From: Acutalibacteraceae bacterium
GTDB taxonomy: Bacteria; Bacillota; Clostridia; Oscillospirales; Acutalibacteraceae
Reading direction: 5' to 3'
Assembly: GCA_045656665.1 (NCBI GenBank)
Contig: JAZORP010000054.1
Span: forward strand, 1 to 62,451
Length of the DNA stretch: 62,451 nucleotides
Shown here piece after piece: positions 1 through 62,451 of the stretch; position 1 is the stretch's first letter, and every line of letters begins with the position of its first letter. The translations under genes and the position numbers were made by a program. The notes below the pieces were generated by a model. The model was not told the origin of the DNA. It did no database searches and worked only from the letters and a program-made list of their open reading frames with translations.

Positions 1-38
1 GTTTGCGATATAAATTTCGCAAACCGAGGTCTTCTCCT

Positions 39-389
39 TTATAAAAGTATATAAACCAGAGCAAAAAGAAGAAATTTATCGCTCTTTTCACTCATCAAAA
101 TCAAGAGCAACCCTATAATGAGGGTGGTATCGCTGTCTTTCTTTAATGCTTCCAAAAAGGGTAAATTAAAGCTATTTTGAAAGCTTGTGTTTTCTTGCCT
201 TTTTTGTTTGGATGGCTCAGGCTGCAAATGTGGCAGAGAGCCTTTTGCCGGCTCGGTTTTGCCGCTCTTGTTTTGAGGCGCTGCCGTTTTTTTCTGCCCG
301 CAGATGTTTGAATTTACTGCGCGGGCATTCATTTCGCGCATGCGGTCAACTGCCGCCTGACGGCGGAGCATAAATTCATTTTGATTCAT
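39..389 (-). CDS. hypothetical small protein (116 aa) with hydrophobic C-terminal tail
   Basis: ORF track; ATG at 387-389 preceded by GGGGGAGG on the minus strand; last of three co-oriented small genes; no family recognised. Confidence 0.5.
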   Translation of the reverse strand: MNQNEFMLRRQAAVDRMREMNARAVNSNICGQKKTAAPQNKSGKTEPAKGSLPHLQPEPSKQKRQENTSFQNSFNLPFLEALKKDSDTTLIIGLLLILMSEKSDKFLLFALVYILL

Positions 390-411
390 ACCGCCTCCCC
401 CTTAGTGCACT

Positions 412-756
412 TTAAAACTTTAGAAGTCCGCTATCCTTCATAAGCGGTAAAACCTCCAGCATTTTGAGTATCTTGATGGCGGTGTCTACCTTTTCCCTTT
501 TCGGCTCGCTTAAATTAGGTTTTAAAGCTTTGAGCAGCTGTGTTCGAGGATCGTTTCCCGAAGAATTAAGCTTTGAAATTATAGCCATAATACCTTGCAG
601 TTCGTCTGCCCCGAGCATACCACCTATATCCCCGAAATTCGGTATCTTCTCCTCTTTCTGCTCTTCACCGAGGATGCTTTCGGCCATTTTGCGCACCCGT
701 TCCATACTTTCCGGATCGTTGAGTATACCCGCCAGTTTTTGGCTTAAATCATCCAT
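412..756 (-). CDS. hypothetical protein (114 aa), acidic/Lys-rich
   Basis: ORF track; start overlaps the stop of the upstream small gene by 8 nt (coupling); no family recognised. Confidence 0.5.
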   Translation of the reverse strand: MDDLSQKLAGILNDPESMERVRKMAESILGEEQKEEKIPNFGDIGGMLGADELQGIMAIISKLNSSGNDPRTQLLKALKPNLSEPKREKVDTAIKILKMLEVLPLMKDSGLLKF

Positions 757-1000
757 TTTTATTTCCGCCTGAAATCATTTTTAAGATAGCTGCCGCCTGT
801 GGACTTTTTAATATATTTTGAAGAGCCTGTTTATCTTTAAGAATATCGTTAAGCTTTTGCCGGTCTTCATTTGAGAGCGATGAGAGTAAGGCCTTGCCGT
901 CGCCTTTTTTGGCGGCCTTGATGGCGTCTTCACTGAGATTTTCACCCGAAGCCCCCATCATAGAGTTAAGCTGTTTTTTCTTTTCTATATTATTATCCAT
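749..1000 (-). CDS. hypothetical protein (83 aa)
   Basis: ORF 749..1177 trimmed to the ATG at 998-1000, which has a GGAGGA SD about 8 nt upstream; MDNNIEKKKQ...; no family recognised. Confidence 0.5.
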   Translation of the reverse strand: MDNNIEKKKQLNSMMGASGENLSEDAIKAAKKGDGKALLSSLSNEDRQKLNDILKDKQALQNILKSPQAAAILKMISGGNKNG

Positions 1001-1070
1001 TGAATTTTCCTCCGCTATCTGTTTTAATATATAATATGAAAATAAACGATTGTGTAGAATAGGTGTATGT

Positions 1071-1544
1071 ATGAGAATTGTCGTAATTTCGGACTCACAT
1101 CGCAACACGCGGGCCATTGAAAAAATACTTGATAGCCAAAGGGAAGCTAAGCACATTTTCTTTTTAGGGGACAACACCTCCGATATAGAGGATTTCGAAT
1201 TTTTGTGCCCTGATAAGATTTTTCACACCGTCAGCGGAAACTGCGACTATATATCAAGCTATCCTTGTGTGGGAGTGGAAAACTTATGTGGTAAAAAAAT
1301 CCTATTCACCCACGGGCATACCTTTTCTGTAAAATACAGTCCAGAGCGATTATTGGAAACTGCAAAGGCAAACGGCTGTCATATTGTTCTCTACGGCCAC
1401 ACTCACATCTCACAAATATTATATGACGATGGCATCTATCTTGTGAATCCCGGCTCCTGCTCAAGACCGAGAAGCGGCAACGCTTCCTATGCAGTTATAG
1501 ACATCACCGAAAAAGGCATTATGCCAATTATCATAGAAGTATAA
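1071..1544 (+). CDS. YfcE/MJ0936-family metallophosphoesterase
   Basis: MRIVVISDSH, GDN, GHTH calcineurin-like phosphoesterase motifs; about 157 aa; start trimmed to the ATG after AGGTG. Confidence 0.85.
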   Translation: MRIVVISDSHRNTRAIEKILDSQREAKHIFFLGDNTSDIEDFEFLCPDKIFHTVSGNCDYISSYPCVGVENLCGKKILFTHGHTFSVKYSPERLLETAKANGCHIVLYGHTHISQILYDDGIYLVNPGSCSRPRSGNASYAVIDITEKGIMPIIIEV

Positions 1545-1549
1545 AATCA

Positions 1550-1582
1550 GCCTCTGTGCGCTTTTGCACAGAGGCCTTTTTC
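1550..1582. terminator. bidirectional rho-independent terminator between convergent genes
   Basis: GCCTCTGTGC / GCACAGAGGC 10-bp stem followed by a T-run; lies between the phosphoesterase (+) and eno (-). Confidence 0.6.
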
Positions 1583-1583
1583 T

Positions 1584-2912
<1,329 letters not shown>

Positions 2913-2958
2913 TTATAATCTATTATGTATATTTAATATAAAGGATGCGCTAAAAAGC

Positions 2959-3717
2959 ATGGAAAATATAGAAAACACCACTCACTCAAATATTATCTGC
3001 GGCAGAAACCCCGTTCTTGAAGCTGTGCGCTCAGGCAGGGAGATAGACCGCCTGCTTGTGGCTCACGGTGTGAGCGGAGGGTCTGTGACCGCAATTATTG
3101 CAAAATGCAAAGCAAAAGGAATACTTATAAAAGAGATCAGCCCCCAGAAGCTCGACTATTATTGCGGCGGCGCAAATCATCAGGGTGTAGCCGTGATGTT
3201 TGCCTCTCAGGAGTATTCCACACCCGAGGAGATACTTGAGCTTGCAAAGCAGCGGGGCGAACAGCCTTTTGTAATTATCTGTGACGAAATCGAAGACCCG
3301 CACAATCTCGGCGCTATAATAAGAACTGCCGAGGCCTGCGGCGTTCACGGTATAATCATTCCAAAAAGGAGAAGCGCCTCCCTCAATGCTACGGTGGCAA
3401 AATCGGCAAGCGGCGCCCTCGAATATATGAAGGTGGCTCGTGTAACCAACATTGCCGACACAATAGACAGCCTTAAAGAAAACGGTGTCTGGGTTTTCGG
3501 CGCGGATATGGATGGTGACGATTTTGCTCAAGTAGATTTCGATATGCCCTGCGCACTTGTCATAGGAAACGAGGGAAAAGGAATAGGGCGGCTGATCGCC
3601 AAAAAGTGTGACCGTATAGTCAGCCTACCGATGCTGGGTAAAATCAACTCGCTTAATGCTTCGGTTGCAGCGGGCGTGCTGATGTACGAAGTGGTTCGCA
3701 AAAGGAGAAGAAAATGA
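2959..3717 (+). CDS. rlmB: TrmH/SpoU-family 23S rRNA 2'-O-methyltransferase (RlmB-like)
   Basis: GRNPVLEA N-terminal substrate-binding domain; DPHNLGAIIRTA, GNEGKGI, SLNASVAAGV SpoU motifs; start trimmed to ATG 2959. Confidence 0.85.
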   Translation: MENIENTTHSNIICGRNPVLEAVRSGREIDRLLVAHGVSGGSVTAIIAKCKAKGILIKEISPQKLDYYCGGANHQGVAVMFASQEYSTPEEILELAKQRGEQPFVIICDEIEDPHNLGAIIRTAEACGVHGIIIPKRRSASLNATVAKSASGALEYMKVARVTNIADTIDSLKENGVWVFGADMDGDDFAQVDFDMPCALVIGNEGKGIGRLIAKKCDRIVSLPMLGKINSLNASVAAGVLMYEVVRKRRRK

Positions 3718-6308
3718 AGTTTTATTCAAACAAACAAGATAAAGAACTTTTGGAAGATATAAACTCTGATGCTGTTGTTTTTGATGCAGAGCGAAAAGAA
3801 AAGCCGCATGCTCCCCACGCCCTGACCGCCGACGAGGTTTTAGGAGTGAATTTCCCAAAAACCGAAATTACCGATTCAACCGGAGCCTTGGAGGCCCTTA
3901 AAAAACGTATCGCAATGGCGGCTAATAAGGAGTTTGAGGCCGCAGAGCCCATTTCTGAAACCAAAGAGAAAGCCGCACAGCAGATAGAGATTGATATACC
4001 CGAAACTAAGGCCTCTGCTATGCCATCAACGCCTGTTTCTGAGCCAGCACCTCAAAAATCCTCATTAATGGATAAATGCCAGCCCTATTTCCTTGACGAT
4101 GATGGCAAAAAAATAGGGCTTGACCGCGAGCCGCTTTATAAACTGCAGAGCGTGGCTGACATTATTAAATCCGACAGCGAGGAAACCATCAAAAGGCTCT
4201 CTCAAAAGTATGGCATTTCTTTTGACACTCCCGTAATTTCTACACCAACGCCTAAAACGGCAGAAAAAAATATGGCAACTCAGTTTCAAACAAAGCCTCA
4301 GCCCGAGATTGTGAAGGAAGATCCTCCCGCAAAGCCTCAGCCCGAAGCTACTCCCGCTCCGATTGTGATATCGGACATTGATATGCCCTCTGTTGCAACC
4401 GAGCCTATCAAAGCCGACAATAGCGACAATAACGCAACCGTCACATTTACGCCAATATCCGGCGGTGATGCCTCCGCTCCGCACATCTCGGTCACGACAA
4501 AAACTCAGCACATTGACCTGACCGGCGAGCTTATTAGCTTGGCAAATTCGACCGAAGAAACCGAGAAAAGTGAAGTTGAGCTTGAAAAGAATGATTTTGA
4601 CGATTTTGTTCCCGAGGAAGAATTTAACGATATCGCGCAGGCCAAAAAAATAATCCGCCGCCTTTCGATAAAAAAACGGAACACATTTTTGGCAACATTT
4701 TTCTCTTTCTTTTTAACATCACTTTTGGCAATAGCAAAGCTCCCGTTTATCATTGATCTATTGCTTTCACACACATTTGTAGGTATGATCATTTGCTCGT
4801 CTCTTTTGGGCATAATTATAATACTTAATATCCCGATGTTTAAATCCTTGCCCAAATTTTTTAGCCGCCGCTGTGAGCCCGACTCACTTTCTGCAACATC
4901 AGCGTTAACTACCGTTCTTTACGCGGTATTCGGCATAATAAGCGATGAGCTTTTTCTTGATATCCTGCTTTTAGAGGCAATAATACTCAGCTTCCGTAGC
5001 CTTTCCTCTTTTTGGAAAATTTCTTTCAATCTTTCTAATTTTAAGCTTATAAGCAGAAATGAGACGAAGCAAGCGGTAAAGCTTATAAGTGACCATGCGG
5101 TCACCTTTGCAATGGCCAAGGATGCAATCGAGGGAGATGTTCTTGTGGCATCTTCACAAAAAGCCGATCACCTGTCGGGATACTTTAAGTACACTACCTA
5201 TGGCTCCTTTTTAGGAGGCAGGCTACGAATTTTGGCTATTCTGTCTTTGTTGCTCTCGTGTGTGACGGGGCTTGCTTGCGCTTCTTACTTTGACGGCGCC
5301 GTCCACGGCTTATTTGCCGCCGCCGCAATAGAGTGTTTTGCTGCTTTGCCTACGCTTTTCTTCATTGACACCCTTCCGCTTTACAACTCGGCCAAAAAGC
5401 TCAACCGAACAGGCGCAATGATCGCAGGCAAAACAGGCGCAGAACATTTAGAGATGGCAAACGCCGTTGTTTTGGGTTCCTGTGATTTATTCCCAACAGG
5501 AACAGTTACCCTGCATCAAATGAAGATACTCGCAGAAAACAATCTGGATGACACACTTATAAGAGCCGCATCTTTAACAGAATATATCGGCAGCACCCTT
5601 GCCCCGATTTTCAAAGGAATTGCCAAGACAGGCAATATTTCGGTTCTCCCCGATGCCGACACGGTTAAATATGAGGACCGAATGGGAATTTCAGGCTGGG
5701 TTGATAACCGCCTTCTTTTCATAGGCAACCGTACCCTTATGGAAGCTCACGGAATTGATGTTCCTTCTGTAGAAGTGGACCGCAAAATTCTCCGTCAAGG
5801 CTACTTTCCGGTTTATGTTGCAACAAGAGACAAGGCCTGCGCGCTGCTTATAGTACAGTACAATGTAAATCCCAAAACTGCTCGCGAACTAAGAAAACTT
5901 ACTAAACTTGGAGTAACACTTCTTATCGACAACTCCGACCCAAACCTCACAGAGGAAATGATATGCGATTATTTAGGGCTTTACAGCGATTCAGTTAAGG
6001 TTATGTCGGCTGCGGGATGCCATATGCACAAAAGCACCGTAACACCGGTTAAAAGCGCTCTCTCCCCTGCTGTATATAAGGGTAGCAGATTGGCTTTAGC
6101 AACCATCCTTAACTGCGCTTCAAGGATAAAGCGTTCCAACACTTTGCTCTGTGTGATTTATGTCATTGCCGCCATATTAGGCGCTGTAATATTTGCCTAC
6201 GCTTCACTCGGAGGCTCAGGTTCCATGATAAGCGGCGCAACCCTCTTGATCTATGGGCTCATTTGCACCGTAGCTTCATACCTTATTTATTTGACACAAA
6301 GGCCTTAA
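3714..6308 (+). CDS. large membrane protein: disordered Pro/Glu/Thr-rich N-terminus plus degenerate heavy-metal P-type ATPase-like core
   Basis: 864-aa ORF with an ATGA overlap to rlmB; multiple TM stretches; GISGWVDNRLLFIGNRTLMEAHGIDV closely resembles the CopA/ZntA N-domain; DKTGT, CPC and GDGxND motifs are degenerate (see findings). Confidence 0.6.
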   Translation: MKFYSNKQDKELLEDINSDAVVFDAERKEKPHAPHALTADEVLGVNFPKTEITDSTGALEALKKRIAMAANKEFEAAEPISETKEKAAQQIEIDIPETKASAMPSTPVSEPAPQKSSLMDKCQPYFLDDDGKKIGLDREPLYKLQSVADIIKSDSEETIKRLSQKYGISFDTPVISTPTPKTAEKNMATQFQTKPQPEIVKEDPPAKPQPEATPAPIVISDIDMPSVATEPIKADNSDNNATVTFTPISGGDASAPHISVTTKTQHIDLTGELISLANSTEETEKSEVELEKNDFDDFVPEEEFNDIAQAKKIIRRLSIKKRNTFLATFFSFFLTSLLAIAKLPFIIDLLLSHTFVGMIICSSLLGIIIILNIPMFKSLPKFFSRRCEPDSLSATSALTTVLYAVFGIISDELFLDILLLEAIILSFRSLSSFWKISFNLSNFKLISRNETKQAVKLISDHAVTFAMAKDAIEGDVLVASSQKADHLSGYFKYTTYGSFLGGRLRILAILSLLLSCVTGLACASYFDGAVHGLFAAAAIECFAALPTLFFIDTLPLYNSAKKLNRTGAMIAGKTGAEHLEMANAVVLGSCDLFPTGTVTLHQMKILAENNLDDTLIRAASLTEYIGSTLAPIFKGIAKTGNISVLPDADTVKYEDRMGISGWVDNRLLFIGNRTLMEAHGIDVPSVEVDRKILRQGYFPVYVATRDKACALLIVQYNVNPKTARELRKLTKLGVTLLIDNSDPNLTEEMICDYLGLYSDSVKVMSAAGCHMHKSTVTPVKSALSPAVYKGSRLALATILNCASRIKRSNTLLCVIYVIAAILGAVIFAYASLGGSGSMISGATLLIYGLICTVASYLIYLTQRP

Positions 6309-6320
6309 GGAGGAATATAA

Positions 6321-8243
6321 ATGTCTGAAAAACAAAAATTTTACATCACAACCGCCATTGCTTACACTTCTCGCAAGCCCCATATAGGCAACGCCTACGA
6401 TATAGTGCTTGCAGATATGATAGCTCGTTATAAGAAAATGATGGGATTTGATGTCTTCCTTATGACCGGTTCTGACGAGCACGGCCAAAAAATCGAGGAA
6501 TATGCGAAGGCTGCAGGTATTTCTCCAAAAGAATATGTAGACAACATATCAGGTGAGATAAAAGCGGTTTGGGATAGCCTCAACACAAGCTATGACAAAT
6601 TTATTCGCACTACCGATGACGACCACGAGAAAACTGTTCAAAAGATATTCAACAAGCTTTATGAGCAGGGCGATATTTACAAGGGCCATTATGAGGGAAA
6701 GTATTGTGTGCCTTGCGAATCCTTTTTCACCGCCTCTCAGCTGGTGGATGGCAAATGCCCCGACTGCGGCCGAGAAGTTGTTGACTCTAAAGAGGAGGCA
6801 TACTTTTTAAGGCTTAGCAAATATCAGGACAGACTGCTTGAATACTACGAGCAAAATCCTGATTTCATAAAACCCGAATCGCGCAAAAATGAAATGATTA
6901 ATAACTTTTTAAAGCCCGGTCTTTCTGATCTTTGCGTTTCCCGTTCCTCTTTCAAATGGGGAGTTCCGATAACCTTTGACCCGCAGCATGTTATCTATGT
7001 CTGGATAGATGCCCTCTCTAATTATATCACCGGCATCGGTTTTGATCCTGACGGCAGCAGCGAGCGTTTTAATAAGCTCTGGCCCGCAGACCTGCATGTT
7101 ATAGGCAAGGATATAGTCAGGTTCCACACTATCTACTGGCCCATCATTCTTATGGCTTTGGACTTGCCCTTGCCAAAGCAGGTTTTAGGCCACCCGTGGG
7201 TACTTGTCGGGGAAGACAAAATGTCCAAATCAAAGGGCAATGTTATCTATGCCGATGATTTAGCAAAGCGTTTCGGCACAGATGCAGTGCGCTACTATCT
7301 CCTTTCTGAAATTCCTTTCACCCAGGACGGCACCATAACCTACGAAAGCTTCATCTCAAAATATAACGCCGACCTTGCAAACACCCTCGGCAACCTTGTT
7401 AACCGCTCAATAGCTATGACCAATAAATACTTTGGCGGAAAGGTAAAGGCCGGAGCCGTCACAGAGGAATGCGACAAGGAGCTCTTGGCAGCCGCTGATG
7501 AGGCTATTAAGAATTACTACAAGACAATGGATATATACCATAATGCCGATGCTTGCGAGGCAATTATGACTCTGGCAAAACGTTGCAACAAGTATATAGA
7601 CGAAACCACCCCTTGGGCGCTCGCTAAGGACGAAACAAACTCCGAGCGTCTCTCAGCAGTGCTTTACAATTTGCTTGAATGTATCCGTCTGCTTGGTATT
7701 ATGCTTTCTCCCATCATTCCCGATTGCTGTGAAAGCATAAAGGCTCAGCTTTGCAACCAAAGCAGCGAGCTTTCCTTCGGCGCTGTAAAGGAATATTCTG
7801 TTGGCGAGGCCACCCCCCTCTTTGCAAGACTTGACGCTCAAAAGGTGTTAGAGGAAATAGCCACTGAGCAAGAGGCTGCAAAAAAAGCGGCGGCCTTAGA
7901 AAATGTGGCCACCACCGAACAAATCGGCATTGAGGATTTTGCGAAGGTCGAGCTTAAAGCTGCAAAAATCATCGCTTGCGAGCCGGTGCCTAAAGCCAAA
8001 AAGCTATTAAAACTCACTTTGGATGACGGCAGCGGAGCAGACAGAACAGTGGCTTCCGGAATTGCCAAGTGGTACAAACCCGATGAGCTTGTGGGCCATA
8101 CCGTCGTGCTGGTATCCAACCTCAAGCCCGCAAAGCTTTGCGGTGTTGAATCATGTGGTATGATTCTGGCCGCCGACTCCGCAGAAGATGATGTTAAGGT
8201 TCTGTTTATAGATAATATCCCCGCAGGTAGCAAAATAAGATGA
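6321..8243 (+). CDS. metG: methionine--tRNA ligase with C-terminal tRNA-binding domain
   Basis: KPHIGNAY (HIGH), KMSKSKGN, Zn knuckle CVPCESF...CPDCG; 640 aa. Confidence 0.97.
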   Translation: MSEKQKFYITTAIAYTSRKPHIGNAYDIVLADMIARYKKMMGFDVFLMTGSDEHGQKIEEYAKAAGISPKEYVDNISGEIKAVWDSLNTSYDKFIRTTDDDHEKTVQKIFNKLYEQGDIYKGHYEGKYCVPCESFFTASQLVDGKCPDCGREVVDSKEEAYFLRLSKYQDRLLEYYEQNPDFIKPESRKNEMINNFLKPGLSDLCVSRSSFKWGVPITFDPQHVIYVWIDALSNYITGIGFDPDGSSERFNKLWPADLHVIGKDIVRFHTIYWPIILMALDLPLPKQVLGHPWVLVGEDKMSKSKGNVIYADDLAKRFGTDAVRYYLLSEIPFTQDGTITYESFISKYNADLANTLGNLVNRSIAMTNKYFGGKVKAGAVTEECDKELLAAADEAIKNYYKTMDIYHNADACEAIMTLAKRCNKYIDETTPWALAKDETNSERLSAVLYNLLECIRLLGIMLSPIIPDCCESIKAQLCNQSSELSFGAVKEYSVGEATPLFARLDAQKVLEEIATEQEAAKKAAALENVATTEQIGIEDFAKVELKAAKIIACEPVPKAKKLLKLTLDDGSGADRTVASGIAKWYKPDELVGHTVVLVSNLKPAKLCGVESCGMILAADSAEDDVKVLFIDNIPAGSKIR

Positions 8244-9028
8244 TAGATTTTCTTTGCCAAACGCCTTTAAAGGAGCCTTTGATATTTGACACCCATGCTC
8301 ACTATGATGACGCGAAATTCGACAGTTGCCGAGATTTCTTACTTGCAGAGCTTCCTAAATGCGGTGTCGGCGGAGTTATAACCTGCGGATGCGACGCATC
8401 GTCCTCTAAAAAGGCTTTAGAGTTATCAGATAAATACAGCTATATTTACGCGGCTGTGGGTATCCACCCTGAATTTGTGGAAAAAGATTCTGATTTCAAT
8501 CAAATAGAGAGCCTTGCAAAAAGCGAAAAATGTGTTGCCATAGGTGAAATCGGCCTCGATTATTACTGGACTCAGGATAACAAGCCGCAGCAAAAAGCTT
8601 TATTTGAAAAACAGCTAAAGCTTGCCGAAAAATTAAATCTACCTGTAATCGTACATGACCGCGACGCTCATGGTGACACACTCGAGATTTTAAAGACTTA
8701 TCGCCCCAAAGGTGTTCTGCACAGCTTTTCAGGCAGTGTGGAAATGGCCGAAGAAATATTAAAGTTAGGGATTTATATCGGAGTTGGCGGTGTGATAACA
8801 TTTAAAAATGCCCGCAAGCTGCCCGATGTGGTTAAAATGCTTCCGGAGGACAAAATCTTGCTCGAAACCGACGCGCCATATTTGACCCCCGCGCCATACC
8901 GCTCTAAAACAAACCATTCTGCAATGATTTATCTGACAGCGAAAAAAATAGCCGAAATCAGAGAAACAACTACCGAGCATATTTTGAATGTCACATTTAA
9001 TAATGCAAAAAAAGCATTTAACATTTAG
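8240..9028 (+). CDS. tatD: TatD-family metal-dependent DNase/hydrolase
   Basis: FDTHAHYDD, IGEIGLDY, VIVHDRDAH, ETDAPYL motifs; ATGA overlap with metG (classic metG-yabD synteny). Confidence 0.9.
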   Translation: MIDFLCQTPLKEPLIFDTHAHYDDAKFDSCRDFLLAELPKCGVGGVITCGCDASSSKKALELSDKYSYIYAAVGIHPEFVEKDSDFNQIESLAKSEKCVAIGEIGLDYYWTQDNKPQQKALFEKQLKLAEKLNLPVIVHDRDAHGDTLEILKTYRPKGVLHSFSGSVEMAEEILKLGIYIGVGGVITFKNARKLPDVVKMLPEDKILLETDAPYLTPAPYRSKTNHSAMIYLTAKKIAEIRETTTEHILNVTFNNAKKAFNI

Positions 9029-9032
9029 TATA

Positions 9033-9080
9033 ATCACCCCGCTTTCACAAATAATATAAGTGAAAGCGGGGTGATTTTTA
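9033..9080 (+). terminator. rho-independent terminator after tatD
   Basis: ATCACCCCGCTTTCAC / GTGAAAGCGGGGTGAT 16-bp stem, 11-nt loop, then TTTTTA. Confidence 0.7.
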
Positions 9081-9194
9081 ATGGAGAACAATAAAAATCA
9101 AAACAAAAAAGACCAGAACAACAAGCAGAATGATCAGAACAGAAAAAATGATCAGAATAAAAATGATCAAAACAAAAATGATTTCGACAGATAA
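9081..9194 (+). CDS. possible 37-aa N/Q/K/D-rich micro-protein
   Basis: Hand translation gives MENNKNQNKKDQNNKQNDQNRKNDQNKNDQNKNDFDR; not in the ORF track (<60 aa); sits exactly between two terminators; no clear SD. Confidence 0.3.
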   Translation: MENNKNQNKKDQNNKQNDQNRKNDQNKNDQNKNDFDR

Positions 9195-9209
9195 ATCAGC
9201 AGAAGAAGT

Positions 9210-9243
9210 AAGCTCCGTCTCTTTTTGAGGCGGAGCTTTTTAT
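9210..9243 (+). terminator. rho-independent terminator
   Basis: AAGCTCCG...CGGAGCTT stem followed by TTTTTAT. Confidence 0.6.
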
Positions 9244-9325
9244 TTAGAAAAACATTGATTAAGTGATATATAAATTATATAATATAGTAAAGACCAAGAC
9301 ATTTTCTACATTTAGGAGTGGTAGG

Positions 9326-10933
9326 ATGAAAATAGCTTTTTACGGAGCTGCACACGAGGTTACAGGCTCCTGCACAGTGCTCTACGCTAACGGCAAAACC
9401 ATTATGATAGACTGCGGTATGGAACAGGGGCCTGATATTTATGAAAACTGTCAGCTGCCGATCCTACCCTCGCAAATTGATTTTTTACTCCTTACCCATG
9501 CTCATATCGACCACTCGGGCAAGATCCCTGCCTTGACGGCAAACGGCTTTAGAGGTAAAATCTACACTACTGCCGCCACCGATCGTCTTTGCAAAATTAT
9601 GTTGCTTGATTCTGCCCATATTCAGGAATTCGAGGCAAAATGGCGAAACCGTAAAGCAAAAAGGGCTGGCAAAGAGCCTTATACTCCCCTTTACACCACA
9701 GAGGATGCCACAAAGGCCCTCAAACAATTTATGCCGTGTGAATATAATAAGGAATATGAAATCTGCAATGGCATCAAAATCTCCTTTACCGATGCAGGCC
9801 ATCTATTAGGCTCGGCAAGCGTGAGCGTCACGGTTAATGAGGCGGGCAACTCAGAAACCATTGTTTTCTCAGGAGACCTCGGCAACCGAAACCGCCCTCT
9901 AATAAAAGACCCTGCTCAACCCAAAGAGGCCGACTATGTTGTTATAGAATCAACCTACGGCAACCGCGTTCACGGAGAGGCTCCGGATTATGTGAGCCAA
10001 CTTACCCGCATCATTCAGGAAACCCTTGACCGCGGCGGTAATCTTGTTATTCCCTCTTTTGCCATAGGCCGAACTCAGGAGTTGCTTTATCTTATTAGAA
10101 TAATCAAGGAGCAGAAACTCATTTTAGGACATGATAATTTCCCCGTTTATGTTGACAGCCCGCTGGCGGTGGAAGCTACCGAAATTTACGGCAGCGATCT
10201 TTACGATTTCTTTGACAGCGAAACCTTAGAGCTTCTAAAAAACGGCATCGATCCTATCAAATTCTCAGGGCTAAAGCTTTCTGTTACAAGCGAAGATTCA
10301 ATGCGAATTAATCTTGACAAGACTCCAAAAATCATCCTCTCAGCCAGCGGTATGTGTGAAGCCGGCCGCATCCGCCACCATTTAAAACACAATTTATGGC
10401 GGAATGACAGCACCGTGCTTTTCGTTGGTTATCAGGCTGAAGGCACTCTGGGCAGAATAATCACCGAGGGCGCACCCACAGTCAAGCTCTTCGGTGAGAC
10501 GATTCAGGTCAACGCCCGCATTGAAAAGCTTGAGGGCATAAGCGGCCACGCCGATAAAAACATCTTGCTAGACTGGCTAAAAGGTTTTGAGCAAAAACCT
10601 AAAACCGTTTTTGTCAACCACGGAAATGATGCCGTTTGTGACGAGTTCGCCGCAACCGTTGAAAAAGAACTTTCTATTTACGCCACCGCGCCCTATAACG
10701 GTGCCGAATATGACCTGATTTCCGGAATATGCCTTGAAAAAGGAAACACAGCTAAAAAAATCCGCTCTGGCAATATTAAGGAAAAGGTGCGCGAGTCGTC
10801 CGCATTTAAGCGGCTGCTCAGCGCTGTCGGGAGGCTTTCGGTTGTTGCCGATAAATACCGTGAAGCCGCCAATAAGGACATTGCCAAATTTGCAGATGCA
10901 ATAATCTCTCTTTGCGACAAGTGGGACAAATAA
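9326..10933 (+). CDS. MBL-fold beta-CASP family ribonuclease/hydrolase
   Basis: LLLTHAHIDHSG metallo-beta-lactamase motif; beta-CASP-like central part; ISGHAD near the C-terminus; start trimmed to ATG 9326 after AGGAGTGG. Confidence 0.85.
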   Translation: MKIAFYGAAHEVTGSCTVLYANGKTIMIDCGMEQGPDIYENCQLPILPSQIDFLLLTHAHIDHSGKIPALTANGFRGKIYTTAATDRLCKIMLLDSAHIQEFEAKWRNRKAKRAGKEPYTPLYTTEDATKALKQFMPCEYNKEYEICNGIKISFTDAGHLLGSASVSVTVNEAGNSETIVFSGDLGNRNRPLIKDPAQPKEADYVVIESTYGNRVHGEAPDYVSQLTRIIQETLDRGGNLVIPSFAIGRTQELLYLIRIIKEQKLILGHDNFPVYVDSPLAVEATEIYGSDLYDFFDSETLELLKNGIDPIKFSGLKLSVTSEDSMRINLDKTPKIILSASGMCEAGRIRHHLKHNLWRNDSTVLFVGYQAEGTLGRIITEGAPTVKLFGETIQVNARIEKLEGISGHADKNILLDWLKGFEQKPKTVFVNHGNDAVCDEFAATVEKELSIYATAPYNGAEYDLISGICLEKGNTAKKIRSGNIKEKVRESSAFKRLLSAVGRLSVVADKYREAANKDIAKFADAIISLCDKWDK

Positions 10934-10936
10934 ATT

Positions 10937-10968
10937 AAAGCCGAAGGTTTCTCCTTCGGCTTTGATTT
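10937..10968. terminator. bidirectional terminator
   Basis: AAAGCCGAAGG / CCTTCGGCTTT stem with flanking A/T runs, between convergent genes. Confidence 0.6.
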
Positions 10969-11488
10969 ATTCCATACTATATGGAAAATTAAGTTTTGCA
11001 ATATCGGTTTCAAACTGCGAGACCATAATCGGAAAGCTGCTGCCGTCCGCCTTTATTTGCAGTTTTTCGGCAAGCTCCCTAAAGCCTACCTGAGGCAGAG
11101 CCTGCGGGCAACCGCAATCACAGCCCACACCCTCAACTTCAGAAAAACCGAGCTTTTTGTAAAACTCAACAAGACCTTCATCTGCTGGGCGCAGGAAAAT
11201 TGCCTTGCCCTCCTTTTTTAACTCATTTATAAGCCTTGTCATATGCCCCTTTCCGCGTTCGGATTTTAAGGTGGCGGCAGCATAAACATAAAAGCCCTCG
11301 AAATCGTCGCTTTCTGTAATTATCCGGCAAGGCAGCGCAAAGAGCATTGCTGCTATTTTGCCGTCAAACTTTATATACCTGATATATCTAAAGCAACTTT
11401 CAAACAGCATATCTTCAAAAAAAGCATTCTCTTCACAAAAAGCCTCTTTGTATATAGCTCTGCACTGACTCTCCACTTTGATTTTCAC
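10967..11488 (-). CDS. GNAT-family N-acetyltransferase
   Basis: RGKGHMTRLINEL...FYKKLGF acetyl-CoA-binding pattern; start set to a GTG forming a GTGA overlap with the upstream gene. Confidence 0.7.
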   Translation of the reverse strand: MKIKVESQCRAIYKEAFCEENAFFEDMLFESCFRYIRYIKFDGKIAAMLFALPCRIITESDDFEGFYVYAAATLKSERGKGHMTRLINELKKEGKAIFLRPADEGLVEFYKKLGFSEVEGVGCDCGCPQALPQVGFRELAEKLQIKADGSSFPIMVSQFETDIAKLNFPYSME

Positions 11489-12366
11489 CCCTTGGGACGG
11501 CAATAGTATTTTTTGAGCAAAATTTCAGGTTTATAGGAAAGCTTTGCTTTTCTAAGCCCCTCAAGCCCTAAATCATCCTCACGGTTAATATATTTGTAAT
11601 TCTGCAGCTCATTTCTTGCAAATTCTCGATTGATAACCGTGTAAGCTTCGGCATAATCGTTTAAAGCTTTTTCAATATGGATATCAAAAATTGTATCATT
11701 TATAGGCGAGCCTAATGTAAAGGCAACTACTCTCCCCTCCACATAAATTGCCCCGCCTTTAACTGAGAGCTTTTCCATATTTTCGAGAATGGTGTTTATG
11801 CCGTTTTTTTCACACTCCATTATAGAATCAAGCCTTTGGAGATTTTCAATATACCATCTTTCGGCACAGCCTTTAACATCCTTAACATTTTCGGCGGTTA
11901 TCGGCTCATAATGCCATTCCCACTTTTTTGTAAAAGCATTTATATGGTTTCGCTTGCCGTGATATTTTTTGCCGGCAAGGTTTGCTAAATCCTCTGTCAG
12001 GTAGATGTAATCGAAAGCATCTCTTTGCTCCTTAAATTCGTAAATGCCATCAAATTTCTGCCTGAATTTCTCGAACAGCGGACCCTCGGGTGCCCAGAAC
12101 TTAGGAGTCTTTCCTTGGCAATACTCGTTTATAAGTTGTATCCCCTTTTCAAAGTCATCTCCGAAAGGGAGCCTAAAACTTTCATTAAAGCCTTCGCCTG
12201 ATTTTATAATAAGCTGACCGTCACAAACAGCCATCATATTATTGTATTTACACTGCCACACAAGCAGATTCACAAAAGAATTCTCGCAGGAAAGCTCACG
12301 ATGCTTTTGTGAAAACTTTTTGTAAATATCAATATCTTCAATTTCTACCTTTTTAAATTCCAGCAT
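11485..12366 (-). CDS. DUF2156-like protein (lysyl-PG synthase C-terminal domain-like)
   Basis: ENSFVNLLVWQ and GKRNHINAF patterns typical of this family; start trimmed to ATG 12366 (MLEFKK). Confidence 0.65.
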   Translation of the reverse strand: MLEFKKVEIEDIDIYKKFSQKHRELSCENSFVNLLVWQCKYNNMMAVCDGQLIIKSGEGFNESFRLPFGDDFEKGIQLINEYCQGKTPKFWAPEGPLFEKFRQKFDGIYEFKEQRDAFDYIYLTEDLANLAGKKYHGKRNHINAFTKKWEWHYEPITAENVKDVKGCAERWYIENLQRLDSIMECEKNGINTILENMEKLSVKGGAIYVEGRVVAFTLGSPINDTIFDIHIEKALNDYAEAYTVINREFARNELQNYKYINREDDLGLEGLRKAKLSYKPEILLKKYYCRPKG

Positions 12367-12380
12367 AGTTCTTCCTTTAT

Positions 12381-12413
12381 TAAAATAAAACGGGGCGTGT
12401 ATCTGCGCCCCGT
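12381..12413 (-). terminator. rho-independent terminator after the PBP gene
   Basis: ACGGGGCG / CGCCCCGT stem with a U-run on the minus strand. Confidence 0.6.
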
Positions 12414-12450
12414 ATTTTTGACCGACAAGTGTAAAACCCGTCATTCTGAG

Positions 12451-14796
12451 TTATTGAGAATTCTCGCTGCCTGAAGCCTCGCCCGAAGCAGTCTCGCCCG
12501 CATCGGTGGTTTCCTCCGGCTCAGTACCAGGGTCTCCCAAAGCTTCACCCACATGGGATGTGCAGGTTTCGGGGATATTGCTCTTCCTATACCAGCCAAC
12601 CGCTTTTGACGGGCAGTCAGAGGTTGCAAGAAGACCTGTAGAGGTGCAATAGTACTTATCGGTTGCATAGCTGCTGTCGGTAAATTCCTTCGCAGCAAGC
12701 CCCGAATGGACCTTAGACATTACTTTGCCCCACATTTTGAGGGCTATTCCGCTATATTTCGAAGGTATCGGCTGCTGAACCTCAAAGCCGCACCAGCAGG
12801 AAGCAATATAATAGGGTGTTCCTCCTACAAACCAAAGGTCATTCTGGTCATTAGAGGTTCCGGTCTTTGCATAGATCTTCATATTTGTTATATAAGACCT
12901 TGCTGCACCGCCCGTACCGTTTGAACCGTAAACTACGCCCTGCAGCAAATGATTCATAACGGTTGCCGTGTCCTCGCTTATGGCCATAGTCGGCTGGGTA
13001 TTGTGCTCCAAAACCACCTTACCCTCCTGGTCAGTAACCTTTGTATAGAAAGACGGTTCATAATAAAGCCCGCCGTTGCCGAAAACTGCAAAAGCAGCCG
13101 CCGATTCCAAGGTCGTAAGACCGCCGTTTGTTCCCCCCATTCCCAAAGGTGAAAGGTTGATATCCTCGCGGTTGAGGGTGGTTACCCCTAATTTTTGTGT
13201 CAGGAAATCATAACAGGTCTGCGGTGTGAGTTTATTTACAAGATAAACCGGTATCGTGTTGACCGAGCGCTCCAAAGCATATTGAACAGTTATATTTCCC
13301 CAATATGAGGAATACCAGTTCTTAGGCGTCCAGCCGTTGTAATTTGTTTTGGTATCATTGACTATGCTCGAATAGGTTATCAGATCCTGCTCGATTGCAG
13401 GGGCATAGGCAGCAATAGGCTTCATTGTGGAGCCCGGCTGACGGACAGCATCGGTAGCACAGTTAAAGCCGCGATTGGTGGTTTTCTCACCTATGCCGCC
13501 GACAACTGCTTTGACATTACCCTTATAATCCATAACTGTGATACCGCCGGTCATAGTCGAGCCGTCACTACCCTTTATGGTGTAGGATTCAGTGTCCTCA
13601 AAAACCTCCTCGGCAGCAGCCTGAATTTCAGGGTCTACTGTTGCATAAATCTTATATCCGCCGTTATAGAAAAGCTGGCTTGCGTGAGATTCCTCATAGC
13701 CATACTTCTCTGCCAAATCCTTTGTAACCTGATCAATAAGCGCATCAACAAAATAGGAGTTGACCTTATCCTGATTCAAAACCCTATCCTCGGTCACAAG
13801 GTTAAGCTCTGTATTTACAGCTTCATCATACTGCTCTTGAGTAATATACCCCTGATCGAGCATTTCGTAAAGCACAGCGTTGCGCCGATCCTTATTGTTT
13901 TCAGGGTAATCATCAGGCGCATAGTATGTCGGACTTTTGGTTATTGCGGCAATAGTGGCGCATTCCAAAAGGGTAAGATCCTTAACGCTTTTGCCGAAAT
14001 AATAGTTAGCTGCAACCTCAACTCCGTAGATGCCGTGGCCCAAAGGGATGGTGTTGAGATAACACTCAAGTATAGTATCCTTAGAATACTTACTTTCAAG
14101 ATATCTTGCCCTCATAATCTCCCTAACCTTACGGCTGGCTTTTTGCGAACGGTCATCAGTAAGATTTTTAACAAGCTGCTGAGTTATTGTCGAACCACCT
14201 TGACGGGAGGAATAAATCGGAACAAACTCATTCACAAATGCAGCCATTGTTCTCTTCCAGTCAACACCCTCGTGCTCAGAAAAACGCTTATCCTCTATCG
14301 CTATAAAGGCCTTAGCAAGGGTTTGGGGAATACCGTCATAACCATCGGGAAGCTCTACATTATCAGGATTGATATAATCAACCCACATTCGGTTGAATTC
14401 ACCGTGCAGTCGGCTGTATTCCCTGTAACCGCCATTACCGTCACTAACATAAATTGTGGTGGTGAAATTAAGATCCAGACTGTTAAGGTCTTCCTCCATA
14501 GTTCCGTCAACCATAGTAAAGGCATAAAACATAAAGCTGCCGGCTACTAAGCTTACGGTTATAAGCCCTACCAAAAAAACTGTCAACAACACTTTGAGAA
14601 TGTGTTGTTTGCCGGTTTGGCGGCTTTTTTTAGGCTTCTTCTTACCCGTTTCACCAGACTCAGACTTCACAGAAAAGCTGTTAAGGTCAAAGCTTGTTTC
14701 CCCGCTCTCTGCAAGACTGTTTGAATGATCGTAGCTAAAAAGTTCATTACTTTCGCTGCTTATATCTTCGAATTTGTTGCTGTCAATATTATCCAT
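12451..14796 (-). CDS. class A penicillin-binding protein (PBP1A: transglycosylase/transpeptidase)
   Basis: GT51 motifs EDKRFSEHEGVD and RQGGSTITQQ; transpeptidase STMKP and KTGTS; N-terminal TM; Glu/Thr/Ser-rich tail. Confidence 0.95.
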   Translation of the reverse strand: MDNIDSNKFEDISSESNELFSYDHSNSLAESGETSFDLNSFSVKSESGETGKKKPKKSRQTGKQHILKVLLTVFLVGLITVSLVAGSFMFYAFTMVDGTMEEDLNSLDLNFTTTIYVSDGNGGYREYSRLHGEFNRMWVDYINPDNVELPDGYDGIPQTLAKAFIAIEDKRFSEHEGVDWKRTMAAFVNEFVPIYSSRQGGSTITQQLVKNLTDDRSQKASRKVREIMRARYLESKYSKDTILECYLNTIPLGHGIYGVEVAANYYFGKSVKDLTLLECATIAAITKSPTYYAPDDYPENNKDRRNAVLYEMLDQGYITQEQYDEAVNTELNLVTEDRVLNQDKVNSYFVDALIDQVTKDLAEKYGYEESHASQLFYNGGYKIYATVDPEIQAAAEEVFEDTESYTIKGSDGSTMTGGITVMDYKGNVKAVVGGIGEKTTNRGFNCATDAVRQPGSTMKPIAAYAPAIEQDLITYSSIVNDTKTNYNGWTPKNWYSSYWGNITVQYALERSVNTIPVYLVNKLTPQTCYDFLTQKLGVTTLNREDINLSPLGMGGTNGGLTTLESAAAFAVFGNGGLYYEPSFYTKVTDQEGKVVLEHNTQPTMAISEDTATVMNHLLQGVVYGSNGTGGAARSYITNMKIYAKTGTSNDQNDLWFVGGTPYYIASCWCGFEVQQPIPSKYSGIALKMWGKVMSKVHSGLAAKEFTDSSYATDKYYCTSTGLLATSDCPSKAVGWYRKSNIPETCTSHVGEALGDPGTEPEETTDAGETASGEASGSENSQ

Positions 14797-14999
14797 CTTA
14801 ACACCTCCGCTTAGTATAGCCGAAAACTTGCCATACTAAAAACTGAACTGTATAGGGTATTTTACCACATTTACACCAAAAAATCAACTTTTTGACAAAT
14901 TGCTCACATTACAATTTTGTAAAATTTTAACCGTTTTGTTATTAAGAACTTTTAAACTGCACAATATAATAAAAACAGTATAGGCTGACGGAGAAGAAA

Positions 15000-15827
15000 A
15001 TGAAAAAAATTTTGAGCCTTATTATAACCCTGATAATATTGTTTTCACCCCTTTCAGGCTGCAGCAAGAAAGAAAAAAATAATATAACCGTGCTCTCTCG
15101 AGAGGAGGGCTCGGGAACAAGAACTGCTTTTGAGGAGCTTTTAGATATTGAAGAGACAATAATCACCGCCGAAGTTTCCGACTCGACCTTTGTGATGACG
15201 ACCACCGTTGTCGGCAATAGATATGCAATCGGCTATATATCGCTCGGCAGCCTCAATGAAAGTGTAAAGGCACTCAAGGTAGACGGTACGCCGCCGACAT
15301 CAGAAAATGTAAAATCAGGCGAATACAAGATTGCAAGACCGTTTATTATCGCAACAGGAGCCGGCCTTTCCGACACGGCGCGCGATTTTATAAGCTTTAT
15401 TTTAAGCAAAGAGGGCCAAAGCATAGCAGAGGAGAATAAATATATAGCTGCTGTTTCGGGCGGTGAGTATAAATCCTCCTACAAATCGGGCAAAATAACC
15501 GTTACAGGCTCCTCCTCTGTAGCGCCGGTAATGGAAAAGCTTAAAGAGGCTTATATAAGCTTAAATCCCGAGGTTACCATAGAGCTTCAGCAAAGCGACT
15601 CCACCAACGGAATCAACAGTGTTTTAGGCGGTATATGTGATATAGGTATGGCTTCCCGAGAACTTAAAAAAAGCGAAAAAGCAGCCGGCCTTACTTCCAC
15701 GACCATCGCTCTTGACGGAATTGCAGTAATAATTAATAAAGATAATCCCATAGACGGGATATCCTTATCCCAACTCAAAGATATCTACACAGGTAAAAGC
15801 ACACTATGGAGTGAAATTTTAAGCTGA
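15000..15827 (+). CDS. pstS: phosphate ABC transporter substrate-binding lipoprotein (PstS family, permuted order)
   Basis: Lipobox LSGC; SREEGSGTR segment precedes the GSSSVAPV segment; adjacent to pstCAB-phoU. Confidence 0.85.
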   Translation: MKKILSLIITLIILFSPLSGCSKKEKNNITVLSREEGSGTRTAFEELLDIEETIITAEVSDSTFVMTTTVVGNRYAIGYISLGSLNESVKALKVDGTPPTSENVKSGEYKIARPFIIATGAGLSDTARDFISFILSKEGQSIAEENKYIAAVSGGEYKSSYKSGKITVTGSSSVAPVMEKLKEAYISLNPEVTIELQQSDSTNGINSVLGGICDIGMASRELKKSEKAAGLTSTTIALDGIAVIINKDNPIDGISLSQLKDIYTGKSTLWSEILS

Positions 15828-16675
15828 TGCAAAAGATAAAAGAAAATATTATGAAGTTCGTATTTTTAATATGCGCTATGATGGCAGTCATAGCGGTAAT
15901 ACTTATATGTCTTTTTTTGTTTGCAAGCGGGCTGCCCGCAATAAAGGAAATCGGTGTTTTTAACTTTCTTTTAGGAACTCGCTGGAGTCCGCTTAAAGGA
16001 TTTTACGGAATACTTCCTATGATAGTGGGCAGTATTTATGTTACAGCAGGGGCTATAATCATCGGGGTGCCGTTAGGGGTTTTGTGCGCAGTATTTATGG
16101 CGCGGTTTTGCCCCAAATGGCTATACAAAATCCTCAAGCCTTTAGTCGATCTGCTCGCTGGAATACCCTCCATAGTCTACGGTTTTTTTGGACTTATGGC
16201 ATTAGTTCCGATAATAGGACGGATTTTCGGTGGTTCGGGCAAAGGCGTGCTTACAGCATCTGTGCTGCTTGGAATAATGATACTGCCGACCATCATCAGC
16301 GTCTCGGAGGCGGCCATCCGCGCCGTGCCGCAAAACTATTACGAGGGGGCATTGGCACTTGGTGCTACACACGAAAGAAGCATCTACAAGGTCACACTCC
16401 CTGCTGCAAAATCGGGGGTTGCCGCAGGGGTGATTTTAGGAATCGGCCGAGCTATAGGTGAAGCCATGGCTGTGAAGATGGTTGCAGGCAACCAGCCGAT
16501 AATTCCTGACAGTGTTTTAAGCGGTGTTAGAACATTGACCTCAAACATCGTTCTCGAGATGGGATACGCCACCGACCTTCACCGCCAAGCTCTTATCGCA
16601 ACGGCGGTGGTGCTTTTTGTGTTTATTTTGATAATAAACCTCCTGTTTTCACTCGTAAGAAGGAGAGATGAATAA
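15827..16675 (+). CDS. pstC: phosphate ABC transporter permease PstC
   Basis: Six-TM permease; EAA-like loop EGALALGATHERSI; operon context. Confidence 0.9.
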   Translation: MQKIKENIMKFVFLICAMMAVIAVILICLFLFASGLPAIKEIGVFNFLLGTRWSPLKGFYGILPMIVGSIYVTAGAIIIGVPLGVLCAVFMARFCPKWLYKILKPLVDLLAGIPSIVYGFFGLMALVPIIGRIFGGSGKGVLTASVLLGIMILPTIISVSEAAIRAVPQNYYEGALALGATHERSIYKVTLPAAKSGVAAGVILGIGRAIGEAMAVKMVAGNQPIIPDSVLSGVRTLTSNIVLEMGYATDLHRQALIATAVVLFVFILIINLLFSLVRRRDE

Positions 16676-17562
16676 TGCCTCTCGGCAAATCGGTCGCCAT
16701 AAACAAATTCACCTTTTTTGAGAAGTTTAAAGCATATAAAAATCGCCCCGCTTCTTTAATATTAATGCTTCTCACCTGGGGCTCTGCAATTATTATGATA
16801 GCTTTGGTAATTTGCCTTATTTGCTATATCCTCGCAAAAGGTGTTCCTAATATAACCACTGAGCTTTTCTCTTTTGAATACACAAGCGAGAATGTATCAA
16901 TGCTGCCGGCTATTATCAATACCTTTACCTTGACTGTATTTACCCTTTTAATTGCCGTGCCGATAGGTATATTTTCGGCAATTTATCTCACTGAATACGC
17001 TAAACACACAAATCCTTTGGTAAGGCTTATCCGCACCACCACCGAAACCCTAGCCGGGATACCCTCTATCGTGTACGGACTTTTTGGCTACCTTATCTTT
17101 GTTATCTCATTAGGATTTAATTTATCCCTGCTTTCTGGGGCTCTCACTCTTGCAATTATGATACTGCCAACACTTATGCGCACCACCGAGGAGGCGCTGC
17201 TGTCGGTGCCATCAAGCTACCGAGAGGGCAGCTTTGGTCTGGGTGCAGGCAAGCTTCGCACTATTTTTAAGGTGGTGCTGCCGTCTGCCGTGCCGGGGAT
17301 ACTTTCCGGAGTGATTTTATCTATAGGCAGAATAGTTGGTGAAACCGCCGCTCTTATCTACACCTCAGGCACGGTGGCAGGCATCCCAAAAAGCCTTATG
17401 CAAAGCGGAAGAACCCTATCGGTTCATATGTATGCCCTAATGAATGAGGGGCTTTATACAAAGCAAGCCTATGCCACGGCTGCAGTGCTGCTCATATTAG
17501 TTTTAATAATAAATATGCTCTCGGGACTTATAGCCCGCAAATTGCGACCGAGCAAAGGATGA
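16675..17562 (+). CDS. pstA: phosphate ABC transporter permease PstA
   Basis: [24 protein letters not shown] loop; operon context; ATG overlaps the pstC stop. Confidence 0.9.
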
Positions 17563-17570
17563 GGAATAAA

Positions 17571-18320
17571 ATGGATAAATTTCGAGTTAAAAACTTAAAT
17601 CTATGGTACAACGATTTCAAAGCCTTAAAAAACATTAATTTAAATTTGCCCCAAAATAACATCAGCGCATTTATAGGCCCATCAGGTTGCGGAAAATCGA
17701 CCCTTATCAAATGCTTTAACCGTATGAATGACCTTGTAGATGGCTGCAAGATAAACGGCGATGTTCTTCTCGACGGCCAAAGTATTTACGGCAATATGGA
17801 TGTAAATATCTTACGGCGGAGGGTTGGTATGGTTTTTCAAAAGCCCAATCCATTCCCTATGTCGATCTATGACAATATCGCCTTTGGCCCCAGAACCCAC
17901 GGCATCCGCTCAAAGCAAGCGCTTGATGAAATAGTCGAAAAATCACTGCGTAGCGCCGCTATTTGGGACGAAACCAAGGATAATCTCAAAAAAAGTGCGC
18001 TTGCTATGTCGGGAGGTCAGCAGCAAAGGCTTTGCATTGCGCGGGCGCTGGCAGTAGAGCCCGAAGTTCTGCTGATGGATGAGCCTACCTCTGCCTTGGA
18101 CCCTATCTCAACCTCAAAAATAGAAGACCTTGTTTGTGAAATTAAAGAAAAGTATACCATTATAATGGTGACACATAATATGCAACAAGCAGTTCGAATA
18201 TCGGACTATACAGCCTTTTTTCTCTTAGGTGAGGTAATAGAGTTTTCGGAAACAGAGAAGATGTTCTCCTCTCCAAAGGATAGGCGCACAGAGGACTATA
18301 TCACAGGGAGATTCGGATAA
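17571..18320 (+). CDS. pstB: phosphate ABC transporter ATP-binding protein PstB
   Basis: GPSGCGKST Walker A; [15 protein letters not shown] signature; [11 protein letters not shown] Walker B; start set to the second ATG after AGGATGAGG (17559 is the alternative). Confidence 0.95.
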
Positions 18321-18321
18321 C

Positions 18322-18978
18322 ATGAGAAATAATTTTGACAGGCAGCTTCTAACGCTTCACACAGAACTAGTGAAAATGGGGGCGCTTTGCGAGAATGCAA
18401 TTTCCCTTTCGGTAAAAGCCCTACTCGATAACGATTTAAGTTTGACAGAGAAGGTATTTGCGGCAGAAGCCGATATCGACCAAAAAGAAAGGGATATTGA
18501 AGCTATATGTATGAAGCTTCTATTACAGCAACAGCCAATAGCAAAAGATTTAAGAATGATATCATCCGCGCTTAAAATGATATCAGATATGGAGCGTATA
18601 GGCGATCAGGCATCAGATATTGCCGAAATTGCAAAATTCGTTAACTACAGCAGGATTAAAGGTGGCATTCACATAAAGGATATGGCAACCGCCGCCATTA
18701 AAATGGTGAGTGACAGCGTTGAATCCTTTGTGATGAGTGATTTATCTCTTGCGCACTCGGTTATGGTGTATGATGATATTGTGGATGAACTTTTTAACCG
18801 AATTAAAGAGGAATTGGTGGGCATTATATCTCTCGACCCCAAAAACGGAGAATTTTGCATAGACCTTATTATGATAGCTAAATATCTTGAAAGAATCGGC
18901 GACCACGCCGTCAACATTTCCGAATGGGTGGAATACTCCATTACCGGCCGTCATCAAAAGCAATCTGCTTCCATTTGA
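18322..18978 (+). CDS. phoU: phosphate signalling regulator PhoU
   Basis: Two PhoU repeats (ERIGDQASDIAE / ERIGDHAVNISE); follows pstB. Confidence 0.9.
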   Translation: MRNNFDRQLLTLHTELVKMGALCENAISLSVKALLDNDLSLTEKVFAAEADIDQKERDIEAICMKLLLQQQPIAKDLRMISSALKMISDMERIGDQASDIAEIAKFVNYSRIKGGIHIKDMATAAIKMVSDSVESFVMSDLSLAHSVMVYDDIVDELFNRIKEELVGIISLDPKNGEFCIDLIMIAKYLERIGDHAVNISEWVEYSITGRHQKQSASI

Positions 18979-19110
18979 TAATTTACTTGATTTTTGGTAA
19001 AAAGTGTGTTATTATTTCTAAGGTTTAAGGGAGTAGCCGGCGTGTTTGCGCTGCAATTTGCGTCAATTCGGTTTTTATTGTATAAAACCCGCTTTTGCAT
19101 TAAACGGCAA

Positions 19111-19150
19111 GACTTTTACCGTGTCCCCGGGCACGGTAAGGGTCTTTTTT
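19111..19150 (+). terminator. probable terminator after phoU
   Basis: Imperfect stem around TACCGTG / CACGGTA followed by TCTTTTTT. Confidence 0.5.
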
Positions 19151-19182
19151 ATTCCCCAAAAAACAAAGAAAGGTTGAATTTG

Positions 19183-20316
19183 ATGGACATTTTAAAAGAA
19201 CTCAGCTTCCTCGTAGAAAACATCGCGCAGCTTACAGATTGGCGCTATGTTGTTATGTGGATAATCGGCGGTGTGCTGATTTTCCTTGCCATTCGTTACG
19301 ATATGGAGCCCACACTTCTTCTCCCCTTAGGTTTTGGCACGATTCTTGTTAACATCCCTTTCTCCGGTGCTGTAGGTGAAGAGGGCGCGCTGACCTCCCT
19401 TTTTAACGCGGGTATATCAAACGAACTGTTCCCGCTTATCCTATTTATAGGTATCGGCGCCATGATAGACTTTGGCCCGCTGCTTTCTAACCCGAAGCTT
19501 ATGATGTTCGGCGCGGCAGCCCAATTCGGTATCTTCTTCACGCTTTGCGTGGCTTCTATGTTCTTCGACATTAAAGAAGCTGCATCTATCGGTATTATCG
19601 GCGCGGCAGACGGTCCTACAGCTATCGTTGTTGCTAACAAGCTTTTAGGGTCTGATAATAACATAACCGGTGCCATTATGGTTGCGGCCTACTCTTATAT
19701 GGCACTTGTTCCCATTATTCAGCCCCCCGTCATCAAGCTTTTGACCTCGAAAAAAGAAAGGCTCATCCGTATGCCATATTCGGCAAAGAGTGTTTCCAAA
19801 CTCACAAAGATCCTCTTCCCCATCGTTATCACCGTTATCGCAGGTATAGTTGCCCCGGAATCTGTATCTCTTATCGGCTTCCTTATGTTCGGAAACCTTA
19901 TCCGCGAGTGCGGAGTGCTTAACTCCCTTTCTGACACGGCCCAGAATGTTCTGGCAAACCTCATCACCATTTTCCTCGGCATCACTATCGCTTGTCAAAT
20001 GCAGGCTGAAAAATTCCTGAGACTTGACACCCTACTTATCTTAGGACTCGGTCTTTTTGCTTTTATTTTCGACACAGCTTTCGGTGTTGTGTTTGCAAAA
20101 TTCATTAATATTTTCCTCCCCAAATCTAAGAAAATTAATCCTATGATAGGTGCCGCGGGTATTTCGGCATTCCCCATGTCCGGAAGAGTTGTTCATAAAA
20201 TGGGTCTTGCGGAAGATCCGCAGAACTTCCTGCTTATGCATTCAATCGGCGTAAATGTTTCGGGGCAAATTGCTTCTGTTATCGCCGGCGGTTTAATACT
20301 CAATTTCTTCATCTGA
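19183..20316 (+). CDS. Na+-translocating decarboxylase beta subunit (OadB/GcdB/MmdB family)
   Basis: Polytopic membrane protein; LLLPLGFGTILVNIP and GAADGPTAI patterns of the family; start trimmed to ATG 19183 because the longer ORF runs through the phoU terminator. Confidence 0.88.
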   Translation: MDILKELSFLVENIAQLTDWRYVVMWIIGGVLIFLAIRYDMEPTLLLPLGFGTILVNIPFSGAVGEEGALTSLFNAGISNELFPLILFIGIGAMIDFGPLLSNPKLMMFGAAAQFGIFFTLCVASMFFDIKEAASIGIIGAADGPTAIVVANKLLGSDNNITGAIMVAAYSYMALVPIIQPPVIKLLTSKKERLIRMPYSAKSVSKLTKILFPIVITVIAGIVAPESVSLIGFLMFGNLIRECGVLNSLSDTAQNVLANLITIFLGITIACQMQAEKFLRLDTLLILGLGLFAFIFDTAFGVVFAKFINIFLPKSKKINPMIGAAGISAFPMSGRVVHKMGLAEDPQNFLLMHSIGVNVSGQIASVIAGGLILNFFI

Positions 20317-20330
20317 TAAGGAGAACTGTT

Positions 20331-20471
20331 ATGTCTATAAATTTTGCTGCTTTTATCGCAAGTTTAAAATATCTTGTTGTTGGCATGGTCAGCATCTTCA
20401 TTGTTATCGGTGTAATTATTCTGGTAACAGTGCTACTAAATAAAATATTTTCCTCTAAAAACAAAAATTAA
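20331..20471 (+). CDS. 46-aa single-TM peptide, OadG-like gamma subunit candidate
   Basis: Hand translation gives MSINFAAFIASLKYLVVGMVSIFIVIGVIILVTVLLNKIFSSKNKN; AAGGAGAA SD 7 nt upstream; 14 nt after oadB; not in the ORF track. Confidence 0.5.
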   Translation: MSINFAAFIASLKYLVVGMVSIFIVIGVIILVTVLLNKIFSSKNKN

Positions 20472-20510
20472 CAAATTATTATTTACTCTATCAAACAAAT
20501 AATATATAAT

Positions 20511-20547
20511 AGGCATATAACCTTTGGGGGTTATATGCCTTATTTTT
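20511..20547 (+). terminator. rho-independent terminator
   Basis: AGGCATATAACC / GGTTATATGCCT 12-bp stem followed by TATTTTT. Confidence 0.7.
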
Positions 20548-20564
20548 CAAACGAAGGTGGGTTT

Positions 20565-21713
20565 ATGGAGCTTAACTATAAAAATATTAAAAAGATTCTC
20601 TTAATTATTGCTTTCGGCGCGGTAATTTTTACTGCTGTGCAAAACCTAAGCAGCGTGTGGGCCTTAATTTCCAAAATCTTTTCATATTTTTCTCCCGTTA
20701 TATCGGCGCTTTGTATTGCATTTGTGCTCAATGTTCTGCTCACCGCTCTTGAAACAAAGCTTTTCGACTTTATGAAAAGAAGCCGTAAAAAAATTCTGCA
20801 GCGTCTGCAAAGACCTCTCTGCCTGGTTTTAACATACCTGATAGCCTTCGGGATTGTTGCTTTGCTTATGTTGGTTATCATTCCTGACATCATTGATACC
20901 GTAACCTATCTTGCGGACAAGCTCCCCGGCTTTGTTATTGAGGCGAGAGAATGGCTCGAAGATCTATTGAATAAATTCAATATTAAGCAAACCAATATCC
21001 CCGATATTAAAATTAATTGGGCTGCAATGGCCAATTCTTTTAAGGAATGGCTGCAAGGCTCATCAAGTAAACTTTTCGGTGACGCGGTCAACATCACGAC
21101 TTCGGTTTTCTCAGGCGTGTTTGACACTATTTTCAGCTTTGTTATATCGGTTTATGTTTTAGCTCAAAAGGAAAAAATCGGCCGATTTGTCAGGCGAATG
21201 ATGGATACTTTCTTGCCTAAAAAAGCAACCGAGAAGGTATACTATATATCTTCCAAAACGGCCGACTCATTCTCCCGTTTCATCGGCGGCCAGCTTACCG
21301 AAGCCTTGATTTTGGGAACACTTTGCTTCATAGGTATGAGTATTTTCGGTTTCCCGAACGCGCTTATAATATCTGCGCTTATCGCTGTGACAGCTGTGGT
21401 TCCGATAGTCGGCGCCACCATTGGAGTGGTTATCGGATTTTTGCTTATTGTTATATCAAGCCCCATAAAAGCGCTGCTGTTTATTGTGTTTTTCCTTGTG
21501 CTTCAGCAAATCGAAGGCAACTTTATTTACCCCAAGGTCGTGGGTAAAGCGGTAGGTCTTCCGGGCATCATCGTTGTCGGTGCGGTTTTGGTTGGCGGCA
21601 ACATCGGCGGTGTACTCGGCGCATTGATTGCAGTTCCCACAAGCGCTGTGATATTCACTCTGATAAAGGAAGCTATTTATAAACCTAAAAAAATAGAAGT
21701 TCCGCTTGAATGA
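20565..21713 (+). CDS. AI-2E family transporter (PerM/YhhT, UPF0118)
   Basis: 8-TM profile and QQIEGNFIYPKVVG signature; start trimmed to the ATG after GAAGGTGG. Confidence 0.85.
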   Translation: MELNYKNIKKILLIIAFGAVIFTAVQNLSSVWALISKIFSYFSPVISALCIAFVLNVLLTALETKLFDFMKRSRKKILQRLQRPLCLVLTYLIAFGIVALLMLVIIPDIIDTVTYLADKLPGFVIEAREWLEDLLNKFNIKQTNIPDIKINWAAMANSFKEWLQGSSSKLFGDAVNITTSVFSGVFDTIFSFVISVYVLAQKEKIGRFVRRMMDTFLPKKATEKVYYISSKTADSFSRFIGGQLTEALILGTLCFIGMSIFGFPNALIISALIAVTAVVPIVGATIGVVIGFLLIVISSPIKALLFIVFFLVLQQIEGNFIYPKVVGKAVGLPGIIVVGAVLVGGNIGGVLGALIAVPTSAVIFTLIKEAIYKPKKIEVPLE

Positions 21714-21727
21714 TAGTGATAAAATAG

Positions 21728-21769
21728 AAAACAGTCTGTCCAAGAAGTTCTTGGACAGACTGTTTTTTA
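21728..21769. terminator. bidirectional terminator
   Basis: AAACAGTCTGTCCAAG / CTTGGACAGACTGTTT stem and T-run; between convergent genes. Confidence 0.7.
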
Positions 21770-21780
21770 TGTAATAAAAC

Positions 21781-22425
21781 TTATTTAACTATTTTTACCT
21801 TGGCGCCGTTACCGATTCCAGCTGCATTCGCATCGTCAGTATCGATATGCATCTCTAGGCGGAACGCCTTGTTGACTCTTACCTGAACATCGTAGAATGT
21901 GGTGCGGCGCTCACCGTTCACATCAACAGTGACGCTGTCTCCATCCTTAAGGCCGAAAGCTACGCCCTCATCTTCGCTCATGTGAATATGGCGATTTGCT
22001 ATGATACAGCCCTCTTTGAGTGTGACGGTCCCTTTAGGACCCACAATGGTGATAGGAGCAGAGCCTGCTATATCGCCCGATTCGCGAACAGGCGGCTTTA
22101 CCTTTAACACAAACGAATCTGTGCGTGAAATTTCAACCTGAGAACTTGAACGAACAGGACCCAAAACGCGAACACCCTCAATAGATCTTAAAGAAGGCCC
22201 GATAATGGTCAACTGCTCCTTGCAAGCATACTGACCCGGCTGAGAAAGCTCTTTAAGAGGAGTTAACTCATAACCTTTGCCAAAGAGAACCTCTACATGT
22301 TCTGCGCTTAAATGGATATGGCGGTTGGAAACACCGACCGGAACTGTATTATCACCGGCAACATTTGTGCACTGCGCCATAACACGATTAACGATTTCAG
22401 CCACTAAAGCAGAATCATAAGCCAT
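21781..22425 (-). CDS. pduL: phosphate acyltransferase PduL (BMC-associated phosphotransacylase)
   Basis: Two SNRHIHLS / ANRHIHMS repeats characteristic of PduL; N-terminal amphipathic ALVAEIVNRVMAQ. Confidence 0.9.
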   Translation of the reverse strand: MAYDSALVAEIVNRVMAQCTNVAGDNTVPVGVSNRHIHLSAEHVEVLFGKGYELTPLKELSQPGQYACKEQLTIIGPSLRSIEGVRVLGPVRSSSQVEISRTDSFVLKVKPPVRESGDIAGSAPITIVGPKGTVTLKEGCIIANRHIHMSEDEGVAFGLKDGDSVTVDVNGERRTTFYDVQVRVNKAFRLEMHIDTDDANAAGIGNGAKVKIVK

Positions 22426-22440
22426 AGTTGCACACTCCTT

Positions 22441-23883
22441 TTATATTATGCGGAAGCTGTCAGCCATAACACAGCGACGCTGGCGAGTAAAGCTGCGAGC
22501 AGATGTGATACCCTCTCCGGTAGGCCCTGCGATGGTGAATGTTGCATGACCCTCACCGCCGAAGCCTATACCCGCATAAGAGGGTGCATTTTTAACGAAA
22601 ATAGTGGTCTCAACAGCACGGGCAAAGCGTGAAAGGTGATCTATATTCTTAGAATGCATATGTGCTGTGTGGCGGTTGCCGTGCTCAGCCTTTACGGCAA
22701 GTTCGATAGCCTCATCAATATTATCCACTCGAACGATGGGCAATATCGGCATCATAAGCTCTTCCTGAACAAAGGGATGGTCAAATGAAGCCTCGCAAAT
22801 TATACAGCGAATATCATCGCTTACATTTACACCAATCTTGGAAAGGAGAACTGCAGCGTCACGCCCTACACATTCGCGGCTGACAACCTTTTTAACATTT
22901 CCTTTTTTGTCGGTTTTCTCTACAAGAACAATTTTAGATAAGCGTTCAGCCTGTTCTGCATCTATAAGGTAGGCACCGTTCTTTTTCATAGAAGAAATTA
23001 GCTCATCTGCTATATTGCGGAAAGCGAAAACTTCCTTTTCAGCAATACAAGGCAGGTTGTTATCAAAGGTGCAACCATCGATAATATCTTTACCCGCTTT
23101 AACGATATCAGCAGTGTCATCAACAATTACCGGCGGGTTTCCGGCACCTGCGCCGATGGCCTTCTTGCCAGATGAAAGAACTGCTCTCACAACACCGGGG
23201 CCGCCTGTGCATACAAGCAGACGGATAAGCGGATGCGACTGCATAACAGCGGCAGATTCCATAGTGGGCTTAACCATAGAGCAAACAAGCATTTCAGGAC
23301 CGCCTGCTGCTTTGGAAGCGCGGTTAACAAGATCGACTGCATAGTTCGAAGTGGCAATAGCGTTGGGATGAGGATTGAAAACCACACCGTTGCCCGCGGC
23401 TATCATACCGATACTGTTGCAGATAACGGTTTCACTCGGGTTGGTGCTGGGTGTGATAGAGCCTACCACGCCGAAGGGTGCCATTTCAACAAGTGTTAAA
23501 CCGTTGTCACCAGTGCGCGCGTTGGAAACAATGTCCTCCGTTCCGGGAGTTTTATCAGCCACCAAAATATGTTTGAGGCGCTTGTGATCAACCCTGCCCA
23601 TACCGGTTTCTGCTACGCCGAGCTTTGCCATAATAGGAGCCTCTTCACGGGTTAGGCGCCTGATTTCGGTGATAATTGCCTCGCGTTGCTCAACAGACAT
23701 TGCGCGAACTGCGCGATAACCTGATTCAGCAGCTTTGATAGCATCATTCATATCCTCAAATATACCCACAAATTTACGGCCGCCATATTGTGTGCTGTCC
23801 CAATCCTTTGCGGGGGAGGCTTGCATTTTATCGAGAATCTGGCTTACCACCATGCGAATCTCAGCTTCAGAAATATTAGCCAT
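22441..23883 (-). CDS. CoA-acylating aldehyde dehydrogenase (EutE/PduP family)
   Basis: NNLPCIAEKEV catalytic-Cys region, GAGAGNPP; N-terminal EAEIRMVVSQILDKM extension; start trimmed to ATG 23883. Confidence 0.9.
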   Translation of the reverse strand: MANISEAEIRMVVSQILDKMQASPAKDWDSTQYGGRKFVGIFEDMNDAIKAAESGYRAVRAMSVEQREAIITEIRRLTREEAPIMAKLGVAETGMGRVDHKRLKHILVADKTPGTEDIVSNARTGDNGLTLVEMAPFGVVGSITPSTNPSETVICNSIGMIAAGNGVVFNPHPNAIATSNYAVDLVNRASKAAGGPEMLVCSMVKPTMESAAVMQSHPLIRLLVCTGGPGVVRAVLSSGKKAIGAGAGNPPVIVDDTADIVKAGKDIIDGCTFDNNLPCIAEKEVFAFRNIADELISSMKKNGAYLIDAEQAERLSKIVLVEKTDKKGNVKKVVSRECVGRDAAVLLSKIGVNVSDDIRCIICEASFDHPFVQEELMMPILPIVRVDNIDEAIELAVKAEHGNRHTAHMHSKNIDHLSRFARAVETTIFVKNAPSYAGIGFGGEGHATFTIAGPTGEGITSARSFTRQRRCVMADSFRII

Positions 23884-23888
23884 TAGAA

Positions 23889-25085
23889 TCACTCCTTGCA
23901 AAATTTCGCTGTATCCAGCGCTATCATATACTCCTCATCTGTGGGGATAACAAGTGTTTTAACCCTTGTTCCCTTAGCCGAAATATCAGCCGCACTGCCG
24001 TGCACCGAGGAATTCTTTTCTTCATCAACTGCAATACCGAAAACATCCATATTGTCACAGACCATTCTGCGCATATTATTGTCGTTCTCACCTATACCCG
24101 CTGTGAATACCAAGGCATCGATGCCGTTCATTTCGGCAATATAGCTTCCGATATATTTCTTTATGCTGTTTGCCAGCATCTTTATAGCCAAAGCGGCTCT
24201 CGGGTTGCCCTCAGCGGCAGCCTGCGAAACATTTCTCGCATCATTCGAAAGACCGCTCACACCAAGCAGACCTGACTTTCGGTTGAGCAGATCCTCAACC
24301 TCGTCGACTGTCAAATTTCTCTCTTTCATAATATAAGGGATAACCGTCGGGTCGATAGTTCCGCTGCGGGTGCCCATCGGCACGCCCTCCTGAGGGGTGA
24401 AGCCCATGGAAGTATCTATTGCAACGCCCTTGTCAACAGCGGTGATTGAGGAACCGTTACCCAAGTGGCAAGTGACAATTTTAAGCTCTTCTATCGGCCT
24501 GCCTAAAAGTTCAGCCGCTTTAGCAGAAACATATCTGTGAGAGGTTCCATGGAAACCGTAGCGACGGATTTTATTTTCGGTATAAAGCTCATAAGGAAGA
24601 GCATAAATAGTGCGGAAATCTTCCATTTGAGAATAAAATGAAGTGTCAAACACACCAACCTGGGGCGTATCCTTCATAAGTCTCTTGCAAGCGCGGATGC
24701 CCTTAATAGCCGGAGGTCCGTGCAAGGGATTTATGGGCACGATGGTCTCAAGATAATTTACAACCTCATCATCTATAACCGTGGAGGCTTTATATTTCTC
24801 GCCGCCGTGCGCAATGCGGTGGCCCACAGCGTCAATATCACCGATATCGGCTATAACGCCGTATTCATCATCAACCAACAGATCTAAAACTAATGCTAAG
24901 GCCTCGTCATGGGTAGGAAGATCCACCTCGGCAGCATAATTCTCCTTTTGGGGGCGCTTGTGTGTAATAGTGCCGCCTGCTCCGATACGCTCACAATTTC
25001 CTTTGGCAAGCACATCACCGGTAGTCATATCAAATAATTGATATTTTAAAGAGGAACTGCCGGAATTTATAACAAGTATTTTCAT
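23889..25085 (-). CDS. ackA: acetate/propionate kinase
   Basis: MKILVINSGSSSLKYQLF N-terminus; HGTSHRY; 398 aa. Confidence 0.95.
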   Translation of the reverse strand: MKILVINSGSSSLKYQLFDMTTGDVLAKGNCERIGAGGTITHKRPQKENYAAEVDLPTHDEALALVLDLLVDDEYGVIADIGDIDAVGHRIAHGGEKYKASTVIDDEVVNYLETIVPINPLHGPPAIKGIRACKRLMKDTPQVGVFDTSFYSQMEDFRTIYALPYELYTENKIRRYGFHGTSHRYVSAKAAELLGRPIEELKIVTCHLGNGSSITAVDKGVAIDTSMGFTPQEGVPMGTRSGTIDPTVIPYIMKERNLTVDEVEDLLNRKSGLLGVSGLSNDARNVSQAAAEGNPRAALAIKMLANSIKKYIGSYIAEMNGIDALVFTAGIGENDNNMRRMVCDNMDVFGIAVDEEKNSSVHGSAADISAKGTRVKTLVIPTDEEYMIALDTAKFCKE

Positions 25086-25111
25086 AAAATTCTTCCTTTC
25101 TGACGGAACTC

Positions 25112-25873
25112 TTAGTAAATCAACTCTACATTCTTTTCTTTAAGAAAATCGGTCCATTTTTCACCGGGATCCGAATCTGTCACAACAGTATCAATGCCAC
25201 TTTCTATGTCACATACACGAACAAAAGATATCTTGTCGAATTTTGTGCTGTCAACAGCGAGAACCTTGCGATCGGCAGCGGCAAAAATTGCCTGCTTTAT
25301 TTCAGAATCCCTTTCATTGGAATCTGTTATTCCCATGTTAATGTCTATACCCTTTGAGGAGCAAACCGCAATATTAACGTGAAATCCTCTTATCATCTTC
25401 TCGGCAGAAGCCCCAACTAAAGAAAGTGAGCCCTTTTTCAAGGTGCCACCGGTAGAAAGGATCTTCCAATCGTCCTTATCAGCCAGCTCAAGCAAAATTT
25501 CCACCGAATTTGTTATCAAGGTGATTTTTTTGCGGTTTTTAATATGTTTTATAACGCTCAGCGCGGTTGAGCTTGCATCCAGCATAATATAGTCGCCATC
25601 GTGAATGAGTTCGGCAATTTTTTCGGCAATATGCTTCTTCATCTCAACATTTGCACTTTTGCGAACATTAAAGGGCAAATCAGTATTCACATCCTGATTA
25701 GCAACCGCACCGCCATATGTTTTCTTAGCAAGCCCTTCCTTATCAAGCTTTTCTAAATCTCGACGAATTGTTTCTTCAGTCACATCAAATTCGCGGCTTA
25801 GTTCTGAAACAATAACCTTACCCTCTAGGTTAAGTTTTGTGAGTATCGCATTGCGCCGTTCAATTGCAAGCAT
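25112..25873 (-). CDS. DeoR-family transcriptional regulator
   Basis: N-terminal wHTH (VSELSREFDVTEETIRRDLEKL) plus a DeoR C-terminal sugar-phosphate sensor domain; embedded in the BMC operon. Confidence 0.9.
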   Translation of the reverse strand: MLAIERRNAILTKLNLEGKVIVSELSREFDVTEETIRRDLEKLDKEGLAKKTYGGAVANQDVNTDLPFNVRKSANVEMKKHIAEKIAELIHDGDYIMLDASSTALSVIKHIKNRKKITLITNSVEILLELADKDDWKILSTGGTLKKGSLSLVGASAEKMIRGFHVNIAVCSSKGIDINMGITDSNERDSEIKQAIFAAADRKVLAVDSTKFDKISFVRVCDIESGIDTVVTDSDPGEKWTDFLKEKNVELIY

Positions 25874-25886
25874 TTAGTCACAACCT

Positions 25887-26435
25887 TTACAGAATATTCT
25901 GCCAGAGTTTCTTATCCGGATGAGGTATAATCGCAATATCAAGCAACATTCCGTCTTGGCCGGCGCCCGCTTTTGCGCGGTCGACCGCAGCCTGAACCGC
26001 CGCTATCTCACCTGTCATCAACAGATAGGATTTTCCGCACATACCTCTCGCCAACCTAAGCTCAATAAGATCAACTAGCGCTGTTTTTGCCGCAGTATCA
26101 GCTGCAACCACAGCAGAAGCTGCCGAAAAGGTTTCTATCACGCCCAAAGCATTGGGCTCGCCGATGTCTGTGGCGCCGTAAAGCGCGGTAAATATAGAAT
26201 CATGCGGATTTCCAAGAACAAAGCTGTCTATGAGCTGTTCCGGATCGCTTAGCTTTGCAGCATCTACCGAAGCTCTAACAGCACTCAAAGCTCCGCTTAT
26301 GATAACCAAAAACTTTCCGGGGCATACCGTGTCAGCCTGAATAATATCAACCTCTGCGGTTTTGACCATAAGGTCAGCTGCCCTCATACCGGAGGAAACG
26401 GTTTTAAATTCTACCATTCCTATGGCTTTTTTCAT
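25887..26435 (-). CDS. tandem-BMC-domain shell protein (BMC-T, PduT-like)
   Basis: Two BMC domains (AIGMVEF..., ALGVIETF...); Cys at the pore-loop position of domain 1 (TVCPGK), as in the Fe-S-binding PduT. Confidence 0.85.
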   Translation of the reverse strand: MKKAIGMVEFKTVSSGMRAADLMVKTAEVDIIQADTVCPGKFLVIISGALSAVRASVDAAKLSDPEQLIDSFVLGNPHDSIFTALYGATDIGEPNALGVIETFSAASAVVAADTAAKTALVDLIELRLARGMCGKSYLLMTGEIAAVQAAVDRAKAGAGQDGMLLDIAIIPHPDKKLWQNIL

Positions 26436-26457
26436 GTTTCAGTTCCTCCCAAAGTAA

Positions 26458-27780
26458 TTAGATTATGATAATTGCGCGGTCGGTCACTTCTTTAACCGTT
26501 CCGCTCATCGGAGCGTGGATAGCTACGCTAAGCGCATTCTCTGCAGCTGTAGCAATTACCTGCCCTCTTTCTACTTTATCTCCCGCTTTAACTGCCGCTT
26601 TTGCCGGAGCACCGATGTGCTGCGATAGTAGAACTCGCAGTTTTGAAGACTTGATTTCATCCTCGGTTACGCCAGCTGATTTATTATACGGGTCAAGGCC
26701 CAATCTCGAGCGCAAACGCGAAAGCGCTACCATACGGGTTTCCCTCATAGGGTCTACATTCTTGCTCGAAGTGACCTTTGGCGGTTTGACACCATGCTCT
26801 CTAAGGCCGCCCTTGCATTTTGCAAGAAGAGATCTTGGAGATAACCCCTGCCCACATGAGTAGGTTTCGCAAAGACCGCAACCGGAGCAAAACATTGCAT
26901 TTACATAAGGTGTCACATTATTTGTTATATTATTGGATGCCGCCAACATAAAAGCGCTGGGGTCTATTGGGTGGCCCAATAAGTGGCGCGGGCAAAGCAT
27001 TGTGCAATAACTGCATTGGCAGCATGCCGACATAGCGCGCTTTAAATCAATAGCAGGCTTGCTGAGCTTTTTTTGCACCAAAGGCAGCTCCTTTGGGAGC
27101 ACCAGCACTGCATTTGTTGTTTTTGTGACTACATCATCCGCACTGCCGAGGTTGCCCATCATAGGACCGCCGATTATGTATGCAGGATCGGTGATTGTAA
27201 CTCCGCCGGCCTTGGCTATAAGCTCCCTGAAAGTAATACCTATTGGAGCATAAACCGTCACCGGAGAAGCAACCTCACCCGTAATAGTTACATACTTATG
27301 GGTTACAGGAACACCCTGCATTGCACGGTATACATTATAAACCGTTTCCACATTAAGCACCGTAACTCCTACCGCCTGAGGAATCGATCCTGCTGGCACT
27401 ACCCTTCCGGTGGCCTGATATGTCAGGATAACCTCATCGCCTGCAGGATACATTTCAGGCAAAGTGCAGATTTTCATATTATCAAAGGAAGCAATCTCTG
27501 CTTCAACGGCGGCAACGGTTCTTTTGTAAGAACCTTTGATGCCGATGTAGACTGTTTTTGCCTCCACAGCTTTCGCAAGTTGGTCCAAAGTGCTGAGAAT
27601 CTCATGAGTATACATTTTCAGCACCTGTCTGTGCAGTCTAAGCAAAGGCTCACATTCCGCACAGTTGAGAATTAGCGTGTCAACACTTTTGTCAAGCTTG
27701 GCATAGGTGGGGAAACCCGCTCCGCCTGCGCCAACAATACCATTTTCACGCAGCAATCCTTTAAATTCTTCTATATTCAT
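26458..27780 (-). CDS. PduS/RnfC-like flavo-iron-sulfur oxidoreductase
   Basis: GAGGAGFPT NuoF-like motif; SLBB-like middle; two Cys clusters (CCQCSYCTMLCP, CSGCGLCETYSC); C-terminal RnfC_N-like barrel (HIGAPAKAAVKAGDKVERGQVI...HAPMSGTV). Confidence 0.8.
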   Translation of the reverse strand: MNIEEFKGLLRENGIVGAGGAGFPTYAKLDKSVDTLILNCAECEPLLRLHRQVLKMYTHEILSTLDQLAKAVEAKTVYIGIKGSYKRTVAAVEAEIASFDNMKICTLPEMYPAGDEVILTYQATGRVVPAGSIPQAVGVTVLNVETVYNVYRAMQGVPVTHKYVTITGEVASPVTVYAPIGITFRELIAKAGGVTITDPAYIIGGPMMGNLGSADDVVTKTTNAVLVLPKELPLVQKKLSKPAIDLKRAMSACCQCSYCTMLCPRHLLGHPIDPSAFMLAASNNITNNVTPYVNAMFCSGCGLCETYSCGQGLSPRSLLAKCKGGLREHGVKPPKVTSSKNVDPMRETRMVALSRLRSRLGLDPYNKSAGVTEDEIKSSKLRVLLSQHIGAPAKAAVKAGDKVERGQVIATAAENALSVAIHAPMSGTVKEVTDRAIIII

Positions 27781-28058
27781 GAATGAATCACTCCGGCCAG
27801 TCCGGTTCCGTCATCAATAATACCGACAATAGCTGCATCCACGGGAGAATCCTTCATCCCGCAGCCTATACGCGCAGCACTGCCTGTGGCTACTAAAACC
27901 ATCTCTCCTATACCGGCGCCCACGTTGTCAACAGCGACGATTTTTTCAGAAGGATCGCCCATCTCGGCGATTGGCTCAATAACCATGAACTTACTACCTA
28001 TAAGATTCTCGTTTTTTCGTGTGGAAACAACACTTCCCACAACTTTTCCGATGATCAT
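27777..28058 (-). CDS. BMC vertex pentamer protein (EutN/CcmL/PduN, BMC-P)
   Basis: MIIGKVVGSVVSTRK...VDAAIVGIID pattern; start trimmed to ATG 28058 after AGGTGA. Confidence 0.85.
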   Translation of the reverse strand: MIIGKVVGSVVSTRKNENLIGSKFMVIEPIAEMGDPSEKIVAVDNVGAGIGEMVLVATGSAARIGCGMKDSPVDAAIVGIIDDGTGLAGVIHS

Positions 28059-28144
28059 CGTATTCACCTGATCTTTCGTGAGGTTTGGTGCAACAAATCC
28101 CTGTTGCGATAGAGTCAGCCGCAACAATACCGGCTGGAAATTAA

Positions 28145-28186
28145 GATTTTAAAAGCTTCAGCCGGGGAGGCAAGGGCGCCTCCCCG
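28145..28186 (-). terminator. intra-operon hairpin (partial terminator/attenuator) after the BMC-H genes
   Basis: CGGGGAGGC / GCCTCCCCG 9-bp GC stem, 6-nt loop, then GCUGAAGCUUUUAAAA on the transcript. Confidence 0.45.
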
Positions 28187-28212
28187 TGTTGAGAACTTTC
28201 AGTCTCCTGCTC

Positions 28213-28491
28213 TTATTTAAGAACGGGAAGGATTTTTTCCACATCGTCATGAGGACGCGGAATTACATGTGTAGCAATGATTTCGCCTAAGCGAGAAGCG
28301 GCAGCAGAACCAGCCTCAACAGCAGACTTAACTGCGCCAACATCGCCGCGAACCATAACAGATACCAAGCCGGAGCCGATCTTCTCGGTGCCGATGAGCT
28401 GTACATTAGCGGCTTTGATCATTGCATCAGCAGCCTCAATTGCAGCTACTAAACCTCTGGTTTCAACCATACCTAATGCTTCAAGTGCCAT
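28213..28491 (-). CDS. BMC hexamer shell protein (BMC-H, PduA/EutM-like)
   Basis: [24 protein letters not shown]...[19 protein letters not shown]...HVIPRPH. Confidence 0.95.
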
Positions 28492-28527
28492 TGTTATATC
28501 CTCCTAATTATTTAATGGATTACAAAC

Positions 28528-28806
28528 TTATTTTATTGAGGGGAGAATTTTCTCTACATCCTCATGGGGACGCGGGATTACATGTGTTGCAATAAGCTCG
28601 CCCAAATGGGAAGCTGAGCTTGCGCCGGCTTCAACAGCAGATTTAACTGCGCCAACATCTCCGCGAACCATAACAGATACCAAGCCGGAGCCGATCTTTT
28701 CGGTGCCGATGAGCTGAACATTTGCAGCCTTAACCATCGCATCAGCAGCCTCAATTGCAGCTACTAAGCCTCTGGTTTCAACCATACCTAATGCTTCAAG
28801 TGCCAT
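28528..28806 (-). CDS. BMC hexamer shell protein (BMC-H), near-identical paralog
   Basis: Same motifs; ORF 28528..28926 trimmed to ATG 28806, which has AAGGAGGT 8 nt upstream and gives a 92-aa product collinear with its neighbour. Confidence 0.88.
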
Positions 28807-28937
28807 TTTTCTTACCTCCTTTTTGGGTGGTAGTTTCACAGCCTCAAGGGCCGGAGCAACTATATCTTCTTTTTTATCTGCCATAACGACTGCCTGCCTT
28901 TCTGACTGATCCTGTGTGTTATACAAAATCTATATCA

Positions 28938-29210
28938 TTAAAGCTTGGGAAGAATATTTTCTACATCGCCGTGAGGACGCGGAATTACGTGAACAGCAAT
29001 AAGCTCACCAAGTCTTGATGCGGTGGCAGAACCTGCTTCAACAGCAGCCTTAACAGCGCCAACATCACCGCGAACCATAACAGATACCAAACCGGAGCCG
29101 ATTTTTTCGGTGCCGATAAGGGTAACCTCAGCAGCCTTAACCATTGCATCAGCAGCTTCAACAGCAGCTGTAAGGCCGCGAGTTTCGATCATTCCAAGAG
29201 CTTCTTTCAT
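28938..29210 (-). CDS. BMC hexamer shell protein (BMC-H)
   Basis: [27 protein letters not shown]...[19 protein letters not shown]. Confidence 0.95.
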
Positions 29211-29262
29211 AAGGGGATTCCTCCAATTAAAAATTCATTAAATTTATGTTTTATGTTTGTTA

Positions 29263-30465
29263 TTACTTATTGATAATTGCGATCTTGAGGCCTTCCATCT
29301 TCAAGTTGGTTTCGAGCGCCTCGTTGATCTGCTCCAACCCATATCTATGAGTGATAAGCTTGCTCATCGGCAGCCCGATTCCTTTAGCTCTCTTTAAGAA
29401 ATCAAAGGTGGTGGCGTAATCGCGCAGGTTGTAAACCCAAGAGCCAACGGTTGTAATTTCCTTTGAGCAGATGTCGAAGTGGGGGTTTATCGTAGCGTCG
29501 CCGCCGTTGATAAAGAAGCCCAACTCGCAAAGTCCGCCGCCGTTGCGGATGAACTTATAAATATTGCTGTGAGCCACAGGCGAACCTGTGCACTGGAAAG
29601 CAAAATCTGCCGGATAACCGCCAAAGGCATTTTCAACCGCAGCAGCAAGAGCCTCAATACCCTTATGCTCTTTAAAGTTAACTGTTGCAGATGCTCCCAA
29701 TTCCTTAGCAAAATTAAGACGCTTTGCCTCGCCGTCAACCGCAAGGATGTTTTCAATACCCATGGTACGCAAAATAGCGATGCAGATAAGACCGATGGGG
29801 CCGCAGCCCTGAACAACCACGCGGCTGTTAAAGCGAAGAATTCCGGTCGACTTTGCGCGCTCTACCGCGTGGATAAGAACTGCGCAGGGCTCAATCAGAA
29901 TACGGGAATCCAGATCCAAGTCACTTACATTGAAAACTGATGAACCGCCTCTGATTAACATATAATCAGCAAACCAACCGTTCAAATGAATGTCGTCATC
30001 CGGAAGCAGACCATAAACATCTGCGCCGCCGACATTCTGCTTGTTAAGGTCAAACATCGTGATATCCGGATTATCCTTAAATATCATACAGGTGACGACC
30101 TTGTCACCTATCGCGAGGGGTTTGCCCGCGCTGTCTTTCTTAACATTTTTGCCCATCTTAACGATTTCTCCGGTGCCCTCGTGACCAAGAGCCACAGGGA
30201 TAAGGCCGAAGGGGTCGCGCTTGAACTCGTGTGCATCGGTTCCGCAGACACCACATCCCTCAACCTTAACAAGGATGTCATCGTCGCCAACCTCAGGCAT
30301 GGGATATTCTTTAATTTCGAATTTCTCAAGACCTGTAAGCATAGCTACGCGGGCGGTGGAAGGTATACTTTTGTTCGAAGCTGAAGATGATTGGGAACCT
30401 TGACCTTTCATCCCTTCAAGCACCTGACGAACAATTTCTTCAATATTGGAAGAATTAACGTCCAT
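29263..30465 (-). CDS. Zn-dependent medium-chain alcohol dehydrogenase with N-terminal encapsulation-peptide-like extension
   Basis: GCGVCGTDAHE and GHEGTGEIV Zn-ADH motifs; GCGPIGL Rossmann; N-terminal NIEEIVRQVLEGMKG followed by a Ser/Gln-rich linker. Confidence 0.85.
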   Translation of the reverse strand: MDVNSSNIEEIVRQVLEGMKGQGSQSSSASNKSIPSTARVAMLTGLEKFEIKEYPMPEVGDDDILVKVEGCGVCGTDAHEFKRDPFGLIPVALGHEGTGEIVKMGKNVKKDSAGKPLAIGDKVVTCMIFKDNPDITMFDLNKQNVGGADVYGLLPDDDIHLNGWFADYMLIRGGSSVFNVSDLDLDSRILIEPCAVLIHAVERAKSTGILRFNSRVVVQGCGPIGLICIAILRTMGIENILAVDGEAKRLNFAKELGASATVNFKEHKGIEALAAAVENAFGGYPADFAFQCTGSPVAHSNIYKFIRNGGGLCELGFFINGGDATINPHFDICSKEITTVGSWVYNLRDYATTFDFLKRAKGIGLPMSKLITHRYGLEQINEALETNLKMEGLKIAIINK

Positions 30466-30467
30466 TT

Positions 30468-30950
30468 CTATATTCCGCCTTTCTCAAAAAGTTGTTTGCC
30501 GTATTCCGCCAAAGCGGTGTCCTGCTCCTCGCTTCCTCCGCTGACACCAAGGCCGCCTATAACAGCACCCGAAGCATCGCAAAGCGGTTCGCCACCCCCG
30601 AAAATCACAATGTGACCCTCGTTTGTGAATTGAATCCCGTAAAGCGAACCTCCAGGCTGAGCCAGCGTCTTAAGCTTAGATGTGGACATTTTAAGTGATA
30701 CTACAGTGAATGCTTTTTGCAGCGCCACATCATAGCTTGCAATGTAGGAATCATCCATACATTCCACAAGCACCGGGCGAGCAGCCCTATTTGATATAGC
30801 AACAACAGCTTTAACGCCCATTTCCGAAGCCTTTTTTCGTATCTGCTCGCTAAGCTTGCGAGCCTTGTCCAAAGAGATATCCTTGTTAAAGGCCCCCTCA
30901 ACCTGACGAGCTACCGCATCCACCAAAGAACGCAAAGCATCATCATTCAT
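30468..30950 (-). CDS. GlcG/HbpS-like (DUF336, PduO C-terminal-domain-like) protein
   Basis: GGGEPL...GAVIGGLGVSGGSEEQD pattern of DUF336; about 24-aa amphipathic N-terminal extension. Confidence 0.8.
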   Translation of the reverse strand: MNDDALRSLVDAVARQVEGAFNKDISLDKARKLSEQIRKKASEMGVKAVVAISNRAARPVLVECMDDSYIASYDVALQKAFTVVSLKMSTSKLKTLAQPGGSLYGIQFTNEGHIVIFGGGEPLCDASGAVIGGLGVSGGSEEQDTALAEYGKQLFEKGGI

Positions 30951-30962
30951 GCTTTTGCCCTC

Positions 30963-31766
30963 TTATTTACCAAGCTGCTTCAAAACGCGGTTGGTAATCT
31001 CAGCGATGAGATCTCCATCTGAGTGACCGCCGCAATCGCCGCTGCAGTTTCCGCCGCAACCGTGGCAGCTAGCCTTACCGCTCTTAGCATTGGGGCAAAG
31101 ATCAGCAGGATGCTTACCCTTCATGCCGAACTGACGGCGAATCTCATACAAACGCTGCACCTGAGCGTCGCTTAACTCCTTCGGGCCGCCAAGCTGTTTA
31201 GATATGTAAAGCAGACGAGCGTAGAACTCAACAGATTCCATCTTGTGATAAGCATTGAGGAGACTGTCAGAGAAAGAAAGCGCACCGTGATTCTCAAGCA
31301 ATACCGCATCAAAAGATTGCAAATATTTAGCAACTGCGTCGGGAATCTCTTCGGTAGAAGGTGTGCCATATTCAGCTATCGGCACGCAACCGAGAGCGAT
31401 AACAGCCTCAGGCATAATGGGCTGTGTGAGCGGAATGCCTGCAATAGCAAATCCTGTAGCATAAAGCGGATGCGCATGAACTACAGCCTTAACGTCGGGG
31501 CGCTCTTTGTAGACACGCATATGCATCTTGATTTCGGAAGAGGGCTTAAATCCGGGATTAGCCTGGATAACCTTACCGTCGCGGTCTACCTTACAGATGT
31601 ACTCAGGAGTCATAAATCCTTTGCTCACGCCGGTAGGAGTGCAAAGGAATTCATTGTCGCCTATCTTAACGGAAATGTTACCGTCATTTGAAGCAACCAT
31701 CCCTCTGTCGTAGATGCGTTTACCAATGTCGCAAATTTGTTTTTTGATTTCATACTCGTTTACCAT
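30963..31766 (-). CDS. class II (fuculose/rhamnulose-1-phosphate-type) aldolase with C-terminal Cys-rich linker and encapsulation-peptide-like tail
   Basis: NDGNISVK, HAHPLYATG, ENHGALSF class II aldolase/adducin motifs; C-terminal CHGCGGNCSGDCGGHS then DLIAEITNRVLKQL. Confidence 0.9.
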   Translation of the reverse strand: MVNEYEIKKQICDIGKRIYDRGMVASNDGNISVKIGDNEFLCTPTGVSKGFMTPEYICKVDRDGKVIQANPGFKPSSEIKMHMRVYKERPDVKAVVHAHPLYATGFAIAGIPLTQPIMPEAVIALGCVPIAEYGTPSTEEIPDAVAKYLQSFDAVLLENHGALSFSDSLLNAYHKMESVEFYARLLYISKQLGGPKELSDAQVQRLYEIRRQFGMKGKHPADLCPNAKSGKASCHGCGGNCSGDCGGHSDGDLIAEITNRVLKQLGK

Positions 31767-32124
31767 AAGGCGTTCTCCTTTTTTAATTTATATTGATTTT
31801 TGCCTTTTGTGATGTTATTTTAACACAATGCCAACCAAAAGTCAATACTTTTTTCTTTATTTTTGTTTACTTTTCTTTGTTTTTTGTAGGATTTTTTCCA
31901 AAAATCCTTTGTTTTTATGTTGTTTTCAGGTTTCATTGCTTGTTTTCGGCCTACATTTATATAGGTGTAGGAAATTTTTTCTTGTTTATATCGACCTATA
32001 CAAACCTAAATAGAATGGATTTTTGATTTATTTTATAGTTTTTTTGCATCATCTTCAATACAAATACAAATCAAAACAAACAAAAATAACAAAAAACCAA
32101 CATTTATACTAAAAAATTAAATTA

Positions 32125-32165
32125 TTTAAAAAATTTAAAGCCGCAAGGTCACACTCGCGGCTTTC
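32125..32165 (-). terminator. rho-independent terminator after malQ
   Basis: AAGCCGCGAGTGTGACCTTGCGGCTT hairpin and a U-run on the minus strand. Confidence 0.65.
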
Positions 32166-32174
32166 ATTGATAAA

Positions 32175-33656
32175 TTATTTTTTGGGCAGTCGACCGTAGA
32201 GTGCTGTATTTTCTCTGACGACTGTTGCCAACCAATCATTGATGCACTCCCCTTTTATTCTCCAACGCCAATTTCCGCCTAGGGTTGACGGGGTGTTTAT
32301 TCGAGCCTCGGAGCCGAGACCTATAATATCATTCATCATAAGAATACACCTATCTGCCACAGACATCATAGCCGCTTTCATCATAGCCCAATTAAAGCCC
32401 GCGTCTTGCGGATAATTCAAATAACGGCGAGCCATTTCAACATCTGACGGGGCTGCAGTTTCAAGCCAGCCCATAATGGTGTCATTATCGTGGGTGCCTG
32501 TATAGACAACACAGTTGCGCTCATAATTGTGAGGCAGATAATCGCTCTCCTCGCGGGTATCAAAAGCAAATTGCAGGACCTTCATCCCCGGAAAACCGGT
32601 GTTTTTAAGCAATTTAAAAACAGCCGGAGTCAGGAATCCTAAATCCTCTGCAATAATGGGGAGATTCTCTCCGAACTCAGCCTTAACCGCATCAAAAAGC
32701 TCCATATCAGGGCCCTTTATCCATCGCCCGTTCTTAGCCGTCTCATCACCATACGGTATAGCATAAAAGGATTCAAATGCGCGAAAGTGATCAATCCTCG
32801 TAAGGTCATAGCGCTTCATCGCAAAGCCAAGATAACCTTTCCACCAGGCATATCCGGACTCTTTCATAGCCTTCCAGTTATATATAGGGTTTCCCCACAG
32901 TTGGCCGTCAGCAGAAAAAGCATCGGGCGGACAGCCTGCAACCTTTTTGGGATTTAAATTTTTATCCAACAAAAACTGTGACGGATTTGCCCAAACATCC
33001 GCAGAGTCCAAAGCTACATATATAGGAATATCTCCTATTATATCCACACCCTTGCTGTTGGCATATTTTTTCAAGGCCTGCCATTGTTCATCAAATTCAA
33101 ACTGAACAAAGCGGTAAAAATCAATATCCTCTTTATATTGCTTCCGCGCGCTCTTAATCGCTTCCTCCTCCCGCTTTTTGAGAGGCTTCTCCCATTCGCT
33201 CCAAGCGATATCGCCGCGAGCATTTTTTAAAGCCATAAAGAGAGCATAATCATCAAGCCAATATGCATTCTGTTTAATAAATTTATTGTAGCTACTGTTC
33301 GCCTTAAAGCGAGATGCTGCAATTCTAAGAATAGGCAGGCGGTTTTGATAAAGCTTGCCGTAGTCTACGGTCTCGTCATCTTCCCCAAAATCAAAGGCCT
33401 TTAGCTCCCTTTCTTCAAGCAGCCCTTTTTCTATCAGAATATCAAGGTCGATAAAATATGGATTGCCTGCAAATGAAGAAAATGACTGATAGGGCGAGTC
33501 TCCGTAGTTAGTAGGATTTATGGGCAGAATCTGCCAATGGCTCTGCCCCGCTTTTTCAAGAAAATCAACAAATCGATAAGCCTCTTTGCCAAAGGTGCCT
33601 ATTCCGTAAGGCGAGGGCAAAGAAAAAATCGGCATCAAAATTCCGCTGGTTCTCAT
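32175..33656 (-). CDS. malQ: 4-alpha-glucanotransferase (amylomaltase, GH77)
   Basis: SGILMPIFSLPSPYGIG, GDIPIYV, RIDHFRAF, TGTHDNDT motifs. Confidence 0.95.
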   Translation of the reverse strand: MRTSGILMPIFSLPSPYGIGTFGKEAYRFVDFLEKAGQSHWQILPINPTNYGDSPYQSFSSFAGNPYFIDLDILIEKGLLEERELKAFDFGEDDETVDYGKLYQNRLPILRIAASRFKANSSYNKFIKQNAYWLDDYALFMALKNARGDIAWSEWEKPLKKREEEAIKSARKQYKEDIDFYRFVQFEFDEQWQALKKYANSKGVDIIGDIPIYVALDSADVWANPSQFLLDKNLNPKKVAGCPPDAFSADGQLWGNPIYNWKAMKESGYAWWKGYLGFAMKRYDLTRIDHFRAFESFYAIPYGDETAKNGRWIKGPDMELFDAVKAEFGENLPIIAEDLGFLTPAVFKLLKNTGFPGMKVLQFAFDTREESDYLPHNYERNCVVYTGTHDNDTIMGWLETAAPSDVEMARRYLNYPQDAGFNWAMMKAAMMSVADRCILMMNDIIGLGSEARINTPSTLGGNWRWRIKGECINDWLATVVRENTALYGRLPKK

Positions 33657-33795
33657 ACTTTTTTCCTCAAGTTCCTTAAATTATCCTTTAAATGTTCCTA
33701 GAACGCACTATAATACAGCGTCACTATCGAGAATACCGCCGCAAATGCGCTTTTTTAGAAAACGCGCCTGCAGCGGTATTTGTTAATTATAAAAT

Positions 33796-35172
33796 TCAGT
33801 TCAGCTTCGGCAGACTTGCTGCTGCAACCGATTGGCCAACCCTTCTCGAATTTTCATCAGGAATGTGAAGCTTTATCTTTGCTGCGAGCTCAGGGAACTC
33901 TTTATCAAGTACCTCTTGAGCCTTTGAAAGAAGGATAACTCCACCCTCTCCCGAAGTTACTCGGCCCATAATAAGCACGTGCTTGATATCATAAAACTCG
34001 CTGTAATAAGCGATAGCATAGCCAAAGCAGGTGCCGATAGTGTCGTAAACATCAGCTGCGCGCTGATCGCCTTTTTCCATAAGGCCCTGAACTACCTTTA
34101 GCTTTTCAGCAGGGGAAAGAGCTTCATCCAGCTCAATTCCCGCTCTGGGAGCAAGCTTTATAACACCGTCCTGCGAGAAATACTTAACACCGCAGCCGTA
34201 ATCGCCCGACCATTCATCAACCATAGCATCTTCATTATAATCAATGGGCGCGAATGCAAGCTCATTCAGCCAGCCGGTAATATTGCCTTCCATATCAACA
34301 TAGCCTGCAGCCTCGGATGTACCCATAGCAACACCGAGAACTCCATTGTCGTTGAGATTCATAGCTCCTGCCAATGCTGTGACATCGCCGTCATTTGCAA
34401 CCTCGATCGGAATGTCGGCGCCTATCTCTTTGGCAACATCGAGGTACATATTTTTAACCTTTTTATCGAAATCCTCGTCATTCACTTTTAAGAAAAGAGA
34501 AGCAACCATTATGCGATTATCGATATATACACCCGCGCTGGAAACACCAATAGCATCCACCCTCGGCATATGGGAAGCTGCGGTTTTCATAGCTTCGAGT
34601 ATGCCTTGATAGTGGTAATCAGGGTCAGAATTTGTTTTGGGGAACCATACAACCTCTTCGGAGTAAACACTCTCGCCGTTAATAACAGCGCTGACCTTAC
34701 GGTCACTGCCGCCCGCATCAAAGCCGATGCGGCAACCGTCAAGATGGCGGCCTACGGGCGCTGCGGAAGAGATGTTCTCGGGCGCATTTTCAATAGAGCA
34801 AAGCTCCACTTCAAAATCACGCTCGTAAACACGCTCCATAAAGTTCACATCAAAATCACGCTTTCCGCCGTGTGAAAATGCCTTTTTAATGTAATTACCG
34901 ACAGTTTCACTGCCTGCCACTATAATCTTATATCCGCCCGAAACCCACAAAAGAGACTTCGCGATGCGCTCTGCAAATTTGAAGTTTTCTTCATCCTTGC
35001 CTATTCCGTCGCAGAAAATGCGGGTTTTATAAACGGTGGTGTAACCCTTGTTTCTGACAGCGGCGATAACAATGTCCTGACCGTCTTCTGCTGTCTGCTC
35101 GCGCATTTCGCGGCAAACTACCGAAAGTGGCTCGAAACCAGGGTCTAATTTTGCTTTGACTTTAAGATTCAT
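33796..35172 (-). CDS. ROK/ASKHA-fold sugar kinase-like protein with about 150-aa N-terminal extra domain
   Basis: GFDAGGSD phosphate-1 loop; ANDGDVTALAG; GVAMGTSEAAGY; start set to ATG 35172 after GGAGGAG; overlaps the nagA stop by 11 nt. Confidence 0.65.
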   Translation of the reverse strand: MNLKVKAKLDPGFEPLSVVCREMREQTAEDGQDIVIAAVRNKGYTTVYKTRIFCDGIGKDEENFKFAERIAKSLLWVSGGYKIIVAGSETVGNYIKKAFSHGGKRDFDVNFMERVYERDFEVELCSIENAPENISSAAPVGRHLDGCRIGFDAGGSDRKVSAVINGESVYSEEVVWFPKTNSDPDYHYQGILEAMKTAASHMPRVDAIGVSSAGVYIDNRIMVASLFLKVNDEDFDKKVKNMYLDVAKEIGADIPIEVANDGDVTALAGAMNLNDNGVLGVAMGTSEAAGYVDMEGNITGWLNELAFAPIDYNEDAMVDEWSGDYGCGVKYFSQDGVIKLAPRAGIELDEALSPAEKLKVVQGLMEKGDQRAADVYDTIGTCFGYAIAYYSEFYDIKHVLIMGRVTSGEGGVILLSKAQEVLDKEFPELAAKIKLHIPDENSRRVGQSVAAASLPKLN

Positions 35173-36304
35173 ATTTAACTTCTCCTCCGATGAAAGTTTT
35201 GTTGACATTAAATTCACAGTCTGTGATTATAAGATCGGCATCCTTGCCGGTTTCTATAGAACCCTTTTTGTCATCAAGGCCTATTGCCGTTGCAGGGTTA
35301 AGACTTGCGCAATTGACACATTCATAAAGCGGGATATCAGAGTTTGTGTAAACATTCCAAACGCCCTTGTTGAGCTGCAGCACGCTACCTGCTACGGTGC
35401 CGTCCTCAAGGCGGCAGACGATATCATTATAAATAATTTTAGCGCCGCCGAGGGTGTACTCACCATACGGCAGACCTCCCGCCGGAAGACAGTCGGTAAT
35501 AAAGCAAAGCTTTCTGCCCTTTAATTTCCATATAATATCATAAAAGCAGGGGTTTACATGGAATGTGTCCACTATCATCTCACAGCTGACATCGGATTTA
35601 AGAGCCGCCGTAACCACACCGGGCGCTCTGTGAGCCAAAGGAGTCATCGCGTTGAATAAATGTGTTGCATGCTTCACTCCTGCAGCAACGCCGGCCATTG
35701 CAGTTTCATAGTCAGACGAGGTGTGCCCCATTGAAACCACAGTATTAGTGTCGCGGCAGATTTCTCTAATAGCCGAAAAGTCGGCCGTGTCGGTCTCGGG
35801 AGCTAGGGTGATTATACTTATAATGTCAGAATATTCTTTAACAAACGCCGCATCGGGTTTTAATATGTACTTAGCATCCTGCGCACCTTTTTTAGACTCG
35901 CTTATAAATGGGCCCTCTGCGTGGCAGCCTAAAATTTGAGAACCATCCCAATTCTTGCTTTCTTCTTTTAAATCACGGCAAACCTCAAGCGATTTTCTGA
36001 TAACCTTCATATCGACCGTCATTGTAGTGGGCAGATATCCCGTGACACCGTTTGCCAAAAGGCCTTTCGATATCGTGCGGATGCTTTCCTCCCTGCCGTC
36101 GCACACATCTTTACCGAGATATCCGTGAATGTGCAGGTCTATAAGTCCGGGAGCAACATATCCGCCTTTGGCATCAATAACTTCCGCATCGTAAGGTACA
36201 CTCTCCAAAGGCACTATACCCTCGATTTTATCAGAAAACAGCAATGCTTTATTTTCAATCACAGAATCTTTCAATACAATTTTTCCATTGATGATAGCTT
36301 TCAT
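35162..36304 (-). CDS. nagA: N-acetylglucosamine-6-phosphate deacetylase
   Basis: GLIDLHIHG, GHTSS, HLFNAM, GKDADLI amidohydrolase motifs. Confidence 0.92.
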   Translation of the reverse strand: MKAIINGKIVLKDSVIENKALLFSDKIEGIVPLESVPYDAEVIDAKGGYVAPGLIDLHIHGYLGKDVCDGREESIRTISKGLLANGVTGYLPTTMTVDMKVIRKSLEVCRDLKEESKNWDGSQILGCHAEGPFISESKKGAQDAKYILKPDAAFVKEYSDIISIITLAPETDTADFSAIREICRDTNTVVSMGHTSSDYETAMAGVAAGVKHATHLFNAMTPLAHRAPGVVTAALKSDVSCEMIVDTFHVNPCFYDIIWKLKGRKLCFITDCLPAGGLPYGEYTLGGAKIIYNDIVCRLEDGTVAGSVLQLNKGVWNVYTNSDIPLYECVNCASLNPATAIGLDDKKGSIETGKDADLIITDCEFNVNKTFIGGEVKYES

Positions 36305-36399
36305 ATAAAATCTCCCGTATTTTGGAATTATTTTAATGAAATTATAGCAAATTGATATATATAAATCAATATTTTTTAAAGATATTTTTTCGTAAAATA

Positions 36400-36428
36400 T
36401 TTAATTTAGCATTGTTTTATGGTATAAT
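36400..36428 (+). promoter_or_regulatory. candidate sigma-A promoter with extended -10
   Basis: TGGTATAAT at 36420-36428; weak -35 TTTAAT 17 nt upstream; 37 nt before the flavodiiron start. Confidence 0.35.
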
Positions 36429-36465
36429 ACTATTAAATCGAAGTTTTTTGAGAGGTGTTGAGTAT

Positions 36466-38256
36466 ATGTTCATTTCAGAAAACATTAAATATGTCGGTGT
36501 AAATGACCATTCGATAGATTTATTCGAAGGTCAATATTCCGTTCCAAACGGAATATCATACAACTCCTACACTATTATGGATGAAAAAATCGCTATTATG
36601 GATACTGTGGATGCTTCTTTCACGCACGAATGGCTTGACAATATCCAAAACACTCTCCACGGCAGAGAGCCCGATTATCTTATAGTTCAGCATATGGAGC
36701 CCGACCATTCCGCCAATATTCTCAATTTCACCAAGGCCTATCCCGATGCCAAAATAGTTTCGTCTTCAAAAGCATTTGAGATGATGAAGAAGTTTTTCGG
36801 GACCGATTTTAAGGATAAACAGTTGGTAGTAAACGAGGGTGACACATTATCTTTAGGCAAACACAGCCTGACCTTTATCACCGCACCTATGGTCCATTGG
36901 CCGGAAGTTATAATGACCTATGAAAGCACCGAAAAGGTCTTGTTCTCGGCTGACGGTTTCGGAAAATTCGGCGCTCTTGATATAAGTGAGGATTGGGTTG
37001 ATGAGGCCAGGCGCTACTACATCGGAATTGTAGGCAAATACGGCGCGCAGGTGCAAAATCTTTTAAAAAAAGCCTCCGGCCTTGATATTGGAAAGATCTG
37101 CCCTCTTCACGGGCCGATGCTAGCCGAAAATTTAAATTATTACCTAGGCCTTTATAACAGCTGGTCAAGCTATGAGCCTGAAACGGACGGTATTGTGATA
37201 GCATACACCTCGGTTTACGGTAATACTAAAAAGGCAGTTATGCAACTTGCAGAAAAATTAAAAGCAAACGGCTGTCCTAAGACAGTAATTTACGACCTTG
37301 CAAGATGCGATATGTCACAGGCCGTTGCTGATGCTTTCAAGTACAATAAAACCGTTTTCGCCACTACAACCTACAATGCCGAGATATTCCCCTTCATGAG
37401 GGAGTTTATATCCCACCTTACAGAGCGCAATTTTCAAAACAGAACCGTTGCCTTTATTGAAAACGGCAGTTGGGCTCCCCTTGCCGCCAAGGTTATGAAA
37501 GGGCTGCTCGAAAGGTGCAAAAATTTAACCTATGCAGACACCACCGTGAAAATTTTGTCTGCACTGAATGAAGAAAGCTCAGCCCAGTTAAATTCACTCG
37601 CGGATGAGCTTTGCAAGGAATATCTGGCGCAGCAGGATTCCACCGCAAATAAAAACGATTTGACGGCATTGTTTAATATCGGCTATGGCCTGTATGTCGT
37701 GACCTCAAACGACGGCAAAAAGGATAATGGCCTTATAGTCAATACTGTGACACAGGTCACAAATTCCCCTAACAGAATTGCCGTCACTATTAGTAAAGAA
37801 AATTATTCTCATCACATTATTAAACAGACCGGCATTATGAATATCAACTGTTTGACTGTGGATGCCCCCTTTTCTGTTTTTGAAAAATTCGGCTTCACCA
37901 GTGGAAGAAACACCGATAAATTCGAGGGCTGCGAGCCGTTTTATTCGGACAATGGGCTTGTATTCCTGCCGCGTTATATAAATTCGTTTATGTCGCTTAA
38001 GGTTGAGCAGTATGTCGACCTCGATACTCACGGAATGTTTATCTGCTCAATCTCCGAAGCGAGGGTCATTTCCAATCAGGAAACTATGACCTACACCTAT
38101 TATCAAAATTATGTCAAGCCAAAACCCGAAACTGACGGCAAAAAAGGATTTGTATGTAAGGTTTGCGGATATATTTATGAGGGCGATGAGCTCCCCGATG
38201 ATTTTGTTTGCCCTCTCTGCAAGCACGGCGCTGCCGATTTTGAGGAAATAAACTAA
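36466..38256 (+). CDS. multidomain flavodiiron protein (MBL-like diiron + flavodoxin + flavin-reductase-like + rubredoxin)
   Basis: HMEPDHSAN diiron motif; flavodoxin-like middle; flavin-reductase-like GLYVVTS...; C-terminal CKVCGYIY...CPLCKHG rubredoxin; start trimmed to ATG 36466. Confidence 0.88.
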
Positions 38257-38269
38257 GGAGGTGGATTTT

Positions 38270-38428
38270 GTGAAATATGTTTGCAACGTTTGCGGTTGGG
38301 TTTATGATGAAGAAATAGGCGACCCCGATAACGGGATAGCCGCAGGAACCGAATTTGATGCCCTGCCTGAAGATTTTGTTTGCCCCCTTTGCGGTGTCGG
38401 CAAGGAAGATTTCAGCCCGGAAGACTAA
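38270..38428 (+). CDS. rubredoxin (52 aa)
   Basis: Hand translation from GTG after AAGGAGGTGG gives [14 protein letters not shown]...[13 protein letters not shown]; not in the ORF track. Confidence 0.85.
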
Positions 38429-38444
38429 ACTTAAAGTTTTAAGC

Positions 38445-38488
38445 ATAAGAAAGCCGATAGATTAGAATTAATCTATCGGCTTTCTTAT
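38445..38488. terminator. bidirectional terminator
   Basis: ATAAGAAAGCCGATAGATT / AATCTATCGGCTTTCTTAT long stem between convergent genes. Confidence 0.7.
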
Positions 38489-38504
38489 GTCAATAAAGAT
38501 TTTG

Positions 38505-39179
38505 CTATGCTTCTTCAAAAATCGAAAGCATATTATCGTTATCGCAAATCGCAAGTGAAATATTTTTTGCTTTGCCATACCCTTGAACTTTTAGCTCATT
38601 TTGCAGCCATTTCAAGTCAAGCCCGCGGCATTTAAGATTTCCTTCAAGTATTCTGCCCTCCATTATGACCTCTGTTCCGATATATTCAGGTGTAGGAACC
38701 ATATTCATATCCGTGGGGTTTAAAGGGCGCTTTGCAGCTTTAGGCAAAACCGTTAGCCTGCCGTTATACTCGAATATTGCAGTTTTTATGTCATTTAGGT
38801 CAAAGTAACCCTCCTGCCTGCACATAACCATAAATTCACTAAGGTCCAGCTTTGCCTTTTTCATATTTTTGCGGTATATTTTGCCGTCATTCATAATAAT
38901 AGTAGGTGTGCCGTTAATAAATTTTCTTGTTCGCGGAAATTTGCTGGTCAAAATACCCAGCCCAAATGTGATTGTGCCATAAACCGCCATAGCTATCAGG
39001 GGCTTCCACGGCTTTTCAAGCTCGGTTGCAAGCTCTGCTGCAATAGAGCCTATAGTAATTCCCGTAATGTAATCAAAGAAGTCAAGCTGAGACATCTGCT
39101 TATGACCCAGAAATTTTGCTATTACAAATAAGGCCGCCGCAGAAGCAACAGCACTAATAACAACCTTTAAAGCTTCCAT
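38505..39179 (-). CDS. DUF421 (YetF-like) membrane protein
   Basis: Three N-terminal TM helices plus a YetF-type soluble C-domain pattern. Confidence 0.75.
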   Translation of the reverse strand: MEALKVVISAVASAAALFVIAKFLGHKQMSQLDFFDYITGITIGSIAAELATELEKPWKPLIAMAVYGTITFGLGILTSKFPRTRKFINGTPTIIMNDGKIYRKNMKKAKLDLSEFMVMCRQEGYFDLNDIKTAIFEYNGRLTVLPKAAKRPLNPTDMNMVPTPEYIGTEVIMEGRILEGNLKCRGLDLKWLQNELKVQGYGKAKNISLAICDNDNMLSIFEEA

Positions 39180-39253
39180 CTAAAACCCCGCCATATTAAA
39201 AATTATATTTCTTTTAAAATATTAATTCCCTTCGAGGCGGTTTTATATGCATT

Positions 39254-39676
39254 CTACTTTTCTTGCACCCTTTGATTCAGTTTTTCAACATTCTTCTTTG
39301 TGACAATATTTATTATAAGCCAAATTATAGTATATCCAACAATAAACACTACGCTGAAAATCAGAATTGGAGTTTTCTGAGCTTTCAGCCAACCGTTTAG
39401 TAAATAAAAAATAATATAATCAATGTAAAGCGCTGCCCCGTGAATGAGGGCCGCCGAAAACAGTGGCAGTCTTTCTATTTGATAAACGATGGTTATCCCC
39501 GCAGCTATAAAGGCCATAAGCGTTACTGTTAATATCTCGGTGGAAATTTTCGAAACAGATATAGTCTCCACCACATTATTTGCATCTAAAATCAAATAAA
39601 CTATTGCCATAACTATCGGGCCTCCTACAGCAGCCAGAGAGCCTCTCTTTAAAAAATCAATTATATACCTTTTCAT
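39254..39676 (-). CDS. DUF3021-like small membrane protein
   Basis: 4-TM 140-aa protein directly downstream of, and overlapping, a LytTR gene, the usual partner arrangement. Confidence 0.65.
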   Translation of the reverse strand: MKRYIIDFLKRGSLAAVGGPIVMAIVYLILDANNVVETISVSKISTEILTVTLMAFIAAGITIVYQIERLPLFSAALIHGAALYIDYIIFYLLNGWLKAQKTPILIFSVVFIVGYTIIWLIINIVTKKNVEKLNQRVQEK

Positions 39677-40113
39677 TTTGTAAGCCTCCTTTTAATTTCT
39701 GCAAAGCATCTGCGTGAAACATATTCTATATGCCCACACCTGAAAACCGCGTTCACAGCACCGCTTAAAGTGCCTTTGAATCTTTCTATGCGCTCCATAT
39801 TGCCAACGGCTGATTTGTTGATTTTAATAAATGCTGTCGGCAGCAGCTTTTCGATTTCATAAAGCCTTAGCTTTATTATGTATTTGCTGCCGTTTTTAAG
39901 GACAGCGTAGGTCTTGCCGCTTTCCACGAATACACACTCGATATCAGCAAAATACAAAGCCTTTATCTCGTCTTCCCAAAAGCCGGTTACCGAATCGCTG
40001 CCGTTGTATGCCATAACAAGGGCTTCTACCTTATCGGTCAGCCGCGTTCTCTCGCGAACAGTTGCGGTAATATTTTCTTCTGCCGTCTTATCTATTACAA
40101 GCCGAAATTCCAT
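39673..40113 (-). CDS. LytTR-family DNA-binding protein (no receiver domain)
   Basis: LytTR-like beta-rich pattern (FIKINKSAVGNMERIERF); start trimmed to ATG 40113 after AAGGAGGAAAAGG. Confidence 0.75.
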   Translation of the reverse strand: MEFRLVIDKTAEENITATVRERTRLTDKVEALVMAYNGSDSVTGFWEDEIKALYFADIECVFVESGKTYAVLKNGSKYIIKLRLYEIEKLLPTAFIKINKSAVGNMERIERFKGTLSGAVNAVFRCGHIEYVSRRCFAEIKRRLTK

Positions 40114-40296
40114 ACCTTTTCCTCCTTTGACAACATTATAACATAAATTGATTTTCAATGTTGTAATTTCTCCCTATCGGTATTTTTTAAGGCTTAAACG
40201 GCAGGCCGATTGACTTTAAAGTGCGTATAAATTATAATAATATTAGGAAATCAAAGCTAAAAGCTGTATATCAGAGCAGAAAGGGTTTAACATATT

Positions 40297-40917
40297 ATGA
40301 AAATTTTAATCTTGAATGGCAGCCCCAGAGCGAACGGTAACACCGCAATTGCTCTTAAAGAAATGGAAATGGTCTTCGCAAAAAACGGATTTGAAACCGA
40401 AACCATTCAAATAGGCGATAAGGAGATACGCGGTTGTTTAGGCTGCGGATACTGCTTTAAAAACGGAAAATGCGCAATAGATGATATCGTCAATAATGAG
40501 CTGGCCGCCAAATTCGAGGAATGCGACGGATTAGTAGTGGGCAGCCCTGTTTATTATGCTGCCGCCAATGGAACGCTTGTGTCTTTGCTTGACCGTTTGT
40601 TCTACAGCACAAAATTCAACAAAACCATGAAGGTCGGCGCCGCCGTTGCAGTCGCTCGCCGCGGAGGTTGTTCAGCCGCTTTCGACCAGCTTAATAAATA
40701 TTTCACCATATCAGGTATGCCTGTGGCTTCGGGCCAATATTGGAACAGTGTTCACGGCAGAAAGGTTGGCGAAGCTGTAAGTGATGAAGAGGGGCTGCAG
40801 AGTATGCGCACCTTGGCAGAAAATATGTCCTTCCTTATAAAAAGCATCGCCCTCGGCAAGGAAAAGTACGGTCTCCCCGAAAAAGAGCCTTGGAAGATGA
40901 CTAATTTTATCCGCTGA
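40297..40917 (+). CDS. NADPH-dependent FMN reductase / iron-sulfur flavoprotein-like
   Basis: MKILILNGSPRANGNT flavodoxin-like fold start; CLGCGYCFKNGKC Cys cluster. Confidence 0.8.
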   Translation: MKILILNGSPRANGNTAIALKEMEMVFAKNGFETETIQIGDKEIRGCLGCGYCFKNGKCAIDDIVNNELAAKFEECDGLVVGSPVYYAAANGTLVSLLDRLFYSTKFNKTMKVGAAVAVARRGGCSAAFDQLNKYFTISGMPVASGQYWNSVHGRKVGEAVSDEEGLQSMRTLAENMSFLIKSIALGKEKYGLPEKEPWKMTNFIR

Positions 40918-41021
40918 TTAAAGAGATGTAATACGGATTTCTTTAAAATAGCGCAATTCTGCCAACCCTGCCGCAATTTTGACTTTGTGAGAGGGGTTGT
41001 GTTAAGGATAAATGAATTATA

Positions 41022-41276
41022 ATCCCTCCGTCATTTTCTTGTAAAAATAACACCTCCCTTTACAAGGGAGGCAAAAGACAGTCGCCGCATTTGCGGTTAC
41101 GGAGGGTGTATTCATTATGTAGGGACCGGCGAACGGTCCGGAAACGGTGATTTTGATAAAACGGATCGCCGAAGCAAGCGTAAGCGTGCGACGCGGGAGT
41201 GAATGACAGTCCGGTGGACTGTCAGAGTCGCCCAGAGACCGAGCCGCAAGAAGGAAATCGGTCCCTGGGCAATTCT
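41022..41276. repeat. MITE-like structured intergenic repeat, full copy
   Basis: Shares the end module GGAGGG..ATTCATTATGTAGGGACCGGCG with 62401-62451 and, inverted, with 48212-48238; about 70-nt core is about 90% identical to 48126-48197. Confidence 0.55.
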
Positions 41277-41295
41277 ATTTGCGCCAAATGATGAT

Positions 41296-42084
41296 CTATT
41301 GTAGCTTTATGCTGATTTCCCCTGATGAGAGGTATTTTCGGGTTCCGTCCTCGAAACGGACAAGTAATCGGCAGTCATTGTCAATTTCAAGGGCGGTAGC
41401 CGAGATGGAAATATCGTTTGATATAACATTGATTTTTTTGCCAATAACCAAAGAACGCCTGCGATATTCCTGAATAAAGGCTTTATTCGAAAGCCGATTG
41501 TAATAATCAAAGAATCGGTTGATTATTTCTGCCGCAAGTCGGCTTCTAAGACCGGATTCCCTTACTTTAAAAACCGCGCCGGCGATATCTTTCAGGGCAT
41601 CCGGATATCCGCAAAGGGGCTCATAAGCATTAATGCCTATACCTAAAATCACATAGTCAAGCATTCCTGTTTGGGGGTTTAGCGCGCCTTCAGCAAGTAT
41701 GCCGCAGACCTTTTTGGAATTTATAAAAACATCATTTACCCATTTAATTTGCGCATTGCAACCGGTTAAAGCTTCACAGGCCTCGCTGACGGCGACAGCG
41801 GCAGCGGCAGTTAATAGGACTGCTTTTTCAGCCGGAATAGTAGGGCGCAGCAAAAAGCTCATATATATACCGCAACCTTGTGGTGAGTGAAATTCGCGGC
41901 CAAAGCGGCCTCTGCCATGGGTCTGTCTGTCGGCAATTATGATTTTGCCCTCATTATCTATAGGAGTTATGAGATTTTTTAAATAGGTGTTGGTAGAGGC
42001 GGTCTCATCTAACACCGCGAGGTCGATTTCTTTATTGTTCAGGAAATTTAGAATAGTATCTTTTGTAAAATCATGGTACAACAT
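41296..42084 (-). CDS. birA: biotin--[acetyl-CoA-carboxylase] ligase (no N-terminal HTH evident)
   Basis: GRGRFGREFHSPQG biotin-binding loop; KWVNDV; 262 aa. Confidence 0.88.
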   Translation of the reverse strand: MLYHDFTKDTILNFLNNKEIDLAVLDETASTNTYLKNLITPIDNEGKIIIADRQTHGRGRFGREFHSPQGCGIYMSFLLRPTIPAEKAVLLTAAAAVAVSEACEALTGCNAQIKWVNDVFINSKKVCGILAEGALNPQTGMLDYVILGIGINAYEPLCGYPDALKDIAGAVFKVRESGLRSRLAAEIINRFFDYYNRLSNKAFIQEYRRRSLVIGKKINVISNDISISATALEIDNDCRLLVRFEDGTRKYLSSGEISIKLQ

Positions 42085-42150
42085 TTAGAATATCTCACCG
42101 CCTTTAAAAATAATTATATCAACTTATTTCTCAGTTTACAATACATTAAT

Positions 42151-42179
42151 TTGACAAATTATATGTTATATAGTAATAT
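42151..42179 (+). promoter_or_regulatory. candidate sigma-A promoter
   Basis: TTGACA, 17 nt spacer, TAATAT; 47 nt upstream of the CNNM gene start. Confidence 0.4.
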
Positions 42180-42226
42180 ATACCTGATTAGGCAACTAAT
42201 AAATTTAATTAATAGGAGATGGTTTT

Positions 42227-43240
42227 GTGGACGACAGTCCGGCGGGTAGTATTATAATCTTTGTGTTGCTGATTCTATGTAGCGCTTATTTTTCAGGCGC
42301 GGAGATTTCTCTTGCCTCAGTCAACCGTATTCACATGATGAGCCGCGCTTCAAAGGGCATTAAAAGCGCTGAAAGAGTGCTAAAGGTTCTGGAAAATTTT
42401 GAAGAGGCGTTATCGGTCTTGCTAATAGGAAATAATGTCGTTAACATCGGCTGCGCAACCCTTGCAACCATAGTGGCCACAAGAATTTGGGGCATAGGAG
42501 CGGTATCGGTTTCAACTGTTGTTACAACGATTGTTATTTTCCTTTTTGGAGAAATGCTACCTAAGTGTTTTGCGCACTCCTGCAATGAGCGTTTCGCTGA
42601 AATAGCCTGCGGCCCGTTGCTGATTTTGATGAGGCTTTTAAAGCCTTTATCCGTTATGTTTACTGCTATTTCATCGGCCGTTTCAAAGCCCTTTAAAAAG
42701 CACACTGAAAATCAGGTCACCATGACCGAGGACGAGCTCAATGATATCATTGAGAATATCTCTGAGGAGGATGGGTTTGACGAGGACACAGGAAAGCTTG
42801 TTAAATCGGCTTTGCATTTTTCCAACTCAAAGGCTTCAGATGTTATGATCCCGTGGGAGGAAGTCCAGAAGATCAGCACCGTCTATAAAACTCCGCAGAT
42901 TTTAAAAATAGTTAAAAGCTCTGTTCATTCTCGCATCCCTGTGATAGATCGAAACGGCAATCTCAAGGGTATCCTGCAAATCAGGAAATTCCTCAAGGCC
43001 TACAAAGGGCCAAATCACAGCATTATTCTCGCGAGTGTGATGGATTATCCATATTTTGTCGATGCCGAAGAACCGATTGATGAGGTGCTCGCCGAGATGA
43101 GCAATCACCGCAGAAATCTCGCAATCGTGCGAAACGGTAGCGGCGATATAGCCGGCATAATAACGGTGGAAGATATTTTGGAGGAGCTTGTCGGTGAGAT
43201 TTATGACGAGGATGATATGGGAGGTGCCGAGAATGACTAA
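42227..43240 (+). CDS. CNNM/HlyC/CorC-family transporter (DUF21 + CBS pair, no CorC_HlyC tail)
   Basis: FSGAEISLASVN DUF21 start; LFGEMLPK; CBS pair; GTG start. Confidence 0.85.
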   Translation: MDDSPAGSIIIFVLLILCSAYFSGAEISLASVNRIHMMSRASKGIKSAERVLKVLENFEEALSVLLIGNNVVNIGCATLATIVATRIWGIGAVSVSTVVTTIVIFLFGEMLPKCFAHSCNERFAEIACGPLLILMRLLKPLSVMFTAISSAVSKPFKKHTENQVTMTEDELNDIIENISEEDGFDEDTGKLVKSALHFSNSKASDVMIPWEEVQKISTVYKTPQILKIVKSSVHSRIPVIDRNGNLKGILQIRKFLKAYKGPNHSIILASVMDYPYFVDAEEPIDEVLAEMSNHRRNLAIVRNGSGDIAGIITVEDILEELVGEIYDEDDMGGAEND

Positions 43241-44513
43241 CGCCTTTCGTTACCTTGCTATCGTCCTGCTTATTTTGGTATCGGCTTTCTTTTCCTCCAC
43301 TGAGATAGCATTTGCCAGCGTCAATTCTGCCAGACTTAAATCAAGGCGTCAAAAGAAAGATTCTTTGGCCTTAGCCCTCGCGAGCAGAATCGTCGATAAC
43401 TACGATAAGACATTAGGGGCAATTCTTGTCGGTAACAATCTTGCCAATACTGCCTCATCTTCAATTGCAACCCTTATTGTTATAGATTATTTCGGTGAAA
43501 GAAACGCCTGGATAGCTACTGTCGTTATGACCTTGCTGGTGCTTTTGTTCGGCGAAATTATACCAAAGGTGCTTGCCAAACAAATGGCAGAGCAGTTTTG
43601 CGTAGCAGTTGCTGTTCCGATTTACATTCTCTCAATAATTTTGAAGCCCGTAACCATTGTTGTTTTGGGGTTGGTTAATTTATCGTCCCGTCTTTGGAAA
43701 TCAAGCGTTGCCGACAGTGACGCTGTCTCGGAGGATGACTTCGAAAACATTATCGAGATTGTTGAGGATGAGGGTGTTCTTGACGAGGAGCAATGCGATC
43801 TTTTGCAAAACGCCCTTGATTTTGATGAGGTTCTTGCCTACGAGGTCATAACTCCGCGTGTAGATATGGAAGCTATTGATATACGCGACCCGTATGAGCT
43901 CAATGTCCGCAAAATAAGCGAATGTACCTATTCGCGTATGCCTGTTTTTGAAGACACGCCTGATAATATTATAGGAATTCTTCATTTAAACCATTTTTAT
44001 AAAGCTTTTGTTGACGGTAAAAGGGTAAACATTCGCGAGTTGCTTTTGCCGGTGGTTTCTGTTCATAAAACAATGCCGCTTCCGGATGTGCTTGAAAAGA
44101 TGAAGGAGGCAAAAACCCATATGATGGTAGTGCTTGATGAGTACGGCGGCACTATGGGTATAATCACTATGGAGGATGTTCTCGAGCAGCTCGTTGGCGA
44201 AATATTTGATGAGAGCGACGAGATTGAGAGGGAATTTGTTTGTATAGATGAAACTCATTTTGAGGCCGACGGTGATATGCGTGTTTATGACTTCTTCGAT
44301 GAATTCGATATAGATATTGATGAAGAAGAGGATTTCGATGGTGACACAGTAACTATAGGCGGCTGGGTCGTTTCCATGCTAGACGGTGAGCCCGAGGAAG
44401 GTGTCAGCTTTACCTTCGAAAATCTTCGGATAACCGTTATAAAGGCCGACGGTATTCGAATCGAGCGCATCGCTGTAGAAGAATTACCATCTGATGATGA
44501 GGACGAGGAATAA
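43233..44513 (+). CDS. CNNM/HlyC/CorC-family transporter (DUF21 + CBS pair + CorC_HlyC domain)
   Basis: FSSTEIAFASVN, LFGEIIPK, CBS pair, C-terminal transporter-associated domain, acidic tail; start trimmed to ATG 43233 after GGGAGGTG; 8-nt overlap with the paralog. Confidence 0.88.
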   Translation: MTNAFRYLAIVLLILVSAFFSSTEIAFASVNSARLKSRRQKKDSLALALASRIVDNYDKTLGAILVGNNLANTASSSIATLIVIDYFGERNAWIATVVMTLLVLLFGEIIPKVLAKQMAEQFCVAVAVPIYILSIILKPVTIVVLGLVNLSSRLWKSSVADSDAVSEDDFENIIEIVEDEGVLDEEQCDLLQNALDFDEVLAYEVITPRVDMEAIDIRDPYELNVRKISECTYSRMPVFEDTPDNIIGILHLNHFYKAFVDGKRVNIRELLLPVVSVHKTMPLPDVLEKMKEAKTHMMVVLDEYGGTMGIITMEDVLEQLVGEIFDESDEIEREFVCIDETHFEADGDMRVYDFFDEFDIDIDEEEDFDGDTVTIGGWVVSMLDGEPEEGVSFTFENLRITVIKADGIRIERIAVEELPSDDEDEE

Positions 44514-44527
44514 TCGAAATAAATATA

Positions 44528-44569
44528 AAGCAGACTTCTCTCTCTTGAAGATTTAAGTCTGCTTTTTTT
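44528..44569 (+). terminator. rho-independent terminator
   Basis: AAAGCAGACTT / AAGTCTGCTTT stem followed by a T-run. Confidence 0.65.
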
Positions 44570-44645
44570 GCATTGGTCTGTTGACAAAACGGTACAATTG
44601 ATTTATAATATACCTTGTATTTGAAATGAGTTATTAAAAATGTAT

Positions 44646-44712
44646 CGAGGTGTGGCGCAGTTGGTAGCGCACTAGTTTTGGGAGCACACAGCAGTTAAAA
44701 CTCCTGAAATAA
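44646..44712 (+). pseudogene. decayed copy of tRNA-Pro (5' half plus 3' flank only)
   Basis: 38 nt (44646-44683) identical to tRNA-Pro positions 1-38, then 13 unrelated nt, then AAAACTCC-TGAAAT matching the tRNA's downstream flank; 3' half missing. Confidence 0.6.
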
Positions 44713-44854
44713 TACACCACCGCTAAAACCCTTTATTTATGCGGTTTTCAGCGATTCGCAAAAATTAAAAAAGCGGTCAAAAATAAATTTGACCACAGTT
44801 TGTCCCACAATTGAAAAATTTTTCAAAAGTTTGGGCGAAAAAACAACTTAATAT

Positions 44855-44930
44855 CGAGGTGTGGCGCAGTTGGTAGCGCACTAGTTTTGGGAACTAGATG
44901 CCGCAGGTTCGAGCCCTGTCACCTCGACCA
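44855..44930 (+). tRNA. tRNA-Pro (anticodon UGG)
   Basis: Cloverleaf folded by hand: acceptor CGAGGTG/CACCTCG, D arm GCGC-AGTTGGTA-GCGC, anticodon arm CTAGT-TTTGGGA-ACTAG, T arm GCAGG-TTCGAGC-CCTGT, encoded CCA; 76 nt. Confidence 0.92.
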
Positions 44931-44975
44931 AAACTCCCCTGAAATCTACTGATTTCAGGGGAGTTTTATTTTGTT
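44931..44975. terminator. bidirectional terminator after tRNA-Pro and after the island operon
   Basis: AAACTCCCCTGAAATC / GATTTCAGGGGAGTTT 16-bp stem followed by a T-run. Confidence 0.7.
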
Positions 44976-44992
44976 TGTTATAAAAAAATATA

Positions 44993-45772
44993 TTAATTTC
45001 CTTCTCCAATATGATGAACTTGACCTATAAATTCAGGGTATCCATTTTCAATAGAAATTAATTCTTTAATATCTTCCAATTTAGCAAACCCCAAATCGTT
45101 TCTACATTTCACGTTATATACTTGAATATATTCATTCGTCATAGCGTCAACATACTGCAAACCAAACGAGATTTCCAAAGCATGCTTTGCATCATCAAGA
45201 TAAAATTTTAATTGTAATTTTTCTTTATCACCAACTTTAATCAATTTTCTATAGGACTTACCACCTATATTATTGTTATGGTGTATAACTAGTGTATTTG
45301 CGAAGCCATTTCCTATATTCTCTAGCTGCAAATCAATAACTACAACCTTATTTTTGTCTATTTCATAAAACCGGCTAGGCACTTCAATGATTTTATCATC
45401 TGTACTTTTTACTAATCTAACACTTTCTGCACGTATAAGTTTTATATTGATAAAAGGCATATGTGCAATTCTACTTTTAGCAAGGTCTGAATTTCGATAA
45501 TACCTTATTGTTAAGAAAACACCCAAAAATGATATTGAACCAGAAATAATACCTCCTATTATTCCTCCCCAATATGATGGTAATGAACTTGTCCAAGTAG
45601 TTAAATCTTTTACAAAGGACTTCTCCAGAAAACATTGAATTCCAACTGATATAAGTATAATAATTACAAGTGCAAGGCTAATAGTTATTATTTTTACAAA
45701 TAGATGTTTCTTTCGTGGCTTAACAATCTGCCCAAAACGTTGTTCGATATAAGATGTTCCTTTTTTTATCAT
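44993..45772 (-). CDS. hypothetical 2-TM membrane-anchored protein (259 aa), island gene 3
   Basis: Long ORF in about 30% G+C DNA; start trimmed to ATG 45772 after AAGGAG; basic N-terminus, two TM helices, beta-rich body with an LENIGNGFANTLVI motif; no family recognised. Confidence 0.6.
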   Translation of the reverse strand: MIKKGTSYIEQRFGQIVKPRKKHLFVKIITISLALVIIILISVGIQCFLEKSFVKDLTTWTSSLPSYWGGIIGGIISGSISFLGVFLTIRYYRNSDLAKSRIAHMPFINIKLIRAESVRLVKSTDDKIIEVPSRFYEIDKNKVVVIDLQLENIGNGFANTLVIHHNNNIGGKSYRKLIKVGDKEKLQLKFYLDDAKHALEISFGLQYVDAMTNEYIQVYNVKCRNDLGFAKLEDIKELISIENGYPEFIGQVHHIGEGN

Positions 45773-45788
45773 TTTTACTCCTTTGCAA

Positions 45789-46607
45789 TTAGCTTCTTCG
45801 ATACCACAAAGCCTTCTCTTCATCATCAGTTACTTCATAAAAAGTATAAGCGACTAATCTATCAATTTTATTTAACTCCACCAAAAGTTCCATAACATAA
45901 TCTTTTTCCATATCTAATTTTTCTGATATTTGTAATGCTGTAGAATTTGGTGATATACAAACTTCTTTAAAAATTTTAAACTTATCAGCATCACTTTTTG
46001 TTTCATTATGTACTACTACATTTTGAATTTTAGGTGCTTTGTCCATTGCTTTAAGTATATCACGATGAAATCTTTTATCATCTTCTTTTATGTACTTTAA
46101 GTGTTGAGAAATATCTTCCAGAGGTGACTGATACACTATCAAAAATCGGTATTGATTTATATCAATTTCAGTATGTTCGTTGAAACAATTATATGAAATA
46201 TCGAACTTTGCTTTCACTTTGGCAATTTGAGAAAAAGAAGGTTGACCACCAAGTAAAACTGTAATTTTCTGCTTGCTTGCCAAATAGAATATAGCATCAT
46301 TCAATTCTTCAAGTCTATTTCTATCCGCTTTATCATTAATATTATTAATGAATTCTTTGTTAATTTTTACTTGAACATTTTCCGCAGATATTGGCCCTTC
46401 GTTTTCAATTATAAAACACAACAATCCAGAGCGAATTATATCGAATCTAACAGTAACTATTGGTCTATTAACTAAATTAAATTGTTTTATCATTTCTTCA
46501 GTTTGTTCTTTAGCTGCCTTTGCTGATTTTCCATTATAAATACAAATGTAAATTGTTGCTACTACGTAAATAGCTGTAATAATAACCATTAACCAATCTG
46601 TCAACAT
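45789..46607 (-). CDS. hypothetical N-terminally anchored protein (272 aa), island gene 2
   Basis: Long ORF in AT-rich DNA; one N-terminal TM; IIENEGPISAENVQV motif resembling its neighbour; helix-rich, possibly wHTH-like C-terminus; no family recognised. Confidence 0.6.
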   Translation of the reverse strand: MLTDWLMVIITAIYVVATIYICIYNGKSAKAAKEQTEEMIKQFNLVNRPIVTVRFDIIRSGLLCFIIENEGPISAENVQVKINKEFINNINDKADRNRLEELNDAIFYLASKQKITVLLGGQPSFSQIAKVKAKFDISYNCFNEHTEIDINQYRFLIVYQSPLEDISQHLKYIKEDDKRFHRDILKAMDKAPKIQNVVVHNETKSDADKFKIFKEVCISPNSTALQISEKLDMEKDYVMELLVELNKIDRLVAYTFYEVTDDEEKALWYRRS

Positions 46608-46652
46608 TGTTTCACCCTCACTTCATATAAACTACATAGAATATATAAAAAT

Positions 46653-47213
46653 TTATTCTTTCATAGCATAAGCGACATTTAATAATACCTCCAACTTATT
46701 TTCTGGAAGTTCTTGAGCTATGTTAATTAGATCTAAAATACTAGATGATTTTCTTATATTGGTGTGATGTTTATTAGGTTTACTGTTTAAACGCATTTCT
46801 TTTTGAATCTCTTCATCAACATTTTCAAAATATTCCAATGTAACGCCAAAGAAATTTGATATTTTATTGAGTGTACAAACTCTAGGCATACTACCATTTT
46901 TCCAACGTGTAATAGCTGGAAGAGAGAGGTTTAACTCGTTAGCCACATTAGCAGGAGTAATGTTTGCCCTATTACAAAGTTCTAAAAATCTACTATAAAA
47001 AATTGTTGATTTATCGTTTGAATTATAGTCATTTTTCAATTCATCCATTGAAACCGCAAAAAAGTCTGCAATTTTTTTGCAGTTTGCATCCGTTGGATCA
47101 CCTCCATTTTTCCAGCGTGTCACACAAGATTTACTAATTTGAAGCATATTCGCTACCGAACAAGGCGTCATCCTTTTTGAATTACATAATAAAATAAACT
47201 TTTCATAAAACAT
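46653..47213 (-). CDS. XRE-family regulator with two tandem HTH domains
   Basis: Two repeats of the pattern ...CSVANMLQISKSCVTRWKNG... / ...ANVANELNLSLPAITRWKNG... Confidence 0.8.
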   Translation of the reverse strand: MFYEKFILLCNSKRMTPCSVANMLQISKSCVTRWKNGGDPTDANCKKIADFFAVSMDELKNDYNSNDKSTIFYSRFLELCNRANITPANVANELNLSLPAITRWKNGSMPRVCTLNKISNFFGVTLEYFENVDEEIQKEMRLNSKPNKHHTNIRKSSSILDLINIAQELPENKLEVLLNVAYAMKE

Positions 47214-47244
47214 ATTTGTAGTACTCCATAAGATTTTTTAATTT

Positions 47245-47273
47245 ATAATATCATAAAAAGTTAATTTTTTCAA
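47245..47273 (-). promoter_or_regulatory. candidate sigma-A promoter of the island operon
   Basis: Minus strand reads TTGAAA, 17 nt spacer, TATTAT; about 30 nt upstream of the XRE start. Confidence 0.35.
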
Positions 47274-47604
47274 CCACAGGTTTATAATATATGATACTAA
47301 TTACTGTGATTTTATTTTTCCTTAATTATATAGAATACCGTTCTTGTTATAAAAAAGAAAATACAAAAACAAGAACTAAAACCTTACGAAAAGAATTACT
47401 TTATATAAAATACGGGTATAACGGGGTTGATAGAGAGTCTCTAGCAAACCGACAAGCAAGTTATTTTTTATTTATTAATGATAAAACCACATAGCAACCA
47501 AAGGATATGTACTGTTTATAGTTGCGAAAAAATCAGTATTTATGCGGTTTTACGCTTGATTACTGTAACGCTACTCCGACCATTTTAGCGGTTTTAGCCG
47601 CATA

Positions 47605-47639
47605 AAAGCCGCAGAGCATAAACGCTTTGCGGCTTTTTC
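47605..47639 (+). terminator. orphan terminator-like hairpin
   Basis: AAAGCCGCA...TGCGGCTTT stem followed by TTTC; no convincing upstream CDS on the + strand. Confidence 0.4.
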
Positions 47640-47761
47640 AAAAAACATTTTGTATTAAATTTTTTAAATATTATATACGTAGGGAAATAGATAATGTTTA
47701 TAAACCCACAGAATATTATTACAGTTTCTGTGAAAACTTATATAAAAAGGGGAGTGATAAA

Positions 47762-48061
47762 ATGGAAACGAATGAACTGGTTAAAAATACGCTGGACCAG
47801 ATTCCACAGGCCGTCCCAAACGCAAAACGCATAGTAGGTCTTGTGAAAAAGAACGGCAGAGTGACGGGATATAAATTATCAGATGAAACCTTTATAACAA
47901 AATCCCAAGCAGTGGAAAAGGCAAAGCAAGGGCAAATCGCGGGAGTGGGGATCGCGCACAGAAGAGATACTGAATATCTCAAAGCAATCCCAAATGGAAA
48001 TGAAAATGACAACCTCGGCAATCTGCCGGCGTTTCCACCTGATAATCAATCTTACAAATAA
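47762..48061 (+). CDS. DUF3892-like small protein (99 aa)
   Basis: METNELVKN...GRVTGYKLSDETFITKSQAVEKAKQGQIAGV...YLKAIPNGNENDNLGNLP resembles my recollection of DUF3892; start trimmed to the ATG after GGGGAGTG. Confidence 0.6.
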   Translation: METNELVKNTLDQIPQAVPNAKRIVGLVKKNGRVTGYKLSDETFITKSQAVEKAKQGQIAGVGIAHRRDTEYLKAIPNGNENDNLGNLPAFPPDNQSYK

Positions 48062-48063
48062 GT

Positions 48064-48096
48064 AAAGCGGCAAGAGTATTCCTTGCCGCTACATTT
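48064..48096 (+). terminator. rho-independent terminator
   Basis: AGCGGCAAG / CTTGCCGCT stem followed by ACATTTT. Confidence 0.5.
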
Positions 48097-48097
48097 T

Positions 48098-48238
48098 CAT
48101 TAACGCCCATTGGACCGTCGGGGGTAGCGTAAGCGGGCGAGTCGGGAGTGAATGACAGTCCGGTGGACTCTCAGAGTCGCCCATGGACCTAGCCGCAGTG
48201 TGAGACCGCCGTTCCCTACGTAATGCAATTCCCCTCCC
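48098..48238. repeat. MITE-like structured intergenic repeat, second copy
   Basis: Core AGCGTAAGCG..GGGAGTGAATGACAGTCCGGTGGACT.TCAGAGTCGCCCA shared with 41177-41250; right end is the inverted TACGTAGGGAACGGCG end module. Confidence 0.55.
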
Positions 48239-48249
48239 TAGTATTATAA

Positions 48250-48286
48250 AAAACAAAAAATCGCAGAGTTTAACTTCTCTGCGATT
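48250..48286 (-). terminator. rho-independent terminator ending the RiPP-like operon
   Basis: Minus strand reads TCGCAGAG AAGTTAAA CTCTGCGA followed by TTTTTTGTTTTT. Confidence 0.65.
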
Positions 48287-48739
48287 TTATTTTTTTGAAA
48301 ACAACGGGCGGATATATTTATAATATTTTTTAAAATAATGTAAAAAACCCCATGTTCGGGTGTATAAAAAATACCCAACTGATTTTTTTACCGGAATTTC
48401 CCTTCCGTTTCTGTTAAACGAAGCTACCACACCGATTATCTGATTATCCTTTACAGGAAACTCCTTTTGCCACTGATTATCTCCGCGGCAGGTATAGGAA
48501 CCATCCTTATGAACCTTTATAATGCGGTGGAGAATAAATTCTCCATTCTCGCGTCTATAAAACGGCACGTCATATTTCTTGAGCGGAATGGTCGGCTTCA
48601 CAAGGGTTATTTTATCGCGGCGATGATAAACCATCGGTTGCATACTGTAGCCCGAAACCGTAAATGTGACGCGGGCATCGCGCTCAAGCGTTTCAGCTAT
48701 CAGCGGATACATATCCGCCATAGGCACAAGTTCACTCAT
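48287..48739 (-). CDS. S26/S24-superfamily peptidase, ER/archaeal (SipW-like) signal-peptidase type, no membrane anchor
   Basis: SGYSMQPM (Ser box), ILHRII (His box), CRGDNQ box; 150 aa; no N-terminal TM helix. Confidence 0.7.
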   Translation of the reverse strand: MSELVPMADMYPLIAETLERDARVTFTVSGYSMQPMVYHRRDKITLVKPTIPLKKYDVPFYRRENGEFILHRIIKVHKDGSYTCRGDNQWQKEFPVKDNQIIGVVASFNRNGREIPVKKSVGYFLYTRTWGFLHYFKKYYKYIRPLFSKK

Positions 48740-48998
48740 CTATGCAGCCGTCTTCCCGCAAGCTATCGATAAAACTCAAAGTATCAGCAAGGGCGGTTTC
48801 CTTATCTATATTATATTTATCCGCTAAAAGGGAGGCCAGCGTCTCGGCATCTGTTTCCTGCTCCATATTTTCCCACAAAAAGCGGCCAGCCTCATTAAAG
48901 GTGGTAACACCTGTGAAAAGCAACGATTCGCTCTCCATATCCATAAGTATATTTTGGCCACATAACGATTTTAATAAAAAATTGCTCTTTCTTTTCAT
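48732..48998 (-). CDS. PqqD-family protein (RiPP recognition element-like)
   Basis: FNEAGRFLWENME...ETLASLLADKYNID...ALADTLSFIDSLREDGCI is the typical PqqD pattern; 88 aa; 8-nt overlap with the peptidase gene. Confidence 0.8.
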   Translation of the reverse strand: MKRKSNFLLKSLCGQNILMDMESESLLFTGVTTFNEAGRFLWENMEQETDAETLASLLADKYNIDKETALADTLSFIDSLREDGCIDE

Positions 48999-49024
48999 GT
49001 GGATTTCCTCTTTTGCTTTGTATT

Positions 49025-49726
49025 TTAATCTCTTTTGCCGCTCATAGTCTCCCAGGACATTTTAGCGGCTTCAAGAGTCGGCGTGCATCCCATTTTATAA
49101 ACAGGTACTGCATTTAAAATTTTCTCCAAAACATCAAGTTGCAAGCTCATGCTTTCGCTATCCGTTTTCTTATAGCAGGCAGTCAGCGATGCGAAAACTG
49201 CTTCGGCTTTTTCGGTAGGCTTTATCCAATTTTGCTCGCTTCTGGTTAAAAAGCAGATTGCCTCCAGCTTAACTCCAAGGTTAACCGAAATATCGTTCTT
49301 GCCGCTCCAAGGCGATCCGTATGCATAGATACCGTCTTGCATAATGCGAAGAATGGGTTTATCATCATTTAATATATATGCCCTATCGCCAAAAAGCTCA
49401 AGCCATTTGGAAGTGTGGGTGGATTTGCCTGTGCCGGATGGGGCTGAGAAAAGATAAGCCCTGTCATCCACAACAACTGCCGAAGAATGAAACCTCAAAC
49501 CGCCGCGCCTGAACATCTGCAAAGAAAATAAATACCCCTCATATAAATATAACGCCGTGGTATCATCGCAAAGAGGATATCTCTCTTTTGCAGAAAGGAG
49601 GCTTGACTCAATAACAAAATCGGTAGGCGCATCGTCTTTGATGAGATATTTCCGGGCTCGCTCAATTGTGACCTCGCTGCAATTTTTGAGTTCGACCACA
49701 AAATCGGCGATACGGTACTTTGCCAT
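49025..49726 (-). CDS. HPr kinase/phosphorylase-like P-loop protein
   Basis: FSAPSGTGKSTHT Walker-A-like loop followed by AYILNDDKPIL, as in the HprK C-domain and HprK-related RiPP kinases; AAGGAG SD. Confidence 0.65.
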   Translation of the reverse strand: MAKYRIADFVVELKNCSEVTIERARKYLIKDDAPTDFVIESSLLSAKERYPLCDDTTALYLYEGYLFSLQMFRRGGLRFHSSAVVVDDRAYLFSAPSGTGKSTHTSKWLELFGDRAYILNDDKPILRIMQDGIYAYGSPWSGKNDISVNLGVKLEAICFLTRSEQNWIKPTEKAEAVFASLTACYKKTDSESMSLQLDVLEKILNAVPVYKMGCTPTLEAAKMSWETMSGKRD

Positions 49727-49738
49727 AAATTTCTCCTT

Positions 49739-49772
49739 TTAAAAAAGTGATAGGGAAAAACTCCCTATCACT
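49739..49772 (-). terminator. intrinsic terminator/attenuator between the precursor-like ORF and the enzyme genes
   Basis: Minus strand reads AGTGATAGGGA GTTTT TCCCTATCACT (11-bp stem) followed by TTTTTT, immediately before the kinase SD. Confidence 0.65.
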
Positions 49773-49787
49773 CTTAAGTTAGATTCC

Positions 49788-49916
49788 TTAACCTTCGTTG
49801 CTTCCCAAAATTGTAAGCCCGCCGCCGCCGGTCAATGTTCCGCCGCCGGTAAGACTGTTTGCAATAGCTTCAACAGCTTCGAAATCTATGCGTATCTTTT
49901 TTGGTGCTTCGTACAT
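49788..49916 (-). CDS. 42-aa precursor-peptide-like ORF
   Basis: Hand translation gives MYEAPKKIRIDFEAVEAIANSLTGGGTLTGGGGLTILGSNEG; GAGGTGA SD 5-6 nt upstream; not in the ORF track; the + strand ORF 49798..50088 is its shadow. Confidence 0.5.
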   Translation of the reverse strand: MYEAPKKIRIDFEAVEAIANSLTGGGTLTGGGGLTILGSNEG

Positions 49917-49965
49917 TTTTTCACCTCATTCAATAAAATTTACAAAGCCAATAAGACTTGGATTA

Positions 49966-51354
49966 TTACTGAGCCGCTGTGTAAGCTGTTTTGTATGCTA
50001 CGGCAGCAGCAGATTCGTCAGCTTGGATCATATCGATGAAAGATACAGAACCGGTAGCATCGATATCACCTTCACCGCTTTCTGTTAAGAAATAAATTGT
50101 GAAGTTGAGATCATCGCCGAACTGGTCAACGTTCATACCGCTGTAGGTTACATTAGCTTCATACTTAACTCTGCCCTTTAATACATACTCCCAAGCAGTA
50201 TCATCAATAGCAGCAGCGCCGAATTTAACATCTGAACCGCCATTAACATTTGCCTTTAAACCGATTTCAGTAATCTTAGATTCAGCAAGAGCAATCTGCT
50301 CGGCAAGAGCTTTGAACTGAGCTCCTGTCATAGAAACATTAGCGGTTGCGCTCATATCTTTGAGGTTGTAAGTAGATGTGAAAGAAGCACTGTCGCCGAT
50401 TGTGCCGGTAGTACCCTCAGCTTCTGCATCCTCAGCTGCAGCCCAAGCAGTGTAAGCAGCGGCTACATTATCGGTAACAACATCCTTAACAGCCTTAGAA
50501 GCTACTTCAGACTTAAGAACGATTTCATCGTCGCCTACAGTGTACTTAACATAAGCAACGAAGTTAACGGTGTCTTCCATCTGGTCAAAGTTAGCGCCTG
50601 TGTAAGCTGCCCAAGGATCGAGTGTAGCAGAGCCAGCTAAAATAGCAGCCCAACCTGCATCGTCGATTGCAACAGCAGAACCGTCTGCGGTGTTCTCATC
50701 GGGAGTAGCACCGATAGCAACCTTAACGCCAACCTCGGTGATTTTACCGCCTATGCTGTTGATACGGTCTGCGAGAGCTTTAGCTTCATCAGCAGTGTAA
50801 GCAGCGGTGCCTTTTACAGCCTGAGTAGCATTGTCACCCGAAACGGTAACGCCCTTAACAGCAGCAGCGATTTCTGCATCAGAAGCTGCAACGGTCAAAG
50901 TAGCGCCTGTCTCTGCAACTGTAACATCTGCTAAATCGGCATCAGCGTAAACGGAACCGTCAGCAAAAGTGATAGCAAACGTGTCGCCATAAGCTGCGTT
51001 AGCAGGAACTGAAACATCAAATGTGAACAAATCGCCACCTGTTACAGAAGCGAGATTCTCTGAAAGGAAATAGATTTCCTTTTCTTCGTGTACAGCAACA
51101 TTAGCGTCAGAAATATCTTCAGCCAAAGTCAAGTCGCCAATATTAACGGTGAACTCAGCGCCTGCAACAGCGTCAATATTCTCAGCATTAACGCGAATAG
51201 TTACAGTGTCGCCTGCTTTCGGTGTGGTGGTTGAAGCGATCAACTTGATGGCAGCTGTACCTTCAGCAGATGCCATAATACCGCAAGTAATTGCAGACAA
51301 GCAGAGAACCACAGCCAAAACACACGCCAAAGATTTTTTGAAAAGTTTTGTCAT
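49966..51354 (-). CDS. secreted cohesin-like protein with two C-terminal repeats
   Basis: Signal peptide MTKLFKKSLACVLAVVLCLSAITCGIMASA; N-terminal cohesin-like beta domain (KAGDTVTIRVNAENIDAVAGAEFTV); two about 110-aa repeats; start trimmed to ATG 51354 after AGGAGA. Confidence 0.6.
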   Translation of the reverse strand: MTKLFKKSLACVLAVVLCLSAITCGIMASAEGTAAIKLIASTTTPKAGDTVTIRVNAENIDAVAGAEFTVNIGDLTLAEDISDANVAVHEEKEIYFLSENLASVTGGDLFTFDVSVPANAAYGDTFAITFADGSVYADADLADVTVAETGATLTVAASDAEIAAAVKGVTVSGDNATQAVKGTAAYTADEAKALADRINSIGGKITEVGVKVAIGATPDENTADGSAVAIDDAGWAAILAGSATLDPWAAYTGANFDQMEDTVNFVAYVKYTVGDDEIVLKSEVASKAVKDVVTDNVAAAYTAWAAAEDAEAEGTTGTIGDSASFTSTYNLKDMSATANVSMTGAQFKALAEQIALAESKITEIGLKANVNGGSDVKFGAAAIDDTAWEYVLKGRVKYEANVTYSGMNVDQFGDDLNFTIYFLTESGEGDIDATGSVSFIDMIQADESAAAVAYKTAYTAAQ

Positions 51355-51426
51355 CTTTGTTTCTCCTAACCGGCTAAAAAGCCTGATTTTTTGGCCTTCG
51401 CCCAAAGGCCGGGGGTGAAAAAAAGT

Positions 51427-51456
51427 AAATATACGCTATCTTTCATTGTTAAGTCA
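51427..51456 (-). promoter_or_regulatory. candidate sigma-A promoter for the cohesin-like/peptide operon
   Basis: Minus strand reads TTGACT, 18 nt spacer, TATATT; about 70 nt upstream of the start. Confidence 0.3.
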
Positions 51457-51580
51457 ATTATAGCACCAATCAAAAAATGTGTCAAGCATAAAAAAATGAC
51501 ATTGTGCACAAAATGTGAAAGTTGTTTTTGTGCGAAAAACAGAAAGCATTTTTCCTATGTATAATAAGTTCCAATTCTTG

Positions 51581-52165
51581 CTATTTTTCAACATTTCTCT
51601 GCTCATCCAAAGACAAAAGAAAGCTTGGCATGAATTCGTTTAAGAAAACCTCTGCCTCGGGAAGGTCCATTTTTTCGATAGCCTTCCTTGTTGACCTTTC
51701 GGCAACTGCAAATTCTCTGTTGCCCATATTAAGCTCCTCAGCGCATTTTATAAGGGCGGAAATTTTGTCGGCCGCTTTGCAGAGCCTCTCTGTCAGCTCA
51801 TCGGGATTGTATATCTTCGAAAAATCCTCCCTTAAATCCTCAGGCAGCATTTCCATAAGCTGTTTTTCGGCGGTGGCCTCTATCTGCTTGTAGGCTGCTT
51901 TTATCTCAGCGTTATAATATTTTATGGGAGTGGGCATATCGCCGGTTATTATCTCGGAGGTGTCGTGATACATAGCTACCGTTGCGGTGTAGTAAGGGTC
52001 GGCATTGCCGCCGAATCGCCTGTTATTTATAAGAGCGAGGGCATGAGCTATTTGCGCCACCTCAAGCGAATGCTCGCTCAGATTTTCCTGACGGGTATTG
52101 CGCATAAGCCCCCAACGGTAGATATTTTTCATTCTCGACATCATTGCATAAAAATGACTTTGCAA
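51581..52165 (-). CDS. yfbR: 5'-deoxynucleotidase, YfbR-like HD-domain phosphohydrolase
   Basis: QSHFYAMMSRMKNIYRWGLMRNTRQENLSEHSLEV...MYHDTSEIITGD is collinear with E. coli YfbR from residue 2; TTG start. Confidence 0.88.
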   Translation of the reverse strand: MQSHFYAMMSRMKNIYRWGLMRNTRQENLSEHSLEVAQIAHALALINNRRFGGNADPYYTATVAMYHDTSEIITGDMPTPIKYYNAEIKAAYKQIEATAEKQLMEMLPEDLREDFSKIYNPDELTERLCKAADKISALIKCAEELNMGNREFAVAERSTRKAIEKMDLPEAEVFLNEFMPSFLLSLDEQRNVEK

Positions 52166-52261
52166 AAAATCACATCCTTTTATTAAAAAAGATAATATTA
52201 TATGTTCTATTGAATATTATAACATTTATTGATATAATATCAATAAAAGATTTTTTAAAGG

Positions 52262-54883
52262 ATGGATATGATGATTTTTTCTCAAGCTAAATCTGTGGCT
52301 TTGGGACCGCAAAAGGAAAAATATCTCTCCACATTTTTAACAGCTTTGCTTTTGGCCGCTGTAATTTTTCTTCCCTTTATGCTTATGAGCGAAGGGTATT
52401 TCATATTTTACGGTGACTTTAATGTCCAGCAGATACCCTTTTATCAAGAATGCCACAAGGCTGTAAGAGAGGGCAACATTTTCTGGAGCTGGACAACCGA
52501 CCTTGGCGCCAATTTTATCGGGTCGTACAGCTTTTACCTTTTAGGCAGCCCTTTCTTCTGGCTGACAATACCTTTTTCAAACAGCTTTGTGCCATATCTT
52601 ATGGGGCCGCTGCTGATACTCAAATTCGCCTGTGCGGCGCTCACTTCTTATATGTATATCCGCAGGTTCACCCGCAGAAGTGATACTGCTCGGCTTGGGG
52701 CGCTTTTGTATGCCTTTTCGGGCTTTTCGGTCTACAATATATTTTTTAACCACTTCCACGAAGCCATCATCTTCTTCCCTCTCCTGCTGTTATCGGTTGA
52801 GCTGCTCTTGACAGAAAACCGCCGTTTCTGTTTTGCGGCGATGGTTTGCATCTGCGCCGTTTCGAATTATTACTTCTTCTTCGGAATGGTCATTTTTACA
52901 ATTATTTATTTCATTGTAAGGCTTAGCTCTAAATCGATAAAACTGAGGCTTTCGCACTTTTTGGTTTTTGTATTCGAGGCTGTGCTGGGGCTTGCGCTGT
53001 CGGCCGCCTTATTGCTGCCGTCCTGTCTGGCTATTATCGGCAACTACCGAGTTTCCAGCCTACTGACGGGCTGGAGCGCCATTATGTACGGCAAGGAGCA
53101 GATATACGGGAATATTCTGCAATGCTTCTTTTTCCCGCCGGACATTCCCGCTCGTCCGGTCTTTTTCCCGAGCGCTAATGTCAAGTGGTCGTCCTTAGGA
53201 GGGTGGCTGCCGCTCTTTAGTATGGTGGGGCTTTTTACCTGGTTTTCTCAAAGGAAAAAACATTGGCTTAAGCGACTTATCGGAATATGCATTTTTATGG
53301 CCCTTGTCCCGATACTCAACAGCGCCTTCTCAGCCTTCAATACGGCCTACTACGCACGCTGGTTTTATATGCCGATACTAATGATATGCCTTGCCACTGT
53401 TGCTCTGACCGAAGACAGCTCTGTTGATTGGAGTGTCGGCTACAAATGGGTGCTCGGCATTACAGTAGCCGTCAGTGCGGTTATAGGCTTCTTCCCGCAA
53501 GAGAACTCCGACGGGGAAATCAGCTTTGGGCTTTACACTCAAAGTGAAAACAATATGTATGCCTTCCGCTTTTGGATAGCCTGTGCGATAGCGATAATAA
53601 GCCTTGTGATACTGGGCTTGCTGCTGAAAATACTCAAAACCGACCGTGCCGCGTTCTGCCGCTCGGCCACGGCTTGTGTTTGTATCATTTCGGCAGTTTA
53701 TGCAACCATTTTTATAGCCTGCGGGCGTTCACACTCCTATAATATAGAAACCGTTGTCATCGACCAGCTCATCGAGGGAGAGGTCGATTTGGAGGACAAC
53801 AGCAAATACCGTGTAGATGTTTACAGCGGGGTGGACAATACCTCTATGTATTTAGGGTTATCTGGGATAAATGCCTTTCACTCAATAGTTCCGGATTCGG
53901 TTTTTGAATTTTATGACTATATAGGTGTTGAGCGTACCGTCGGCAGCAGACCGAGAGCCGATATTGCAGCCATAAGGCCGTTGCTGTCGGTCAAGTATCT
54001 GCTTAACCGTGTGGACGGTGAGAGCTTTGTTGACACCGATACTAAGGAAACCGCGATGCCGGGCTACACCTATTTAAAAACCGACGGTGGCTATTATATA
54101 TATGAGAACGACAACCACATTCCCTACGGTTTTTCATACGAATATTATATGAGCTACGATTTTTGCAATGCATATTTAGAAAGCAACCGCGCCGATCTGA
54201 TGCTCAAAGCAATACTGCTCACAGACGAGCAGATCGAAAAATACGGCCATTTATTCAAGAATATTGAAGATATAGAGTATGACGGGACATATACTCCCGA
54301 TAAGGTATCCTTAGCGCTTACCGACACTGCTATGGAATATGACGCCGCCCGCCTTCGCGAAACCTCGTCCGAGTATTTTGATACCGACGACAAAGGCTTT
54401 ACTTCAAAGGTGACCCGTGAGAGCGAAACGCTGGTCTTTTTCTCGGTGCCTTATGATGAGGGCTGGTCCGCCACGGTAAACGGGCAAGCGGCAAAAATCG
54501 AAAAGGTCAATGCAGGGTTTATGGCGGTTAAAGTTTCCGCTGGCACAAGCGAGATAAGATTTGATTATATGACACCCGGCCTTTTGACCGGCATCAAGAT
54601 AACTACCGTCGCCGCAGGGGTTTTTGTTGTCTATATTTTGGTAATCATTTTCCACAAACGAGGGCGCAAAGCAGATATCTGCTACCCCGAAGGCGACAGG
54701 CTCTTGGAGGAATGGCGCCGTCAAGAATTAGCAGAGGCTTGCAATAGCGCGAAAAATTCCTGCGCCCCACCCAAAAAGCGCAGTATTCTTGATGACAGCC
54801 CCGACCTTAAAATTCCTCCCATTAATCAAGGCTTCAGTGGTGGATTTAAGATTGATACCGATGCTTTCAATGATGATAATTAA
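52262..54883 (+). CDS. YfhO-family polytopic membrane protein (putative glycosyltransferase)
   Basis: 873 aa; more than 10 TM helices; FYGDFNVQQIPFY N-terminal motif typical of YfhO; large extracytoplasmic C-domain plus terminal TM. Confidence 0.82.
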   Translation: MDMMIFSQAKSVALGPQKEKYLSTFLTALLLAAVIFLPFMLMSEGYFIFYGDFNVQQIPFYQECHKAVREGNIFWSWTTDLGANFIGSYSFYLLGSPFFWLTIPFSNSFVPYLMGPLLILKFACAALTSYMYIRRFTRRSDTARLGALLYAFSGFSVYNIFFNHFHEAIIFFPLLLLSVELLLTENRRFCFAAMVCICAVSNYYFFFGMVIFTIIYFIVRLSSKSIKLRLSHFLVFVFEAVLGLALSAALLLPSCLAIIGNYRVSSLLTGWSAIMYGKEQIYGNILQCFFFPPDIPARPVFFPSANVKWSSLGGWLPLFSMVGLFTWFSQRKKHWLKRLIGICIFMALVPILNSAFSAFNTAYYARWFYMPILMICLATVALTEDSSVDWSVGYKWVLGITVAVSAVIGFFPQENSDGEISFGLYTQSENNMYAFRFWIACAIAIISLVILGLLLKILKTDRAAFCRSATACVCIISAVYATIFIACGRSHSYNIETVVIDQLIEGEVDLEDNSKYRVDVYSGVDNTSMYLGLSGINAFHSIVPDSVFEFYDYIGVERTVGSRPRADIAAIRPLLSVKYLLNRVDGESFVDTDTKETAMPGYTYLKTDGGYYIYENDNHIPYGFSYEYYMSYDFCNAYLESNRADLMLKAILLTDEQIEKYGHLFKNIEDIEYDGTYTPDKVSLALTDTAMEYDAARLRETSSEYFDTDDKGFTSKVTRESETLVFFSVPYDEGWSATVNGQAAKIEKVNAGFMAVKVSAGTSEIRFDYMTPGLLTGIKITTVAAGVFVVYILVIIFHKRGRKADICYPEGDRLLEEWRRQELAEACNSAKNSCAPPKKRSILDDSPDLKIPPINQGFSGGFKIDTDAFNDDN

Positions 54884-54947
54884 ACTTGTAAACAAAAACA
54901 GAATGTGATATTATATATTATATTTAAAGGATTAAGGCGTGATCAAT

Positions 54948-55958
54948 ATGTGCGAACAAAATGTCCAAAGCTCCAAAAAAAAGGTGTTGAGCTGTATCCA
55001 GCCCAGCGGTATGCTCACGCTCGGGAACTATCTCGGCGCACTTAAAAACTGGGTTTCTATGCAGGAGGAGTTTGACTGCACCTTTGCAGTCGCCGATCTG
55101 CACGCTATAACTGTGCGTCAGGAGCCGGCAGCTCTTCGCCAGCAGATATATTCGACCTATGCCCTCCTTTTAGCGTTAGGTATCGACCCTGCAACCCACA
55201 CAGTATTTATTCAATCACATGTTCCTTATCACGCGGGGCTTTCGTGGCTGCTTTCCTGCAACACACAGTTTGGTGAAATGGCCAGAATGACCCAGTTTAA
55301 AGACAAGTCGGCAAAACACCCTGAGAATGTGAATGTAGGGCTTTTCTCCTACCCCGTGCTTATGGCGGCCGACATTCTGCTTTACAAGCCCGACCTTGTC
55401 CCAGTAGGAGCTGACCAAAAGCAGCACCTTGAGATAGCCCGCGATATAGCAGGCCGTTTTAACAATATTTACGGCGATGTTTTCACAATACCCGAACCTT
55501 ATATCCCAAAAACCGGCGCTAGGGTTATGTCGCTTCAAGACCCAAGCAAGAAAATGTCCAAATCGGACTCTAATGCTAATGCCTGGGTGGCTATTCTTGA
55601 TTCACGCGATGATATAATAAAGAAGTTCAAGCGCGCGGTCACAGATTCCGAAGCCGTTGTCCGTTTGTCGGACAGCCAGCCCGGCATTTCAAACCTTATA
55701 ACCATCTACTCTGCCGTCACCGGCAAAACAAGTGTAGAAATCGAAAAGGAGTTTAACGGCAAAGGCTACGGAGACTTTAAGCTGGCCGTCGGTGAAGCAG
55801 TCGCAGACACATTAGCCCCCATCAAGCAACGCTATGACGAGATAATCAAGGATAAAAAAGCGCTTGAAGCTCTTTATCGCGAGGGCGCTGAAAAGGCTGA
55901 ATACACCGCGAGAAAAACCTACTCTAAAGCTATGAAAAAGGTCGGTTTTGTGCTATGA
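54948..55958 (+). CDS. trpS: tryptophan--tRNA ligase
   Basis: IQPSGMLTLGNYLGA, GADQKQHLE, KMSKS; GTG at 54939 is an alternative start. Confidence 0.95.
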   Translation: MCEQNVQSSKKKVLSCIQPSGMLTLGNYLGALKNWVSMQEEFDCTFAVADLHAITVRQEPAALRQQIYSTYALLLALGIDPATHTVFIQSHVPYHAGLSWLLSCNTQFGEMARMTQFKDKSAKHPENVNVGLFSYPVLMAADILLYKPDLVPVGADQKQHLEIARDIAGRFNNIYGDVFTIPEPYIPKTGARVMSLQDPSKKMSKSDSNANAWVAILDSRDDIIKKFKRAVTDSEAVVRLSDSQPGISNLITIYSAVTGKTSVEIEKEFNGKGYGDFKLAVGEAVADTLAPIKQRYDEIIKDKKALEALYREGAEKAEYTARKTYSKAMKKVGFVL

Positions 55959-56887
55959 GCATTCCGCTTGCAGGAAACGCTAAGGTAAAATCGGCAATTG
56001 CCGCCGCAATAAAAGAAAACCGCCTGCCCCACGCTCTGCTTATAGAGGGTGATGCCGGAACAGGCAAGCATACCCTTGCCAAATTCATAGCCTCGGCCGC
56101 TGTTTGCAGCGAGGAGAATTCTCCTTGTGCATCTTGCAAAAATTGCCGTTCGGTTTCTTCCGGGAATCATCCCGACGTTTCGGTCACTGCTCCTGAGGAA
56201 GGCAAAAAGAACATTGCCGTGGCGCAGATAAGGCAGCTCAAAGCTGACTGCTTTGTAAAGCCGCATATAGCAAAGACCCGCGTTTTTATAATCGACTCTG
56301 CCGACACTATGAATGAGCGGTCGCAGAATGCTCTTTTAAAGGTTTTGGAGGAGCCCCCCGGATCGACTGTGTTTATCCTAATCGTCGAGACTAAGGCGGC
56401 CTTGCTTGAAACCATTCTTTCGCGCTGTGTTTTGCTGACCCTCAGCCCGCCCGAAACTGAAGTTGCACTTGAATTTATTGAAAAAAACCATAACTATCCG
56501 AAAGAAGATATCATCTCAGCTCTCCAAAGTTGCCAAAATAACATAGGCAAAGCGCTGTTGCTGCTTTCGGGCAAAATCCGCACAAAAGCCCTTGCGGCCG
56601 CAAAGGAATATTTAGATTATATGAGTGCGGAAAACCTTTGGGGGATGCTCTCGGTTACAGCCGCTTTCGAAAAAAAGCGTGTAGAAGCTGCGGATTTTTT
56701 CAAAAGCCTTAAAAAGGAGACTGCCGAGAGGCTTTGCGCAAAACCGGCAGGCGACCAAGCAAAAGCGCTTTCAAGATTTTATTCTGCTCTTTGCGAGCTG
56801 GACAAAAATCTAGAGGCCAACATTAATTTAAACCTTTTATTCTGCACACTTGTGAGTAAAACAAACGAAATTATATCCAACAGATAA
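55955..56887 (+). CDS. holB: DNA polymerase III subunit delta'
   Basis: HALLIEGDAGTGKHTLA P-loop; CASCKNC Zn module; ALLKVLEEPP; ILSRC. Confidence 0.88.
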   Translation: MSIPLAGNAKVKSAIAAAIKENRLPHALLIEGDAGTGKHTLAKFIASAAVCSEENSPCASCKNCRSVSSGNHPDVSVTAPEEGKKNIAVAQIRQLKADCFVKPHIAKTRVFIIDSADTMNERSQNALLKVLEEPPGSTVFILIVETKAALLETILSRCVLLTLSPPETEVALEFIEKNHNYPKEDIISALQSCQNNIGKALLLLSGKIRTKALAAAKEYLDYMSAENLWGMLSVTAAFEKKRVEAADFFKSLKKETAERLCAKPAGDQAKALSRFYSALCELDKNLEANINLNLLFCTLVSKTNEIISNR

Positions 56888-56905
56888 TTTATTTTGGAGG
56901 TCTGT

Positions 56906-57757
56906 ATGACAGAAGTTGTATCGGTAAAATTCAGAGACGGGGGCAAGGCCTATTATTTCGACCCCGCAGGTAATACCGTTAAGGAGGGCGACCGCGTCAT
57001 CGTAGAGATGCAAAGCGGCCGTGAAATAGGCACAATAAGTGAGGCTAACCACTCTGTAGAAGACGAAAACATCGTTCAGCCCCTTAGAAAAATGCTGAGA
57101 ATAGCTACCGAAAAGGATTTGAAAAAGCTTGAGGATAATGCTAAAAAAGAGCTCGAAGCCTTTGATATATGCGAAAAAATGATTCTCGACCACAAGCTTG
57201 AAATGAAGCTTGTGAAGGTGGAGTACTCTTTCGACTGCAGCAGGATAGTCTTTTTCTTCACCGCTGACGGAAGAATAGATTTCAGAGAATTGGTAAAAGA
57301 TCTTGCCGCCCGCTTCCACACAAGGATTGAGCTTAGGCAAATCGGTGTTAGAGACGAGGCCAAGATGCTCGGAGGTTTGGGGATTTGCGGCCAGCCTTAT
57401 TGCTGCAACCGTTTTTTAAACGATTTCCAAACCGTTTCAATCAAAATGGCAAAAGAACAAGGTCTTTCACTCAACCCCACAAAGGTGTCGGGCAGCTGCG
57501 GCAGGCTGATGTGCTGCCTTAAGTATGAGCAAAACGCCTACGAGCACCTGAATTCCTTAACACCTCGCGTAGGCTCCACAGTTAAAACCCCTCAAGGTCT
57601 TGCAACGGTTACCGATGCGAACCTCATAACTGGAAACCTTTTTGTTAAACCCATTGAGGACGACGCTATCCCCTTTAAGATCCACCGAGACGATGTGAAG
57701 CTAGTGTCAAGAACTAAGAACAGCAAGGCTTCTTCAGATAATAAGAAGGAAGACTAA
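56906..57757 (+). CDS. ricT: PSP1-domain protein RicT/YaaT
   Basis: VVSVKFRDGGKAYYFD start; CCNRFL and GRLMCCLKYE Cys motifs; holB-yaaT synteny; start trimmed after GGAGG. Confidence 0.88.
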   Translation: MTEVVSVKFRDGGKAYYFDPAGNTVKEGDRVIVEMQSGREIGTISEANHSVEDENIVQPLRKMLRIATEKDLKKLEDNAKKELEAFDICEKMILDHKLEMKLVKVEYSFDCSRIVFFFTADGRIDFRELVKDLAARFHTRIELRQIGVRDEAKMLGGLGICGQPYCCNRFLNDFQTVSIKMAKEQGLSLNPTKVSGSCGRLMCCLKYEQNAYEHLNSLTPRVGSTVKTPQGLATVTDANLITGNLFVKPIEDDAIPFKIHRDDVKLVSRTKNSKASSDNKKED

Positions 57758-57893
57758 GCCGAAAGCAAATGAGAATTTTATCCTAAAACAATATTTTACT
57801 TGCTTTTTGAAATGTTTGTTGTTAAAATGATAAAGGAGTGGTCGCGGACGATGAGTTGCGGCCAACAAACATAGCTATGGAGGTGTGTTTAGA

Positions 57894-58064
57894 ATGGCTT
57901 ATAAAATTTCTGATGCTTGCATTAATTGCGGCGCTTGCGCTGCCGGCTGTCCGGTAGAGGCTATAGCTGAGGGAGATACTCAATATGTAATTGATGCTGA
58001 CAAGTGCATTGACTGCGGTGCTTGCGCTGCCGGCTGTCCGGTAGAGGCTATTTCCGAAGATTAA
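57894..58064 (+). CDS. clostridial-type 2x[4Fe-4S] ferredoxin (56 aa)
   Basis: Hand translation gives MAYKISDACINCGACAAGCPVEAI...CIDCGACAAGCPVEAISED; GGAGGTG SD; not in the ORF track. Confidence 0.88.
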   Translation: MAYKISDACINCGACAAGCPVEAIAEGDTQYVIDADKCIDCGACAAGCPVEAISED

Positions 58065-58201
58065 TTTATTACATATTTTAACCTTCAAAACAAACGCTTT
58101 TGCAGCCAAAGCTGTTAAAGCGTTTTTTATTACTATTCGACACGGTTTTCTTTTAAAATCACCAATTGCCGTATAAAATTATGAAAAAGGGGGGATTTGC
58201 C

Positions 58202-58660
58202 GTGGAAAACACAAAAACAATCACAACCAACAAAAAAGCCTTTCACGAATACTTTGTTATTGAAAGCTTTGAAGCGGGTATTTCCCTTTCAGGCACAGAG
58301 GTCAAATCCATCCGTCAGGGCGGCGTTAATTTAAAGGATGCCTGGTGCAGCGTTGATAACGGCGAAATGATTATCAAACAAATGCATATCAGCCCCTATG
58401 AGCACGGCAATATATTTAACCGTCCTCCCGCGCGCAATCGCAAGCTACTGCTGCACAAGCGCGAGATAATGCGGCTTTTGGGTGCGGTAAAGCAGGAGGG
58501 CTTAGCCCTTATCCCGCTCTCACTTTATTTTAAGGGCTCCCTTGTTAAGGTGCAGTTGGGGCTCTGCAAGGGCAAAAAGCTTCACGACAAGCGCGAGGCG
58601 GCCGCAAAGCGAGATGCCGACAGAGCAATTGACAGGGCAATTAAGGAACAAAACAGATAA
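58202..58660 (+). CDS. smpB: SsrA-binding protein
   Basis: NKKAFHEYF, GTEVKS, KLLLHKRE motifs; GTG 58202 preferred (AAGGGGGG SD); ATG 58181 is the alternative. Confidence 0.92.
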   Translation: MENTKTITTNKKAFHEYFVIESFEAGISLSGTEVKSIRQGGVNLKDAWCSVDNGEMIIKQMHISPYEHGNIFNRPPARNRKLLLHKREIMRLLGAVKQEGLALIPLSLYFKGSLVKVQLGLCKGKKLHDKREAAAKRDADRAIDRAIKEQNR

Positions 58661-58701
58661 ATGATTTTTCTATTACCCCTTGCCTTTTAATCTAAAAATA
58701 T

Positions 58702-59059
58702 GGGGATGTAAAGGTTTCGACGGGGATTTTGAAATATCGGAAGCGAGCAGCGGTGCGGAACCGCTCTAAAATCCGCATTAAAAATTAACTAACAACAATA
58801 AAGTTGCTTTAGCTGCCTAATTTAAGGCGGCTCATCTAACCCGGAAGCACCACGGTCCGGCAAGGGTGTTATTTTAGTGGTGAACGTGAACGGCGGAGCG
58901 CTCCTGCCGCCGTCACGGTTTGGGAGCTACTGAATACGGCAGTCCGACACTTGACGGCCGTATAAGGGAATGTAAAGATGTGTCTGCGCTCGGAGATGCC
59001 GGTACGGATAGATTTTCGGACGCGGGTTCGATTCCCGCCATCTCCACCAAAAATCCTTG
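58702..59059 (+). ncRNA. ssrA: tmRNA (ssrA)
   Basis: 5' GGGGATGTAAAGGTTTCGACGGGG; 3' GGACGCGGGTTCGATTCCCGCCATCTCCACCA with a G3:U pair in the acceptor stem; tag frame ...AAC AAC AAT AAA GTT GCT TTA GCT GCC TAA (..NNNKVALAA); next to smpB. Confidence 0.92.
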
Positions 59060-59092
59060 TTCTTCAGAACAAGGATTTTTTATTCAAGCCGA
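59060..59092 (+). terminator. rho-independent terminator after ssrA
   Basis: AAATCCTTGTTC / GAACAAGGATTT stem followed by a T-run. Confidence 0.75.
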
Positions 59093-59203
59093 TAGGCTTA
59101 GTATATCATCACACCGTGGTGTGTATACCTCTAAGAGTGCCTCCTCCAACACCAAAGTTCAAGGGTTTTAAGTTCTTGGAATTTTAACTTATTGCATCAA
59201 TAA

Positions 59204-59246
59204 AACACACGCCCTGCGGACCTAAACGGTCTACAGGGCGTGTGTT
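59204..59246. terminator. bidirectional terminator
   Basis: AACACACGCCCTG / CAGGGCGTGTGTT 13-bp stem with flanking T/A runs; downstream of the minus-strand 3D-domain gene. Confidence 0.6.
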
Positions 59247-59263
59247 TGTTTTGTATTTTAAAG

Positions 59264-60331
59264 TTACTCTAATATATATACTTCCATATTGCGCACACCA
59301 AATGAAACACAGGCGCTTTTAGAGGTCATAAACAAATCTATACCTGTAGGATGATTTCTTATGAACCCGCCCGTATCCGCTGCTACAGCATAACCGTAGA
59401 CGACGCTGCCGTCGGCAGATTTGATGTAAAGCTTTGTGCCGTATGGGATTACATTGGGGTTTACGGCGATATAACCGGGTTTCGGAGCAACGCCTGTCGC
59501 ACAATTATTACCGGTATAGGTATAAGCTGTGGCTCTCACCGTCATCTTCGACTTGTAATTCACGGGATTGCCGTTTTTATCAAGCTCTATAGCCTTGCTC
59601 GGAGAAAGCACCGAGACAGATTTAACATCGGCGCTGGTTTTAAGAACTTTTGTGCCTACAACCTTTTTCTCATTGACCGCGGCTGTTACAACATTGCTTG
59701 ATGTGATGCTTTTCTCAACCGAAACTCCGTTAACAAATTTCTCTGTGTAGTTCACTTCCCTCTCGCCGTTGCTGCCCGCCTGAACGGTAGTAACAACTCC
59801 CTTTTGGAGAGAGGAGGAATATGATGTCTCGGTAGTGTAAGCGATGGACTCGGTATAGCTTCCGTCTACATAATAAACATCAGTATAATCTATATATACA
59901 GTGTCTTTTATAATAGTATCGGCCGAGGGCTCGATATAATCGAACTCGTCAGCAGTGTAGCCAACTGCAGAAAGCGCGTCGGCCACGGTGCCGCCCGAGA
60001 AACTAATTTGTGTGGTTTTGTCGCCACAGGTTATATACACGGGATATGTGTAAGCTATTTCAACCGAAGTCGTTCTCCCTGTGACAGAGGTGTTTTTAAT
60101 TCTATAGCTGTCAGACTTTAGGCTTGCGTTTGACAGTATATTAGTTACATTGTTACTTAATGTGCGTACCGTATAAGTTTTTTCACCATCAAAAATATTT
60201 ACGGTGTAAATGGAAGAGTTAAGTAAAGTAACTACCGCAATCGTGATAGCAGTAATAACCGCTAATCCACCTATGCGCAGCTTGCTGGAGAGCTTCATCT
60301 CCGACAGCTGATACTTTAATTTTTTTATCAT
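59264..60331 (-). CDS. YabE-like cell-wall protein (DUF348 + G5 + 3D/RlpA-like domain)
   Basis: N-terminal TM; G5-like middle (VQAGSNGEREVNYTE); C-terminal 3D domain (ATAYTYTGN...GVAPKPGYIAVNPNVIPYGTKLYI...AADTGG); start trimmed to ATG 60331 after AAGGAG. Confidence 0.8.
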   Translation of the reverse strand: MIKKLKYQLSEMKLSSKLRIGGLAVITAITIAVVTLLNSSIYTVNIFDGEKTYTVRTLSNNVTNILSNASLKSDSYRIKNTSVTGRTTSVEIAYTYPVYITCGDKTTQISFSGGTVADALSAVGYTADEFDYIEPSADTIIKDTVYIDYTDVYYVDGSYTESIAYTTETSYSSSLQKGVVTTVQAGSNGEREVNYTEKFVNGVSVEKSITSSNVVTAAVNEKKVVGTKVLKTSADVKSVSVLSPSKAIELDKNGNPVNYKSKMTVRATAYTYTGNNCATGVAPKPGYIAVNPNVIPYGTKLYIKSADGSVVYGYAVAADTGGFIRNHPTGIDLFMTSKSACVSFGVRNMEVYILE

Positions 60332-60854
60332 CCAATGACTCCTTTTAAATACATTTTCAAGTCGCTCGGCTATTATAATCAATAAATTGAACTATGTCAA
60401 AGTCAAAAAAAGGGCTTGTTTTGTATCTTTTGACCAAAAAAATCCTAAAATTAAAAGGTTACAAAGCTGTAACATTTCAAAAAAAGGAAATATGTGACAT
60501 TAAATGTCAATCAACTTGTGCAGTCCTACAAAAAACCACAAATAATCGTCAAAAAGACCCCTTCAAAGGCACTTTTTACACTAAGGATAGTGGATTTTTT
60601 TATACCTGTTTCCCGCTTGATACAAAATATTGTTGTTATAAAAAATTAAAATTCTTTACAAATTACAGCTGTTATGTTATATTATATTAGGTTTTGATAA
60701 ACGAATATATAAATACATATATATTATATGTATGCCTGCAGGTTTTGATACCTTTTTATGGAATATATATTCGGCAGACCGCCGTTATATATAAATAATT
60801 CTTTAATGCAGCTTTAAAATATGCAGCATTAAGGGGTAAAACGGAGGAAGTAAA

Positions 60855-62228
60855 ATGAAAATGATCTACAATGTAGAAGACAAGCCGAAATTCGGCCAGG
60901 TCATTGTCTTCGCGATCCAGCAACTGCTAGCCATTATGGCAGCAACATTAGTTGTTCCCGTTATTATAGGCAACGGTATGAGCCCTGCAGCAGCACTTTT
61001 TGGCGCGGGCGTAGGAACTTTGGTTTATGTCCTCTTCACAAAAGCAAAAAGCCCCGTTTTCTTAGGCTCATCATTCGCTTTCTTGGGCTCGATGGCGGCC
61101 GCATTTGCCGGAGGAGTTTCAATGCAGCTCGGCTATGTAGGCCTTATATTGGGCGCTATCTTTGCGGGCCTCGTTTATGTTGTTATTGCCTTGATCGTTA
61201 AGCTCGTAGGCGTTAACTGGATAAACAAGCTTATGCCTGCCGTTGTTATCGGCCCCACAGTTGCAATAATCGGTCTCTCCCTTGCAGGCAACGCTGTGGG
61301 CGACCTTCAAAAGGGCGGTGTTTTTGATGCAGACGGAAACTCGGTTGCCAACACTCTCCTTTGTGTTTTGATTGGTGTTATAACACTTATTGTAACAATG
61401 CTTTGCTCAACCTATGGCAAAAAGATGGCAAAACTCATTCCCTTTATTATAGGTATCCTCGCAGGATATGCCGTTGCCGCAGTTTTAACAGTTATCGGCA
61501 TTGTGGCAGATATCCCCACCCTTCAGGTTATTGACTTCAGCCATTTCACAGCCCTCGTTGCTGACGGTGTTACACTCAAAACCTTTATCGATGTTCCGGA
61601 CTTTACATTCCTTACCGCAGTTAAGGGTATCGGAGAAATCAACGGCTCTTACATCAGCACAATAGCTGTAGCCTATATTCCGGTTGCTTTCGTTGTATTT
61701 GCGGAGCACATCGCAGACCACAAGAATATATCCTCCATCATAGAAAGAGACCTGCTTGAAAAGCCTGGTCTGCACAGAACCCTCCTCGGTGACGGTGTCG
61801 GCTCAATAGTCGGTGCCTTCTTCGGCGGCTGTCCCAACACTACCTACGGTGAATCGGTTGCTTGTGTTGCTATAACAAGAAACGCATCTGTTGTAACTAT
61901 AATCGCAGCAGCTATAGGAGCTATTCTCATTGCTTTCTTAACTCCCTTTGTTGCTTTTGTTAACTCAATCCCTGCTTGCGTAATGGGCGGTGTTTGTATG
62001 GCACTTTACGGCTTCATTGCGGTAAGCGGTCTTAAGATGCTCCAACAGGTTGACCTCAACAAAAACAAAAACCTCTTTGTTGCATCTGCTATTCTTATTG
62101 CAGGTATCGGCGGTCTGACTCTTACCTTCGGCAAGGTAACACTCACCTCTATCGCCACTGCACTTATCCTCGGCATTATAGTTAACCTCATTCTCTCTCA
62201 CGAGAAAGAAACCGCCGACGAGGAATAA
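60855..62228 (+). CDS. NCS2-family uracil/xanthine permease
   Basis: About 13-TM profile; AIQQLLAIMAATLVVP, FVVFAEHIADH and TTYGESVA patterns of UraA/PyrP-type permeases. Confidence 0.88.
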   Translation: MKMIYNVEDKPKFGQVIVFAIQQLLAIMAATLVVPVIIGNGMSPAAALFGAGVGTLVYVLFTKAKSPVFLGSSFAFLGSMAAAFAGGVSMQLGYVGLILGAIFAGLVYVVIALIVKLVGVNWINKLMPAVVIGPTVAIIGLSLAGNAVGDLQKGGVFDADGNSVANTLLCVLIGVITLIVTMLCSTYGKKMAKLIPFIIGILAGYAVAAVLTVIGIVADIPTLQVIDFSHFTALVADGVTLKTFIDVPDFTFLTAVKGIGEINGSYISTIAVAYIPVAFVVFAEHIADHKNISSIIERDLLEKPGLHRTLLGDGVGSIVGAFFGGCPNTTYGESVACVAITRNASVVTIIAAAIGAILIAFLTPFVAFVNSIPACVMGGVCMALYGFIAVSGLKMLQQVDLNKNKNLFVASAILIAGIGGLTLTFGKVTLTSIATALILGIIVNLILSHEKETADEE

Positions 62229-62246
62229 GTAACACTTAAAAATCTT

Positions 62247-62288
62247 AATCCCCCAACAGATTTCACAATCTGTTGGGGGATTTTTTAT
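62247..62288 (+). terminator. rho-independent terminator
   Basis: AATCCCCCAACAGA / TCTGTTGGGGGATT stem followed by TTTTTAT. Confidence 0.75.
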
Positions 62289-62400
62289 ACATATTAATTT
62301 TTTAGAGAAGCTACACAGCCGTATAATCTCCGTCTGCTTTTATTGTCGCCTAAGTTGATATGAAAATCCCCCTCCACTCATCCCGAAGTTAAATTTATTG

Positions 62401-62451
62401 AATTATGTAGGGACCGGCGTCCTCGACGGTCCGCAAACGATATTTTTGATA
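62401..62451. repeat. MITE-like repeat, partial copy truncated by the window end
   Basis: AATTATGTAGGGACCGGCG-loop-CGGTCCGCAAACGATATTTTTGATA parallels 41113-41160. Confidence 0.5.

Follow-up and report, generated by a model that had tools for sequence, protein, structure and literature searches.

The stretch of DNA analysed here, 62,451 nucleotides from an Acutalibacteraceae bacterium and hereafter called the window, carries what is very probably a minimal LPP-type RiPP cassette, with genes for a precursor peptide (A), an HprK-like kinase (K), an RRE (B) and a leader peptidase (S) in the order A-K-B-S. LPPs are linear polyphosphorylated peptides, described for the lppA-K-B-S-D-N cluster of Paenibacillus alginolyticus DSM5050 (Popov et al., Nat Commun 2026;17:6633, PMC13381572). 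As presented in that report, LppK puts one to four phosphates on one core serine, Ser3; the SpI-like peptidase LppS needs the RRE to take off the leader, and prefers the phosphorylated substrate; and the lpp genes function without a cyclase. The core set of the report includes an MsbA-like exporter, LppD, and an NTP_transf_5 transferase, LppN, and about 126 clusters are given as known, mostly in Bacilli. Judged by sequence comparison, the cassette in the window is a divergent gut-Clostridia relative of these clusters and stands outside the clade characterised in PMC13381572. The finding thus extends a known kind of system and brings no new principle.

A preliminary description of the window had presented the cassette as undescribed and as belonging to no named RiPP class. 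Neither claim can be kept: gene set and gene order match those of the LPP family, which is informally named, and clostridial peptidase and RRE pairs of this type are already listed, though unanalysed, in Supplementary Data 1 of PMC13381572. The mechanism that it had proposed, a leader-guided, phosphorylated linear peptide freed of its leader by an S26-type peptidase with no cyclase involved, appears by analogy to be essentially right, because the gene set and order match lppA-K-B-S(-D-N), whose chemistry that report showed for the homologous Paenibacillus cluster.

Organization of the locus

The four-gene cassette is real, in that the short ORF and the genes for the P-loop, PqqD-fold and peptidase proteins all lie on the minus strand. 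The features of the unit, from upstream to downstream, are listed below.

51457-51485, minus strand: promoter-like site, TTGACA-17-TATAAT with a TG extension; 12 of 12 hexamer positions match, as a consensus match only
49966-51405, minus strand: gene for a secreted protein of 479 aa, upstream of the short ORF
49788-49916, minus strand: putative precursor gene (LppA-like), 42 aa; its Shine-Dalgarno site, GAGGTG, lies 6 nt ahead of the ATG
about 49743-49775, minus strand: hairpin and T run in the precursor-kinase intergenic region; 14-bp stem, directly 3' of the precursor stop codon
49025-49726, minus strand: P-loop kinase-like gene (LppK-like), 233 aa; ScmC family, HprK/PEPCK fold
48732-48998, minus strand: PqqD-fold RRE gene (LppB-like), 88 aa; PF05402
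48287-48739, minus strand: SipW/SEC11-type peptidase gene (LppS-like), 150 aa; TIGR02228; SGYSMQP, LHRI and RGDN boxes
48257-48288, minus strand: intrinsic terminator closing the unit; hairpin of 12-bp stem and 8-nt loop with a T run behind it

The sigma-70-type site at 51485-51457 is probably the start of the transcription unit, and a promoter scan gave no further minus-strand site between it and the short ORF. Between the end of the secreted-protein gene and the short ORF lie 49 nt; the scan of this interval gave neither promoter nor terminator, and the cassette and the secreted-protein gene are probably co-transcribed. Every feature named in the preliminary description (the ORF with its SD, the hairpin, the three proteins and the terminator) was found at the position given, and the unit that it had drawn stands from ORF to terminator; its boundaries, however, omit the secreted-protein gene and the promoter. 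Within the cassette, a gap of 26 nt separates the P-loop gene from the PqqD gene, and the latter overlaps the peptidase gene by 8 nt. For the peptidase, one gene caller prefers a GTG start four codons downstream (146-aa P0121).

The region between the precursor and kinase genes folds with an MFE of -21.4 kcal/mol (z = -5.2 against shuffles), and a strong hairpin 3' of the precursor gene occupies the same position in all 11 loci examined. It is probably a partial terminator or attenuator that would fix the ratio of precursor to enzymes. The GC-rich 150 nt past the terminator matched no Rfam family and folded no better than shuffles.

The precursor peptide

The short ORF translates as MYEAPKKIRIDFEAVEAIANSLTGGGTLTGGGGLTILGSNEG (42 aa). 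Its predicted leader, M1-A14, contains Y2xxP5-x6-F12-E-A14, and the predicted core, V15-G42, is rich in Gly, Thr and Ser; cleavage after A14 is suggested by analogy with the Fx[T/A] motif of LPPs. On comparative grounds the ORF is a genuine precursor gene and not a chance ORF, because related loci have short ORFs with a common N-terminal leader at the same position and on the same strand. The preliminary description had made its reading depend on a short ORF conserved beside homologous trios, and such leader-type ORFs do recur in the related loci. Across this family the leader reads [Y/F]xxP-x6-F-x-[A/S/T]; the C-terminal part behind it varies and is rich in acidic residues, Gly, Ser and Thr. 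The nearest relative of the window precursor is that of locus L087, MYEAPKMVRVNFVSENVATTGGGVGGGGVVDISGED; over the first 12 codons the two genes differ by four synonymous and four conservative changes, a pattern that fits purifying selection.

A regular expression for the leader was dropped, as it gave hundreds of chance matches, and a small leader HMM was used instead. For the 17 peptides that seeded it, the model is circular; support independent of the seeds comes from its extra matches in four loci (L007, L048, L075 and L019). Three further loci, L087 to L089, were obtained after the model, and all three have a leader-type ORF at the expected place.

The N-terminal consensus reported for LPP precursors is YxxPxVLxHQxIxFETxxS (Px9Fx[T/A]), with a variable C-terminus (PMC13381572). 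The window peptide has the Y2xxP5 and F12-E-A14 parts of it, but with the spacing Px6F instead of Px9F, and with Lys two positions past the Pro (P+2), where the consensus has a hydrophobic residue. The conserved Ser lies nine residues past the Phe, against five in LppA, and so further from the predicted cleavage site. Some LPP cores are Gly-rich too, e.g. ...FETKASGNDNGGGDGGGPGGNFWS.

The three putative maturation proteins

The P-loop protein is predicted, from its motifs and its modelled fold, to be an HprK-like peptide kinase of the LppK type. It matches the NCBIfam models ScmC (TIGR04249, 7.6e-6) and HprK_rel_A (TIGR04352, 1.1e-3), both scores falling far short of the curated thresholds (25.5 bits where ScmC requires 125; 18.2 bits where HPr-rel-A requires 200). 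A Pfam search was empty at E <= 1, Hpr_kinase_C/N included, and a PDB sequence search with a 24-sequence profile of the P-loop family gave no match; the homologues of the protein fall in the precomputed Pfam family PF27840 'ScmC'. Invariant in the P-loop family are H80, S82, G98TGKSTHT105, N120DDKP124 and D145. The AF2 model (pLDDT 93.6) has PEPCK and HprK/P as its best PDB folds, with E-values of the same order and PEPCK in the top ranks (Foldseek). The HprK/PEPCK assignment therefore rests on weak NCBIfam matches, on motif layout and on AF2/Foldseek, and with HprK/P proper the protein shares fold and motif layout only. The family calls of the preliminary description hold for this protein and for the peptidase, weakly at the level of single sequences (TIGR04249, TIGR04352 and TIGR02228).

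The 88-aa protein, by its profile matches, is a discrete PqqD-fold RRE of the LppB kind, with leader binding as its predicted role. It matches PF05402 (E 4.5e-15) and lasso_PqqD_Bac (2.3e-7), and the family profile matches TbiB1, TfuB1, PbaB1 and LppB in the PDB, the E-values for TbiB1 (7.6e-9) and PbaB1 (3.7e-8) both being better than that for LppB (8.9e-6). A BLAST comparison of the window RRE with LppB gave no match; hhalign aligned the two with a probability of 96.3%, placing N35, D72 and F76 on the leader-contact residues N33, D70 and F74.

The third protein appears to be an anchor-less SipW/SEC11-type (S26B-like) leader peptidase resembling LppS, an activity predicted from sequence and model. 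It matches the archaeal-type signal peptidase I model TIGR02228 at 9.4e-8, under the curated cut-off, and its best PDB sequence matches are SEC11A/C. The AF2 model, for which the input alignment was made from database homologues, has a pLDDT of 89.8, and its best fold is SEC11A. S32, H71 and D87 are invariant in the family, and E93 is at least 90% conserved. In the hhalign comparison with LppS (probability 98.4%, E 1e-14), S32, H71 and E93 fall on the catalytic S29, H68 and D93, so that the third position is Glu in the window peptidase and Asp in LppS. Identity with LppS is 24% (BLASTP E 3e-9; 1.5e-9 for another cluster-1 member), and the best BLASTP matches are to SSN cluster 9 (1e-25, 33-36% identity) and then to cluster 4 (3e-17); cluster 1 is defined in PMC13381572 by edges at E <= 1e-23 to P. 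alginolyticus-type SpIs. Judged by eye, the N-terminal helix of the AF2 model, residues 7-19 (MADMYPLIAETLE), is amphipathic and forms no TM segment, and the C-terminal helices, with their aromatic and basic residues, form no TM span. As the peptidase has no membrane anchor, its active site would be cytoplasmic and out of reach of a Sec-exported signal peptide. The peptidases of sister loci carry a fused GNAT domain.

The upstream secreted protein

The secreted protein of 479 aa likely has its true start at Met18, MTKLFKKSLACVLAVVLCLSAITCGIMASAEG, and ends in two C-terminal repeats; Pfam, NCBIfam and PDB sequence searches with it were all empty. The gene just ahead of the precursor codes for a homologue in L001 (E 7e-15), in L003 (9e-12) and, as a fragment, in L087 (3e-8), and L088 and L089 have a signal-peptide protein of 562-575 aa at the same position. 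The gene is an associated gene and not a known LPP component. A large upstream gene as a universal partner of the cassette was considered and rejected: the upstream proteins of the wider set are heterogeneous (FG-GAP, SLH, GDSL/MBG, InlB-repeat, even UvrD and MetH-like), and the secreted repeat protein is common only to the window's own subclade. SipW-like processing of the secreted protein by the cassette peptidase was likewise rejected, because the peptidase has no membrane anchor.

Distribution and gene neighbourhoods

Homologues of the kinase form 5363 protein clusters and occupy at least 583 loci in species-representative genomes; the 80 best-matching of these loci come almost all from gut or rumen Clostridia. 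Neighbourhoods were counted in the 55 loci with enough flanking sequence. The K, B and S genes are all present in 26 of the 55, and of these 26 loci 12 are minimal like the window, with neither accessory gene, 11 have an MsbA-like ABC exporter and nine have NTP_transf_5, some of them both. A kinase-like gene without RRE or peptidase occurs in 15 of the 55, so the kinase family may have further roles.

A core enzyme recurring beside the trio would have spoken against the preliminary description, and none was found when 35 related loci carrying the K, B and S genes were examined: over flanks to about 5 kb, neither Asn-synthetase nor transglutaminase-like, radical SAM or YcaO genes are recurrent. 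In the window itself, the neighbours of the cassette and the 20 largest remaining ORFs include no lasso cyclase, B2 protease, radical SAM, YcaO or LanC-type enzyme, and genes for a TMD-NBD exporter or an NTP_transf_5 protein are absent from the 62-kb window. The earlier observation that the window lacks a known core enzyme and an ABC exporter is thus borne out for the ORFs scanned.

Relation to known systems

The window shares with the LPP clusters the gene order (A-K-B-S, as in lppA-K-B-S), the logic of a YxxP...Fx[T/A]-type leader though in another register, an HprK-like kinase, a discrete RRE with conserved Tyr/Pro-contact residues, and an anchor-less SipW/archaeal-type peptidase of roughly 150 aa with the Ser, the His and the acidic residue in register. 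Related clostridial loci add an MsbA-like exporter and NTP_transf_5, which correspond to lppD and lppN. Some related loci also lie within capsule (Wzz/CpsD/CpsB) loci, a location reported for Bacilli as well. The similarity of the window proteins to the characterised LPP proteins is nevertheless remote. LPP clusters belong mostly to Bacilli, whereas the host of the window appears to be of Clostridium type, from gut or rumen; the window peptidase is nearest to the Clostridia SSN clusters 9 and 4, which PMC13381572 leaves unanalysed, and lies outside cluster 1, and the nearest RREs, of the same two clusters, are labelled 'other' RREs and not LPP RREs in PMC13381572. The leader spacing, the position of the conserved Ser and the Glu at the third catalytic position differ as described above. 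Further differences from LPP clusters are the lack of exporter and NTP-transferase genes in the window, the secreted repeat protein encoded directly upstream, and the peptidase-GNAT fusion in sister loci.

Paeninodin-type lasso clusters of Bacillota have in common with the window a discrete RRE for a [Y/W]xxP leader and an HprK-like kinase, which there phosphorylates the precursor; the NTP_transf_5 and ABC exporter genes frequent in the window's related loci are another likeness. Unlike them, the window has, among the ORFs scanned, neither an Asn-synthetase-like cyclase nor a transglutaminase-like B2 protease, its leader peptidase has a signal-peptidase fold, and the predicted product is linear. 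A survey of rumen lasso peptides (PMC7533575) was set aside as a precedent, since it covers true cyclase-containing clusters. The window peptidase resembles SipW/SEC11 (S26B) in the fold of its catalytic domain and in its SM.P, HR and GDN boxes, the Ser-His(-acid) set, and SEC11A is its best match both by PDB sequence and by structure; in contrast to those enzymes it is anchor-less and would cleave, in the cytoplasm, a leader bound to the RRE, not Sec signal peptides. The SynChlorMet (SCM) ScmC and HPr-rel-A systems (TIGR04249, TIGR04352/TIGR04353) also combine an HprK-related P-loop protein with a PqqD-family partner, but the window lacks their radical SAM/SPASM partners (ScmE/F), no radical SAM gene being present among the window ORFs scanned, and it has no second HprK-related kinase. 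A literature search on 'ScmC/SynChlorMet' returned nothing but unrelated acronyms.

Proposed pathway and alternative explanations

In the proposed pathway, the 42-aa precursor would be made from a transcript that probably begins ahead of the secreted-protein gene, at the promoter there, and the hairpin past the precursor gene probably lets part of the transcripts pass into the enzyme genes. The 88-aa RRE would bind the leader at its N-terminal Y2-x-x-P5 motif, which would join the RRE fold as an extra beta strand. The HprK/PEPCK-fold protein would then, with ATP, phosphorylate a core Ser or Thr, by analogy possibly several times per residue; S21 is the best candidate site, as it is conserved in one precursor subgroup. 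The soluble peptidase (S32/H71, acidic E93) would receive its substrate from the RRE and cut past A14 of F12-E13-A14, which would release a linear phosphopeptide of 28 residues. Phosphorylation, RRE-dependent cleavage and the preference for a phosphorylated substrate are carried over from the distant Paenibacillus homologue as described in PMC13381572, and we infer where exactly the leader is cut, which residue is phosphorylated, that the hairpin attenuates, and what becomes of the product and what it does.

The same genes could be read as the accessory half of a lasso pathway, with an Asn-synthetase-like cyclase, and perhaps B2, elsewhere in the genome, and with kinase and RRE acting as in paeninodin-type clusters. 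The RRE profile does score slightly better on lasso B1 proteins than on LppB and the RRE matches lasso_PqqD_Bac, the leader bears the lasso-type YxxP, about one third of the SpI-type clusters of Bacilli adjoin lasso genes according to PMC13381572, and the window spans 62 kb of the genome. This reading is nonetheless very improbable: cyclase and B2 are absent from the scanned window and not recurrent in the 35 related loci (flanks to about 5 kb), the cassette has a leader peptidase of its own, and the Paenibacillus lpp genes are reported to need no cyclase (PMC13381572). Moreover, the predicted core VEAIANSLT, on cleavage past A14, has S/L/T at positions 7-9, with no Asp/Glu for a macrolactam.

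A RiPP cassette whose P-loop protein does something other than phosphorylate peptide Ser/Thr, either spending ATP on a different modification such as carboxylate activation or nucleotidylation or acting as a phosphorylase, is improbable. Walker A, the upstream His and NDD are invariant and laid out as in HprK/P; LPP kinases, LppK included, are annotated in PMC13381572 mainly via TIGR04249 and TIGR04352, plus TIGR04355, and the first two of these models also match the window protein; and the homologous HprK-like enzymes of paeninodin-type clusters are reported to phosphorylate a precursor Ser (PMC13381572, PMC7533575). Such an activity would agree with the placement of the protein in the uncharacterised ScmC family (PF27840) and not in Hpr_kinase_C, with PEPCK ranking top at fold E-values of the same order as HprK/P, with HMM scores far under the ScmC and HprK_rel_A cut-offs, and with the frequent occurrence of the gene without RRE or peptidase. 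Scarcely credible is a cassette with no peptide maturation at all, in which the ORF is there by chance and the trio serves regulation, stress or defence, the peptidase perhaps acting on the upstream secreted protein as SipW does on TasA/TapA. The genes for a SipW-like peptidase and a secreted protein do share one apparent operon, and even the characterised LPP system, as described in PMC13381572, has no settled final product or function; but the short ORF is kept in position, strand and leader over many loci with codon changes that fit purifying selection, a cytoplasmic active site cannot reach a Sec-exported signal peptide, and the large upstream proteins of the wider locus set are not one family.

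Implications

The LPP-type reading, as set out above, suggests that a sister clade with the logic of LPP chemistry, whose kinase homologues also populate thousands of metagenomic protein clusters, is frequent among uncultured Clostridia of gut and rumen, and that present RiPP-mining rules overlook a widespread peptide family of the gut microbiome. The window's subclade brings new partners, namely the secreted repeat protein and, in sister loci, GNAT-fused peptidases. A bolder proposal, rather unlikely as it stands, is that the window represents a large gut and rumen sister family of LPPs that differs past leader cleavage. In the window's subclade an exporter-less A-K-B-S set would always accompany a probably co-transcribed secreted two-repeat protein, the peptidase would often be GNAT-fused, and the short, Gly-rich, acidic (poly)phosphopeptide would act together with that surface protein or in the biology of the envelope or capsule, and not as an exported antimicrobial. 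Many copies of the cassette are stripped down, with neither exporter nor NTP-transferase, and could serve as simpler models for the function of phosphorylated linear RiPPs.

Organization of the cassette

The cassette occupies 49916-48257 on the minus strand and contains every element of the preliminary description: a short ORF, a hairpin, genes for a P-loop protein, a PqqD protein and a peptidase, and a terminator. By homology it would work like the linear polyphosphorylated peptide (LPP) cluster of Paenibacillus alginolyticus, as a variant of the LPP-type system. It had been put forward as undescribed, which no longer holds because LPP clusters have already been published (PMC13381572). Its value lies in the breadth of the clade in gut and rumen Clostridia, the minimal architecture and the new gene partners, with no new principle involved. 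The features of the transcription unit are as follows.

51485-51457, minus: TTGACA-17-TATAAT promoter, full consensus match, ahead of the 479-aa protein gene
51405-49966, minus: gene for a 479-aa signal-peptide protein, ending 49 nt before the 42-codon ORF
49916-49788, minus: 42-codon ORF (precursor gene), GAGGTG ahead of the start
about 49775-49743, minus: hairpin and T run directly 3' of the 42-codon ORF stop; intergenic fold -21.4 kcal/mol, z = -5.2 against shuffles
49726-49025, minus: gene for the 233-aa P-loop protein, followed by a 26-nt gap to the PqqD gene
48998-48732, minus: gene for the 88-aa PqqD protein, overlapping the peptidase gene by 8 nt
48739-48287, minus: gene for the 150-aa peptidase
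48288-48257, minus: terminator with a 12-bp stem

A scan of the 49-nt gap between the 479-aa gene and the 42-codon ORF revealed neither promoter nor terminator. The transcription unit probably starts upstream of the 479-aa gene, beyond the boundary originally drawn, and the encoded secreted protein is probably co-transcribed with the cassette from the sigma-70 promoter at 51485-51457. This protein has a signal peptide and, at its C-terminus, a pair of repeats of about 150 aa each; it matched nothing in Pfam or the PDB. A signal-peptide repeat protein lies directly upstream of the precursor gene in the window and in all its nearest relatives (related loci L001, 6083-7798; L003, 6139-7794; L088, 4058-5785; L089, 2264-3952). 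The upstream proteins of the nearest relatives are homologous to that of the window, and such a protein is no component of the published LPP clusters. A strong hairpin 3' of the precursor stop codon was present in all 11 loci examined; in line with RiPP operons in general, it is probably a partial terminator that holds precursor transcripts in excess.

Precursor peptides

Trios lacking a conserved short ORF would have spoken against a peptide pathway; instead, same-strand short ORFs with a common leader precede the kinase gene in many loci (for example MKKTYERPEIEITSFSTEDIITAS..., MKKFFMEPEIEIEKFTVEDIITES... and MKFEFPEVNKISFES...). Their pattern is [Y/F]xxP-x6-F-x-[A/S/T/V]; the C-terminal part beyond it is variable, with many Gly, Ser, Thr and acidic residues. 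In each of three loci added later, from among the closest relatives of the window, a called precursor-like gene of 34-36 aa stands in the expected place. The precursor of the nearest relative, whose kinase is 61% identical, is MYEAPKMVRVNFVSENVATTGGGVGGGGVVDISGED; over the first 12 precursor codons the two differ by four synonymous and four conservative changes, and DNA identity between the kinase genes is only 61%. Since a Ser nine residues after the leader Phe is conserved in a sub-group formed by the window copy and L010, L029, L053 and L062, S21 was chosen as the candidate phosphosite.

The three proteins

The proposed families (PqqD, SipW-type peptidase, HprK-like) were recovered, and the assignments are correct, although weak for single sequences. 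The P-loop protein matched the NCBIfam models ScmC (TIGR04249, 7.6e-6) and HprK_rel_A (TIGR04352, 1.1e-3); a single-sequence Pfam search gave no match, and a sequence search of the PDB with the family profile found nothing. The 5363 homologous protein clusters in a metagenome collection are all assigned to PF27840 'ScmC', one of the newer Pfam families. Invariant in an alignment of 24 homologues are H80, S82, G98TGKSTHT105, N120DDKP124 and D145, in the motif order of HprK/P. The AlphaFold2 model (pLDDT 93.6) has PEPCK and HprK/P as its best structure matches.

The PqqD protein matched PF05402 (4.5e-15), and its family profile matched in the PDB the lasso RREs TbiB1 (7.6e-9), TfuB1 (1.4e-8) and PbaB1 (3.7e-8), as well as LppB (8.9e-6). 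BLAST of this RRE against LppB gave no match; profile alignment gave a probability of 96.3%, pairing N35/D72/F76 with N33/D70/F74, the LppB residues reported to hold the kink at the Pro, form a hydrogen bond to the Tyr and separate the two pockets (PMC13381572).

The peptidase matched archaeal-type signal peptidase I (TIGR02228, 9.4e-8) and Peptidase_S24 (2.7e-4). Its best PDB sequence matches are SEC11A/C, whose boxes SGSMEP, IVHRV and KGDN align with SGYSMQP, ILHRI and RGDN. In homologue alignments S32, H71 and D87 are invariant, and conservation of E93 reaches at least 90%. SEC11A is the nearest structure to the model (pLDDT 89.8), a beta-barrel of signal-peptidase/LexA type with an N-terminal helix (residues 7-19) and a C-terminus of two aromatic, basic helices; judged by eye from its sequence, the N-terminal helix appears amphipathic and not a membrane anchor. 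Against LppS, BLAST gave 24% identity (E 3e-9) and hhalign-type profile alignment a probability of 98.4%, with S32/H71/E93 paired with S29/H68/D93 and the N-terminal helix aligned with the helix through which LppS touches LppB. The third catalytic position is thus Glu in the window peptidase and Asp in LppS.

Relation to LPP clusters

The P. alginolyticus operon that was put to expression is lppA-K-B-S-D-N (Popov et al., Nat Commun 2026;17:6633; PMC13381572). According to that report, LppK places one to four phosphates onto core Ser3 in B. subtilis, LppS cleaves after T-1 of a conserved F-E-T only with LppB present, LppS S29A, H68A and D93A are inactive, the unphosphorylated precursor is poorly processed, LppN has no detectable effect, and the final product and function are still unknown (PMC13381572). 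In its annotation, 'HprK kinase' stands mainly for TIGR04249 and TIGR04352, with TIGR04355 in addition, and SpI for TIGR02228 (PMC13381572); TIGR04249, TIGR04352 and TIGR02228 also match the window proteins.

The cassette is filed as an LPP variant because all four core parts are present, while two stated defining features of LPP clusters are absent: the D and N genes (exporter lppD and transferase lppN of the LPP operon), and membership of SSN cluster 1. No exporter gene was found anywhere in the 62-kb window. The leader spacing also differs, being Px6F in the window and Px9F in the LPP leader YxxPxVLxHQxIxFETxxS (Px9Fx[T/A]; PMC13381572). The window peptidase is 33-36% identical to members of SSN cluster 9 (uncultured Ruminococcus, Firmicutes CAG:56) and 29% identical to cluster 4 (Desulfosporosinus, Dehalobacter, Anaerocolumna), and the RRE is 30-36% identical to RREs of both. 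Supplementary Data 1 of the same report labels the RREs of these clusters 'RRE others' and their LPP features 'ND' (PMC13381572), and its main text makes no mention of Clostridia, GNAT or membrane. By sequence comparison, the window copy is placed outside the LPP clade characterised there.

Distribution and gene neighbourhoods

A relative of the P-loop protein is encoded in at least 583 loci (scan with one genome per species); the best 80 of these are nearly all from gut or rumen Clostridia MAGs (Oscillospiraceae, Acutalibacteraceae, Faecousia, 'Eubacterium'). Among the 55 loci with enough flanking sequence, 26 combine kinase, RRE and peptidase: 12 have nothing more, as in the window, six add an ABC exporter and an NTP_transf_5 transferase, five the exporter only and three the transferase only. 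Both accessory genes were borne out by Pfam matches, the exporter to ABC_membrane and ABC_tran and the transferase to NTP_transf_5 (1e-31 to 2e-53). The kinase-like gene stands alone in 15 of the 55 (e.g. L016, L017, L018 and L021), and L010 and L062 have precursor and kinase without RRE or peptidase nearby; ScmC-family kinase-like proteins may work in trans or have additional roles.

Unlike the window copy, the SipW-like peptidases of four closely related loci carry a C-terminal GNAT domain (L001, 8996-9985; L003, 9001-9975; L087, 1500-2495; L089, 5202-6191; 324-331 aa in total), a hint that leader cleavage and acetylation are coupled.

Recurrent families among 97 flanking genes of 35 loci with kinase, RRE and peptidase are Wzz (6), CpsD-like ATPases (7) and CpsB (4), together with SLH proteins. 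The capsule-type genes among these (Wzz chain-length determinant, CpsD-like ATPase, CpsB phosphatase) stand in the flanks of 4-7 of the 35 loci, near the kinase gene in L038, L039, L061, L077 and others. These flanks echo the capsule-locus association reported for Bacilli LPP clusters (PMC13381572).

Proposed pathway and alternatives

The leader-guided, phosphorylated linear peptide already suggested in the preliminary description, with its leader cut by the S26-like peptidase, gains support from homology to the studied LPP system. The RRE would bind the Y2xxP5 leader, the P-loop protein would phosphorylate a core Ser or Thr, and the RRE would then present the substrate to the soluble peptidase for a cut after the small residue of F12-E13-A14; the predicted release is a linear phosphopeptide of 28 residues.

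A lasso pathway with its cyclase encoded elsewhere in the genome is conceivable when only 62 kb are in view. It is very unlikely, as a leader peptidase is already part of the cassette, positions 7-9 of the predicted core hold no acidic residue, and no cyclase recurs in related loci; the suspicion that a core enzyme always lies nearby found no backing, with no Asn-synthetase, transglutaminase-like, radical SAM or YcaO family recurrent among the 97 flanking genes of the 35 loci. A chemistry other than that of a kinase is conceivable for the P-loop protein, since the ScmC family is uncharacterised and is frequently found by itself (15/55 loci); the arrangement of motifs and the Paenibacillus results speak for a kinase and make this alternative improbable. 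With the short ORF conserved and the peptidase lacking a membrane anchor, it is hardly credible that the ORF arose by chance or that the peptidase processes the secreted protein encoded upstream in the manner of SipW.

Other features of the window

The peptide cassette has normal GC, unlike the low-GC island at 44855-47500 (0.28-0.30 against 0.42-0.45 on the flanks), which adjoins a tRNA-Pro gene (44855-44930) and resembles what is left of an integrated element. Genes in and after the island are:

44993-45826 and 45789-46607, minus: two proteins without Pfam match, in the island
46653-47213, minus: double-HTH XRE-type protein, in the island
47627-48061, plus: DUF3892 protein, after the island

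About 150 nt of GC-rich non-coding DNA lie just downstream of the cassette terminator (48100-48250); they gave no match in Rfam, and on neither strand is their fold better than that of shuffled sequence. Two large ORFs, at 3714-6308 (plus, 864 aa) and 33796-35217 (minus, 473 aa), had no Pfam match at E <= 1e-6. An ordinary housekeeping pair is formed by smpB (58166-58660) and, immediately after it, a full-length tmRNA gene (58702-59049, 153.9 bits).

Follow-up and report, generated by a model that had tools for sequence, protein, structure and literature searches.

Linear polyphosphorylated peptides (LPPs) were first described in May 2026, in Bacilli, with the lppAKBSDN cluster of Paenibacillus alginolyticus DSM5050 as the reference (Popov et al., Nat Commun 2026;17:6633, PMC13381572). 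The genes lppA-K-B-S-D-N encode, in this order, a precursor, an HprK-like kinase, a discrete RRE, a SipW-like signal peptidase I (SpI), an MsbA-like exporter and an NTP transferase, and in Bacilli the clusters often adjoin capsule loci and lasso clusters of the paeninodin type (PMC13381572). In a B. subtilis host, LppK puts one to four phosphates on Ser3 of the core and refuses the S3T and S3Y variants. LppS cleaves after T-1 in an LppB-dependent manner, with S29, H68 and D93 being essential, and residues Y-16 and P-13 of the leader are required for binding by LppB, in which N33 and D70 fix the Pro and the Tyr (PMC13381572). One LppK was tested, and the natural end product and the role of LPPs are unknown according to the same paper, which lists a clostridial clade without analysing it (PMC13381572). 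The gene classes in that work were defined by TIGR04249/TIGR04352, TIGR02228 and PqqD (PMC13381572), and these models match the proteins of the locus described here.

This locus lies on the minus strand of the window (the whole stretch of 62,451 nucleotides that was analysed), and its order is promoter-like site, secreted protein, precursor, hairpin, kinase, PqqD RRE, peptidase and terminator-like hairpin. A possible mobile element adjoins the operon. The features are as follows.

51457..51485, minus strand: sigma-70-type promoter-like site, TTGACA-17-TATAAT with TG, 5ʹ of the operon's first gene; 12/12 hexamer matches, a consensus match only
49966..51354, minus strand: secreted protein gene, 462 aa when started at its ATG (TTG 51405 is the start given in the ORF list), directly 5ʹ of the precursor gene
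49921..49927, minus strand: Shine-Dalgarno sequence GAGGTGA, 4 nt 5ʹ of the ATG of the 42-codon ORF
49788..49916, minus strand: precursor peptide gene, 42 aa plus stop, from translation, sister-locus orthologues and a profile that excludes the window peptide
49860..49916, minus strand: putative leader, residues 1–19, MYEAPKKIRIDFEAVEAIA, placed by alignments and LppA analogy, with the Y2/P5 RRE motif and F12
49791..49859, minus strand: putative core, residues 20–42, NSLTGGGTLTGGGGLTILGSNEG, with candidate acceptors S21 and S39
49743..49775, minus strand: 14-bp hairpin then U run, between the precursor and kinase genes; folding −22 kcal/mol, z=−3.3
49025..49726, minus strand: HprK/ScmC-like P-loop kinase, 233 aa, by profiles and fold match, with Walker A SGTGKST
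48732..48998, minus strand: discrete PqqD-type RRE, 88 aa (PF05402)
48287..48739, minus strand: SipW/archaeal-type SpI-like leader peptidase (predicted), 150 aa, with an 8-nt overlap with the RRE gene
48257..48288, minus strand: intrinsic-terminator-like hairpin directly 3ʹ of the peptidase gene, 12-bp stem then T run

We consider it likely that the 42-codon ORF is the precursor (A) of a four-gene A-K-B-S RiPP cassette that works like the lppAKBS core. The sequence-only reading had already proposed a RiPP precursor with a YxxP leader for the neighboring PqqD-type RRE, S26-like peptidase and kinase, and synteny, the peptide family and the LPP analogy bear this out.

The closest relatives of the kinase, with 49–61% identity, were reached by exact-protein look-ups; in clusters formed at 90% identity, the proteins of the window are singletons. 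The order small ORF, kinase, PqqD protein and SpI was kept in all of the 13 closest loci examined, and in these sister loci an ORF of 32–41 codons lies directly 5ʹ of the kinase gene, each preceded by its own GGTG or GAGGTG ribosome-binding site. The sister peptides include MYEAPKMVRVELDAIEAIASGGAQPGGGGGFGGMGS, MYEAPKMVRVNFVSENVATTGGGVGGGGVVDISGED, MYKAPKAELVRFEAFANGGGNGEPVGGGSGED and MKFQNPELKVINFASFETVADSDEGVGSKSGIVEGD; F-x-[AST] is conserved among them, and every one has at least one Ser in its core.

The product of 49788–49916 on the minus strand is MYEAPKKIRIDFEAVEAIANSLTGGGTLTGGGGLTILGSNEG, and re-reading gave an exact match to the translation and the GAGGTGA reported before, to Y2-E-A-P5 and A17-I18-A19, and to the composition of residues 22–42, the last 21 (nine Gly, four Thr, no Cys). 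The earlier count of a single Ser was wrong, as the peptide carries two, S21 and S39. The 96-aa ORF said to lie on the opposite strand does exist, at 49798–50088, and has no Pfam match. Calling the gene unannotated is doubtful, since an identical 42-aa product has already been called in a public protein collection, as well as on an independent ENA contig with 4 differences from the window in 1,294 bases, all of them outside the ORF. Near-identical contigs gave no differences inside the 42-codon ORF for dN/dS, and a word-index search with the 42-aa peptide alone returned only the self-match.

A test profile was built from ten same-position small ORFs of the sister loci, with the window peptide left out. 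Out of 1,721 segments from the six-frame translation of the window, the 42-codon ORF was the only one that this profile matched significantly (E=7.4e-8). With the leader part of the same ten-peptide profile only, the ORF was still found with E=1.1e-5, the runner-up segment being at E of about 0.4–1. At the codon level, eight of the first twelve codons differ between the window and sister locus L001, and half of these differences (4/8) are synonymous; E, A, P and F are retained despite changed codons. The sequence-only reading had named frame disruption in relatives as the sign of a spurious gene, and the opposite was found, as length differences among the orthologues keep the frame and all ORFs are intact in the sister loci. 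The brevity of the ORF and the low complexity of its Gly-rich second half are what might be expected of a chance ORF or a non-coding spacer whose DNA or RNA is conserved for another reason, for example as a leader of the kinase mRNA. This explanation is highly improbable in view of the unique profile match, the amino acids kept through synonymous changes, the frame-keeping orthologues with ribosome-binding sites of their own, and the 901 homologous small proteins that a profile of 32 precursors detected at E≤0.01. The identical peptide on the independent metagenome contig points the same way, and we conclude that these 42 codons constitute a genuine gene that is conserved.

None of the 901 small proteins has a name beyond "hypothetical" or a Pfam family, and some of them occur on 100–346 contigs. 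Scans of genomes and metagenome contigs added at least 160 further loci with 34–46% kinase identity, nearly all of them from MAGs of gut or rumen Clostridia; the metagenome contig scan gave no relative above 46% among the matches listed. Neighbors were clustered for the first 93 loci. All 93 have the kinase, 58 have a PqqD protein and 49 an SpI-like peptidase, which is of about 150 aa in 42 cases and fused to a GNAT domain in seven; K-RRE-SpI is the commonest architecture. An ABC exporter was present in 25 of the 93 loci and NTP_transf_5 in 15, and CpsB/CpsD capsule genes lie near several. The kinase family comprises more than 5,363 proteins with the precomputed Pfam label PF27840 (ScmC). The cassette is thus part of a large unnamed clostridial clade with more than 5,000 kinases and about 900 called precursors. 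Literature searches on the EDVITTS motif gave nothing relevant, and those on ScmC/SynChlorMet returned unrelated acronyms.

Precursors of this clade share the consensus YxxPE[MI]EIxxF[ED][TV]ED[VI]ITTSGG, with a Ser at Y+19 in 113 of 115 members, and the sequence becomes hypervariable directly after ...VITTS. For their cores, the medians are 18 aa for length and −4 for charge, Gly makes up 20%, and 27 of 118 contain no other Ser or Thr. The window has the features that define the family, in which the small ORF stands directly 5ʹ of the kinase, [YF]xxP is followed by Phe at +10, and the tail is rich in Gly or in acidic residues, and its peptide carries Y, P, F, I and S at offsets 0, 3, 10, 16 and 19 without gaps. 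It is the most divergent member of the family, scoring 0.6 bits with a profile of 120 mainstream members. As this mainstream-only profile misses the window peptide, the tie to the mainstream family runs through synteny, orthologous enzymes and intermediate peptides; the sister peptides of L001, L174, L089 and L173 are detected by it.

The 233-aa protein is a predicted HprK-like kinase. It matched TIGR04249 (ScmC) with E=7.6e-6 and 25.5 bits, where the curated cut-off is 125 bits, and TIGR04352 (HprK-related kinase A) with E=1.1e-3 and 18.2 bits against a curated cut-off of 200 bits. Its AlphaFold2 model (pLDDT 92.4) had HprK/P 1kkl as the top PDB fold match (E=4e-5), followed by PEPCK, with a TM of 0.38–0.51 for a fold that is common to HprK/P and PEPCK. 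A sequence search of the PDB with the kinase profile gave no match. ScmC (TIGR04249/PF27840) and TIGR04352 proteins, the best profile matches, are likewise P-loop HprK-like and stand beside PqqD-family proteins, but in radical-SAM or exosortase-linked contexts, which are absent in the window.

For the 88-aa RRE, PF05402 scored 56.2 bits versus a cut-off of 23.4. A sequence search of the PDB returned only PbaB1, at E=0.11. In an alignment of 62 RREs, N35, Y62, D72 and F76 of the window protein align with N33, Y60, D70 and F74 of LppB. The 150-aa peptidase matched Peptidase_S24 (E=2.7e-4) and TIGR02228, archaeal-type signal peptidase I (E=9.4e-8; 32.1 bits vs a cut-off of 51.85), and it has the motifs GxSMxP, HR and GDN, with S32, H71 and E93 as putative catalytic residues. 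S32 and H71 are invariant in an alignment of 51 peptidases and align with S29 and H68 of LppS; the column of LppS D93 holds Glu in 49 of the 51. With the SipW/ER-archaeal signal peptidases I (S26B; TIGR02228) the enzyme shares the Ser of GxSMxP, the His of HR and the GDN box, and probably the preference for a small residue at −1. It differs from them in that no obvious N-terminal hydrophobic anchor was seen on inspection of the sequence, so that it is presumably cytoplasmic, and RRE dependence, known from LPP, sets this type apart as well.

Compared with LPP, the locus has the same gene order of precursor, HprK-like kinase, discrete PqqD RRE and SipW/archaeal-type SpI. Both have a YxxP leader and a Gly-rich core, and neither has a macrolactam cyclase. 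The Asn and Asp of the RRE that fix Pro and Tyr are present (N35 and D72, for N33 and D70 of LppB), as are the Ser and His of the peptidase (S32 and H71, for S29 and H68 of LppS), and a Ser lies downstream of the leader Tyr, at Y+19 in the window versus Y+18 in LPP. The clostridial relatives, moreover, adjoin capsule genes, NTP_transf_5 and ABC exporters. The SpI gene (48287–48739) directly adjoins, and indeed overlaps, the discrete RRE gene (48732–48998), as in LPP loci, and the cassette includes a predicted HprK-like kinase, with model matches below the cut-offs and an AlphaFold2 fold of the HprK/P type. What was observed here is the gene and how it is conserved, the order of the genes, the assigned domains and folds, and the key residues.

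The differences are also considerable. Between the window peptidase and LppS the identity is 24% (E=4e-10), with Glu in the place of D93; this E-value does not reach the edges (E<1e-23) of SSN cluster 1, to which LppS belongs. The window enzyme is closer to SCH01704.1 of an uncultured Ruminococcus (33% identity, E=2e-26) in the published SSN cluster 9, which was scored with an RRE of the "other" kind and with neither an LPP RRE nor a precursor (PMC13381572). Similarly, the window RRE gave no BLAST alignment with LppB, which would place it outside the LppB clade, and is 31% identical to SCH01659.1, a cluster 9 RRE listed under "RRE others". From the LPP leader consensus YxxPxVLxHQxIxFETxxS, the window peptide shares only YxxP and the downstream Ser, the HQ and the I-x-FET register being absent, and its leader has Lys at Y+5, where lasso and LPP leaders are hydrophobic. 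Reference sequences of LPPs were taken from Supplementary Data 1 of PMC13381572. LppA reads MEENTKREQKLYARPMVLSQQPVRFET/AQSWNKG... (the slash marks the cut) and obtains 0.3 bits from the clostridial profile; neither the clostridial nor the LPP precursor profile detects the other group. The putative core of the window peptide is 23 aa long and about neutral (family median −4), versus 45 aa and basic in LPP. No lppD or lppN (MsbA-like exporter, NTP_transf_5) is found in the window, though both occur in some distant relatives. The hosts are gut and rumen Clostridia rather than Bacilli, and the clostridial system has a conserved secreted protein that appears to be co-transcribed. Since the SSN cluster, the RRE clade, the leader consensus and the exporter and NTP transferase all depart from the LPP definition, the window system is a divergent relative of LPP and not an LPP in the strict sense. 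Among these points, the kinase matches below cut-off, the lack of BLAST similarity to LppB, the Lys at Y+5, the Glu for D93 and the missing exporter and NTP transferase were also counted against an LPP-like mode of working.

The other described system with a comparable set of genes is that of the paeninodin-type lasso peptides (A, C, B1, B2, D, K, with or without N), with which the locus shares a [Y/W]xxP leader, a discrete PqqD protein (B1), an HprK-like kinase, which in those clusters acts on a Ser of the linear precursor, and, in the relatives of the window, a nucleotidyltransferase and an ABC exporter. The window differs in having neither a cyclase nor a transglutaminase-type B2 and in having instead a serine peptidase of the SpI type, to which removal of the leader would fall; the acceptor in paeninodin is the C-terminal Ser, and the window core has no acidic residue at positions 7–9. 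The ORF could still be a lasso precursor if the cyclase and B2 were encoded elsewhere, given that the best-scoring models for the window PqqD protein are lasso B1 models and that HprK-like kinases tailor lasso clusters of Firmicutes. The YxxP leader with a PqqD RRE is common to lasso and LPP systems and does not discriminate between them. The lasso core pattern (Gly/Ala/Ser/Cys at position 1, Asp/Glu at positions 7–9) is absent whichever plausible cut is assumed, and E41 is the only acidic residue past residue 16, in line with the earlier statement that a lasso macrolactam is impossible. No Asn-synthetase-like family was found by Pfam among the 13 window ORFs of at least 440 aa, which include MetRS, RNase J, PBP, MalQ, YfhO and others; smaller, B2-sized ORFs were scanned near the operon, where no transglutaminase-like protease was seen, and no cyclase or B2 cluster occurred among the neighbors of the 93 related loci. 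A dedicated SpI-type leader peptidase stands in for B2, as in LPP. We rejected the lasso precursor on the missing cyclase and B2 and the missing acidic residue, and its variant with distant genes is close to refuted.

Returning to the LPP-like reading, we infer leader binding, phosphorylation, the two sites and the product by homology or analogy. The 88-aa PqqD-type RRE would bind Y2-x-x-P5 of the leader as an added beta-strand. The 233-aa kinase would then transfer one or more phosphates to a Ser of the core, and the 150-aa Ser/His peptidase, with its substrate presented by the RRE, would remove the leader after a small residue. The product would be a linear Gly/Thr-rich (phospho)peptide of roughly 23 residues.

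A cut after A19 would be the most likely one and a cut after A14 the alternative. The first is favored because A17-I18-A19/N20-S21 aligns with V-I-T/T-S of the family, because hypervariability begins after VITTS, and because LppS prefers a small residue. The AxA site proposed earlier is plausible to that extent, with A19 aligned to the family Thr and a small residue at −1 as for LppS, but AxA itself is not conserved. The alternative cut after F12-E13-A14 would resemble F-3/E-2/T-1 of LppA and fits the F-x-[AST] of the sister peptides.

As for the phosphate acceptor, the sequence-only reading had named the four Thr and a Ser as kinase targets. A Thr acceptor is unlikely because LppK does not accept the Ser-to-Thr exchange, and S21 and S39 are the candidates that stand. 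S21 would be the most likely acceptor, as it occupies the Ser position that is conserved in the family and would be analogous to S3 of LppA. Since the mainstream profile misses the window peptide, this equivalence rests on ungapped spacing and on the intermediates. In the window's own subfamily the Ser at Y+19 is often missing (L001, L002, L086, L088, L173 and L174), so the acceptor may differ there. A Ser near the C terminus recurs in the subfamily with the pattern G-S-[GND]-[ED]-[DG], although L175 is the only sister peptide with a C-terminal Ser. In L086 it is the peptide's sole Ser or Thr. As a Ser in this region persists across the sister loci, S39 has to be taken seriously as the alternative.

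The same observations bear on whether phosphate is what the enzyme installs. The precursor could be real and the ScmC/HprK-like enzyme could perform nucleotidylation or another ATP-dependent, non-phosphate modification, or the key modification could take place elsewhere, for example as N-acetylation by GNAT. The kinase call is based on sub-threshold TIGRFAM matches and a moderate fold match shared with PEPCK, the one LppK tested so far has no known natural end product (PMC13381572), several sister peptides are without the conserved Ser, and the peptidase is fused to a GNAT domain in L001, L002–5, L091–92 and L174–176. The window peptidase, in contrast, has no GNAT domain; every sister peptide has a core Ser, which in L086 is single and the sole hydroxyl residue after Tyr2. 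The TIGRFAMs in question (TIGR04249/TIGR04352) are grouped around LppS homologues as "HprK kinase" (PMC13381572), and the characterized members beside PqqD RREs, that is, LppK and the paeninodin-type kinases, are all Ser kinases. We therefore regard a non-phosphate modification as unlikely, and the phosphorylating cassette remains the preferred reading.

The cassette appears to be co-transcribed with the upstream secreted protein. The terminator scan of the window did not list a hairpin after the precursor gene; folding revealed it, and a hairpin stands at the equivalent position 3ʹ of the precursor gene in L001, L088, L089 and L091. It looks like an attenuator or a partial terminator, and its probable effect is that more mRNA is present for the precursor than for the enzymes.

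The upstream protein is conserved at the same position, co-oriented with the precursor, in 13 sister loci. The window protein has no Pfam match, no Pfam match at E≤1 recurred among the members of its family, the family profile gave no match to PDB sequences, and the single-sequence AF2 model had a pLDDT of 40 and was unusable. One motif appears twice in the family consensus; the window's protein showed no internal repeat when compared with itself by BLAST, and none is claimed for it. In Ruminococcus flavefaciens (GCA_900119075.1), a precursor of the family lies directly 3ʹ of a large Cohesin(weak)/DUF285 protein, whose last 22 residues resemble residues 282–303 of the window protein (E=0.005, a single comparison); neither a kinase nor a peptidase gene adjoins the precursor in that genome. 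A functional link of the upstream protein to the peptide system is only a hint from these sequences.

Neither an exporter nor an NTP transferase lies near the operon in the window. This absence, the deviation of the leader from the family consensus and the possible mobile element alongside would suit a cluster in decay that was formerly more complete and included both genes. At least 13 diverged loci (49–61% kinase identity) have the same exporter-less layout with the secreted protein upstream, their ORFs are intact and their catalytic residues kept, and the operon itself carries a promoter of consensus type as well as a terminator, all of which makes decay very unlikely. A further interpretation, possible but doubtful, is that the window and its sisters form a distinct, exporter-less and undescribed branch of the gut/rumen clostridial RiPP clade. 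In this branch, a Gly-rich peptide of very small size would be made alongside a surface protein that is secreted, conserved and possibly related to cohesins; the acceptor would have moved from the leader-proximal Ser to one near the C terminus, and sister systems would add GNAT to the peptidase. If so, the site of action would be the cell interior or the surface protein encoded alongside, and the product would not be an exported, antibiotic-like compound.

If the cassette works like the lppAKBS core, the kinase-RRE-SpI logic of LPPs would extend to Clostridia of gut and rumen, in an unnamed clade that is far larger and in which the leader code is different, the cores are short and acidic or Gly-rich, and some precursors occur on hundreds of human-gut contigs. 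The locus is a minimal four-gene cassette and should be easy to reconstitute. Natural variation, both in the presence of GNAT, exporter and NTP transferase and in the position of the Ser, would be useful for studying site selection by the kinase and the SpI, and the precursor profile allows annotation of genes that are now all unnamed and without a Pfam family.

The precursor gene and its surroundings were examined together with the related loci, and the features of the window are as follows.

3714-6308, +, 864-aa ORF
44855-44930, +, tRNA-Pro
46653-47213, -, RstR-like double-HTH repressor
47627-48061, +, DUF3892 protein
48461-48463, E93 of the SpI-like peptidase, aligned with Asp93 of LppS
49743-49775, -, strong hairpin with a U run, between the precursor and kinase genes
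49966-51354, -, secreted protein of no known family, directly upstream of the precursor
51581-52165, -, YfbR-like HD 5'-deoxynucleotidase
52262-54883, +, YfhO-family membrane protein

The secreted protein was kept directly 5' of the precursor in the window's subfamily (L002 2083-3798, L089 2058-3785, L091 2025-3713, L173, L175, and L176), with lengths of 462-575 aa. The motif GGxIxxFG...FxxYVxY..NGE occurs twice in the family consensus; BLAST self-comparison detected no internal repeat in the window's protein. Hairpins in the same place as that at 49743-49775, which was absent from the terminator scan output, were found in four sister loci.

At the related locus L040 (2284-3810), one kinase gene is surrounded by three different precursor-like ORFs, starting MKYTKPEM..., MYTKPEIAF..., and MYTKPEIKL.... 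In Ruminococcus flavefaciens GCA_900119075.1 (L177 3177-7126), a Cohesin (weak)/DUF285 protein of 1270 aa and a dockerin protein are encoded just 5' of a family precursor that begins MEKKYTTPEMEITEFEAEDVITTSGG...; PqqD and NTP_transf_5 follow downstream, no kinase or peptidase adjoins the precursor, and a resolvase gene adjoins the locus.

Beyond the operon terminator, the tRNA-Pro is followed by two proteins of 277 and 272 aa without Pfam match, and the stretch 44855-48061, which also carries the repressor and the DUF3892 protein, may be an integrated element ending directly at the terminator. The 864-aa ORF had no Pfam match at E<=1e-5. On its promoter side, the operon is bordered by the deoxynucleotidase and the YfhO protein. 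Members of the YfhO family are linked to glycosylation of the cell envelope, and this flank is reminiscent of the capsule-locus context of the linear polyphosphorylated peptides (LPPs), a likeness that may be coincidence.

The window's SpI-like peptidase is the stand-alone form (~150 aa), which is commoner than the fusion to a C-terminal GNAT acetyltransferase domain found in several sister loci (L001 1500-2495, L002 4996-5985, L091 4963-5952, and L174-L176; 329-382 aa). Asp93 is essential in LppS, the LPP leader peptidase (PMC13381572), whereas the alignment placed Glu at this position in 49 of the 51 clostridial SpI-like peptidases.
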